The notes under the pieces were generated by a model, which was not told where the DNA came from, searched no databases, and saw only the letters and a list, made by a program, of their open reading frames with translations. The position numbers were made by a program, and so were the translations under genes. Positions 1 to 44,628 of a DNA stretch of 44,628 bases are shown here, in pieces. Every line of letters begins with the position of its first letter. Positions within the stretch are counted from its first letter, which is position 1. Source of the stretch: Candidatus Eiseniibacteriota bacterium (GTDB taxonomy: Bacteria; Orphanbacterota; Orphanbacteria; Orphanbacterales; Orphanbacteraceae); contig JBDROZ010000019.1 of NCBI GenBank assembly GCA_043809585.1, forward strand, positions 1 through 44,628, given 5' to 3'.

Positions 1-135
1 ATCTCAGGGCTGGCCTCGCGTCGATCCTGCCGGTCGGAGCTTCGCAGAGGCGAGAATCAAACGACCAGGCTACGCACGTAGACTCCTTCGTCGAACCGTT
101 CTCGGACGCGGGTTCGATTCCCGCCGCCTCCACCA
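1..135 (+). ncRNA. ssrA: tmRNA, 3' part (5' part lies outside the window)
   Basis: Ends in the tRNA-like T-arm/acceptor GGACGCGGGTTCGATTCCCGCCGCCTCCACCA, preceded by CTACGCACGTAGA as seen in tmRNA 3' regions; no D-arm/anticodon arm of a tRNA upstream. Confidence 0.88.
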
Positions 136-143
136 GCCTTCGC

Positions 144-395
144 CAAGGCTTCGGCTGGCAAGCCAGCATCGCAAGGGGAAGGACTCGGCCCCGAAGCCGA
201 GGCGAAGGCTGTCCGCCGAAGCTCTCCGAAGGAGAGCGAAGGCAGACTCCCCGACCACGGGTCCGTCCCGCCTCCGAACAAGGCTTCGGCTGGCAAGCCA
301 GCATCGCAAGGGGAAGGACTCGGCCCCGAAGCCGAGGCGAAGGCTGTCCGCCGAAGCTCTCCGAAGGAGAGCGAAGGCGGACTCCCCGACCACGG
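144..395. repeat. Two copies of a 117-bp palindromic REP-like unit (144-260, 279-395; period 135)
   Basis: Copies differ at one base (GGCAGACT vs GGCGGACT). Internal hairpins CTCGGC-CCCGAA-GCCGAG (184-201, 319-336) and GCTCTCC-GAA-GGAGAGC (221-237, 356-372). Confidence 0.92.
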
Positions 396-441
396 CATCT
401 CCCACTATCCGAACAGCCATCTCTTTCCGGAATCATCTATC

Positions 442-684
442 ATGAGATTTGTATACCTGATCCAGAGCATTCCGTACCCCGATCGGCGTTACATCGGCCT
501 GACGTCCGACCTTCGAAAACGCCTACAGGCTCACGACAGAGGGTGTTCACCGCACACATCGAGATTCCGTCCGTGGAAACTGATAGCCTACATAGCCTTC
601 GAGAGGGACGACAAGGCTGCAAATTTCGAGCGCTATCTGAAATCCGGATCGGGCCGGGCTTTCGCAAGACGGCGGATTTGGTAA
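442..684 (+). CDS. Small stand-alone GIY-YIG nuclease family protein (80 aa)
   Basis: FVYLIQS...YIGLTSDLRKRLQAH...HTSRFRPWKL...AANFERYLKSGSGR contains the GIY-YIG motifs, the conserved Arg/His and the catalytic Glu. Confidence 0.9.
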   Translation: MRFVYLIQSIPYPDRRYIGLTSDLRKRLQAHDRGCSPHTSRFRPWKLIAYIAFERDDKAANFERYLKSGSGRAFARRRIW

Positions 685-692
685 GGGCCTCT

Positions 693-1093
693 GCAATTCC
701 GGCAATTCCGGGGACGCCGTGCTTGATTCCGCCCCGCCTCTCTTCGGCCTGCCACAGGACCCCATACATCATGTCTTCGCGTTTCGATCCGTGGAGCAGC
801 GCCCGAGCCCATCTTCTCCGCAAGGACGATTCCCTCGTACTGGTGCAGCCCCTGCTCGAGATGACTCCGGATGGGAAGGCGTTTCTCGAGGATCCCCTCA
901 CCCACTGCGACATGGAAAGAATCCGGATCCATCAGCGCACGGGCAGACCACTGGGCGACATGAGTTTCATCCTTCCGCTCGAATCGCATCTCCATCGCGT
1001 ACTTCGGAAAGGAAAACCCGGCCCGAAACCACGAGAAGAGCCGAAATAAGTATGGCGTCCCCGGAACTCTCGTCCCCGGAACTCCCCGGAACT
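693..1093. mobile_element. Inverted-repeat-bounded, internally deleted RAYT (REP-associated tyrosine transposase) element
   Basis: Left AATTCCGGGGACGCCGTGCTTGATT (704-728) is an imperfect inverse of right AAATAAGTATGGCGTCCCCGGAACT (1044-1068). Extra end units: GCAATTCCG x2 on the left, TCCCCGGAACT x3 on the right. Confidence 0.65.
789..1049 (+). pseudogene. C-terminal remnant of a RAYT / IS200-like Y1 transposase
   Basis: PWSSARAHL...DDSLVLVQPLL...IRIHQRTGRPLGDMSF...LE...KPGPK matches RAYT C-termini; the HuH and catalytic Tyr regions are absent. Confidence 0.7.
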
Positions 1094-1104
1094 CGCGCCG
1101 GCCG

Positions 1105-4100
1105 CTACCTCAAGAGAACCACGCGCCTCGACTCCTGCTGACTTCCCGCGTGGAGCGTAACGAAGTAGACGCCGGATGATACGGCCTTCCCATCATCGTC
1201 GAGCCCATCCCATTCGATGGAATGGACCCCTCCGGCCATCGCCGCTCCCTCGATCAGTCTCCGGATCACCTGTCCCTTCACATTGTGCACGAGCAGATTC
1301 ACCACGGCACGATCGGGCAGGTTCAACCGGATCTCGGTCGAAGGATTGAACGGATTCGGGACGTTCGGAGAGAGGTACATCCTCACCGGCAACGGTTCGA
1401 ACGCGGGGACGCTCGTCGCCGTGGTTCCCGAGGCGTACAGGAGACTCCCTGAGGTCGCGTCCCGGTAGCTCACGTGGGGATCGCCGTTCGCATCGAGGCG
1501 AAGGGAGCTGTACCGGCCGACATCGTTGGCCGAGCTGTCCGCCGCCTGAATGTGCCATGTTCCTCCGATCCGGCGGGCATATTTGAGATTCCCGAGAGTG
1601 TTGTCGGCGTAGGTGACGTGGGGGTTTCCGCTCGAGTCGAGCTCGAGGGATGTGTCCCGTCCGTCGTTCGAGGAGCCCCCGTCGGCGATCTCGAGATGCC
1701 ACGAGCCGCCCGACTTGTAGGCATACTTCAGATCCTGGTTCGTCTCCCCGCGATAGCTGATGCAGGGATCGCCCGAAGCGCCCACCTCGATCGAACTGTG
1801 GGAACCGACGTTTCCGGATTCGTCCACGACCTCGATGATCCACGTAACGCCGTCCCTCTTCGCATACTTGAGATTGTCCCCGGTGGCGTCGTAGTAGCTG
1901 AAATGCTCGGTGCCGTCACCTTGTAAAGCGATGGACGGCCACGTACCGACATCGGCTCCCGTATCGACCACCTCGATCGACCAAACGCCTTCTACCTTCG
2001 TGGCGAGCATGAGTGAGCCCGCTCCCCCACTCCCTCGATAGTACGCAATATGAGGAGTATCAGCCGAATCAAGCGCGATCGACGTATAGAAGCCGGTGTT
2101 GGGCGCCGTGTCCACGACCTCGACCTGCCAGACTCCCGACTCGAGGCGGGCGTACTTCAGGTAGTAATTCGACTCATCGGTGTAGCTGATGTGCGGGTCG
2201 TCCTGGGCATCGAGGGCGAGGGAATTCCAGCCCCCGACCGTCCCCGTGGAATCGACTTTGGTGTGGCTCCAGCTCCTCCCGGACTTGACCGCATACCGGA
2301 GATCGCCGTTCGTCTCGTCGTAGTAACTGATGTGGGGCCTCGTTTGGGAATCGAGATCGAGCGAAGTGTAAGGGCCTACATCACCCGATCCGTCCACGAT
2401 CTCGATGGTAAAGACGATCTCCGACGAACCGGGATCGTACGGCACGATCCGGAAGTCGGCGTCCGACTCGTCGGAGCCTTCGTTCAACTCCGCGTCGCTG
2501 CAGACCACCCGGATCCGGCAGTCAGGCTCGTCGATGTCCGGGACGGTCCACACGTAGCTCGTCTCCGCGGCGAGCGATGCCAGGGTGTCCGGGTAGCTCG
2601 CCCCGCCGTCGATCGAGAGCAGCACGTAGGTCGCCGTGACGCCCACGTCGTCGGTCGACGTCCAGAGGACCGTGTAGTCGGTCAGTCCGTCGATCTCTTC
2701 CCCGCCGTTGGGGGCGATCATGTTGACATCCGGCCCGTCCCCTTGGTACTCGCACTCGTCGGGGATCCCGTTGTCGTTCAGATCGAGGGAAGTGGTGCTG
2801 TCGATGTCCTCGTCGTCGGGTATGCCGTTGCCGTTGCAATCGAAGCGGAGGGAGCTGAGGTACTCGAGCAACTCCAAGGTGTAACCGTCGACAGAATCCG
2901 GGAATTCCGGAGGTGGGAAAGTGTCCGCCATCGCCTTGCTTCGCGGGGCGGGCGCAGGTAGATAGAACAGGTTGGCCCAGTCATCATACCCGTTGAGATA
3001 CTCCCCCGGAGTAGGATTCTGTCTATTGTCGACGAAGTTCGCGTCCGCCTGTACGGTGCCGAACCAGAACAGGTTGCGATTCCAGTCTACCGGAGAGGCC
3101 ATGTTTACGATTTGAGGACCGGTTCCTCCGGGCGGAGGTCCTACAGGCACCCAGCGGAGTAGGAAAGCCGGATCCGCCGAAATACTGAAGAGCTCGTTGA
3201 GCTGCGCTTCATCCAAGCCCGGCATGGCTGCCCGCGAATAGTCGAGTTTCCAGCTCTGCCTGAATAGCCACAGGGGTAGGGCGCCGGTTCCCGCCAGCCG
3301 TACTCGGTTCGGAGCTGTCCAGGTGTAGTTCATGACGCTGAAGTAGTTCGGCTTGTGGTTTACATTCCACGATCCGATATCAGGTCCTCCACCGTGATCG
3401 AGCCCGAGCGAATGTCCTAATTCGTGCATGAACGTGGCTGCATATTCGTCTCTGGAAGTGCCGACCCAAAGTCCCAATGTCACTGCAAAGTGTTTTGCGC
3501 GAATCCCGGCGATACCGCTGTCATCGCGCAGGACTGGTGGACTTCCCGTGTCGGCGAGAGCGTTGGCGTAGATGCAGTACCGGTAGGCTTTCCATTTGGC
3601 CAGGCGGACCTGCGGTTTTGTCAGCTCGTTGGCGGTTCCGAAGTACTGATTCATCACTGCTTGGAACTTCTGATTGACGTTCCCTCCCACTCCTACTGTC
3701 CACGGAGAGTCGAATGGAACGTTCGTGTGATCCACATGGGGGTCTACGATGATGCCGTCTACCAATCCTGGAATGTGGAGTTCAATGCCGTCCTCCCCAT
3801 CCCCCCCGGGTGGATCGTTAGGGACGGGTGAATCATGAAAGGCATCGACCACGTCTTGGAGGGCGTCCTGGAGGACTGCCGGAGCAAGACCTACCATTGC
3901 ATCGATCTCGACGTAAATGTCCTTGTGCTTCGGGTTAGCATTATGCAGCTTGTAGTTTTGGATCTGGGTCTTTACGGGGATGCCGTTCTTCTCCCAGGTA
4001 TCAGGCAGTCCATCCCCGTCTTTGTCCCCGCACGATTTGTCGAACGTCGCGTCCATCAAGATGTTCACCGAGGCGAGGGCATCGGAAATAGCCTGCGGTG

Positions 4101-4692
4101 GGCAGTACTGGGTGCCCGAGTTTCCGAAGTAGACGCTTCGAACCGGCCGACCGATAAGGGTGTCCGGGCACGCTGACGACGTATCGATGGCCACGTTGTC
4201 CTCGCTCACGAGGGAGGGAAGCGTGCCGCCGTCCCATTTGGCGATAATGGCGACGCGCGACGATGGGCCGGAGCAGCCAAGGCCCGAGAGGAAATTCCAT
4301 CCTTCGACCGGATCGATTCCCGAGAGGCTTCCGAGCGAGGTTCCCACCTTGCATCCGGCACTATCCACCTCGTAAAGATCGTAGGACATTGTGAACCCGT
4401 AGGAAGGCTGGACCGACCTCCAGTACCACCAGAATCCGGTGTTGCAGGTGTTCGTGTCAGGAAGATCGAAGATCACCCCGACCTCATCGTCTTGGGCCCA
4501 GCCGGACCATGTCAATACTTGATCTGAACAGAGGTTGTAGTAGACGATCGAGCAGGTCCCCGTAGCCGCGCCGTATCTTTCATGTCGCGAAATCTCTTCA
4601 TGGAGGGGCTGGCGTTCCAGATTCGCCAGATCTCCCCACGCGCCTGCGACCAGTGCTGCGATGAGCAAGAGTACAAGAGTAAGGTTTCTCAC
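1105..4692 (-). CDS. Secreted multidomain zinc metalloprotease (metzincin) with Ca-binding loops, propeller-like repeats and a FlgD-Ig/T9SS-like C-terminal domain
   Basis: GTG start at 4692 after AAGGAGG; signal peptide; DKDGDGLPD; HELGHSLGLDH plus Met-turn SVMNY; about seven SL-LD-xxx-PHISY repeats; C-terminal PNPFNPSTEI...WDG...SGVYF. Confidence 0.85.
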   Translation of the reverse strand: MRNLTLVLLLIAALVAGAWGDLANLERQPLHEEISRHERYGAATGTCSIVYYNLCSDQVLTWSGWAQDDEVGVIFDLPDTNTCNTGFWWYWRSVQPSYGFTMSYDLYEVDSAGCKVGTSLGSLSGIDPVEGWNFLSGLGCSGPSSRVAIIAKWDGGTLPSLVSEDNVAIDTSSACPDTLIGRPVRSVYFGNSGTQYCPPQAISDALASVNILMDATFDKSCGDKDGDGLPDTWEKNGIPVKTQIQNYKLHNANPKHKDIYVEIDAMVGLAPAVLQDALQDVVDAFHDSPVPNDPPGGDGEDGIELHIPGLVDGIIVDPHVDHTNVPFDSPWTVGVGGNVNQKFQAVMNQYFGTANELTKPQVRLAKWKAYRYCIYANALADTGSPPVLRDDSGIAGIRAKHFAVTLGLWVGTSRDEYAATFMHELGHSLGLDHGGGPDIGSWNVNHKPNYFSVMNYTWTAPNRVRLAGTGALPLWLFRQSWKLDYSRAAMPGLDEAQLNELFSISADPAFLLRWVPVGPPPGGTGPQIVNMASPVDWNRNLFWFGTVQADANFVDNRQNPTPGEYLNGYDDWANLFYLPAPAPRSKAMADTFPPPEFPDSVDGYTLELLEYLSSLRFDCNGNGIPDDEDIDSTTSLDLNDNGIPDECEYQGDGPDVNMIAPNGGEEIDGLTDYTVLWTSTDDVGVTATYVLLSIDGGASYPDTLASLAAETSYVWTVPDIDEPDCRIRVVCSDAELNEGSDESDADFRIVPYDPGSSEIVFTIEIVDGSGDVGPYTSLDLDSQTRPHISYYDETNGDLRYAVKSGRSWSHTKVDSTGTVGGWNSLALDAQDDPHISYTDESNYYLKYARLESGVWQVEVVDTAPNTGFYTSIALDSADTPHIAYYRGSGGAGSLMLATKVEGVWSIEVVDTGADVGTWPSIALQGDGTEHFSYYDATGDNLKYAKRDGVTWIIEVVDESGNVGSHSSIEVGASGDPCISYRGETNQDLKYAYKSGGSWHLEIADGGSSNDGRDTSLELDSSGNPHVTYADNTLGNLKYARRIGGTWHIQAADSSANDVGRYSSLRLDANGDPHVSYRDATSGSLLYASGTTATSVPAFEPLPVRMYLSPNVPNPFNPSTEIRLNLPDRAVVNLLVHNVKGQVIRRLIEGAAMAGGVHSIEWDGLDDDGKAVSSGVYFVTLHAGSQQESRRVVLLR

Positions 4693-5049
4693 AATGCCCT
4701 CCTTGTCAACTTGCCTCCAGGCGTTTCTGCCCATCTCTGCCGGCGATGGCGCCGTGCCAGACGGCAGTGAGCCCTCTGCGGATACCGGCTATCGGGCGTG
4801 GAAGTTCAGACGAGCGTGTGGATTCGGCGTCAAACGCCCGATTTCGAATGTTCAAGAGAAGCAGTGAGGGCCTTCACGGTGTGCTTTGGCATTCATGGTT
4901 CAATGGTCCGGCTGCCGAGTATACATGCTCCAGATACCCTTGTCCAGGTTCCGGTGTCCCGGCCATCCGGAGCGGATTCCGGCGACACGCCTCACACCCG
5001 AACCGGATCCGGTATCCGGTGCATCCCCCGCGCATGGAGCGGTTTGCGA

Positions 5050-5073
5050 TTCGACTCCCGCCGCCTCCACCAG
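5050..5073 (+). repeat. att-like second copy of the tmRNA 3' end
   Basis: TTCGACTCCCGCCGCCTCCACCAG matches 113-136 with one mismatch. Confidence 0.85.
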
Positions 5074-5104
5074 AAAAATGCGGCCCCGGCGATCGCCGGT
5101 GCCG
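5074..5104. terminator. Probable intrinsic (possibly bidirectional) terminator
   Basis: AAAAA then hairpin CGGC-C-CCGGC-GATC-GCCGG-T-GCCG; U-tract on the minus strand downstream of the TMTC-like gene. Confidence 0.55.
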
Positions 5105-5130
5105 TTCCCTCCTCTCGAATTCAAATCGCC

Positions 5131-7266
5131 CTAGCGTGACCGCCGGTGGGGTTCCAGGAGCCTGAGGAGTTCCGGGTCCGCCTTCTGGCCGAGTTCCGCG
5201 GCCCGGTCGGAGTGGGCGATCGCCTGCCCGTGCTCCCCCCGGGAGAGGTACAGTTCGGCGAGCTTGATGTGGGCCGGGGCGAAGTTCGGCTGGATCGCGA
5301 GGGCCCGGTTGAAGTGGGAGACGGCTTCGTCCGGCCTCCCCGCGCCCTGGCAGGCCACGCCCAGATTGTAGTGCGTCCCCATCTGGTTCGGATCGATGGC
5401 GAGGGACCGTTCATAGGCGGTGAGGGCCCGCGCCGGATCGCCTTTTCTCAGGTAGGTGTTTCCCAGCTCGTTGAGCGCTTCTACGTAGACGGGGTTGGCG
5501 GCGATCGCCCTTTCGAACTCGGCCGCGGCCTCGTCCAGCCGGCCTCCATCCCTGTGGACCAGTCCGAGGTTGTAATGGGCGACGGCGAGATCGGGCTTGA
5601 TCGCGATCGCCCGCCGGTACGCCTCCGCCGCCTGGTCCAGCGCCCCCTTCCCATGATGGGCGACGCCGAGGACGAGGTAGGTCTCCCCGTGATTCGGCTC
5701 GAGGTCCAGCGCCTTCTCGCACTCGCCGATCGCCTTGTCGTACATTCTCTTCTTTCCGTAGGCGTCTCCGAGATTGCGATGGGCGACGGCGAACCCCGGT
5801 CTCACGGCCACGGCCGCCTCGAGGGAAGTGATGGCCCCGTCCACGTCGCCCCGCCGGAGATGGTAGAGGCCGAGATTCACGTGGGCCTCCGCGAACCCGG
5901 GATCGATCTCCAGGGTTTTCCGGAAGAGCCGCGCCCCCTCTTCGGACCTTCCCTGCTTGGCCAGGACCTTTCCCAGGTTGTTGTACGCGAGCCAGGCGTG
6001 GGGGTTTCTTGTGATCGTGTCGCTCCAGAGCGTCTGTTCGTCGCGGTAGATCCGGCACTCACGAAACGTCATGATCCCGCATCCGATGAGCACCGCGGCG
6101 CCCAGAAACCAGCCCGCCTTCGCATGGAGCGTCACCCCGGCGATTCTCTTCACGACCTCCTCGCCCGCCAGAGCAATCAGGATCATGATGCCCAGACCGG
6201 CGAGATACTGGAAGTGGTTTTGGACGAAGGAGTACCGGAGGAAGTAGAAGTTGACCAATCCGGAGGCCGGGAGCAGCGTAACGACATAGTGCCCGAGGCC
6301 GAACCAGGCCAGGGTCGGGATCCTCTTTCTCTGCCACCAGAGAAGCGCCAGAAGCCCTGCCCACAGGGCCGCCGGCCAGTAGCTCAGGGGAAGGGCGGGA
6401 TCGATCTTCCATTGAGGGTAGATGAAGCTCATGTTGACGGGAAGGATGATCTTCGAGGCATAAAACAGCAGCACCCGGGGAACCACGATGATCCGCTGCG
6501 CCAGAGGATGGCTCCACTCCTCGCTGAGGGAGCCGAACCTGTGGGTCTCGAGAAAAGCAGTCATCACCGCCGGTGCGCTCCCGAGGGCAAAGAAAACGGA
6601 AACGCGGAGCAGGGATTTGACACGAATCGACCCGGCGCGCACGGTTTCCCAGACGAGCAGGGTCATGGCCAGGGTAAGGGTCACGGTCTTGCTGAGAAGC
6701 GCGCCGGTGAACGTCAACAGGCTCAGCCCGTAATCCCTGGCCTTCCTCGTTTCCAGGAACTTCAGGTAGAGGAGGAAAGAAGAGAAGTAGAAGCAGCCGG
6801 AGAGCAGGTTCTTCCTCTCCGTGGACCAGGCCACGGACTCGGCCTGGATGGGGTGCACGGCGAAGAGCGACGCGGTGAACAGCGCCAGCGGCCAGCGCAG
6901 CCCGAGCCTCTGGAGAAGAAGGAGAACGAGGATGGCGTTGACCGCGTGGAGAAGGACGTTGGTGACGTGATATCCGGAGGGGCTCATCCCCCAGAGCTTG
7001 TGCTCCAGGTAAAAAGAAGTGAACGTGAGCGGGTAATACTGGTACAGGTCGAACGAGCCCCAGATGCGGGAGAGGCCCCCCGGTTGCGTCAGGGCCGGAT
7101 TCTCGTAGATGTTCCCGGCATCATCCCATATGAAGCCGTTGAAGACGCAGGGGAAGTAGACGAGGCACACCATCAGGGCGATCAGGATCGCCCCGAGCCG
7201 GCTCCGAGTCCACGTTTTCGACGCAGGCGATTTCCGGGAGCGGTTCTTTTTCTTGCCTTTTTTCAT
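5131..7266 (-). CDS. TMTC-like GT-C membrane glycosyltransferase with C-terminal TPRs
   Basis: N-terminal FIWDD, YYPLT, YHVTNVLLH, LFAVHPIQAESVAW, many TM helices, then about 8 TPRs (AYNNLG/AHYNLG). Confidence 0.85.
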   Translation of the reverse strand: MKKGKKKNRSRKSPASKTWTRSRLGAILIALMVCLVYFPCVFNGFIWDDAGNIYENPALTQPGGLSRIWGSFDLYQYYPLTFTSFYLEHKLWGMSPSGYHVTNVLLHAVNAILVLLLLQRLGLRWPLALFTASLFAVHPIQAESVAWSTERKNLLSGCFYFSSFLLYLKFLETRKARDYGLSLLTFTGALLSKTVTLTLAMTLLVWETVRAGSIRVKSLLRVSVFFALGSAPAVMTAFLETHRFGSLSEEWSHPLAQRIIVVPRVLLFYASKIILPVNMSFIYPQWKIDPALPLSYWPAALWAGLLALLWWQRKRIPTLAWFGLGHYVVTLLPASGLVNFYFLRYSFVQNHFQYLAGLGIMILIALAGEEVVKRIAGVTLHAKAGWFLGAAVLIGCGIMTFRECRIYRDEQTLWSDTITRNPHAWLAYNNLGKVLAKQGRSEEGARLFRKTLEIDPGFAEAHVNLGLYHLRRGDVDGAITSLEAAVAVRPGFAVAHRNLGDAYGKKRMYDKAIGECEKALDLEPNHGETYLVLGVAHHGKGALDQAAEAYRRAIAIKPDLAVAHYNLGLVHRDGGRLDEAAAEFERAIAANPVYVEALNELGNTYLRKGDPARALTAYERSLAIDPNQMGTHYNLGVACQGAGRPDEAVSHFNRALAIQPNFAPAHIKLAELYLSRGEHGQAIAHSDRAAELGQKADPELLRLLEPHRRSR

Positions 7267-7704
7267 ATGGACTCACGAATGGAGTCGGACCTTAGAACCG
7301 GTTTCACAACCTCCATTCTACTGCGATCGGCTGCAAGGCCCGGCGGCTGCGTACTCGGGCAAAAACGTCCTCAATGGCCTTCTTAGGCCACCTCCGGGCG
7401 TTTTCCCCCTCGATCCTTGCCGCCGAACCTTTCGCTCGATCTCGCGACGAAGGAGGTTGTGAAACCGATTCTAACCTACCCCTCGCATTGTACCACTTTC
7501 AGAGTGAGCCTCTCGAGACTCGTTTCCTCCGCGCCTGGAGATCGACTCCTCTCGCCCGCCGTCGGCAACGGGGAGACGTCTTGAACCGGCAAGAGAGCGG
7601 GCAATGAGAATCGGAATCGCCATGGCGGCGGCGCCCGGAAACGATTACATGTAATGAATAGGGTAAGTCCGCCCGCGGGCGTCCGAGTAGGGAGGAGTTG
7701 GCAG

Positions 7705-9948
7705 ATGTCCTTCGATGACTCGATTCCGACATCCGACGGTGGAGAGCTTCGTTCCGATTCCGGACGGATCGGCCCCTACGTGCTCCGGCGTGTCATCGCT
7801 TCGGGGGCCATGGGCACCGTCTACGAGGCGATGCAGGAACATCCCCGGCGGCCCGTGGCGATCAAGGTGATGAAGAGGGGGGTGACCTCCGCCTCGGCCC
7901 TCAGGAGGTTCGAGTTCGAGGCGCAGTTCCTGGCCCGTCTTCGCCACCCCGGAGTCGCCGAGGTCTACGAGGCCGGCACGTACGACGACGGTTCGGGCCC
8001 GGTGCCGTACTTCGCCATGGAGTACGTGCCGAACGCGCGCTCGATCACCGCCTTCGCCGATTCCAAGAAGCTCGACAAACGGGAGCGCCTGCTCCTCTTC
8101 GCCCAGGTTTGCGACGCGGTCCACCACGGCCACCAGAAGGGGATCGTCCACCGCGATCTGAAGCCGGACAACATCATCGTGGGACCCGACGGCCAGCCGA
8201 AAGTGATCGACTTCGGTGTGGCCCGGGCGACCGATTCCGATCTCGTTCTCGCCACCCAGCAGACCCAGGTCGGCCAGCTCGTCGGGACGCTCCAGTTCAT
8301 GAGCCCGGAGCAGGTCGACGCCGACCCGCACGACATCGACATCCGATCCGACGTCTACTCCCTCGGCGTCATTCTCTACCAACTGCTGGTCGGCCGGCTC
8401 CCCTACGATCTCGTCGACATTCCCACGCTGGAGGCGGTCCGCCGGATTCGCGAAGAACCGCCGGCCCGGCTCGGAAGCGCCGACCGCGGTCTCGTGGGGG
8501 ACCTCGAGACGATCGTCCACAAGGCATTGGAGAAGGACCGGGAGAGGCGCTACCAGTCGGCGGGAGAGCTGGCGGCCGACATCCGGCGCTATCTCGACCG
8601 ACAACCGATCATGGCGCGTCCCCCGACCCTCATCTACACACTGCAGGTCTTCGCGAGGCGGAATCGCGCCCTCGTCGGCTCCCTGGCCGCCGTGTTCGCC
8701 GTGCTCGTTCTGGGGGTCGTGGCGAGCACCACGCTCTATCTCCGCGCCGAGTCCCAGCGTGTCGAAGCGGAGCGACAAACGGGCCGCGCCATGAACGCCA
8801 TCGGGTTCGTCAATGACATGGTTCAGTCCGCCAATCCCCAATGCGTGGGGGAGCAGGTGTTGATTTCGGATCTCTTGGACACATACGGCGAACAGGTCGG
8901 GAAGGCGTTTCCCGACGATCCGGCGATCGAGGCGACGATCCGGACATCGATCGGCGAATGTTACACTTTTCTCGATCTGTTCGAGAAAGGGGGCAAAGCC
9001 GAGAACTACAAGAAAGCCGCCCGCCTCCACCTGGAAAAGGCGGTCGATCTCCGCCGCCGCCTGCTCGGCCCGGAACACCCGGAAGTTCTGAAGTCCCAAG
9101 AGGCGCTGGCCGACCTCCTGATCCGGCAGGACGACCCCCGGAAGGCCGAAGAGATCTCCCGCGAGATTCTGGCGATACGGCAGCGCACGCTCGGGGAGGA
9201 TGATCCGGAGACGATCGACGCGACGGAGAACGTCGCCTGGTGCCTCGAGGAAGAGGGCCGCTACGACGAGGCGGAGCGCATTTACAGAGAGGTGCTCGAG
9301 AAACGCCGGAAAGTCCTCGGGGAGGAAGATATCGTAACGATCAATGCCATGGTTAATCTCGCGGACGTTCTCCATGCGCGCGGCGAACTGACGGCGGCGG
9401 AGGATCTCACGAGGGGGGCCTACACGATCCTCGTCCGGGTCTCGGGAGAGGATCACGGGCGGACGAAATACGCCCGCCGCAAACTGGCCGGGTTCCTCCT
9501 CGCCCTCGGGAAGACCGAGGAGGCCCGTGATCTCTATTCCCACCGGCCGCTTCCGGACGGGATCGGGGTGGATCGCTGGATTCAGGGGGAGCCCCCCTCG
9601 GGGACGGAACCGATCCGGATGATCGTCGCCCTCGAGTCCTGGTGCCCCTACTCGGCCCGGGCCATGCCCGAACTGGAGAGGATTCACGAAGCGTACGGGG
9701 GGAAGGGCCTCGAGTTGATCGGTTTGACGGAGATGAACAACGGCACCACGGAGGAGAAGTTCCTGGCATTCCTTCGGGAGTACGGCGTGACCTTCCCGAT
9801 CGCCATGGTGAACGACGATGCTCCCGACGATCTCTACCCGGGGGGAGTGCCGCATGTGGTGATCGCCCAGGGCCCGTCCATCCTGTGGGAGGGGAACCCC
9901 TCGATATTGAACCGCGATGTCCTCGACGGCCTGCTGGCCACGAAGTAG
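7705..9948 (+). CDS. Hanks-type Ser/Thr protein kinase with TM helix, TPRs and C-terminal TlpA/thioredoxin-like domain
   Basis: ATG 7705 after GGAGGAG; VAIK, HRDLKPDN, DFG, MSPEQ, DVYSLG; TM; LGPEHPE/LGEDDPE TPRs; SWCPYS...MPELERIHEAYG.KGLELIG...GVPH. Confidence 0.88.
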   Translation: MSFDDSIPTSDGGELRSDSGRIGPYVLRRVIASGAMGTVYEAMQEHPRRPVAIKVMKRGVTSASALRRFEFEAQFLARLRHPGVAEVYEAGTYDDGSGPVPYFAMEYVPNARSITAFADSKKLDKRERLLLFAQVCDAVHHGHQKGIVHRDLKPDNIIVGPDGQPKVIDFGVARATDSDLVLATQQTQVGQLVGTLQFMSPEQVDADPHDIDIRSDVYSLGVILYQLLVGRLPYDLVDIPTLEAVRRIREEPPARLGSADRGLVGDLETIVHKALEKDRERRYQSAGELAADIRRYLDRQPIMARPPTLIYTLQVFARRNRALVGSLAAVFAVLVLGVVASTTLYLRAESQRVEAERQTGRAMNAIGFVNDMVQSANPQCVGEQVLISDLLDTYGEQVGKAFPDDPAIEATIRTSIGECYTFLDLFEKGGKAENYKKAARLHLEKAVDLRRRLLGPEHPEVLKSQEALADLLIRQDDPRKAEEISREILAIRQRTLGEDDPETIDATENVAWCLEEEGRYDEAERIYREVLEKRRKVLGEEDIVTINAMVNLADVLHARGELTAAEDLTRGAYTILVRVSGEDHGRTKYARRKLAGFLLALGKTEEARDLYSHRPLPDGIGVDRWIQGEPPSGTEPIRMIVALESWCPYSARAMPELERIHEAYGGKGLELIGLTEMNNGTTEEKFLAFLREYGVTFPIAMVNDDAPDDLYPGGVPHVVIAQGPSILWEGNPSILNRDVLDGLLATK

Positions 9949-9950
9949 GT

Positions 9951-10110
9951 GGTTTCGGGGCCTCCCGGGAGCCTGCATGACCGGGGTCTATCGCTCCCGA
10001 AGTTCTGGGGATGCAATACCGATTTCCGGCCGGTAGAATCCGCGGCTCTCTTCTCCGAAGACTGTTGGAGCAAGCCGGTCCCGACCCCCTGGCTCCCGCC
10101 CACCGAAACC
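9951..10110. other. 160-nt rod-like imperfect palindrome between convergent genes (candidate structured RNA or MITE)
   Basis: Six nested complementary pairs share a centre near 10031 (see findings). Confidence 0.55.
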
Positions 10111-10114
10111 TAGG

Positions 10115-10873
10115 CTAGTGAAGGGTATACCCCTCGAGAACCTCCGTGGTCGTTTCGATCGCCCCCCCGGCGGAATCCTGCGAGGTCTCCTCGCTCTTCA
10201 CGAGGCCGACGCCGTCCATCACCCAGATGACCCTCTCGCCCGTCATGGAGTCGACCCCTGCGGGGGTCGAGATGACGACCAGCTGCCGGATCTCGCCCTC
10301 GTAGGCATTCGTGTAGCTTCCGGCCGGGACGGTGACGGCCGTCCTCCCGCGGCTCGCTCCGCGGAAAGAGATTTCCACGTCTGCCTCGAACGATCCGGTG
10401 CCCTGAACGACGACGAAGGTGGTCTCCGCGTCGACCAGGGTCCAACTCGTGCCGCTCGGGACGGCGAAGTCGGCGAACTGCCAGGGGAGGCTCGCCTCCA
10501 AGACCCTCCGGAAGTAGGCGCCGATCGGGTCGTCATCCTTCCCTGACCCCTCCTCCGCAAAGGGGGGCACCACGAAGAGCCTCTGACCCTCCTGCCGCAC
10601 GAAGGTCGTTTCGGCATCCACTCGGTCCACGAAGAGATGCCAGGTCTCTCCGTAGCGGGTCTCGGTTCCGATGATCGTCGTCGTATCGCTCTCCGTGGAG
10701 GCTTCCTTCGAGGAGGTCGTCACCGAGTAGATCCACGTGTTGCCGACCGCGATCGGGACCGTGATCGAGCCGGCTCCGTTCGGACCGGTGCCGCCGTCAT
10801 CTCCGCAGCCCGCGGGGAGCAAGAGGAGGGAGAGCAAGAGAGGGGTCATCCCGAGAATTCGAATCCGTCTCAT
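10115..10873 (-). CDS. Lipoprotein of unknown function
   Basis: ATG 10873 after AAGGAGGTGA; lipobox-like PAGC; PIAVGNTWIY, VTVPAGSY and WVMDGVGLVK motifs of a beta-rich lipoprotein family. Confidence 0.8.
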   Translation of the reverse strand: MRRIRILGMTPLLLSLLLLPAGCGDDGGTGPNGAGSITVPIAVGNTWIYSVTTSSKEASTESDTTTIIGTETRYGETWHLFVDRVDAETTFVRQEGQRLFVVPPFAEEGSGKDDDPIGAYFRRVLEASLPWQFADFAVPSGTSWTLVDAETTFVVVQGTGSFEADVEISFRGASRGRTAVTVPAGSYTNAYEGEIRQLVVISTPAGVDSMTGERVIWVMDGVGLVKSEETSQDSAGGAIETTTEVLEGYTLH

Positions 10874-11116
10874 GGGCGCGTCACCTCCTTGGGGCTCCGC
10901 CGTGAACGGCATCCCGCCCCTGGCCTGGATTCTATGCCCGGAAGGGGGGGGACACAATCGGGATCGCGCGGCGGGGGTGGTTCCTTTCGGCCGGACCGGT
11001 TCGGGCCATCGGGGATCGAAGCCGGGATCGGGACGGCGAGTGTGGTAAGATGGTCCAAGTCTCCGGGACCGGCCGACTCGGATCGAAAGCTCCGAGACTC
11101 GTAGGGGTAGAGAGCC

Positions 11117-12529
11117 GTGGGAAAGAGAACGAGACTCCTCGGGACGGCGGCCCTCCTTTTCGGGGCATCGCTGATCCTCGTCACGGGCCGCACGGGAGCG
11201 GGTCCGCCGGCCCGGCATCTGCTTGTCGTCACGCTCGACACGACGCGGGCGGACCGGCTCGGGTTCTACGGGTACGACCGGCCGACCAGCCCGAACCTCG
11301 ACGCCCTTGCCGCCGAGTCGGTGGTCTTCGAGATGGCCATCGCCTCGGCGGCGGTGACGCCGGTCTCACACGCCTCGATCCTGACCGGCCTCTGGCCATA
11401 CCACCACGGGCTTCGCGTGATGCACGGCCTCGTGGCCAACCGCCTCGAATCCGGGACGACGACTCTCGCCGAGGTCTGGCGGAAAGCCGGTGGAAGGACC
11501 GCGGCCTTCGTGAGCGCTTACCCTGTCGGTTCGGCGTTCGGCTTTCAGGAGGGATTCGACAGGTTCGACGAGGCATTCGCGCACGCCGACGGGGCGGGCG
11601 TAGTGAACGACCGGGGCACGGTCGACACCGGCAAGAGCCAGCGGCGGGCGGACGAGACCACGAGAGCCGCGATCGAGTGGCTCCGTGGGGCGGCGTCGGA
11701 CGCCCGGCCGCTCTTCCTCTGGGTTCACTACTTCGATCCCCACGACCCGCAGGTGAAGCTCCCGGATGAGGAACTCATGTCGCTGCTCCAAGGGGAACTC
11801 CCGCCCGCATCCCAGGACCGGGCCGACCTCATGCGCGCCGTCTACGATTGCGAGGTCCGTTACATGGACCGCCACCTCGGCGGCCTCTTCGACGAGTATC
11901 GCCGCCTGGGCCTGTGGGAGAATACGATAGTCGCCGTGGTCGCGGATCACGGCGAGGGGCTCGGAGACCACGACTGGTGGACCCACGGCATCTTGTATCA
12001 GGAACAGATCCGGGTTCCCATGCTCATTCACGTTCCGGGAGGGGAGAGAGGCGTCCGCGTCCCTTCCCTCGTCCGCACGATCGACTTCATGCCCACGCTC
12101 CTCGAGGCGGCCGGCCTGGCCCGGTCATCTTGGCCCGACATGGACGGCGAGTCCCTCGGCGAGGCGATGAGGAACGGGCGCACCCTGAAGCCGCTCGGCG
12201 CCTACAGCGAGTCGGTGAACATACTGCGCTACGGGCGGGAGGACACGCCGGTCAGGAAGGACGAGAAGAACGACAAACTCTACTGCCTGATCGAGGCGGA
12301 CCAGAAGCTGATCTACCACCAGCTCCATCCGGAGCGGAGCGAGTTCTACGACCTCCGGAGCGATCCCCGGGAGCAGTTCAACCTCGCCGTCCTCGGACGA
12401 TCCCCGGTGATGGAGACCCTCCTCGCCCGCCTCGAGGGGATGGATGTCTTCTCCGTCATCCTGCCGGGCATGACGCCGACCGAGGCGGAACGGATGGAGC
12501 GCCTGAAGAGCCTCGGCTACCTGGAATAG
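11117..12529 (+). CDS. Exported sulfatase-like hydrolase (alkaline phosphatase superfamily)
   Basis: LVVTLDTTRAD, TSPNLD, SHASILTG, WVHYFDPHDP, ADHGE, C-terminal LKSLGYL. Confidence 0.88.
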   Translation: MGKRTRLLGTAALLFGASLILVTGRTGAGPPARHLLVVTLDTTRADRLGFYGYDRPTSPNLDALAAESVVFEMAIASAAVTPVSHASILTGLWPYHHGLRVMHGLVANRLESGTTTLAEVWRKAGGRTAAFVSAYPVGSAFGFQEGFDRFDEAFAHADGAGVVNDRGTVDTGKSQRRADETTRAAIEWLRGAASDARPLFLWVHYFDPHDPQVKLPDEELMSLLQGELPPASQDRADLMRAVYDCEVRYMDRHLGGLFDEYRRLGLWENTIVAVVADHGEGLGDHDWWTHGILYQEQIRVPMLIHVPGGERGVRVPSLVRTIDFMPTLLEAAGLARSSWPDMDGESLGEAMRNGRTLKPLGAYSESVNILRYGREDTPVRKDEKNDKLYCLIEADQKLIYHQLHPERSEFYDLRSDPREQFNLAVLGRSPVMETLLARLEGMDVFSVILPGMTPTEAERMERLKSLGYLE

Positions 12530-12534
12530 GCGCT

Positions 12535-12558
12535 CCCTCGGGCACTCGCCCGAGGGAC
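12535..12558. terminator. Hairpin after the sulfatase stop codon
   Basis: Perfect 10-bp stem TCCCTCGGGC-ACTC-GCCCGAGGGA between convergent genes; weak U-tract. Confidence 0.55.
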
Positions 12559-12686
12559 TTGCCCACCGGGGACTCGAGCCTCCCCCCCACCTACACCTCC
12601 CCACCCCCTAAGAACAACAAAAGGGGAAGAGAACCCATGAAGAGCCCACTCCCCCGTCTGAGGAAAACCTTCATGTTCTGATGATA

Positions 12687-14450
12687 CTACCGGACGAGGA
12701 CGACTTTCGCGGACTGGTCGATCTCCCCGGCACGCAGCCGGACCAGGTAGACGCCGGAGGGCGCCCTGCTTCCCGGCGACCAGACGACGGAGTTCCGTCC
12801 CCCGTCCCGGGGCCCGTCGACGAGCCTCTCGACGAGGCGTCCGCCCGTGTCGAAGACGTCGAGCGTGACGGGGCCCGGCTCGGGGAGCGTGAACCGGAGG
12901 GTCGTCGTTGGATTGAACGGGTTCGGCGAACCGGAGAGCCGTGTCTCCGGGATCACGGGGACCGGGTTCTCGACGGCCGTGTCGCCCGTCCCCGCCGCGA
13001 AGTCCATGACGTGGGGGGCGTGATCGGAGGCGACGATCGAGTCGTCGGCGTTCAGCCCCGCCGCGGCCAAGACCGCCGGCGGCAAGAGCGGTGTGTGGAG
13101 GACGAAGCTCTTGTCGATGTTCAGTACGCTCCCCGTGACGGTGATCCGGTCGATGTGGGACGGGCCGTAGCTGCTCCCCTCGTTGTAGTACGTGTACGCC
13201 TGCCGGACCGACGGCTGCCGCGACACCACCGCGTCCAGTTCCGACCCGTCCCAATCGGGGGCGAAGTCGGGGCCGTAAGCGCCGTTGTCCGAGATGTCCC
13301 CGGTGAGCAGGGTCGTCACCTGCCGGGCGTCGCCGTACATGTTCGTGTCGCCGAGAATGATGATCGGCGTGTCCTGGGCCAAGGTGATCGCTCCGCCCGG
13401 CGAGAGGGCGTCCCGGACGAAGGACATGACGTCGTCGATCTGATCCTGGCGCTGGGCGTCGCCGTCGGAGCAACATTTGAGGTGAACGGCGATCACGAGG
13501 AGGTCGTGCTCGAAGGGGAGCGGCAGGTCGATCAGCGCCGCCCGCGCCTGCCCTTCGCCCGTGTCCCACCCCTGCAGGATCGGGTGACGGGAGAGGATCT
13601 GCAATTCCCAGTCCCAATCGAGGTACCAGGTCCCCGGAAGAACGTTCTGGACCCATGTCTTGGTCTGGTTTCCGTTGTGATTGTAGATCTCTTCGTAGGC
13701 GATGATGTCCGGGTCGATCGCCTGGAGAAGCCGGGAGAACTCATTCGGCCGGCTCCAGAGACCGTCGTTCAGCACATTGTGCGTCATGATGCGGACGTGG
13801 TCCGGATCGGACTTCCCGAGTTCGATGAGCGGCGGATCGAGGGGATCCGAGTCGTCGAAGGTGTACGAGACGTTCGAGGAGCTTCCCGGCACCCAGTCGC
13901 CGCCGCCGGCCCCGTCACGGAAGGCGATCCGAACCGTGGTCGACGGGAAGAGGGCGTATCCGTTCGGCGCCGCGTCTCTCCGAAGGGAGAACTCGAGGTC
14001 GTTCGTCGTGTAGGGGGGCGAGGCAACCACTCCGATGTCGTCCCAGTAGATCGAGGAGCCCCGGTAACTTCCGCTCCGGCTCCCGAACACCCACGTCAGG
14101 TCCGCCCCCATTCCCGCGACCGCGGTCCCCGTGGACGAGTTGTCGTCCGTGTCGATGTAGAGGGTCAGGCTGTTCGACTCGGCGATCAGGACGTCCCCCC
14201 CGGTCTCGACCCGGAGATAGAGTCTCCCGCCGTCGTTCGCGACCCAGAGCTTTCCGAAGTCGATCCCCGAGCCCCCCCCGTCGCCCGAGGCATCCTGGTA
14301 GGCGTAAGGGACAGGGTCCCAATCGGAGAGATCACAGTCGATGGTGATCGGGGCAGCGTCGGCCGAGGCTTCGCCCACCCCGCCCGGCAGGGCCGAAAAG
14401 AGAAGGGCGAAAGAGACGCATCGAACGGCATGCCGGAGATTCACTGCCAT
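12687..14450 (-). CDS. Secreted endonuclease/exonuclease/phosphatase (EEP) family protein with FlgD-Ig/T9SS-like C-terminal domain
   Basis: RIMTHNV, DIIAYEE, VHLKCC, ILGDTN, HIDRI, ASDHAP; C-terminal PNPFNPTT...SGVYL. The true start may be GTG 14444 based on RBS spacing. Confidence 0.88.
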   Translation of the reverse strand: MAVNLRHAVRCVSFALLFSALPGGVGEASADAAPITIDCDLSDWDPVPYAYQDASGDGGGSGIDFGKLWVANDGGRLYLRVETGGDVLIAESNSLTLYIDTDDNSSTGTAVAGMGADLTWVFGSRSGSYRGSSIYWDDIGVVASPPYTTNDLEFSLRRDAAPNGYALFPSTTVRIAFRDGAGGGDWVPGSSSNVSYTFDDSDPLDPPLIELGKSDPDHVRIMTHNVLNDGLWSRPNEFSRLLQAIDPDIIAYEEIYNHNGNQTKTWVQNVLPGTWYLDWDWELQILSRHPILQGWDTGEGQARAALIDLPLPFEHDLLVIAVHLKCCSDGDAQRQDQIDDVMSFVRDALSPGGAITLAQDTPIIILGDTNMYGDARQVTTLLTGDISDNGAYGPDFAPDWDGSELDAVVSRQPSVRQAYTYYNEGSSYGPSHIDRITVTGSVLNIDKSFVLHTPLLPPAVLAAAGLNADDSIVASDHAPHVMDFAAGTGDTAVENPVPVIPETRLSGSPNPFNPTTTLRFTLPEPGPVTLDVFDTGGRLVERLVDGPRDGGRNSVVWSPGSRAPSGVYLVRLRAGEIDQSAKVVLVR

Positions 14451-14673
14451 CCTCCCATGGTAAGGGAACTCGGGTCTTGGTTCGGGAGAGTGCGTAAATC
14501 ATATCATGAAGCGCGCTTCCGCGTCACGGCCAAAGCCATCCCGCATCGGGCCTTCGGGTCCGGCTTCATCATCCTCACGGGAACGGCCCGTTCTTGCCCA
14601 TATTCTGTGGGGAGGCCTCCCCCCCCCGGGGGCTTCCCTCGAAATCTCCTCACCTGAAAGGAAGGACTCCGCC

Positions 14674-14838
14674 ATGATCCGACCGTTCCGCCCGGCGTTT
14701 CGCCGATGGGCCCTCTCCGCCGGTCTCGCGGCGGTTCTGCTCGCGACGGCCGTCCCGGCCCCCGCACAGGAACATCCCGAACATCCGCAGGCGATTCTAG
14801 GCTTCGGTCCCCGGACCGGCATCCGAACCTTCCCCTGA
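14674..14838 (+). CDS. Short exported peptide or truncated gene (signal peptide + QEHPEHP)
   Basis: AG-rich RBS then ATG 14674; clear signal peptide ending APA-Q; the 3' end runs into the convergent CHASE2 gene. Confidence 0.5.
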   Translation: MIRPFRPAFRRWALSAGLAAVLLATAVPAPAQEHPEHPQAILGFGPRTGIRTFP

Positions 14839-16152
14839 ATCACTCGGCGATTCGGGGACCCTACCGGGTGAATCCCCGCGAAGGGACTCGCGCAGGCGGG
14901 CGCAGTGCCGGAGCTCGATGTGAACCTCGATCTGATAGTGAAGATAGACGCCCAGGATGGAAGGGAGGAAGTTCACGAAGAGCACGCCGTCCCCGAAGGT
15001 GAGAATCGAAAAGAGGACGGTCAGCGGGGCCATCACGAGCAACGAGATCAGCATGCTGAACGCCGGGCCGAATCGGGCGAGAACAAAACCGGCCACTACG
15101 CCGAGGAGGAACTCCAGCAGGAAAGAGATCGACGCGAGGGGCTCCCGGAGGGCGTCATGCCGGATCCAGGAGGCGATCGCCTCGGCCCAAACATAGATCC
15201 CCGGCATGTCTCCCACGACGGTGGGTTGGATGTCGCGCCCGGCGTGGTGGGTACCGCCCAGAAGCACGATGCGGTCGGTGAGCAGGGAACGCGCCCCCTC
15301 GACGGCGGGCGCGGAGACCAATGACGTCACGTCCGTGTGGTACGGCGTGATCCCCGGACTCTCTCTCAGGAACTGTCCCGAAAAGCGGATCCGCCAAGGC
15401 GTCGTCGGAAGCTGCTCTTCCCGGCGGATCCACCAAGGCGTGTCCCGGTGGGGAACGAGATGGAAGGCGCTCACCGCGGCTCCGAGAATCGTGGGGAGCG
15501 CACGAGCTTCCCCGTCATCTCCGTCGTAGCGTCGCGGCACGGCGCGCACGAAGCCCCCCGAACGCTCGATCGTGGGATCGGCGAAGTGGAACTCCGCTCT
15601 TCCGGTCAGCTCTTCCCACGCAGACCATGGCGGGTCGCCGGGAGTGAATTCAATCTCCTCCGCCCGGGACTCCCGGACCAGGACGATCGGTGCACCGCCG
15701 GCCTCGGCCGCGTCCTCCAGCATCCGAAAGAGCCGCAGCCTCGATTCCGATCGCTCGGGAGATTCGTGGCGGGCGGGGTGAATCTGGATGTCGAGAACTA
15801 CGCCCCTCGGGCGGTGATCGAGGATGCGCTCCAGGATTCGGGCCACAACCCCCGGATCGAGCGGTGACGTGCCTCCAAACAGGGCCGGGTCGTAGTAATC
15901 CGCGTCGGTGATCGCGACGACCGTGATCGGAGCATCGAAGCCGGGCCGATCGGCGACCGCCATCTTGTCGAGCCACCAGGTCTCGGCCCCATCGAGCAGG
16001 TGTTGCGAGCGGGCTCCGTGGACGAGGAGGGTCACCGCGAGCGAGGTCATGATCAGGCGACCCCAGACCTCGATCCGTTTCTCGGTGGTCCCGAGCAGAC
16101 GGGCCAACCCCCGGACGAACCGGGAACGTCCGGCGGCTCGGTCGCTCACCAT
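14797..16152 (-). CDS. Stand-alone CHASE2 domain membrane protein with no output domain
   Basis: ITVVAITDAD, PRGVVLDI, GGFVR, LTDRIVLLG, PTVVGDMPGIYVWAEAI, three C-terminal TM helices, short tail. Confidence 0.85.
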   Translation of the reverse strand: MVSDRAAGRSRFVRGLARLLGTTEKRIEVWGRLIMTSLAVTLLVHGARSQHLLDGAETWWLDKMAVADRPGFDAPITVVAITDADYYDPALFGGTSPLDPGVVARILERILDHRPRGVVLDIQIHPARHESPERSESRLRLFRMLEDAAEAGGAPIVLVRESRAEEIEFTPGDPPWSAWEELTGRAEFHFADPTIERSGGFVRAVPRRYDGDDGEARALPTILGAAVSAFHLVPHRDTPWWIRREEQLPTTPWRIRFSGQFLRESPGITPYHTDVTSLVSAPAVEGARSLLTDRIVLLGGTHHAGRDIQPTVVGDMPGIYVWAEAIASWIRHDALREPLASISFLLEFLLGVVAGFVLARFGPAFSMLISLLVMAPLTVLFSILTFGDGVLFVNFLPSILGVYLHYQIEVHIELRHCARLRESLRGDSPGRVPESPSDSGEGSDAGPGTEA

Positions 16153-16976
16153 AAGTAGGCGCGATCGGCCGCCGCGAGCACGGCGGCGGCGAGGTCCGGC
16201 GGCATCACCCCGATGGCCTCGGCGGCGTCGTGGAACCGCTGCCGCTCCCCCTCGGCCTCTTGGGCGGTGAGGATCGCGAACTCACCGCCACCCAGGGGAT
16301 CCCCGTCGCCGTCGATCAGAGACCAGGATACGGTCCCGGAGAGAGCCGGGCCCGCGGATTGCCACGCGAATGCGCCGGAGCCGGGCTTCTCCTGCATCAC
16401 TTTCAGATCGGTCACTTCTCCCCCCGCCTCGATGCGGAGCGTGGCGGGCGCCGGGCGCACACGCCACCATTCGAACACGATCGGCACGTCGGGGGCGAAA
16501 CGGCCGCCGTCCGGCCAGAACGCCGCCTGCCCGCGTCGTACGGAACCGCCCAATCGCTTTCGCTCGGGCTCGGTCAGTCCCCGCACGACCTGGTCTTCGA
16601 GCCGCTCCCACCAACTCGGCTGCGCCGGGTCGATGACGCTCGGGATCTTCAGACGCGTTCCCTTGCCGAAGATCGAACTCTGGCCGTTACGGAAATCGAG
16701 AAACGTGATGGTCCCGGCCTCGACAATGAGACTGTCCCCTTCCACGAGCGGACTGAGCGTCCCGATGGGGATCTTAAGACCTTCCTTCGCCATTTCATCC
16801 GTATAGGTTATGATATAACCTGTTCCGTTCACCGGGTAGCAAACCCCGTCCGGCGTGGGGGGCCCATCCCCATCGCCCGAAGTCGAATGGGGCGCCGCGG
16901 CGATGATCAGAAACAGGGCGACGGACGACGGCCGGGAGAGCCGCCGACGGTACCAGGTCCAGGGCATTCCAGGCAT
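16146..16976 (-). CDS. Exported protein, DUF928-like
   Basis: ATG 16976 after GAGGGGG; signal-like N-terminus; GGSVRRG motif, P-x-x-F-x-W, C-terminal A..YLW; the stop overlaps the CHASE2 start. Confidence 0.6.
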   Translation of the reverse strand: MPGMPWTWYRRRLSRPSSVALFLIIAAAPHSTSGDGDGPPTPDGVCYPVNGTGYIITYTDEMAKEGLKIPIGTLSPLVEGDSLIVEAGTITFLDFRNGQSSIFGKGTRLKIPSVIDPAQPSWWERLEDQVVRGLTEPERKRLGGSVRRGQAAFWPDGGRFAPDVPIVFEWWRVRPAPATLRIEAGGEVTDLKVMQEKPGSGAFAWQSAGPALSGTVSWSLIDGDGDPLGGGEFAILTAQEAEGERQRFHDAAEAIGVMPPDLAAAVLAAADRAYLW

Positions 16977-17188
16977 GGAGTCCCCCCTCTCGATTTGGAT
17001 GGGAAGGCGTGCCGGGCGGACACGAGAGCCGCGCCCCGGCCGGCACCTGATTGATGGTAGCACCACGGAACGGGCATGACAATGACGACGAGGGACGACG
17101 ATTTGGACCGAGACACTTCGTGGTTCAATCCTCCCTCGGGCGGGCGGACCCGCCCCTGCAGCCGGGAGATCGAATCTTGCCTCCATTC

Positions 17189-20100
17189 ATGAGCGATCTC
17201 TTGCGCCCGGCATGCGGCGATCGGCCCGGCGCCCCCCGCCGGTTCCGCTCCTCCGGCCGTGTCCGGACCGCCCTTCTCGCCTTCGCCGCGGCGGCGGTGC
17301 TGGCCGCGCCCGCGGGCGGCGACGAGGGGGGAGATCATTCCGTACGGGGTCTTCAGGACCTGCTTCAGCGGGGGAGACTGCAGGAGGCGGAAGCGGGCGC
17401 CGCCCGATTCCTCGAGGCCTCCCGGCCCGGGAGCCGGGCCGACTCGCTCGACGTGTTCGACGCGGCGCGGGTTCTCGTCGAAGCTCGAATGCGCCTCGGC
17501 CGGTTCGAGGACCCCTCGTTGCCCGAACTCGTCGAATCGCTCCTTTCCATGGGCTCGTCGCTGCTCGATCCCGATGCGGTCGCCCTCGCCCATGCCCACC
17601 AGTTCGCCGGTTACCTGGCCCGTTCGCGCGGCGATAGGGAAGGCGAACTCGGGCACCTGCAGGCCGCCCTCGACATCGTCGAGAGGAGCGACCCGCCCGA
17701 TCACGCCGAAAGGGTGAAAGCCCTCGGGAACATGGCGGGCGCCCGTTTCCGGGCGGGGGATCCGTCGGGGGCCCGGGAATTGCTTCAGGGGGCGCTGGGG
17801 GTTCTGGAGGAGCATCTCTCCCCGGAACATTTCGACGTCGCCGCGACGCTGATCAACCTCAGCGAGGCGAGGATCGCCCTCGGCGACACGGCCGGGATCG
17901 GAGAGGCGTACGCACGGGCGGTCACGGTATACGAGCGGTACGAGGGCGCCGAGGGGTTGCGGGTGGCCGACGCGCTCCAGCGGCTGGGCGCCTGGCGGTT
18001 TCGGACCGGCGACACGGCCGGTGCGGCCCGGACCCTCGATCGAGCGCTCGCCATCCTGGGGCTCCGCGATCCGGGGGGGGAGCGGCTCGCGGCGAGTCTG
18101 CTCGCCCGCGCTAAAGTCCACATGGCCTCCATGGAACTCGATTCCGCCGCCGCCCGCTCGGCCCGCGCCCTCGACATCTACGAGAAACGGCGGGGGCCCG
18201 AGACGGGCGAGGCCGCCGCATGCCTGGTCGCGCTCGGAGACGCCGAGCGGCATGCCTGGAGGCACGAGGAAGCCCGGGAGAATTACCGGAAGGCGCTCGA
18301 GATTCTGGAGTCCTCTCCGAAGGGCGACCCTTGGGGTTTGGCCGACTGCCTGCAGGCTCTGGCCTCCCACTCGCTCGAGCTCGGCCGCTACGACGACGCC
18401 GTGGGCTACGCCCGGCGAAGACTGGAACTTATCATGCACGGCGGGGGCTTCGATCACCGCGCGGCCGCGCTCGCCCGGCTCGACTACGGGGCGGCCCTCC
18501 TTTCGGCACAGCGACCCGATTCGGCCTCCGCCCACTTCGAACGGGCCCGAACCGATCTCGAGGCGTCCGTGGATCCGGGCGACCCCGTGCTCGCCGAGCC
18601 TTGCCTTCGTCTCGCCGCCCTCGCCCGGGAGCGAGGGGACTTCCCCCGAGCCCTCGCCCATGCGGAGCGGGCTTTGGCGTCGCTCGAAAGAGCCTACGGA
18701 GCCGACGATTCGCGGCTTTCCGAGGGTCTTCATGAACTCGCGATCGTGCAGCGGCGGCTCGGTGACGAGGCCGGCGCGCGGGCCTCCATCGCGCGGGCGC
18801 TCCGCCTCGCTTCGAGCGAACGCGCCCAGAGCCTTCCGGTCGCAGGCATTCTGAGCAGCCTCGCCACTCTCGAGAGGGCGTCCGGAGATACCGCTTCGGC
18901 GGCCGCCCACTTCCGCGAAGCCCTCGGCGTTCTCGAGCGGGTCCTCCCCGACGGCCATCCGGAATCCGCCCTCGTGCTCCGGAACCTGGCCAGCCTGGAG
19001 AACGCGGGCGGTCGCTTCGCCGCGGCCGAAGCCCTCTACCGGGCCGCGCTCGACATCCTTGAGCGTTCGGTCGGCCCCCGGCACGCTGATGTCGCCGCCG
19101 CTCATCTCGGCCTGGGGAACGCCCTCAAGGGGCTGGGCAAGATGGAGGAGGCCCGGGCGCATTACGAACTCGCGATCGAGACTCATCTCGGGCTCCTCGG
19201 GCCGGAAGCCCCCGCCCTGGCCCTCGACTATCACAATCTGGCGGCTCTCCTGCTGGAACTGGGCGAGCTGGAAACCGCGATGGAGAAGGCCGAGGAGGCG
19301 GAGAGACTGGGCCGGCAACACTTCCGACTCGTTCTGCAAGGCGCCACGGAGCGGGAGGCCCTGCACTATTCCGGCGAAAGGGTCAGCGGGACCGACATCG
19401 TTCTGACCGCGGCGGCACGAAGCGACTCTCCGGCGGACTGGGAAAGGGCGTGGGATCTCGTGATCCGCTCCCGTGCCGCGATCATCGAGGAAATCGCCGC
19501 GCGGCGCCGGTTCCTGGCATCGACGATCGATTCGAACATCGTCGAGCTCGCCCACGAACTCGAGAGCGCGAGCAATCGACTCGCCTACCTCGCGGTCCGG
19601 GGTCGCGGCTCGGAATCGCTCGAAACCTACAGAGCCCTTCTCGAGAATGCGAGGCGGGAGAAGGAAGGGGCCGAGCGGAACCTGGCCGGCGCGAGCCGGC
19701 AGTTCGAGGCGCAGGAGTCGGTCCGGAACGCGGGCGAGCCCGAAGTGCTCGCGGCCCTCCCTCCCGGTTCCGCCCTGGTCGCATGGGTCCGGTTCGAGAG
19801 GATGGAGCGGCCCGCCGGGAAAGGGGAAGGGGCGTCGGCGCCGCCGGCCGCCGGGAATCCCGCCTACGGGGCCTTCGTCGTCGATCGAGGGGAGCCGCCG
19901 ATTCGGTTCGTGTCGCTGGGGGACGCCGGGAGAATCGACTCCCTCGTCGCCCAATGGCACGAAAACGCCGGGACCGGTGTCCGGACACGGGGGCGCGACG
20001 CGGCGGATGCGTCCTACCGCGAGAGCGGAGAGGCGTTGCGCCGGGCGGTCTGGGATCCGGTCGCCGCCGGACTCGAGAGTCGGGACCGCATCTTCCTCGT

Positions 20101-21073
20101 GCCGGACGGGGCGCTCACCCTTCTCAACTTCGACACACTCCCCCACCCGTCGGGCGGATACCTTCTCGAGCACCTGCCGCTTCTTCATGTCCTCTCGTCA
20201 GAACGAGACCTGACACGGACGGGGACACGGCCTCCGTCCGGGGAGGGACTCCTGATCACGGCGGCGCCCGACTACGAGACGGATCCCCCCTCCCCGCCGG
20301 ATGATCCGGAGAGGCAACGCTCGGCGGAACGGGGGATCCCCTGCGCCCAATTCAAATCTCTCTGGTTTCTCCCCCTGCCGGGGACCGCCGAAGAGAAGAA
20401 GGAGGTGATTCGGCTCTGGAGCGAGTTCGGAAGGGCCTCGGGGAAGGGCGGCCCGGAGGTCTACGAACTCGACGGCCCGAACGCCACGGAGCGGGAGTTC
20501 CGGCGGCTCGCCCGGGGCCGGGAGGTCCTGCACATCGCGACCCACGGCTTCTTTCTCGGGGCCGAATGCGCGGGCCGCCCCGCGACCGGCGGAGCCGCCC
20601 CCCGCGACGAACTCACGGTGGGCGGCATCGTCGCCGAAAGCCCGCTGCTCCTCTCGGGACTGGCGTTCGCGGGGGCCAACCTCCGAGAAGACGCCCCGAG
20701 TTCGGAAACCGACGGCGTTCTGACCGCCGAGGAGATCACCACCATGAACCTGGAGGGCACGGACCTGGTCGTTCTCTCGGCATGCGAGACCGGACTCGGC
20801 AAGGTCGAGGCGGGAGAGGGCGTGTTCGGATTGCGCCGGGCCTTCCAGATCGCCGGGGCGCGCAACCTGGTCATGTCCCTTTGGTCGGTCGACGACGAGG
20901 CGACCGCCGCCTGGATGAAGACGATGTTCGATTACCGCCTCCGCGGAGGTCTTTCGCCGGCCGAGGCCGTGAGGGCCGCCTCGGTCGACATCCTGAAACG
21001 GCGCCGCGCCGAAGGCCTGACGACCCACCCCTACTACTGGGGGGCGTTCATCGTTACGGGGGACTGGCGTTGA
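17189..21073 (+). CDS. TPR-CHAT (caspase HetF-associated) protease
   Basis: Signal-like N-terminus, many TPRs, FLVPDGAL, LPGTAEE, LHIATHGF (catalytic His), VLSACETG (catalytic Cys), SLWSVDD, HPYYWGAF. Confidence 0.92.
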   Translation: MSDLLRPACGDRPGAPRRFRSSGRVRTALLAFAAAAVLAAPAGGDEGGDHSVRGLQDLLQRGRLQEAEAGAARFLEASRPGSRADSLDVFDAARVLVEARMRLGRFEDPSLPELVESLLSMGSSLLDPDAVALAHAHQFAGYLARSRGDREGELGHLQAALDIVERSDPPDHAERVKALGNMAGARFRAGDPSGARELLQGALGVLEEHLSPEHFDVAATLINLSEARIALGDTAGIGEAYARAVTVYERYEGAEGLRVADALQRLGAWRFRTGDTAGAARTLDRALAILGLRDPGGERLAASLLARAKVHMASMELDSAAARSARALDIYEKRRGPETGEAAACLVALGDAERHAWRHEEARENYRKALEILESSPKGDPWGLADCLQALASHSLELGRYDDAVGYARRRLELIMHGGGFDHRAAALARLDYGAALLSAQRPDSASAHFERARTDLEASVDPGDPVLAEPCLRLAALARERGDFPRALAHAERALASLERAYGADDSRLSEGLHELAIVQRRLGDEAGARASIARALRLASSERAQSLPVAGILSSLATLERASGDTASAAAHFREALGVLERVLPDGHPESALVLRNLASLENAGGRFAAAEALYRAALDILERSVGPRHADVAAAHLGLGNALKGLGKMEEARAHYELAIETHLGLLGPEAPALALDYHNLAALLLELGELETAMEKAEEAERLGRQHFRLVLQGATEREALHYSGERVSGTDIVLTAAARSDSPADWERAWDLVIRSRAAIIEEIAARRRFLASTIDSNIVELAHELESASNRLAYLAVRGRGSESLETYRALLENARREKEGAERNLAGASRQFEAQESVRNAGEPEVLAALPPGSALVAWVRFERMERPAGKGEGASAPPAAGNPAYGAFVVDRGEPPIRFVSLGDAGRIDSLVAQWHENAGTGVRTRGRDAADASYRESGEALRRAVWDPVAAGLESRDRIFLVPDGALTLLNFDTLPHPSGGYLLEHLPLLHVLSSERDLTRTGTRPPSGEGLLITAAPDYETDPPSPPDDPERQRSAERGIPCAQFKSLWFLPLPGTAEEKKEVIRLWSEFGRASGKGGPEVYELDGPNATEREFRRLARGREVLHIATHGFFLGAECAGRPATGGAAPRDELTVGGIVAESPLLLSGLAFAGANLREDAPSSETDGVLTAEEITTMNLEGTDLVVLSACETGLGKVEAGEGVFGLRRAFQIAGARNLVMSLWSVDDEATAAWMKTMFDYRLRGGLSPAEAVRAASVDILKRRRAEGLTTHPYYWGAFIVTGDWR

Positions 21074-21078
21074 CGCCC

Positions 21079-22644
21079 TCAGCGCGGCGCGGCTCCGGAA
21101 TCCGGTGACGACCAATCCGCGCCGCCTCGCCGCTTGATTCGTTTGATTTCGACCTGCCGCCTCGCTTCCTCCGGGTTCAGCACCACGAACTCCACGCGCC
21201 GGTTCAGGAACCGGGAGTGTTCGTCCGTCCCTTCCACGAGAGGAACCGATTTCCCGAGGCCCCGAAAGATGAACTGCTCGATTGACAACCCTTCGAAGTT
21301 CGCGAGCAGATAGTCGATCGACGCCTTGGCACGCCGTTCGCTGAGCGCCAGGTTGAACGTCTCGCTTCCCCGGTCGTCGCAGTGGCCTTCCACGCTGAAG
21401 CGGAGGTCCGGAAGGCCGGAGAGGGCCTCGCCGATCAAGTCGAGACGCGCCTTCGCGTCGTCCTTCAGGTCGGCCCTTCCGAAATCGAAGTGGAACCTCT
21501 CGCGCAGGACCCCCTCCTCGACCAGAACATCCTCGAGCACCGTGACCCACTCCACCTTCGGACAGCCCTGATCATCCACGGCGAAATCGGCGGGCGTCTC
21601 GGGACAATCGTCGACGTAATCCGCGACGCCGTCATGGTCCCCGTCGACCGGCACACCCCACTGGTCCACCATGACTCCGATCGGCGTATTCGGGTGCCGG
21701 TCGATCCCGTCCGGGACTCCGTCCCCGTCGTCATCGAGAGCGATCCCGAGCCAGTTGACCCTTGCCCCCTCGGGCGTGTCGAATTCCCGATCCCTGCTGT
21801 CGGGGACTTGATCGCCGTCCGAGTCGGGGGTCGGTCCGCGGGTCCGAAGCCCGCCGAAGAGATCGGCGAGCGTGGAAAGGGTCGATCGGGCATCGCCTCC
21901 CGAAACGTAATCCGCCCCCGCCGACGTGGTCGTCATCGCCAGCGTTCTTTCCCACGCCTCCCCCCCGCTCGCCTTCCAAATGAGGGACGCCTCGAAGGAG
22001 ATGAACTCCTCGAGAGCGGCCCTCCCCGCGGCCGCCCCGCGGCTCACCCTCATCTCGAGGGCCAGATTGGCCGCCCGCATGCTGTCGGCATCGAGCCCGT
22101 CCTCCGGAACTTCGAGGGCCGAATCCTCCGGCCGCGCCCGCAGGTAGTAGCCGCGCTCGCCGAGCCGGAGCCGGGAGACGAGAAAGGCGTTCTTCTCGAG
22201 TATGGCGAAAGACTCGGGATCGCCCACGCCCGCGACGCTCGAATCGACGGGGATCCAATCGACGACGCAGTTGTCGCACCACTCCTGGGAATCGGCCCCC
22301 CGGCGGGCGGCGACCCCGAGGATCCACCTCGCGTACCCGTTCTCGATCAGCGGATCTTCCGCACCGGAGACCACGTCGACCACCAGGTCGGCCCCGGCCC
22401 CCCGCGCCTGCTTCGCGATCGACTCGTAGAGGAGCGGCCAGTCGGGGGGAGTCGATCCCGAAAGGCCCCAACGGTGCTCGTACACGACCTTGAGCGGAAC
22501 GTAGGCCGGAGCTTCCCGTCCCTCCTCGATGAACTCGACGCCGAGAATCAGCGAGTCGGGGACGGCGGCGATCGCGGAGGCGGTGGACGCGAGAAGGAGG
22601 GAGAAAAGGAGACACGACGACGGGACGAGGCGGCGGCGATCCAT
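21079..22644 (-). CDS. OmpA-family protein with thrombospondin type-3-like Ca-binding repeats
   Basis: Signal peptide; three DxDGDxVxD repeats; HFDFGRA, VEGHCDDRG, NLALSERRA, NRRVEF. Confidence 0.9.
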   Translation of the reverse strand: MDRRRLVPSSCLLFSLLLASTASAIAAVPDSLILGVEFIEEGREAPAYVPLKVVYEHRWGLSGSTPPDWPLLYESIAKQARGAGADLVVDVVSGAEDPLIENGYARWILGVAARRGADSQEWCDNCVVDWIPVDSSVAGVGDPESFAILEKNAFLVSRLRLGERGYYLRARPEDSALEVPEDGLDADSMRAANLALEMRVSRGAAAGRAALEEFISFEASLIWKASGGEAWERTLAMTTTSAGADYVSGGDARSTLSTLADLFGGLRTRGPTPDSDGDQVPDSRDREFDTPEGARVNWLGIALDDDGDGVPDGIDRHPNTPIGVMVDQWGVPVDGDHDGVADYVDDCPETPADFAVDDQGCPKVEWVTVLEDVLVEEGVLRERFHFDFGRADLKDDAKARLDLIGEALSGLPDLRFSVEGHCDDRGSETFNLALSERRAKASIDYLLANFEGLSIEQFIFRGLGKSVPLVEGTDEHSRFLNRRVEFVVLNPEEARRQVEIKRIKRRGGADWSSPDSGAAPR

Positions 22645-22673
22645 CGATACCCTCCAGAAAGGGGCCTCGTGCA

Positions 22674-22699
22674 GCCCGCGGCCGGGACGGCCTGCGGGC
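22674..22699. other. Intra-operon GC hairpin (mRNA stability or attenuation element)
   Basis: GCCCGC-GGCCG-GGA-CGGCC-T-GCGGGC between the YidD-fusion gene and ompA. Confidence 0.35.
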
Positions 22700-22701
22700 G
22701 A

Positions 22702-24045
22702 TTACGGGGCGAGCAATCGTGTTTCCAACTCCTCGAAGTCCGCCCGGTCCTGCCGCGACGCCGCGAGCCGGCCGGCGGAAGTGATGTTGCCCCGATAGTA
22801 CCTCCAAAACGTGGGAAGCGCGAAGACGGCGAACTCGCCCCACGAATCGGTCCTGGTCGTACGATAGGCGTAGTAGCCGAGAAAGAGATTCACGGAAAGG
22901 GCGGCGGCCGCCGTCCCCGTCTTACCCGAGAGCAGTTGCCCGGTACCAGGCACCAGGGCGGAGAGAACCCGCGCCCGCCGCGCCCGCGATGATCGCTGCC
23001 TCTCCCTCCCCTCCAGAATCGCGAGCCCTTCCCACGCGGCGGCGCGGTCCCGCCGGTCTTCGCTGTTCTCCGCGTAGAACCGAAGGGCTTCCTCCGCCTC
23101 GGGCCAGCGCCCCAGTTCGGCCAGCGACAATGCCTCGAACCGGGCCGCCCGGGCCGAAAGATCGGAGCCTCCGCGAAGGCGCACGGCGCCGAAGCGTGAA
23201 GCGGCCCGGGCGATGCTTCCTTCGTTCCGGTCCCGTTGTGCCGCATCGTAGAGGGTTTCCGGATCCTCGGCCGCGGACCTTCTCGTCGACGCCCGGTTCA
23301 CGACGAAGGCCCCCCCCCCGGGGTTGATCCTGCGGTCGGCGGCGGCACGCCCGGCGCCGTAGATGCCGCCGGCATAGAAGCCCACCGCGAGGAAACCGTG
23401 CCCCGCCCCCCGGATCGATGCGGAACCGTCGCGCTCGTAATTCAAGTACGAAAAGGTGGCGGGGATCATGACTTGCAGAAAGGAGTAGAGCCCGTCCCAA
23501 GGTCGCCCCGCATAGACCTGGCCCGTCCCCGGCATGAGGGCGGACAGGCTCGATGCCAGGGCACGGCTTCGCGGAGCGGACATCGACATGGGATCGAAGG
23601 TCGGGGGACCCTCCTCCCCCTCGACCGGGTCGTAGAAACGGACGCGGGTCTCGTCGAGGGGATAGTAGTCGTAGGCCCTCGGGTGGCACCGCTGAAGCCG
23701 GCTGGAGGCCATGAGCGACCCGCGAACCAGCCCGGCCCGCCGCACCGCGGTTTCCGCGTAGTGGGAGCAACTCGGATAGAACTGGCATCTTCGCGCATCC
23801 TGGGAGGCAAGCGTGGCCCGGTACGAACGAAGCATCAAGGATACGAACCGCGCGGAGATCGGAGGCGACGGATCGCCCTTCGCGTCGCCCGTCTCCCGGC
23901 CGGCCTCGGGCGATTCCCCTGGATTCTCGACGTGCGCCCCGTCCGAAGAGGGGAACCCCTCGGCGAGAGAGGCCGGCGGGCCCGCCGGGAGCGCCGCCGC
24001 GAGAGAAGCGGCGATGATCCTTCCGGCGAATCCTGCGGCCCTCAC
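22702..24045 (-). CDS. YidD/haemolytic-domain fusion protein with two LSAL-x-PG-x-GQ membrane modules and a TPR-like segment
   Basis: RCQFYPSCSHYA..AV...G...G......RLQRCHP; LSALMPGTGQ and LSALVPGTGQ. Confidence 0.75.
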   Translation of the reverse strand: MRAAGFAGRIIAASLAAALPAGPPASLAEGFPSSDGAHVENPGESPEAGRETGDAKGDPSPPISARFVSLMLRSYRATLASQDARRCQFYPSCSHYAETAVRRAGLVRGSLMASSRLQRCHPRAYDYYPLDETRVRFYDPVEGEEGPPTFDPMSMSAPRSRALASSLSALMPGTGQVYAGRPWDGLYSFLQVMIPATFSYLNYERDGSASIRGAGHGFLAVGFYAGGIYGAGRAAADRRINPGGGAFVVNRASTRRSAAEDPETLYDAAQRDRNEGSIARAASRFGAVRLRGGSDLSARAARFEALSLAELGRWPEAEEALRFYAENSEDRRDRAAAWEGLAILEGRERQRSSRARRARVLSALVPGTGQLLSGKTGTAAAALSVNLFLGYYAYRTTRTDSWGEFAVFALPTFWRYYRGNITSAGRLAASRQDRADFEELETRLLAP

Positions 24046-24048
24046 CCC

Positions 24049-24984
24049 CTAGTGCCCGAACAAGGCCGTGATCCCGAAGGTGATACCGAGGATCGCCCCG
24101 GTGCTTTCGCCCTCGCCCGTGATGCGCATGTCCCCCTCGAGCTCGGCGCCGATAGACGGGGAAAACGGAACGATCACGCCGGCGGCCATGAGCAGGGAGA
24201 ACTTCGACTCGTCGGAGGACTCCGCGAGAAGCGTGCCTCCGACATCTCCCTTCGCTTCGATGTGGTGTTTCGCCGCGCCGAATCCGAACTCTCCGAAGGC
24301 GATCGGCGTTTTCGGCTTCGAGGAGCCGGTCATGGCCCCCGCGAGAAAATAGAGCTCGCTGAGATGGGCCTCCCAATCCAGGTCCATTCCCAAGTAATCG
24401 TTGAACGAGGAACTCACGCCGAGACTTTGCCGGAGATACGAAAACCCGAGATAGAAATTGTCCGCGTATGCGATGCGGGAGCGGAAACCGAAGGCAAGTC
24501 CCCCCTCCATGTACTCGAACCAATCGCCCGACGGGGTTCCGGCCCCGAGGAACGCTCCCAAGCTGATCCGGAACCGGGGTCCGTAGAAACGGCTGATCCG
24601 CTCGCGCTTCGGAGTCGGGGCCGCATTCGTCTTCGATTCGCCGGGCCCGGCCGTCCCCGGCGCGGCCGGCGACCCCGGTTGCCCGACATCACCGCCCCCG
24701 GGCGGTGCCCCGTCCGGAAGCACTTCCCGCGTGATGTCACGACCTTCACCGTCCCGGATGACGCGCACGCGGCTTAGGGGGATGAAACGGTGGCCCCCCG
24801 TGGCGCTGATGATCTTCAGGTTCGGAGAGTCGGGCACCCTCTCCACGGATACGCCCTCGTACTCCCATCCCTGCACATCGATGACGGTGACGTTCTTCCA
24901 GATCTCGGCGGCCGCGAGGGACGAAAAGGCGAGCGCGGCGGCCGCGAGAAAGAGCGAGACGCGTCCGAAGCGGTGGAGCATCAT
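24049..24984 (-). CDS. Outer-membrane beta-barrel protein
   Basis: Signal peptide, small N-terminal domain, Pro/Gly linker, alternating amphipathic strands ending ITALF. Confidence 0.7.
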   Translation of the reverse strand: MMLHRFGRVSLFLAAAALAFSSLAAAEIWKNVTVIDVQGWEYEGVSVERVPDSPNLKIISATGGHRFIPLSRVRVIRDGEGRDITREVLPDGAPPGGGDVGQPGSPAAPGTAGPGESKTNAAPTPKRERISRFYGPRFRISLGAFLGAGTPSGDWFEYMEGGLAFGFRSRIAYADNFYLGFSYLRQSLGVSSSFNDYLGMDLDWEAHLSELYFLAGAMTGSSKPKTPIAFGEFGFGAAKHHIEAKGDVGGTLLAESSDESKFSLLMAAGVIVPFSPSIGAELEGDMRITGEGESTGAILGITFGITALFGH

Positions 24985-25592
24985 GAACCCTCCAACTCGG
25001 CGAGGGTCGCCGCGATCTGGCCGACCGCGTCACCGAGCCCGCCGTTCAAGGCTTCGAGAACCCGGCCTTCGTTGAATCGATAGGTCCCCTCGAGCGGAGA
25101 ACGATCTTCCAAGACGGTTTCCCCGCGATGGACCCGCTTCCCGAGAAGCTCGCCGCCGCGATAGTACTCGACGGAGAGAATGATGGTGGATCGGAGCGTG
25201 GCCATCGCCGACCGGCAGTAGACGCGGGAGACGGTGACCCTGAGGCGGTACCCCTCGGGCGGATCGGAGCCGCTGAGCCGCAGGTCGTAGCCCCAATCCC
25301 CGAGCGAGGTCAGTCCTTCCTGCACCCAGAGCATGACGTCCGATTCGGGGATGACGGAAACCGTCGTCTTTCCGATCGTGTCCCGATTCGACCGATCGTC
25401 GACGACCGGGGAGAGATGAATGACCACGTCCTCCGCCCCTCCCCCCGGCTTCTCCGCGTTTTCATCCGGAGGGATGTACGTGAGGTCGACGAGTATCGGC
25501 TGGTTCGGGCGGCAACCCGCGAACACCACGATCGCGGCGAGCAGGCCGATCACACCGGCGAACCTGAAGCCCCGGCGCAAAACCGTTTTCAT
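24981..25592 (-). CDS. Lipoprotein (YajG-like fold possible)
   Basis: ATG 25592 overlapping the upstream stop (ATGA); lipobox FAGC; VVDDR..TIG motif. Confidence 0.75.
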   Translation of the reverse strand: MKTVLRRGFRFAGVIGLLAAIVVFAGCRPNQPILVDLTYIPPDENAEKPGGGAEDVVIHLSPVVDDRSNRDTIGKTTVSVIPESDVMLWVQEGLTSLGDWGYDLRLSGSDPPEGYRLRVTVSRVYCRSAMATLRSTIILSVEYYRGGELLGKRVHRGETVLEDRSPLEGTYRFNEGRVLEALNGGLGDAVGQIAATLAELEGS

Positions 25593-26539
25593 GATCGACC
25601 CTTCTTTTCCGTGATCTCGATCTCGTCGAGGGGAAGGGAGACCAGATTGCCGCCCTGGAGGCGGAAGACGACCCGGTCTCCGGCTTTTTCGAGGATGTGG
25701 CCCGCCGTCGACCCCACGCCGAGAATGTGCTTGGCCTTGACCACCGCGGGCGTGCCGGCGAGATGACCGGTCCCCCCGTCCGCGAGGGGAAGATCGTGAC
25801 GAATCATGATCATCGTTTCGTCGATGGCCCGGGCGAGTTCGGCGCGGTACTTCACCGCGCCGCCGGCCGCCCATTCCGCGAGGCAACCTTCCGGGTCCTC
25901 CGCCTCGGCGGTCGGCGAGTAATAGCTGTGGAATGCGTAGTACGAGGGCTTCTTCTTCGGCTCCGCCCAGTACTGGACACTCGTCGTCACGACGAGTCTC
26001 CGCCCGTCGGCCGTCAGTTGGTACCTCGATGAAAGGAGGAGAACGTCGTCTTCCAACCACTCTTCCGGAACATCCCCGGCCGCCTTCTTGATATTCGTAT
26101 TGAGCTGGACGCCGGCCATCTGCCCGGCCTCCGCCGTGAGTTCCGTCTCCCCGAGCTTCAGCCAGGAAAGGGAATGAAGCGTCGGCAGCACGGCCTCCCA
26201 GAAATCCTTCCGGTAATCGACGTCCGGTGTTTGCTCGAGAAGCGGCGCGACCCACTCCTCGGCCCTCCGGGACCGGCTGGCGTCGACGCTCTTGTCGATT
26301 GCCGATCCGATGATCATGCAGCAGAGGCCTCCGCCCCCGGCGACCACGTCCCCGGTGGTGGACTTCTCCACATAGATCGAGATCTCTTCCTGGAGGACCG
26401 CGGTCCGCATGTTCGTCTGATCGATCGAGGCGAGGAGGGCCGGATCGAGAGGTTTGTGGACCGCGGCACAGCCGGAGAAGAGGATCAGAGCGACCGGGAG
26501 AGCGACGAGGAGGCGGAATCGGACGGCATCCCGTAGCAT
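25589..26539 (-). CDS. Lipoprotein of unknown function
   Basis: RBS AAGGAG; lipobox FSGC; glycine-zipper-like GGGGLCCMIIGSAID. Confidence 0.78.
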   Translation of the reverse strand: MLRDAVRFRLLVALPVALILFSGCAAVHKPLDPALLASIDQTNMRTAVLQEEISIYVEKSTTGDVVAGGGGLCCMIIGSAIDKSVDASRSRRAEEWVAPLLEQTPDVDYRKDFWEAVLPTLHSLSWLKLGETELTAEAGQMAGVQLNTNIKKAAGDVPEEWLEDDVLLLSSRYQLTADGRRLVVTTSVQYWAEPKKKPSYYAFHSYYSPTAEAEDPEGCLAEWAAGGAVKYRAELARAIDETMIMIRHDLPLADGGTGHLAGTPAVVKAKHILGVGSTAGHILEKAGDRVVFRLQGGNLVSLPLDEIEITEKKGRS

Positions 26540-26726
26540 AGAGGTTTCTCCTTCCCACCAAAGGGGGGCTAGATGGACCGGAGGCAGTCGGAACGGTCAA
26601 AATTATAGCATTAAGCGAGGGGAAGGAGTCAATGCCGATCTGGCGGGTCGGTGGCGGCCCCATCGTCGTGATGAACATGCGCGAAGACGATCGGGGGCGC
26701 CGCCCGGTCGCGGGGGAGGGGAGGAA

Positions 26727-26800
<74 letters not shown>

Positions 26801-26846
26801 CAAGGTCGGACAAAAAAAAGAGGCGTCTGCCGAAGCAGGGAAACTA

Positions 26847-28632
26847 TCACCCACCCCCCGGAGTGTCAACGGAAAATGGCCCCCGGGGGCCCGCCGACGC
26901 GAGCGCCGCCGCCTCCCGGCGAAGGGAATCCGCCTCCGCTCCCCGGCCTTGGGCGTCCCGGACCGCCGCCAGGTGGCCGAGGGCCTCCGCCTTCGAGGCG
27001 CTCTCTTCAGGGGGGAAGAGGAGGATCGCCTCCTCGAGAGGGGTCGCCGCTTCGTCCGGCCGGCCCTGCCGGTAGAGGACCCACCCGAGACTGTCCAGGT
27101 AGAAACGGCGGCGGACGGGATCGAGGGCGAGGGCCCCCCGGACCAGATCCTCCGCCTCGTCCAGGTTTCTTCCCGTTTCGGCGTACAGAAAGCCGAGCGC
27201 GTTCCGCGTGAGGGGGACGTCCTCGTTCCTGCGGTAGGCCTCCTCGAAAGCGGCGAGCCCCGCGACGGGCTCTCCTTTCCGGAAGAGGGCGTCCCCCTTC
27301 AGGTAGTGGTAGTGCCAGGTTCGGTCTTCGCCGACGCCGAAGAGAGCGCTCCCGCTGAGCACGAGTCCCAGGGCGGCGAGCGCCGCGGGGAGCATGGCCG
27401 TTCGAGGACTCCGGCCGAGGGCGCCCGCGATCCGGAGAAGACCGGCCGCCCCGGCGACGGCGAGAACCGGGAGCAGGGGGAGGCGGAACCGCCCGACGGC
27501 GAAGAAGACCAACATCGGGAGGAGCACCGCCACGCCGTAGAGGAGAAGCAGCCGCCCCCCTCCGGGTTCGCGCGAGGGGGCCGAGGCCGGGGAGGGCGAG
27601 GGCGAAGAGGAGGCCGAAACGGAAGGGGGTCCGTCGAAGAGGTAGGCTCACCTCTTCCACGGCCGCCATTTCGATGTTGTCCGAGAGGTCCCGGTCGTTC
27701 AGGGCGAAGTAGAGCTTCCGGCCGAGGAGCGAGATCGCCGCCCCCGGGTCCGACGCCATCCACGAGACGCCGCGGCGGTACCAGAAGGACGACACCTCCG
27801 ATGGGCGGAGGGTCCGTCCTTCCTCCCTTTCCGCGATCGCCCGGGCGGCCCGCCTCGCTTCGTCCGGCTCGTTCGGAAGCTCCGGCGCCGCGGCGCTCCG
27901 CCCATCCGCCCCCCCGTGGTTGCCGAAATAGAAATTGACCCCTCCGTTCGACGAGACGGGCACGAAGTCCCCTCCCCGGGCGTTGTGAACGAGGGCCGGG
28001 AGGAGGGCCGCCGCCATCCCGGCGAGGAGGAAGAGCGTCCCCTTCCGGCGGGCCCGGAAGAAGAAGACCAGGAGGGGAAGAAAGAGGAGGATCGTCGGAC
28101 GGGCGAGGGCCGTGAGCCCGAGGAGGAGGCCCGCCCCCGTGAAGAGCCCCGGACCATCCCTTTCGTCGGCCCTCCCGAGCAGGAGAAGGGCCGCGCCGCT
28201 CGAGAGGAGAACCGTCGTCGCGGGGAGAAGCTCGCCGCCGTAGAAGACGGCCGGGCCGTAGAGCGCCGCGAAGAGTCCCGCGAGGAGAGCCCCCGTCCGG
28301 CCGAGGAGGGGCCTCGCGAGACGGGATGCGGTCGGCGCGGCGAGAGAGGAGAGAATTAGCAGCGCGAACCGGGCGCCCCCCGGCCCGGCGTGAAGAGGTC
28401 CGGCGAAAACCGAGAGGACCCAACCGAGAAGGGGGGGCTTGTAGAAAACCGGTTCCGCGCCCCCCCCCGAGGCCAGACGGACCCCCTCCTCCCAGAAGAG
28501 CCGGGCGTCCACCTCCGGAAAATCGAAGAGGGGTTCCCCCCGGACCGAGAGGCCGTAGAGGAGCCTGACGACCAATGCGGCGGCGAGGATCGCCAGGTCG
28601 TCGTACTTGGCGCGGCGCCGCCCGTCGGTCAT
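26847..28632 (-). pseudogene. ArnT/PMT-like GT-C glycosyltransferase with C-terminal TPRs, frameshifted at a G6 tract (27555-27560)
   Basis: N-terminal VDARLF, FYKPP, SSNGGVNFYFGN in one frame. Removing one G gives RRGRLLLLYGVAVLLPMLVFF..RFRLP and joins the TPR C-terminus (YLDSLGWVLY). Confidence 0.78.
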
Positions 28633-28758
28633 GGGGCCTCCCTCCTTCCCCGGAGGCTACCAAGCCGGGCGGGTTGCCGCAAGGAACCCCTCCACCCCGC
28701 CGTTGACACCCCCGCGGAACGAACCGTAGAGTGAGCGGTGGCCATCGAAGGAGGGGGC

Positions 28759-30027
28759 ATGGAGCGGCTGGTCAGCATCTTCGGGATATTCGTTCTCGTC
28801 GGCATCGGCGTTCTCCTCTCGAACAACCGGCGCCGGATCGACTTTCGGCTCGTCGCCGCCGGGCTCGGGCTCCAATGGGTCTTCGCCCTCCTCATTCTGA
28901 GGACCGCCCCGGGCAAGGTGGTCTTCCAGGGGGCGCGGATCGCCATCGCCAAGCTCCTCGGCTTCACCGACCACGGCGCGGTGTTTCTCTTCGGCAATCT
29001 CTACCGGGGCGTGGGGGGCGTGGTCGACGAGATCGGCGGCCCGGGACCGTTCGGCGTCGTCGACATGAAGACGGGCGAGGCCGTTCCGATCGACACGGTC
29101 TTCGCGTTCCACGTGCTGACGACGATCATCTTCTTCGCCTCCCTCATGGGCGTTCTCTACCATCTCGGCATCATGCAGCGGATCGTGGCCGCCTTCGCCT
29201 GGGTGATGCGGAAGACCCTCCGGACGAGCGGAGCCGAGACCCTGTCGACGTCGGCGAACATCTTCGTCGGCCAGACCGAGGCCCCTCTCGTCATCCGGCC
29301 CTACATCTCCGACATGACCCGCTCCGAACTGATGGCGGTGATGACCGGCGGCTTCGCCACCGTGGCGGGGGGCGTGCTCGCGGCGTACGTCCGGTTCGGC
29401 ATCGACGCGGGGCACCTCCTCGCGGCGAGCGTCATGTCCGCCCCCGCCGCGCTCGTGATGGCGAAGATCATCTTCCCCGAGACGGAGAAGCCGGTCACCG
29501 CGGGGGACGCGAAGATCCCGATGGACCGGAAGACGGCGAACGTGATCGACGCCGCGGCGGCGGGCGCGGCGGACGGTCTGAAGCTCGCCCTGAACGTGGG
29601 GGCCATGCTGCTCGCCTTCATCGCCCTCGTGGCGATGATCGACTTCTTCCTCGGCTTCCTGCACACGAGCCTCCGGGAGATCTTCGGATACGTCTTTTCC
29701 CCCATCGCCTGGTGCATGGGCGTCCCGGCGGAGGACGCGAAGACCGTCGGCAACCTGCTCGGCACGAAGATCGCCATCAACGAGTTCATCGGATACATCG
29801 AACTCGCGAGAGTGAAGGACACCCTTTCCGAGCGCTCCGTCGTGATCGCCACCTACGCGCTCTGCGGCTTCGCGAACCTCTCCTCCATCGCGATCCAGAT
29901 CGGCGGGATCAGCGGGATCGCGCCGGAGCGGCGGGGGGACCTCGCGCGGATCGGGCTGAAGGCGATGATCGCGGGGGCCCTCGCCTCTTGGATGACCGCG
30001 TCCATCGCGGGGACTCTGATCGGATGA
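28759..30027 (+). CDS. nupC: NupC/CNT-family nucleoside transporter
   Basis: LSNNRRRI, LYHLGIMQ, NIFVGQTEAPL, GFATVAG, MSAPA, INEF, YALCGFAN; ATG 28759 after AAGGAGG. Confidence 0.93.
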   Translation: MERLVSIFGIFVLVGIGVLLSNNRRRIDFRLVAAGLGLQWVFALLILRTAPGKVVFQGARIAIAKLLGFTDHGAVFLFGNLYRGVGGVVDEIGGPGPFGVVDMKTGEAVPIDTVFAFHVLTTIIFFASLMGVLYHLGIMQRIVAAFAWVMRKTLRTSGAETLSTSANIFVGQTEAPLVIRPYISDMTRSELMAVMTGGFATVAGGVLAAYVRFGIDAGHLLAASVMSAPAALVMAKIIFPETEKPVTAGDAKIPMDRKTANVIDAAAAGAADGLKLALNVGAMLLAFIALVAMIDFFLGFLHTSLREIFGYVFSPIAWCMGVPAEDAKTVGNLLGTKIAINEFIGYIELARVKDTLSERSVVIATYALCGFANLSSIAIQIGGISGIAPERRGDLARIGLKAMIAGALASWMTASIAGTLIG

Positions 30028-30722
30028 GGGGGGCACGAGTCCTCGCGCCCCTCGCGTTTCTGGCCGCGGCTTCCGCCGCGGCGGGCGCCCCCTCCCTCGT
30101 CGCCGACCCGCCGGAGTACGATTGCGGTGTTCTTTGCGGGGACACGACGGTCTCCTTCCTCTTCACGCTCCGTAACGAGGGGGACGAACCGCTCCACATC
30201 GCCGCGGTCGATGCGGCCTGCGGGTGCACCTCCGTATTCCTGCCCGACAGCCTCATCCCCCCCCGCGGGGCACTTCCCTTGACAGGCTCCTTCTCGAGCC
30301 GGAAGATGAGGGGGGACGTTCGAAAGACAGTGACCTTGACCACCGACGATCCGGGACGGCCGGCGGCGATCCTCCTGATCCGCGCGTGGGTGCTCCGGGA
30401 CCTGACATGGGCGCCTCGGACGGTTCGTTTCTTCGGCGTCCGGGCGGGCGAAGGGTCGGAACGGACGGTGCTCTTTCGCCCGGGGCGGGGGGTCCCCTTC
30501 ACGATCGAAGGCGTTCAAGGGCCCGCGGGCCGCTACGACCTCCGGGTGACCGAAGGGGAACGGCTCGGCGATCGCGTCCTCCATGTCGTCCTCCTTCCCA
30601 CGGCGGAGGCCGGGGCCCTCGGCGACACGATCCGGGTGCGAACGAACGTCGAAGGGAAAGAAGAGATCGTGATCCCCGTCGAGGGGCGGATCGACCCGCC
30701 CGGAGGAGTCATTCGAAAGTGA
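30024..30722 (+). CDS. DUF1573 domain exported protein
   Basis: ATG overlaps the nupC stop; signal peptide; F.LRNEGDEPL.I..V.AACGCT. Confidence 0.82.
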   Translation: MRGARVLAPLAFLAAASAAAGAPSLVADPPEYDCGVLCGDTTVSFLFTLRNEGDEPLHIAAVDAACGCTSVFLPDSLIPPRGALPLTGSFSSRKMRGDVRKTVTLTTDDPGRPAAILLIRAWVLRDLTWAPRTVRFFGVRAGEGSERTVLFRPGRGVPFTIEGVQGPAGRYDLRVTEGERLGDRVLHVVLLPTAEAGALGDTIRVRTNVEGKEEIVIPVEGRIDPPGGVIRK

Positions 30723-31783
30723 GCGAAGAAACCCGGGACGAGAGAAAGAAGGTCCGGCTGACGCAAATGGCCGCGGCCGCCGGCTGAGCGGCGAAGCATT
30801 CCCGGGCGTACCTCCAGGAGGTGCTCCGGGGATTGCCCGGTCCGGCGGACCGGAACGTGCTCGTCGGCGGCGCGACCTCGGACGACGCGGGGGTGGTTCT
30901 CCTCACGCCGGACGTCGCCCTCATCCTCACCACCGACTTCTTCACGCCCATGGTCGACGATCCGTTCGACTTCGGGCGGATCGCGGCGGTGAACGCCCTC
31001 TCCGACGTGTACGCCATGGGGGGAAAGCCCTTCTCGGCGCTGAACATCACCGGCTTCCCGGCGTCGGGCTTGGACGGGAGCGTCCTCCACGAGATCCTCC
31101 GGGGCGGGTACACCGTGGCGCGGGAAGCGGGTATCGAGATCGTCGGCGGCCACACGGTGAAGACCGCCGAACCCCTCTACGGCCTCTCCGTGGTCGGCAC
31201 GGTCCACCCGGAGAAGATCGTCTCCAACGCCGGGGCGAAGCCGGGAGACCGGCTCGTACTCACCAAACCGATCGGGAACGCCCTCGTCACGACGGCGCAC
31301 AAGAACGGGAGCGACCGCCACGGCGCGCTGAACGAGGCGGTGCGATGGATGCTGATGCCGAACCGGGCCGCCTGCGAAGCCATGGTCGCCGCGGGCGCCC
31401 GGGCCGCCACGGACATCACCGGCTTCGGCTTGATCGGCCACCTCGCCAACATGCTCGAGGCGAGCGGGGTCTCCGCCGTGATCAGGGCGAAGAAAGTGCC
31501 CCTCCTCCCGGGCGCGTACGATTACGCGAAGGAGGGGTGCGTTTGCGGGGGGACGAGGGCGAACCGGGACCAGCTCGATGACCGCGTCCGGTGGGGCGAG
31601 GGGGTCGACGAGGCGCTCCGCATCTGCCTCTCCGACGCTCAGACCTCGGGCGGGCTTCTCATCGCCGTCGGTGAAGACCGGCAGGAAGCGCTTCTCGCCG
31701 AACTCGAAGCCCGGGGGGTCGAAGTGTTCGCCAAGATCGGCGGCATCGTGGAGAAGCGGGAGCCACTGATCTCGGTCGAATAG
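30719..31783 (+). CDS. selD: Selenide, water dikinase, selenocysteine-containing form (UGA at 30785-30787)
   Basis: GTG 30719 overlaps the previous stop. RLTQMAAAAG-U-AAK places UGA at the catalytic Cys/Sec. Also DDAGV, TTDFFTP, NALSDVYAMGG, GGHT, TDITGFGL, DAQTSGGLL. Confidence 0.93.
30799..30832 (+). promoter_or_regulatory. Putative bacterial SECIS hairpin
   Basis: CCCGGG-C-GTACCTC-CAG-GAGGTGC-T-CCGGG begins about 12 nt after the UGA and has a G in the apical loop. Confidence 0.65.
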
Positions 31784-31817
31784 GTCTTCTCCGTGCGTCG
31801 TGAGGAGGAGAGATCGG

Positions 31818-33599
31818 GTGTCGCCTGACGAAGCGATATCCACCGGGGAGGGGGGCGGGCGGAGAAAAGAGCGGACGGCGCTCTTTCTCGAAGCGACAGC
31901 CGTTCGTTTCCTGGTACTCGCCTCTTCGTTCGCCCTTTCCGGCGGGTTCCGCTTCGAATGGGGTGGAGTTGCCGTAAGCCTCTTCGGTACACGGAACCCG
32001 ATCCGGATCGCCTGTGTCCTCCTTCTCGCCCGCACGCTCTTCCTCCCGGGCAGTCCCTTCTTCATCGCCGCGGCGCCCCGATTCCGCTCCCTGTTGCCGC
32101 CGTCCCGGCGACCCGATCGGTGGGGAAGTCTGCCGGCGTCCCTTGGATGGGCGGTCGCCGGCGCCGGGCTCTACACGATCGTCATGGGGTCCATCGTCCT
32201 CCTGAAACATCGCGCATACGAGAGCCACGCGTTCGATCTCGGAATCTTCGAGCAGCTCGTCTGGAAGGCGTCCGACGGGAGGACGCTCGTGAGTTCGATC
32301 CTCGAGGACCGACACTTCTTCGGGGAGCACTTCTCTCCGGTCCTCTATCTCCTCGCGCCCCTCGCCCGGCTCGGAGAAGGCCCCGAGGCCCTCCTCCTCT
32401 TTCAGACGGCGGCCCTCGGAGCGGGCTTCGTCGCGATCGCGGGAATCGCCCGAAGTCGTTTCGAAGGAGAGGGCATCCCCCTCTTCTTCGGGATTCTCTA
32501 TCTTCTCTACCGCCCCCTCCACAACGTGAACCTCTTCGACTTCCACCCGATCGCCTTGACGACGCCCCTCCTCCTTTTCGGCTTCTGGGCATTTGATCGC
32601 GGCCGGAGAAAGACCGCGGCCCTTCTCCTGCTCGCCGCCCTGCTATGCAAAGAGGAAATCGCCCTCGTCGCCGCGGGAATCGGGCTCTACTGTTGCTTCG
32701 CGCGTCGGGGGCGCGGGCTCGGAGTCTCCCTCTTCCTTGCCGGCCTCGCGTCGTTTCTTCTTCTCTTCCTCGTCGTCATTCCCCACTTCCGTGGCGGGCC
32801 TTTCGCATTCACCGCCCGGTACTCCTATTTGGGAGATGACTGAGGTGAAATCGGGTGGTCTCTTCTGACCCGCCCGGGACTCGTGCTCCGCCATCTGTTC
32901 GTCCCGGACAAGGGGAAGTACCTTCTCGAAGTCTTCGGTCCTCTCGGATTCCTCTCGTTTCTCTCGCCCCTTCATCTCCTCCCCGCCCTGCCGGCGCTCC
33001 TCTACAACCTGTTGAGCGACTACCCGGGGCAATTCTCGGTGAACGGGCAGTACACGTCTCCTCTGACGCCCTTTGTCTTCATCTCCGCCATTCACGGACT
33101 TCATCGCCTACGTGCGGGTCGAAGCGGGGACGAATTATCCGGCGGGAGACCGATGAACCGCCGACTTGGCGGGCGGATCGTGCCGATCGTGTTCTTGCTT
33201 TCTCTCCTCTTCACGAGTCGCACCCCCGATCATTGGTTTCGGAAATACGCCCGGACGGAACACCATCGAATCCTGGACGAGATGATCCAGAATGCCACGG
33301 ATCGGGACGCCGCCTGGATCGCTCAGGGGTACCTCGTCCCCCACCTCGCGAGACGGGACCGAATCTACGCGTTTCCCTCCGACCGGTGGGCAGATTTCGT
33401 CCTACTCGATTTGAACGGCGGGTCTTGGCCCCTCACCGCATCGGAGTACGAAGAGAGCGTCCGCCGGCTTCTCTCGTCGGGTGAATACGGGGCCCCCACG
33501 CTGCGGGACGGGGTCCTTCTGCTCGTCCGGAACGGAGAGACCGGGGGCAATCCCGAGATACTCCGGCGGCTCCCCGATCTCCTCACGAAGCGGAAGTGA
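31818..33599 (+). pseudogene. DUF2079 (GT-C-like) membrane protein interrupted by an in-frame TGA at 32841-32843
   Basis: AFDLGIFEQ, FGEHFSP, FDFHPIA, KEE; RYSYLGDD*GEI...TRP continues in the same frame to QYTSPL and VPHLARR. Confidence 0.78.
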
Positions 33600-33620
33600 C
33601 CGGGTCGGCCGGACGGGCCC

Positions 33621-36600
33621 TCAGCGAAGGTAGAGAATCTTTCCCGTCGCCGATTCGCCTCCCGCGGTGAAGCGCCAGAGGTAGACGCCGGAGGCGGCGT
33701 CCGCGCCGTTCCGGATTCGCCCGTCCCACCGGACCGTCCCCAAGCCCGCCGGCGACGAACCGTCCACGAGCTCCGAGACGAGCCGCCCCCGCACGTCGTA
33801 GAGGGCGATCCGTGCCCGTCCGGGGGCGGGAAGGAAGTAGCGGATCCCCGCGCCCGCCCGGTAGGGCGAGGGGGCGGCGAGGCGGAGATTCGCGGGCGAT
33901 GAGCCGGTCGCACCCTCCTCCACGCCGGTCGCCGTGAACGAGTAGATCCCGTACTCCGGCCAGTCCAGGTCGCCGTCATCGTTCCCCTCCGGCACCTGCC
34001 CTTCGAGGAGGCCGCCGTCGGCGGTTTCGTAGAGGCCGAGGGCGAGTCCGATCTCGCCGGCGCCTCCGAGAAGGCTCCTCGCGAGGGTGCCCTCGAACAC
34101 GGCCCCCGCCGCGGAGCCGCCGGACATCACGGTCTCGTCCCCGTCGAACCAGCCGTGCCACCCGTTCGACCCTTCCCGGGCGAGGAAGAAGTCCTTGCCG
34201 TCCACGGTCCCCGCCTTCGCCCACGGCGCGGCCGCGGGCAGGCTGCTCTTTCCGATCATCAGGAAGAGGTCCTGTCCGCTCCCGGGGAGCGCGGGACGGA
34301 GGGCGACGTACAGCTGCCCCTCGTCGTGGGCGACCCAGAGGGTTCTCCCCCCGGCCGCGGCGAAGAGTGCGGCGCCCGGATCGAGCTGGCCGTCCAGAAC
34401 GAACCCGGACGATCCGCCCAGGACCGGGACGTGCCAATCGGCGCCCCCGTTGTTGTCCCACGCCCCCGCTCCGTCGGTGAAGACGAAGTCGACGCTCGTG
34501 GCGTAGGAGGGAATGGAATACGTGTAGCTCCATGCCGTGTCGAACGCGGCGTAGGTCATGGCCGGATCGGGGGCGATCACCTCCTGCCACCCGCTGTGGC
34601 CGACGTGGATGTAGACCGGATCGCTCCCCGCCGGCAGCGCGCCATAGCGGAGATCGTAAGAGACGCGCACCGTGTCCCCCGCCACCGGCGACTCCGGTTC
34701 CCACGCGACGGCGTCTCCCGTCCCCCCCCCATCGCCGGCCCCGACCCACACGTGCTGGATCGGCGAGCGCTTCCGGAGACCGAGCGAGTCGACCGCTTCC
34801 ACGTAGTAGTCGGCGAGCTGCTCCGAGAGACCGGTGACCTCCGCCCAGTACTCGTCGGCGATGTGATGGGGGAGCACGAAAAAGTCGATGTCGGGGTTGC
34901 CGTACGGGTCGCCGAGAGGCATCACGCGCCGGTTCATGGGGAGGTCGATCCAATTCCCCACTCCCCCCCCGCCGGCGTAGGTTTCGTTCACGTCCGTCGC
35001 CGGGTCGTTCACGCCGTCGCCGTCGATCCGGTAGCGGAGGGTTACGGAATCCAGGCCGGAAACGTCGTGCACGAAGGTCCAGACGTAGAAGTCCCGGCTC
35101 ATCGGCGCCCCCTCTCCCGAGGGGTAGCCCCAGAGGGACCCTCCCCCCCGCTCCCCCGGGTTCCACGGGAGGCGCTGGGGGAGCCAGATCGTCGGCGCCG
35201 TGCCGTCGCTCCCCGTGGCGATCACGGCGTCGGCCCGCTCCGTCGCCTCGTTCGCCGCGAGGGTCGCCTTCACCTCCATATCGAGGGAGACACCGTAGTA
35301 CATGGAACCGCTCTCGTATCCGGCGAGGAGGAAGTGCCACGCCCTTTCCACGTCGTTCGCCCCCGACGCCGGGTCCGCCACCATCGCCGGGTCTGCGGGA
35401 CCGTCGATCCCCTCCGCCGTCTCCACCCGGTTCTGGGCCGCCGTCAGGACCGCCCAGTTCCGCTCGTCCTCGGCCCAGCCGTTCGGGATGTCGAACTGAC
35501 CCGAAGCCCCCACGAGGGGCCAGTTCCAGTTGATGAACTGGGGCGATCCGAAATCGCCGTCCGCGTTCACCCATCCCCCGTCCTCGACGTGGGCCACGTC
35601 CGACGGGGCCACCGGGTGGTCCGCGAGGTACTCCGCCACGGTGGTCGGCTCGTAGCCGGCGGCCGCGGCGGCGTGGGACAAGCCGGTGACGTTCTCGTGG
35701 TAGTACGAGTACCCGCCGGACCAGGCGTTGTCGCCGTCGTGGGCGAAGAGAACGAGCATCGGCGCCGACGGGTCGTTCCCGGCGGCGATGGCGTCGATCT
35801 GCCCCGTGCCGTAGAGGCCGTACCCCTCGTCCCAACCCATGGCGTTCGCCGCGGGAACCACGACGATGCGCGACTCGGCCCCCGTCTCCGCGTCCACGTG
35901 CCTCGCCCAGTGCGGGCGGTAGCCGTAGGGGACGGGCGTCTTCACCGTGCACCCCCGGCTGATGTAGATCGAGTTCCACCCCCCCGAACCAGGCGGATTC
36001 GTCCGGTCCGCCCGGTTCGGCGGATCGCAATTGTCCTCGTGGGCGGCGTAGGGATAGTCGGCGCACGCCCGGGAAATGTGGATGTTCGCCACGATCGACC
36101 ACTCCACCCCCTGTTCGGCGAGAACCGGAATCAGCCTCTCGCTGAAGCAGGTCTCGGCGGGGAAGTACCCCTTCGACGGCGCCCCGCCCCCCCATGCGGA
36201 CGCGTACCCCGCCTTCGCCGCCCGGATCTCCATCCGGAACGCGTTCTCGTCCATGAGGGGGGCGATCGGATGATGGTAGGCGGCGAGGAGGATGTCGCAC
36301 CTCGTCCTCCCTCCGCTCGTCGACCAGCCTTTCGCCTCCCGGTACCAGCGATACCAGTCGGAGACGTACCGCCCGCCGTTCCACCCGTTGTCGCCGAGAG
36401 AGACGAGATTCTCCGCGAGGGCGCCGGCGAAGCTGACCTGGGCGCCCGCGTCGGGGAGATCGAGAATCGAGAAGAGGGCTTCCCGAGGGTAATCCTGGTA
36501 GTCCCGGACCCGGTCGTCCTTGTCGAAGATCTCGAAGACGTTCGACTCCGAGTGGCCGAGGGAGATCGTCTCGTACGCCTTCTCGTACTCTCCCGGGGAC

Positions 36601-36773
36601 CAGGTCGACCCGTCGGGCCAGTAGATCGGCTGGTGCATATGCCAGAGGTAGGTGGTGTGAACCGGCGCCGCGAGAACGGGCGTGCCGACCCCGGTGAATA
36701 CGACGAGAAACAGGATCGACGACGGGCCGGCGAAGATGACGCGCGGCCCGAGTCCTCCCTCCTTGCCCACCAT
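33621..36773 (-). CDS. Secreted GH57/GH119-like alpha-glucan hydrolase with CBM25-like starch-binding domain and FlgD-Ig/T9SS-like tail
   Basis: WHMHQPIY, FPAE, AHDGDN catalytic-region motifs; FVFTDG..WDNNGGADW; C-terminal WDG...SGVY. Confidence 0.8.
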   Translation of the reverse strand: MVGKEGGLGPRVIFAGPSSILFLVVFTGVGTPVLAAPVHTTYLWHMHQPIYWPDGSTWSPGEYEKAYETISLGHSESNVFEIFDKDDRVRDYQDYPREALFSILDLPDAGAQVSFAGALAENLVSLGDNGWNGGRYVSDWYRWYREAKGWSTSGGRTRCDILLAAYHHPIAPLMDENAFRMEIRAAKAGYASAWGGGAPSKGYFPAETCFSERLIPVLAEQGVEWSIVANIHISRACADYPYAAHEDNCDPPNRADRTNPPGSGGWNSIYISRGCTVKTPVPYGYRPHWARHVDAETGAESRIVVVPAANAMGWDEGYGLYGTGQIDAIAAGNDPSAPMLVLFAHDGDNAWSGGYSYYHENVTGLSHAAAAAGYEPTTVAEYLADHPVAPSDVAHVEDGGWVNADGDFGSPQFINWNWPLVGASGQFDIPNGWAEDERNWAVLTAAQNRVETAEGIDGPADPAMVADPASGANDVERAWHFLLAGYESGSMYYGVSLDMEVKATLAANEATERADAVIATGSDGTAPTIWLPQRLPWNPGERGGGSLWGYPSGEGAPMSRDFYVWTFVHDVSGLDSVTLRYRIDGDGVNDPATDVNETYAGGGGVGNWIDLPMNRRVMPLGDPYGNPDIDFFVLPHHIADEYWAEVTGLSEQLADYYVEAVDSLGLRKRSPIQHVWVGAGDGGGTGDAVAWEPESPVAGDTVRVSYDLRYGALPAGSDPVYIHVGHSGWQEVIAPDPAMTYAAFDTAWSYTYSIPSYATSVDFVFTDGAGAWDNNGGADWHVPVLGGSSGFVLDGQLDPGAALFAAAGGRTLWVAHDEGQLYVALRPALPGSGQDLFLMIGKSSLPAAAPWAKAGTVDGKDFFLAREGSNGWHGWFDGDETVMSGGSAAGAVFEGTLARSLLGGAGEIGLALGLYETADGGLLEGQVPEGNDDGDLDWPEYGIYSFTATGVEEGATGSSPANLRLAAPSPYRAGAGIRYFLPAPGRARIALYDVRGRLVSELVDGSSPAGLGTVRWDGRIRNGADAASGVYLWRFTAGGESATGKILYLR

Positions 36774-36961
36774 GTTCCTCTCCTCACGGCTTGGCTTCTG
36801 TTAGATTATAACATTCCTTCCATCGTGGGATGCCGGCAGTCGGAATTCCGAGAGGGCGGAAGTCGTGCGCCCGGTTTCTCGTGAACGGATCGCGGCGTGC
36901 GCCCGTCTGACATATCGTGCGCCCGATCCCCGGCCCGCGGCGAACGACGAGGAGTAGGAAC

Positions 36962-39613
36962 GTGATTCTCTTCGCCCGGTCTCCCCTTCGCCGCACGGCG
37001 GTCCGGGGCCTTCTCGCCCTCTCCCTTCTCGGGGCTCCGGCGATCGCCGGGGCGGCGCCGGGGGGGGAGGCCCGGACGGTCCGGGCGGTCCGGGTTCCCT
37101 CCGGCGCGATCCGGGTCGACGGCATTCTCCGGGAGCCGGCGTGGGAGGGGGAGCCGGGGACCGCCGGCTTCATCCAAAAGGACCCCGCCGAGGGGGAGCC
37201 GTCCAGCCGCCGCACCGAAGTCACTTTCCTCTACGACGGCGAAGCTCTCTACGTAGGGGCCCGGATGTCCGCCCCGGACCCCTCGGCGATCCGTGCGATC
37301 GTGAGCCGCCGGGACAACGCGGGCAACTCGGAACGGCTCATCGTCACCCTCGACACCTATCTCGACCGCCGCACGTCGTACAGCTTCGCCGTAACCGCCA
37401 CGGGCGTACGAATCGACTACTACCACCCGGACGACGGGGAGGGAGACCGGGACTATTCGTTCGACCCGGTCTGGGAGGCCCGGACGGCGACAGGCGACAC
37501 GGCATGGACCGCGGAGATGCGGATCCCCTTCTCTCAGCTCCGGTTCAGCGGGTCGGGGGGCCAAGTGTGGGGCCTGAACATGAACCGTTGGATGCCGGAC
37601 CGAAACGAGGACGCCTATTGGGTCTTGATCCCGAAGAACGAGACGGGCTGGGCCTCCCGGTTCGGGGAGCTCCACGGCATCGAGGGGATCGCCTCCTCCC
37701 GGCGGATCGAGCTCCTCCCCTACGGCGCCGGAGACCTTCGCCTCCGGCGCGGGGTCCGGGAGGACGATCCCTTCGTGGAACCGACCGAGTGGGACGGGCG
37801 GGCGGGGACCGATTTCAAGATGGGCCTCGGGCCGAACCTGACCCTCGAGGGAACGGTGAACCCCGACTTCGGCCAGGTCGAGGCGGACCCGGCGGAGGTC
37901 AACCTGACCGCCTACGAGACGATCTTCTCCGAGAACCGGCCCTTCTTCATCGAGGGGAGCCGTCTCCTCCGGGGGGACGGGCACGATTACTTCTACTCCC
38001 GCCGGATCGGCGCGCCCCCCCACGGCGATCCGGACTCCGATCACCTGGACGCCCCCGAGAACACCACGATCCTCGGCGCGGCGAAGCTGACCGGGCGGTT
38101 GCCGTCCGGCCTCTCCGTCGGGGCCCTCGGCGCATGGACCGCGAGGGAGTACGCGAAGACCCGGTGCGACTCCACGGGCGCCCGGGGTCGCGTGAAGGTG
38201 GAACCCCTGACGGGGTACGGCGTCCTCCGGCTGCAACAGGAGTACGGCCCGAACCAATCCACCCTCGGCCTCACCCTGACGGGGGTACGGCGGGATCTGG
38301 ATCCGGAGGAGGGCCTCGCCGGCCAGATCCCCCGCTCGGCCTTCACCGGCGGCGTCGACGGCCTCCACTATTTCCGGGAGAAGGAGTATCTCGTCCGCGC
38401 CGGCGCGGGCTTCAGCCACGTGCGCGGGGAGAGGGGCGCGATCATCGGGATCCAGCGGTCGAGCGCCCATTACTTCCAGCGTCCCGACGCGGGGCACGTG
38501 GAGGTCGACTCGACGAGCGCGTCCCTATCCGGCGCCCATGCGTCGGTCTCCGTCGAGCGCATGGCGGGACGCCACTGGCTCTGGGACGGCGGCGCATCCT
38601 TCGAGTCCCCCGGCTTCGAGCTGAACGACATGGGGGAGCTTCAGTCGGCGGACGACATCGACGCCTGGGCGGGCCTCCGCTACCGGGAGACCGCTCCGGG
38701 CACGGTCCTCCGAAACTACGCCATCGGCCTCCACAATGTGCGCTCGTGGAATCTCGACGGCGACCCGACGGGCGGGGGGCACGAAGTCTACGTGAATGTT
38801 ACGTGGCTGAACCACTGGACGAGCTGGTGCGGCTATTACATCAGGCCCCGCCGGAAGAGCGACTCCCTCACCCGCGGCGGCCCCCTCATGGAGACCCTCC
38901 GTCTCCACAACGCCTGGATCGGGGGGGGGACCAACATGGCCTCCAACATCCGTTGGGACGGGGGGGCCGCCTTTTACTGGTGGGAAGAGGGCGGATGGAC
39001 CCGGGAAGCGGAAGCGGAACTTTCGGTCCGGGCCGGCGGCCGCTGGGAATTCTCCCTCGAACCGTACTACGGCCGAACCGAGGAGCCCCGCCAGTACGTG
39101 GCGACCCTCGATGACGGCCGGGAATCGACCTACGGAAAGCGGTACGTCTTTTCCCGGATCGAGCGTTCCACGGTGAGGGCCCGGCTCCGGTTGAATTACG
39201 CCTTCCACCCGGACCTCACCCTCGAGGCGTACGCCGAGCCCTTCGCCGCGAGCGGCCGCTACTACGCATTCGGGGAGCTCGAGGCCGCCGGCAGCCGGGA
39301 TCTCGTCGTTTACGGGGAAGACGGCGGAACCATCATCGTCCGGAACGAAGACGGCTCGCGGACCGTGACCGACGGGAATGCCGAGTTCGACTTGGGCGAC
39401 CACGATTTCCGGGTCCTCTCCTTCCGGAGCAACGTCGTTCTCCGCTGGGAGTGGCGCCGGGGGAGCACGCTCTACCTCGTCTGGCAGCAGAACCGGGGGG
39501 CGGACGACGATCCGGGGAGATTCGTGGGGGGCCGGGACCTTCTTGACAGCATCAAGAGCGGGGGGGACCACTTCTTCGGCCTGAAGATCTCTTACTGGCT
39601 CCCTCTATCTTGA
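36962..39613 (+). CDS. DUF5916 outer-membrane protein with N-terminal CBM9-like domain
   Basis: IRVDGILREPAW, LYDGEALYVG, WTAEMRIPFSQLRF, TVNPDFGQVEAD, ENRPFF, FYSRRIG, C-terminal KISYW. Confidence 0.85.
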   Translation: MILFARSPLRRTAVRGLLALSLLGAPAIAGAAPGGEARTVRAVRVPSGAIRVDGILREPAWEGEPGTAGFIQKDPAEGEPSSRRTEVTFLYDGEALYVGARMSAPDPSAIRAIVSRRDNAGNSERLIVTLDTYLDRRTSYSFAVTATGVRIDYYHPDDGEGDRDYSFDPVWEARTATGDTAWTAEMRIPFSQLRFSGSGGQVWGLNMNRWMPDRNEDAYWVLIPKNETGWASRFGELHGIEGIASSRRIELLPYGAGDLRLRRGVREDDPFVEPTEWDGRAGTDFKMGLGPNLTLEGTVNPDFGQVEADPAEVNLTAYETIFSENRPFFIEGSRLLRGDGHDYFYSRRIGAPPHGDPDSDHLDAPENTTILGAAKLTGRLPSGLSVGALGAWTAREYAKTRCDSTGARGRVKVEPLTGYGVLRLQQEYGPNQSTLGLTLTGVRRDLDPEEGLAGQIPRSAFTGGVDGLHYFREKEYLVRAGAGFSHVRGERGAIIGIQRSSAHYFQRPDAGHVEVDSTSASLSGAHASVSVERMAGRHWLWDGGASFESPGFELNDMGELQSADDIDAWAGLRYRETAPGTVLRNYAIGLHNVRSWNLDGDPTGGGHEVYVNVTWLNHWTSWCGYYIRPRRKSDSLTRGGPLMETLRLHNAWIGGGTNMASNIRWDGGAAFYWWEEGGWTREAEAELSVRAGGRWEFSLEPYYGRTEEPRQYVATLDDGRESTYGKRYVFSRIERSTVRARLRLNYAFHPDLTLEAYAEPFAASGRYYAFGELEAAGSRDLVVYGEDGGTIIVRNEDGSRTVTDGNAEFDLGDHDFRVLSFRSNVVLRWEWRRGSTLYLVWQQNRGADDDPGRFVGGRDLLDSIKSGGDHFFGLKISYWLPLS

Positions 39614-40351
39614 TCACGGCCGTTCGTCGGAGGCGACGGCGCCGTCGTGGAGCTTGACGATGCGGCGGGTTCGCTTCGCGATGAACTCGTCGTGGGTGAT
39701 GAGCACCAGCGTGTGCCCCTCCCGCCACAGGTCCTCGAACAGGTGAACGATGTCCTTCCCCGCCCCCGAGTCGAGGTTTCCCGTCGGCTCGTCGGCGAGG
39801 ATGATGTCCGGATCGCAGGCGAGGGCCCGGGCGATGGCGACCCGCTGCATCTGCCCGCCCGAGAGTTCCGTGGGCCGGTGCTTCATCCGGTCCGCCAGGT
39901 CCACCTGCTCGAAGAGCCGTTCCACCCGCTCCTTCCGCTCCTTGGTACCGGCACCCTTGAAGAGGAGGGGCATCTCGACGTTCTCGAACGCCGTGATCTG
40001 GGGGAGCAGGTTGAAGTTCTGGAAGACGAAGCCGATCCGCTCGTTCCGGATCTCGGCGAGGCGGTCCGGGTCGAGCTTGCCCACTTCCTCCCCCCGGAGG
40101 CGGTAGGAGCCGTCCGTCGGCGTGTCGAGACAGCCGACGATGTTCATGAGCGTCGATTTCCCGGAGCCCGAGGGGCCGACGATGGAGATGAACTCGTTTT
40201 CGGCGATCGCGAGGTCGATTCCACGGAGCGCATCGACGCTCACCGCGCCGGTTCGGTAGGACTTCCGGATCCCCAGGAGATCGATCAGGTGCCCGTCCGA
40301 CGCCCCCTCTTCACCGCCGCTCCTCTTCCTACCCGCGAATACGCCGAGCAT
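39614..40351 (-). CDS. ABC transporter ATP-binding protein (MacB/LolD type)
   Basis: [33 protein letters not shown]. Confidence 0.93.
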
Positions 40352-40365
40352 GATCCTGATCCTCC

Positions 40366-41622
40366 CTACTCGTGCCGGAGCGCCACCGCCGGCTGCACCG
40401 TCGCGGCCCGGCGGGAGGGAAAGTAGCCGGCCATCATGCCGATCATCCCGAGAAGGGTGACGGTCGCGAGGGCGATGGGCATGGAAAAGGTCGGCTCGCC
40501 GATGAACTCGAGGGCCTCGCTGTTCGCCCGGGATTGGACGAAACCGAGCCCCCGGACCATGAGATAGCCGAGGGAGATGCCCATGGCGCCGCCGAGGGCC
40601 GTGATCGAGAGCGCCTCCATCACGATCGGCCCCATGATCGCGCTCCGCCGCGCGCCGATCGCCATCTGCACGCCGATCGCGTGGGTCCGCTGCTTCACCA
40701 CGGCGTACATGATGTTCGCCACCCCCACGCCGCCGATGAGAAGCGTGAGCCCTCCGATGACGCCGAGGAAGACCTCGATGCCGACCATGATCTTGCCCAA
40801 GGTCCGGGCCGACTCGATCGTGTCCCAGACATGGGTCGCCCCCGGGTCCTCCGGGTCGTACTTGTACTTCGCCCCGAGGACCTCGTTGATCCGCCGCTTC
40901 ACGTACTCGCCCCCGTTCACGTCCTTCGGTTTCACCACCATGTCGTCGAGATACGGATCACCGAGGAGCGCCTGAAACGTCGAAAGGGGAATCACCGCGT
41001 GATCCTCGTCGGGACCGCCGTACATCCCCATCTGCTTCTTCTCCCGCATCACGCCGATCACGGTGAAGGGGGCGTTGCCGACGAGCACCCGCTCCCCCAC
41101 CGGGTCCCGGTCTCCGAAGAGGTCCTTCTTCAGATTGAATCCCAGAAAGATCACCCGGCGCTTCAGCCGCTGGTCGAGGTCGTTGATGAACCGTCCCCCC
41201 GGCTCGGGGTAGTGGTTCCGCAGGGGACCGAATTCGGGCTCCGCGCCGACCAGTTTCTTGTTCAGCACATTCCGCCCGTAGGCGAGCTGCGTTCCCCATC
41301 GAACCATCTCGCCGCTGATCGACTCGATTTCCGGAATGCGGCCGACGAGAAGGTCCGTGTCTTCCGGAAGGAAGCGGACCTGCCGCCCCGGCCCGAACCC
41401 CTCGAAGGCGTTGTCGGTCCGTCCGGGCCACACGACCAGGATCCCGCTCCCGGTCCCCTTGTTCCCATCCTCCATGCTCCGCTTCAGACCCTCGCCGAAC
41501 GAGAGGAGGAGAACGATGGAAATGGTTCCCCAGGCGATGGCCATCACGGTGAGGGTCATCCGCTTGCTCTGGATGCGGGCGGCCCGTTGGAAAAGACGAA
41601 CGATCAGCATGGGGCGGTACAT
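40366..41622 (-). CDS. MacB/FtsX-type ABC permease
   Basis: IAWG TM1, periplasmic GRFIN, GGVGVANIM, P..AL C-terminus. Confidence 0.9.
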   Translation of the reverse strand: MYRPMLIVRLFQRAARIQSKRMTLTVMAIAWGTISIVLLLSFGEGLKRSMEDGNKGTGSGILVVWPGRTDNAFEGFGPGRQVRFLPEDTDLLVGRIPEIESISGEMVRWGTQLAYGRNVLNKKLVGAEPEFGPLRNHYPEPGGRFINDLDQRLKRRVIFLGFNLKKDLFGDRDPVGERVLVGNAPFTVIGVMREKKQMGMYGGPDEDHAVIPLSTFQALLGDPYLDDMVVKPKDVNGGEYVKRRINEVLGAKYKYDPEDPGATHVWDTIESARTLGKIMVGIEVFLGVIGGLTLLIGGVGVANIMYAVVKQRTHAIGVQMAIGARRSAIMGPIVMEALSITALGGAMGISLGYLMVRGLGFVQSRANSEALEFIGEPTFSMPIALATVTLLGMIGMMAGYFPSRRAATVQPAVALRHE

Positions 41623-41623
41623 G

Positions 41624-42853
41624 TCACATCCTCAGGGCTTCGACGGGGTTCAGGTTGGCGGCGGTCCGGGCGGGGAAATACCCGGCCAGGAGTCCGATGA
41701 CGCCGAGGATCCCCGCGGTGAGGGACGCGGTCTTCAACGAGAGGGACGGGTTCCCCACGTGCTCCGAGAGCCCGAGGGCGGGGACGAGGGAAACGATGCC
41801 GTAGCAGATCAGGAAGCCGAGGGCCCCGCCGACAAAGGTGATCAGCATGGTCTCGGTGAGGAACTGGCCGACCACGTAACCCTTCTTCGCGCCGAGGGCC
41901 ATCTTGATCCCGACCTCTTTCGTCCGCTCCTCGACCACCACGTTCATGATGTTGCTGACGCCGATGCCCCCCACCACGAGGGTGAGGGCGCCCACGACGC
42001 CGAGGAAGACGTTGAAGGCGAGGAAGAAGGTGCCGATGAAGTCGAGCATCTCCGTCGTGTCCCACATCATGACCGCCTCCTTGTCCTCGGTGTCGAACTT
42101 GTGGGTCCGGGCGAGAGAGGCGATCACCCCCTCCTTCGCCCTCTCCACGTTCTTCGGGTCGTCGACGGAGAAAACGAAGTTGTCCGGGTACTGCCGGCCG
42201 TAGATCGCCTTGAAGGTGCTGCTCGCGATCGTCGCCCGGTCCTTGTCCCGGCCGTTATAGGACGAGTCCTGGTCCTTCGGCTTCATGACGCCCACCACCA
42301 GGTAGGGCATGCGGTTCACCATGACGTAGCGGCCCACGGCGTCGATGGCGCCGAACAGGTTCTCCTTCAGTTCATCGCCGAGGAATACGCAGCGGCGGCG
42401 GCGCTCCGCGTCGAGGGAATTGACGAAACGGCTCCCCTCCTCGGGGATGATGTTCCTCATGGCGGCGAAGGTCGGGTTCACGCCGACCAGGGTCGGGGAG
42501 ACCGTGTTCCGCCCGGCCTTGAAGGTGAGGCCTCCCGAGCTGTACTCGGCGCTGATCGCGGCGATCTCCGGCACCTCGCCCGCGAGGCGGTCGATGTCCG
42601 CCTCCGTCACCCGGAGGGGACGCCCCCGGGGGAGGCCGGCGAAGGGCTTGCTCGTCCGGGTCGGCCAGCAGATCACTATGTTCTCGCCGATCCCCTTCAT
42701 CGACTTCGTCACATGCCCGCGGAAGCCCTCTCCGAAGGCGAGGAGGAGGGCCACGGCGACCGTCCCCCACACGATCCCGAAGAGGGTGAGCGCGAGCCGG
42801 AGCTTCTGGGCCCGGACGTCGCGGAAGAACTGCTTGAGATAGCCCCGGATCAT
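41624..42853 (-). CDS. MacB/FtsX-type ABC permease
   Basis: LTLFGIVWG, GGIGVSNIM, ERTKEVGIKMALGA, PARTAANLNPVEAL. Confidence 0.92.
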   Translation of the reverse strand: MIRGYLKQFFRDVRAQKLRLALTLFGIVWGTVAVALLLAFGEGFRGHVTKSMKGIGENIVICWPTRTSKPFAGLPRGRPLRVTEADIDRLAGEVPEIAAISAEYSSGGLTFKAGRNTVSPTLVGVNPTFAAMRNIIPEEGSRFVNSLDAERRRRCVFLGDELKENLFGAIDAVGRYVMVNRMPYLVVGVMKPKDQDSSYNGRDKDRATIASSTFKAIYGRQYPDNFVFSVDDPKNVERAKEGVIASLARTHKFDTEDKEAVMMWDTTEMLDFIGTFFLAFNVFLGVVGALTLVVGGIGVSNIMNVVVEERTKEVGIKMALGAKKGYVVGQFLTETMLITFVGGALGFLICYGIVSLVPALGLSEHVGNPSLSLKTASLTAGILGVIGLLAGYFPARTAANLNPVEALRM

Positions 42854-42860
42854 GATCGTC

Positions 42861-43952
42861 CTACTCGATTTCCTTCGGCGGCGCCTGCCAGACCTCGTCC
42901 CCCTCCTCGAGGCCGGAGAGGACTTCGAGCCGGAGACCGTCGGAGAGGCCCACCTCGATCTCCCGCCGCTCCGGCTCCGTGCCCGCGTCCGCCGGCGGCA
43001 GGTCCACGTACGCCTTCTCCCCCTCGAAGATGACGAGCCGCTCGGGGAGGAGGAGCACGTCCTCCTTCTCCCGGATGATGATGTCCGCGTTCGCCGAGTA
43101 GCCGGCCCGGAGGTACGCGTCGCCCAGGGACTCGATCTTCACTTCCACGTCGAAGAGGGTCAATCCGTCGTCCTCCTTCGCTTTCGGCGCGATCCGCGCG
43201 AGCCGTCCCTCGATCTCCGCGTCGGGGAGGGCGCCGACGTGGATTCGCGCGGACAGGCCTTCGTCCAGCTTGCCCACATCGATCTCGTCCACCGTCCCCT
43301 CGAAGACCAGCTCCGCCATGTCCGCGATCGTGAGAAGCACGGTTCCCTCCTGGAAAGAAGTGAGGGGAACCACCGGGTCGCCCGGATCGACGAGGCGCTC
43401 GAGGACCGTGCCGGCCTCGGAGGCGCGGATCACGGAGTCGATGTTGCGGACCCCCCGGGAGTACTTGCCCTCTTTGATGAGATCGAGCCGCTCCCGGGCG
43501 AGGTCCTTCTGGACCCGCACCTCGTCGTACGCCTCCTTCGCGGCGTCGAGATCGTCCTCGGAGACGAGCCCGCTCTCGCGCAGGCTCCGGGTCCGCTCGT
43601 GATCGAGTTCGGCCCTGCTATAGGAGATCTCGGCCAGCTGCAGATTCCGCTCCGCCTCGGTCAGCTCCATGGGCGTCGGGTTCGGGACGATCTCCACCAG
43701 CTTCTGGCCCTTGGACACGACGTCCCCGACATCGACGAAGCAGGTCTTCACGATGCCCGAGATCTGGGACTTCACCTCGATCTCCTGGCGCGGAACGATC
43801 TGCCCCGTGGCGAGGGCCTTGTCGACGATCGAACCCCGCTCGACGGCGACCCTCTTTCCGCCCCCTTCCTTCCCGTTCGAGCTCCTCGTGCCGTAGACCA
43901 CGCCGACCGCGGCGAGGACCAGCACCAAACCGATGATCAGCAGCTTCTTCAT
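42861..43952 (-). CDS. Efflux periplasmic adaptor (MacA/HlyD-like MFP)
   Basis: N-terminal TM, VKSQISG, VDVGDVV.KGQ, coiled-coil hairpin, VDEIDV, GLEEGD. Confidence 0.9.
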   Translation of the reverse strand: MKKLLIIGLVLVLAAVGVVYGTRSSNGKEGGGKRVAVERGSIVDKALATGQIVPRQEIEVKSQISGIVKTCFVDVGDVVSKGQKLVEIVPNPTPMELTEAERNLQLAEISYSRAELDHERTRSLRESGLVSEDDLDAAKEAYDEVRVQKDLARERLDLIKEGKYSRGVRNIDSVIRASEAGTVLERLVDPGDPVVPLTSFQEGTVLLTIADMAELVFEGTVDEIDVGKLDEGLSARIHVGALPDAEIEGRLARIAPKAKEDDGLTLFDVEVKIESLGDAYLRAGYSANADIIIREKEDVLLLPERLVIFEGEKAYVDLPPADAGTEPERREIEVGLSDGLRLEVLSGLEEGDEVWQAPPKEIE

Positions 43953-44305
43953 GGCGTTCCGCTCCTAGAGGCCCCGGACGGCCCCCCCGGAGGGCCGGAA
44001 CGAAGGCGGCGGGGACCTCGGGCTTCGTGGGTTTTCCTCTCAGAAGGACTCGGGTGCGGCCCCTTCCGTTCATTGTGTTTGGTCGGTGGCGGGGGCTTTC
44101 GAACGGATTACGTCCGAGAGGCGTGCACGGTTTCCCCGGAACCGGGAATCGGCCCTCGTGCTTCGGGGGCCCTCCCATCACCGATTTCCGCCGGGAGGGG
44201 GATCGAGGACGCCCCTAACACTATGATATTATGGACAATGCGAAGGTGTCGCGCAGGCCGGGTCGCATCTTTCGGCTCGATGGCCCGGGGATCCGATGAA
44301 ACGAT

Positions 44306-44330
44306 GAAAGCCCCGCGGCGCGGGGCCTTC
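44306..44330 (-). terminator. Intrinsic terminator downstream of tRNA-His
   Basis: Minus strand GGCCCCGC-GCC-GCGGGGCT followed by TTCATCGTTTC. Confidence 0.6.
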
Positions 44331-44341
44331 GGCAGTTCGAA

Positions 44342-44418
44342 TGGGGTGAGCGACGGGGCTAGAACCCGCGACAACCAGAGCCACAGTCTGGAGCTCTACC
44401 AGCTGAGCTACGCCCACC
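44342..44418 (-). tRNA. tRNA-His(GTG) with encoded G-1 and CCA
   Basis: Reverse complement GGTGGGCGTAGCTCAGCTGGTAGAGCTCCAGACTGTGGCTCTGGTTGTCGCGGGTTCTAGCCCCGTCGCTCACCCCA. Confidence 0.95.
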
Positions 44419-44500
44419 ACGATTACCGGAAAGTGTACTTCAGGGGGGCGGACGAGGCAAGATGGAAGGGGGTGCGCGGCGGGGGGTCGCGGGGGGTGGC

Positions 44501-44628
44501 GGAGTACGGGTGGGGCGGAGTACGGGTGGGGCGGAGTACGGGCGGGGCGGAGTACGGGCGGGGCGGATTACGGGCGGGGCGGAGTACGGGCGGGGCGGAG
44601 TACGGGCGGGGCGGAGTACGGGCGGGGC
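44501..44628. repeat. 16-bp G-rich tandem repeat, at least 8 copies, running off the window edge
   Basis: Unit GGAGTACGGG(C/T)GGGGC; copies 1-2 carry T, copy 5 reads GGATTAC. Confidence 0.95.

Follow-up and report, generated by a model that had tools for sequence, protein, structure and literature searches.

The stretch of DNA analysed here (the window, 44,628 nt, from a Candidatus Eiseniibacteriota bacterium) opens inside a tmRNA gene, the CCA end of which runs directly into a palindromic tandem repeat, followed by the gene of a small, solitary GIY-YIG nuclease. The question raised by this locus is whether repeat and nuclease form one system and what binds them to the end of an RNA gene. With modest confidence, we favor the reading that the locus is a member of a widespread two-part module, in which a minimal GIY-YIG nuclease is paired with a cognate DNA element of approximately 90 nt at CCA ends. 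The observations that carry this reading are the anatomy of the element, the covariation of its helices, its position at tRNA and tmRNA 3' ends, whether or not the gene is present, and the joint occurrence of element and nuclease across genomes.

The coordinates of the features are collected in the table below. The tmRNA match is cut on its 5' side by the start of the contig. The 5' part of the gene is located on contig C66, whose terminal 141 nt are identical to the start of the window, and the full tmRNA occupies C66:43772-44128.

Table. Features of the locus, numbered from the first nucleotide of the window.
Feature	Positions	Strand	Evidence
tmRNA gene, 3' part	1..135	+	Rfam RF00023, 76.5 bits, E 2.8e-29; ends CCACCA at 135
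Element copy 1, double-hairpin, begins at CCA	130..249	+	Covariance model R1, 50.4 bits, E 4e-7 / 4.6e-8
Hairpin H1, CCAGCC-TTCGC-CAAG-GCTTC-GGCTGG	133..158	+	Sequence; pairs covary across 27 loci
Direct repeat, 144-260 and 279-395	144..395	+	TRF and direct comparison
Segment X'', inverted copy of 134-154	191..211	+	21-nt arms, 90% complementary (repeat search)
Hairpin H2 of copy 1, GTCCGCC-GAAGC-TCTCCGAAGGAGA-GCGAA-GGCAGAC	211..247	+	Repeat search; outer and inner helices covary across loci
Element copy 2, without the H1 5' arm	264..384	+	R1, 33 bits, E 1.9e-4 / 0.0016
Hairpin H2 of copy 2, perfect stem GTCCGCC/GGCGGAC	346..382	+	Repeat search
GIY-YIG nuclease gene, stand-alone, 80 aa	442..684	+	PF01541, E 4e-13; family alignment
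Possible decayed tmRNA T-arm/acceptor 3' end	712..740	+	Local alignment, 23 identities in 29 columns
Y1 (IS200/RAYT-type) transposase-like C-terminal fragment, without catalytic domain	771..1049	+	49% identity, E 5e-19, to C51:15372-15626
tmRNA 3'-terminal 25 nt, second copy with 2 mismatches	5048..5072	+	DNA search, 2 window matches versus 0 in 100 shuffles

Analysis with TRF identified a single array (period 135, 1.9 copies, 99% matches, score 497), and direct comparison of the two 117-nt units revealed one difference, A/G at position 244, in agreement with the original prediction of a duplication at a 135-bp period with one mismatch. In the 12 nt beyond the units, 9 positions are unlike between the copies. 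The repeat had been placed at the base after the CCA end; the exact repeat starts at 144 and not at 136, whereas the conserved element does start at CCA. Similarly, the proposed hairpin GCCTT-CGCC-AAGGC at 136-149 can form, but the hairpin conserved across loci pairs 133-138 with 153-158 (CCAGCC/GGCTGG), its 5' arm taking in the CCA. The additional hairpins and complementary motif copies were recovered, with GCGAAGGC present four times in the first 700 nt (at 202, 236, 337 and 371) and GCCTTCGC once (at 136), as were the 90% complementary arms 134-154 and 191-211 and the intact nuclease gene 46 nt past the repeat. The pairing of X'' with the CCA-proximal segment is used in the predicted DNA fold.

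Both strands of the segment 128-262 folded better than each of 200 shuffled sequences (z-scores of -4.65 and -3.96). Among the Logan contigs, those from run X1, the best holder with 0.38 of the words, covered positions 144-308 and 730-1028, excluding the ORF, and 144-308 was spanned by one contig without any difference. Coverage by the contigs from the RNA run X2 was limited to the tmRNA part of the window. A search of window positions 1-3000 against Rfam 15 at E≤1 returned no family for the element, only the tmRNA and three weak hits below threshold, which we take to be chance matches.

A covariance model, R1, was trained on 25 other loci with the window left out. The model matched both copies in the window and 68 of 80 homologous loci, including the 25 that served as training rows. 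The repeat consists of a conserved element of approximately 90 nt present twice in tandem, and is not local debris. Flank motifs of the form GCCTTCGC…GCTTCGG / CCGAAGC…GCGAAGG are conserved at homologous loci, and tandem arrays were also observed elsewhere, with four copies at locus L094 and two each at L040, L033, L086 and L026. In an alignment of 27 loci, 94.9% of the cells were paired, as compared to 33-44% with slid partners, and compensatory changes were found in 13 of 20 pairs. The number of double-sided cells was 87 as compared to 28.8 in shuffled alignments, and none of 500 shuffles reached 87.

It had been suggested that the flanks of homologous genes should be enriched for the hairpin motifs and for tRNA or tmRNA genes, and both associations were recovered, the former by the R1 matches just described. 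A tRNA or tmRNA gene on the same strand ends 82-529 nt upstream of the nuclease gene at 64 of the 80 loci (50 tRNA and 14 tmRNA genes; 60 of them within 300 nt), and the tRNAs represent eleven amino-acid identities. Three of the 16 loci for which ARAGORN identified no tRNA (L045, L085 and L093) display a T-arm-like hairpin 116-234 nt upstream; these were searched for with a regular expression, and a fourth match (L088) was left uncounted. Distant homologues, with 33-41% identity, are also located beside tRNA genes at 7 of 10 loci. The position is also seen without the gene: 15 of 20 sampled solo copies, which lack the ORF, adjoin the 3' end of a tRNA gene on the same strand. The orientation of the element relative to the tRNA is constant and its start is at CCA, while some copies are located away from any tRNA.

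The nuclease gene is present in a single copy in its own genome. Its product matched PF01541 over residues 3-70 with 49.9 bits, as compared to a cut-off of 22.6. Across 26 family members, residues Y5, Y17, H31 and E63 do not vary and R27 hardly does; the window protein has all five. The catalytic role of these tyrosine and glutamate positions is taken from the SsnA mutants Y6A, Y17A and E64A, as given in the main text of PMC11893778. Of 1,209 candidates, 1,208 were related at E≤1e-3, and 1,125 cluster representatives were related at E≤1e-10; the relatives are 68-172 aa long with one matched stretch each. No family was found for the ORF in the NCBIfam search, and a tblastn search of 72,556 plasmids gave no match.

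The original prediction had called for a genome-wide count of copies. In the own genome, neither BLAST nor R1 identified a second complete element, only the window locus with its two tandem copies and six short solo hairpins, for the regions of which Rfam gave nothing at E≤0.01. The other BLAST matches to 136-420 were short; the best ones, on contig C113, are located in DNA coding for an Ala/Ser-rich linker and were judged to be due to chance. In the set of 41 relatives, the element was identified in G000 and G031, the only two with a close nuclease, and in G014 and G016, of which G014 had no detected nuclease. None of nine genomes from the same family or class contained the element, and the nuclease was likewise lacking from them. 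Thus, the idea of a nuclease with REP-like repeats at tRNA and tmRNA ends is a fair reading in view of the flank tests and the ORF-less copies, although no second complete element was found in the own genome.

In an alphaproteobacterial sample, 23 of 151 genomes had the nuclease and 26 of 150 had the element. The element was present in 19 of the 23 nuclease carriers and in 7 genomes without a detected nuclease. This co-occurrence is partly built in, since the gene itself carries a copy, and those genomes that are related do not count as independent. One genome (G060) contained nine element loci and one nuclease gene, and 4-11 element loci each were observed in other genomes.

The original prediction knew of no description of such a pairing, which no longer holds: the Ssn systems, small GIY-YIG nucleases that cut only single-stranded DNA, at specific sites beside the hairpin, and are flanked by the hairpin repeats NTS/SRM, were published in 2025, with the analogy to RAYT/REP drawn in the same paper (Chenal et al. 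2025, Nat Commun, PMC11893778). Ssn/NTS is the closest known system. The Ssn proteins are single GIY-YIG domains of less than 100 aa (family range of about 90-100 aa; 80 aa here) with a matching catalytic spacing (Y6/Y17/E64 in SsnA; Y5/Y17/E63 here). In both systems, oriented hairpin repeats flank the gene, with more copies elsewhere in the genome, and the hairpins share the design stem-GA(A)GC-loop-GCGA(A)-stem. R. soli has three Ssn-like proteins with SRM-flanked genes, to which the window protein is 30-37% identical.

There are also clear differences. At the C-terminus, the window family reads YLKSGSGRAF…W and the R. soli proteins read …KQLKGW.R.KK…NP.W.DL. The published SRM pattern (HGTCWY…) was found 0 times in window positions 1-1200 and once in the 80 loci (ORF ±500 nt), versus three times in shuffled sequences, with a regular expression that likewise failed to detect the hairpins of GTCAT type next to the Ssn-like genes of R. 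soli. In place of the SRM, genes of the window family have a hairpin motif that is related to it but distinct. The copies of the element range from units to about ten per genome rather than hundreds. The location at tRNA and tmRNA CCA ends is a further difference: the word "tRNA" is absent from the main text of PMC11893778, and no tRNA lies within 1.5 kb of the three R. soli genes.

An indirect view of the placement comes from genomes in which the window family is the only small GIY-YIG protein: these are scored in Supplementary Data 4 of PMC11893778 as being without an SsnA homologue, and none has a cd10448 score above 100; the published criteria are a tblastn hit to N. meningitidis SsnA at E<1e-10 and a CDD score for cd10448 of more than 100. 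Such genomes are Geomonas paludis (NO/NO/NO/NO), Aquisalinus luteolus and Mesorhizobium neociceri (both NO/NO/YES/NO), for which the scored assemblies may differ from the ones searched here. The nuclease family thus appears to form a lineage that is sister to the Ssn endonucleases and has a motif of its own.

The likeness to RAYT/REP-REPIN and IS200/IS605 systems lies in a single-copy enzyme gene adjoining its own hairpins. They are further alike in that non-autonomous copies of two inverted hairpins are found elsewhere, that both strands fold, and that the structure appears to be at the level of DNA. The enzyme is different, being a GIY-YIG protein without a match to PF01797 rather than a Y1/HUH protein, and the copies are far fewer, fixed in position at tRNA 3' ends and diverged within the genome. 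A literature search for GIY-YIG genes or hairpin repeats at tRNA or tmRNA 3' ends, with subscription journals outside its scope, returned only the Ssn paper and a report from 2013 on CGTC-tagged repeats (PMC3733652), which are said there to lack a dedicated transposase. Within that same scope, the tRNA-end location of the family was not found in print.

For the favored two-part module, a mechanism can be proposed by analogy to SsnA and NTS. The nuclease would bind the hairpins when the DNA is single-stranded, as during replication, heavy tRNA transcription or the entry of incoming DNA, and would then nick near them. Nicking may in turn place the element in the neutral 3' trailer of a tRNA gene or keep it there. 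The gene would ride in one of the element copies, with read-through from the tRNA or tmRNA promoter as its means of expression, in line with the lack of promoter-like or terminator-like sites between the tmRNA and the ORF. A bolder version, which we put forward tentatively and consider doubtful, is a new class of minimal mobile module in which a hairpin-guided ssDNA nuclease of 80 aa and a REPIN-like pair of inverted hairpins home to tRNA and tmRNA CCA ends, with X'', complementary to the junction of tRNA and element, as a built-in guide that sets the site of cutting or insertion. If true, such a system would be directed to tRNA genes by nucleic-acid guidance, at a size far below that of all known transposases.

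A rather unlikely alternative is that the hairpins act in RNA. The element would then be the structured trailer or leader of a tRNA-mRNA co-transcript that directs processing (with cleavage, for example, at the long CCA-proximal helix), protects the 5' end of the released mRNA and masks the ribosome-binding site; the nuclease would be an ordinary homing-type or housekeeping enzyme using the tRNA promoter, and the ORF-less copies would be trailer structures. The constant orientation and the start at CCA agree with this, as does the interval between the tmRNA and the ORF, in which no promoter-like or terminator-like site was found. The solo copy at L146 is located between a tRNA and a canonical terminator and would thus be transcribed. 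At many loci, the sequence GGAGG in the 3' arm of H2 lies 3-9 nt ahead of the ATG, so that a role of the RNA in masking the ribosome-binding site is possible. Genomes with the element and no detected nuclease also fit. Moreover, copies in the same genome have diverged while the structure was kept by compensatory change, which looks more like prolonged selection than like a recent spread and may reflect a function for the host or at the level of RNA.

Other properties of the element argue against the RNA reading. The alignments revealed that H1 and H2 are one motif (stem - GAAGC - loop - GCGAA - stem) in opposite orientation, on the bottom strand for H1 and on the top strand for H2, such that H1 reads as H2 on the minus strand, which an RNA made from one strand leaves unexplained. 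G-U pairs are nearly absent, with approximately 3 in 527 cells of the 27-locus alignment. The inverted hairpin pair, the compensatory changes and the near absence of G-U pairs point to DNA hairpins, and a motif on both strands together with the G-U scarcity fits DNA better than a co-transcribed RNA. The patchy distribution that follows the nuclease (19 of 23 carriers versus 7 genomes without a detected one), the copies distant from any tRNA and the lack of a family in Rfam 15 at E≤1 for positions 1-3000 also speak against the RNA.

SegB and I-TevI are GIY-YIG homing endonucleases of approximately 220-245 aa that contain a DNA-binding domain and cut double-stranded DNA. It is improbable that the window protein is a free-standing enzyme of this kind, cleaving double-stranded tRNA genes and spreading through repair of the double-strand breaks, with the hairpins being incidental. 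Its patchy, mobile-looking distribution over many tRNA hosts and the tRNA neighborhood of the distant homologues would agree with such a life style, and a GIY-YIG homing gene is known from the tRNA gene cluster of phage T4 (SegB, PMC2330249). The window protein, however, is a bare catalytic domain of 80 aa without a DNA-binding domain, joined to a conserved hairpin element that is also present without the gene. Its nearest structures by profile search are minimal Slx1/UPF0213-type domains (1zg2, E 1.5e-6; SLX1, E 4e-6 to 1e-4), and not I-TevI. Like the window protein, these are minimal stand-alone domains; the similarity is weak (31 bits), and neither a hairpin element nor adjacency to tRNA genes appears in the sections of Dunin-Horkawicz et al. 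(2006, PMC1564403) covered here.

Finally, the locus shares its RNA 3'-end location and a duplicated tmRNA 3' end with the tRNA/tmRNA genomic islands of tyrosine integrases. The att-like direct repeat (111-135 and 5048-5072, 2 mismatches in 25) brackets 136-5047, and the module with its two tandem element copies lies at the tmRNA-proximal end of this 4.9-kb segment. A weaker copy at 712-740, starting 28 nt after the stop codon, is only suggestive of a decayed tmRNA 3' end, as 0.45-1.15% of shuffles scored as well (2,000 mononucleotide shuffles per scoring). A duplicated 27-nt tmRNA end is located 1.25 kb downstream in the relative G005, tRNA-end copies 1.4-2.8 kb downstream at L021 and L042, and the flank of the tmRNA differed in 9 of 9 relatives examined. 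The ORFs identified in 136-5047 are the nuclease, the Y1 fragment and a secreted protein of 1,209 aa with a FlgD_ig tail; no integrase is among the ORFs identified there. The Y1-type fragment, which has no Pfam match of its own, is a remnant separate from the nuclease and element. Its relative on C51 adjoins a PF01797 match (C51:15669-15995), and the two PF01797 genes of the own genome are both on other contigs.

Across loci, tRNA 3' remnants were found downstream of the ORF at 5 of 60 loci (four of them no lower than the 99th percentile for mismatched pairings) and within 3 kb at 4 of 58, numbers too small to delineate a target duplication, and neither filled/empty site pairs nor a regular target duplication were found at the loci compared. 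Unlike an island, the conserved unit is approximately 90 nt plus a 243-nt gene. It is highly improbable that repeats and nuclease are incidental cargo of an integrase-type island with the 135-nt repeat as an att or recombination scar, because element and gene recur with conserved structure at 11 tRNA types and tmRNA in many phyla, for which a local scar cannot be the full explanation, and this idea survives only as a history of the 4.9-kb segment.

If the two-part module holds, the Ssn-type ssDNA nucleases would gain a second large lineage of at least 1,125 sequence clusters, with its own hairpin code and a precise address at CCA ends. Tool-making would gain further small ssDNA nucleases with site specificity. 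The structured insert that recurs in bacterial tRNA trailers would also be accounted for, and DNA would have a way to settle at tRNA genes with neither an integrase nor a transposase. Even if the hairpins act in RNA, a conserved structure of approximately 90 nt on many tRNA 3' ends in many phyla would represent a new piece of tRNA gene anatomy.

The DNA opens inside a tmRNA gene, and because the window begins there, ARAGORN did not call the tmRNA that Rfam recovered. The original prediction had described a tmRNA end, a near-identical repeat with a period of 135 nt and an intact 80-aa GIY-YIG gene, and all three were confirmed (by Rfam, TRF and PF01541, respectively). The window's contig (C19) begins with the same 141 nt that end contig C66, which carries the full-length tmRNA; this stretch, window 1-141, runs past the tmRNA 3' end, and the two contigs therefore adjoin there. 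Judging from its length, we read the overlap as an assembly-graph fork; no third contig in the genome (G000) shares the 141 nt. Neither a sigma-70-like promoter nor an intrinsic-terminator-like site was found in window 1-1200.

Features of the window and of two related sites on other contigs of the same genome (R1, covariance model of the element)
Feature	Position	Strand	Description
tmRNA, 3' part	1-135		ends in CCACCA; Rfam, 76.5 bits, E 2.8e-29
R1 match, first	130-249	+	50.4 bits
H1	133-158		
Direct repeat array	144-395		period 135, 1.9 copies, 99% matches, score 497 (TRF)
X''	191-211		
H2	211-247 and 346-382		
R1 match, second	264-384	+	33 bits
GIY-YIG gene	442-684		80 aa; PF01541, E 4e-13
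Inverted repeats	706-732 / 1040-1066		bracket the Y1 fragment; 27-nt arms, 81% complementary
tmRNA-end look-alike	712-740		28 nt past the nuclease stop codon
92-aa ORF (Y1 fragment)	771-1049	+	C-terminal part of a Y1 (PF01797-type, IS200/RAYT-type) transposase-like protein
CGTCCCCGGAACTC, three copies	1056-1094		head-to-tail, spacing 15 and 10 nt, just past the Y1 fragment
1209-aa protein gene	1105-4734	-	largest gene of the bracketed segment; C-terminal FlgD_ig (FlgD Ig-like) domain, E 8e-10
tmRNA-end copy	5048-5072		repeats 111-135, 2 mismatches
tmRNA, full length	C66:43772-44128		end of contig C66; 192.7 bits
Dispersed repeat, ~175 nt	C18:27365-27540		example; ~90 other places (L140-L145)

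The nuclease gene is single-copy in G000. In a word-indexed search, 1208 of 1209 candidates proved to be relatives at E<=1e-3; the top 120 were 60-70% identical, 79-113 aa long and mainly on short contigs, and the named relatives came from Desulfuromonadales, Puniceicoccales and Thermodesulfobacteriota. When 1.84 billion cluster representatives were searched exhaustively, 1125 matched at E<=1e-10 and 4264 passed the looser limit of E<=1e-3, the best 150 all being 68-172 aa. Alignment of 26 family members revealed 25 invariant columns, including Y5, Y17, H31 and E63. Among solved structures, the minimal UPF0213 protein BH0048 (1zg2, E 1.5e-6) and the SLX1 nucleases come closest.

Screening one genome per species yielded 595 confirmed loci from 602 pattern matches, and the locus counts rest on the best 80 of these 595, which, judged by record titles, span at least eight phylum-level groups. 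ARAGORN placed a same-strand tRNA (50) or tmRNA (14) upstream of the nuclease in 64 of the 80, with tRNA-Ser in 15 loci, tRNA-Ala and tRNA-Gln in 7 each, tRNA-Val in 6, tRNA-Leu in 5, tRNA-Pro in 4, tRNA-Arg in 2, and tRNA-Glu, Gly, Cys and Asn in one each. These RNA genes end 82-529 nt before the nuclease start codon, 60 of the 64 within 300 nt. Given about 50 tRNA/tmRNA-type genes among about 4000 genes per genome, chance adjacency would amount to about 1-2%. The feature is real and does not arise by chance. Among the 16 loci where no tRNA was called, a T-arm-like hairpin lies upstream in L045, L085 and L093, two loci are cut by a contig end within about 250 nt, and a regex match in L088 was left uncounted. 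More distant small GIY-YIG homologues from other phyla (30-41% identity; L107-L116 in G011, G013, G016 and G019) have a same-strand tRNA beside 7 of 10 genes, the gene sometimes being upstream, not downstream, of the tRNA.

The spacers between the tRNA or tmRNA and the nuclease gene share a single architecture beginning at CCA. H1 has a variable arm containing CCA and continues with TTCGC, a small internal hairpin, GCTTC and an arm complementary to the first. It is followed by the conserved TGGCA(A/G)GCC, a variable stretch, the segment X'', which is complementary to the CCA-proximal arm, and H2 (a TG(C/T)CC-stem, GAAGC, a loop, GCGAA and the stem), which in most loci ends 3-15 nt before the start codon. 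The bottom strand of H1 carries the motif that H2 has on the top strand, which makes the element an inverted pair of a single hairpin type; it is fused to the CCA end of tRNA and tmRNA genes and linked to the 80-aa GIY-YIG gene. Across 27 loci, 94.9% of H1 and H2 pairs were paired, as compared to 33-44% with partners slid by 1-3 columns, and 13 of 20 pairs had changed on both sides. Double-sided cells numbered 87 against 28.8 in shuffles, none of 500 shuffles reaching 87, and G-U occurred in only about 3 of 527 cells. The occurrence of the same motif on both strands and the near absence of wobble pairs argue for selection on the element as DNA hairpins, alongside which a further role as RNA is possible.

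The main rival explanation, an RNA-level role of the element within a tRNA-mRNA co-transcript, appears less likely to us. In the 15 nt that precede the start codon in L021-L098, the 3' arm of H2 is in many loci GGAGG, 3-9 nt before ATG, and H2 could therefore mask the ribosome-binding site in RNA; in the window, H2 lies 59 nt from ATG and no GGAGG-type motif stands before the start.

With R1 trained on 25 loci, the window left out, both halves of the window repeat were matched: the direct repeat is two copies of the tRNA-end element. Positions 144-260 and 279-395 differ only at position 244, whereas 9 of the next 12 positions differ, and the second copy lacks the 5' arm of H1. The region 128-262 folds better, on either strand, than all of 200 shuffles. 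At E<=1e-3, R1 matched 68 of the 80 loci; 25 of the 68 had served as training rows. The predicted association of nuclease and repeat with tRNA and tmRNA genes was borne out. L094 also has a tandem array, of four copies, as do L040, L033, L086 and L026, with two copies apiece.

Copies of the element without the ORF are present at other tRNA ends. Among 20 hand-picked R1 matches away from the gene in six genomes, 15 abut a same-strand tRNA 3' end; of the other five, three have no tRNA, one is 95 nt away from a tRNA and one is upstream of tRNA-SeC. Counted on both strands against its reversed control, the core pattern CCGAAGC-N(2-12)-GCGAAGG gave 15 vs 4, 37 vs 8, 21 vs 3, 6 vs 2 and 18 vs 11 sites in five carrier genomes. 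Four of 12 hand-picked core-pattern sites lay directly 3' of a tRNA (Leu, Leu, Thr and Met) with the full architecture, one of them with a normal terminator next. Within one genome the copies diverge in sequence and keep their structure; one genome (G060) holds nine element loci and a single nuclease gene. R1 recovered 4-11 element loci in each of the four other carriers (two-strand matches merged by hand). In G000, BLAST and R1 searches found no second complete element. The hairpin motif with complementary flanks occurs at 14 sites in G000 (0-3 in five shuffles), three of which are the window's own. Six are solo 27-nt hairpins with a short loop and a stem the same as or near-identical to that of the window H2 (TCCGCC/GGCGGA in four), and adjoin the dispersed repeat, which numbers 90 copies or more (72-91% identity) and has no Rfam family. 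At these six copies of the repeat, a T-arm-like sequence follows the solo hairpin on the opposite strand.

The element and the nuclease also co-occur across genomes. In a set of 41 genomes, G000 plus 40 more drawn largely from its genus and family, all eight same-family genomes and the one same-class genome lacked the nuclease, and R1 matched none of these nine. The set contained one close nuclease relative (G031, 51% identity), and R1 matched G000, G031 (directly upstream of its nuclease gene), G016 and G014. In G014 the nuclease was not detected, yet the element directly follows tRNA-Lys and tRNA-Leu. The tmRNA flanks of nine relatives all differed, several with ordinary terminator hairpins, and lacked the element. 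Within an alphaproteobacterial sample drawn evenly, 23 of 151 genomes had the nuclease (22 with one copy, one with two) and 26 of 150 had the element (R1). Comparison of the two lists, in which related genomes are non-independent, placed the element in 19 of the 23 nuclease carriers and the element but no detected nuclease in 7 genomes (18 of 22, and 7, without the unpublished genome G084); the association is partly built in, since a copy accompanies the gene itself.

The final 25 nt of the tmRNA occur again downstream (no matches in 100 shuffles), so that 136-5047 is bracketed in an island-like manner. The palindrome CCGGCGATCGCCGG follows this copy. The 4.9-kb segment comprises the element, the nuclease gene, the Y1 fragment, which is 49% identical to a Y1-type protein of G000 (E 5e-19) and lacks the catalytic domain, and the 1209-aa protein gene; weak metallopeptidase-type matches fall near residues 425-449 of that protein. 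The weaker tmRNA-end look-alike is equalled by 0.45-1.15% of shuffles, and comparable remnants lie 26-124 nt past the nuclease stop codon in 5 of 60 other loci. In a same-family relative (G005:C46, L121/L122), 27 nt of the tmRNA 3' end recur without a mismatch 1.25 kb downstream of the tmRNA itself, a further case of a small insert at this site. Perfect or near-perfect 20-nt tRNA 3' end copies lie 1710 and 2772 nt downstream of the nuclease gene in L042 and 1378 nt downstream in L021; here, as in the window, the module occupies the tRNA-proximal end of a larger insert.

The original prediction knew of no mechanistic description of such a pairing; one is provided by Ssn, the closest known system (Chenal et al. 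2025, PMC11893778). Ssn proteins consist of a single GIY-YIG domain (protein length 94 aa in N. meningitidis), bind their hairpin repeat (NTS/SRM) exclusively when it is ssDNA, and cleave it a few bases upstream; copies of the repeat flank the Ssn genes, and the authors themselves draw the RAYT/REP analogy. Membership of our family in Ssn is doubtful for four reasons. Three genomes in which the window-family nuclease is the sole small GIY-YIG protein are scored without an SsnA homologue in Supplementary Data 4 of that paper, never exceeding a cd10448 score of 100. The published SRM pattern was not found beside window-family nuclease genes. Reyranella soli has one family member plus three further small GIY-YIG genes whose products share 30-37% identity with the window protein and differ in C-terminus; these three genes have GTCAT-type hairpins at their flanks and no tRNA nearby. 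Finally, the word tRNA is absent from the main text of PMC11893778. In the literature outside subscription journals, no account was found that places GIY-YIG genes or hairpin repeats at the 3' ends of tRNA or tmRNA genes, and we classify the module as an Ssn/SRM-like variant whose tRNA-end address is undescribed in the literature searched.

We propose that the 80-aa protein is an Ssn-like nuclease that would recognize the element hairpins in single-stranded DNA, that its activity may place or maintain the element in the tRNA 3' trailer, and that its gene is probably transcribed from the tRNA or tmRNA promoter. As a whole, we regard this proposal as somewhat probable. An insert in the trailer would be trimmed away from the tRNA, and so would do little harm.
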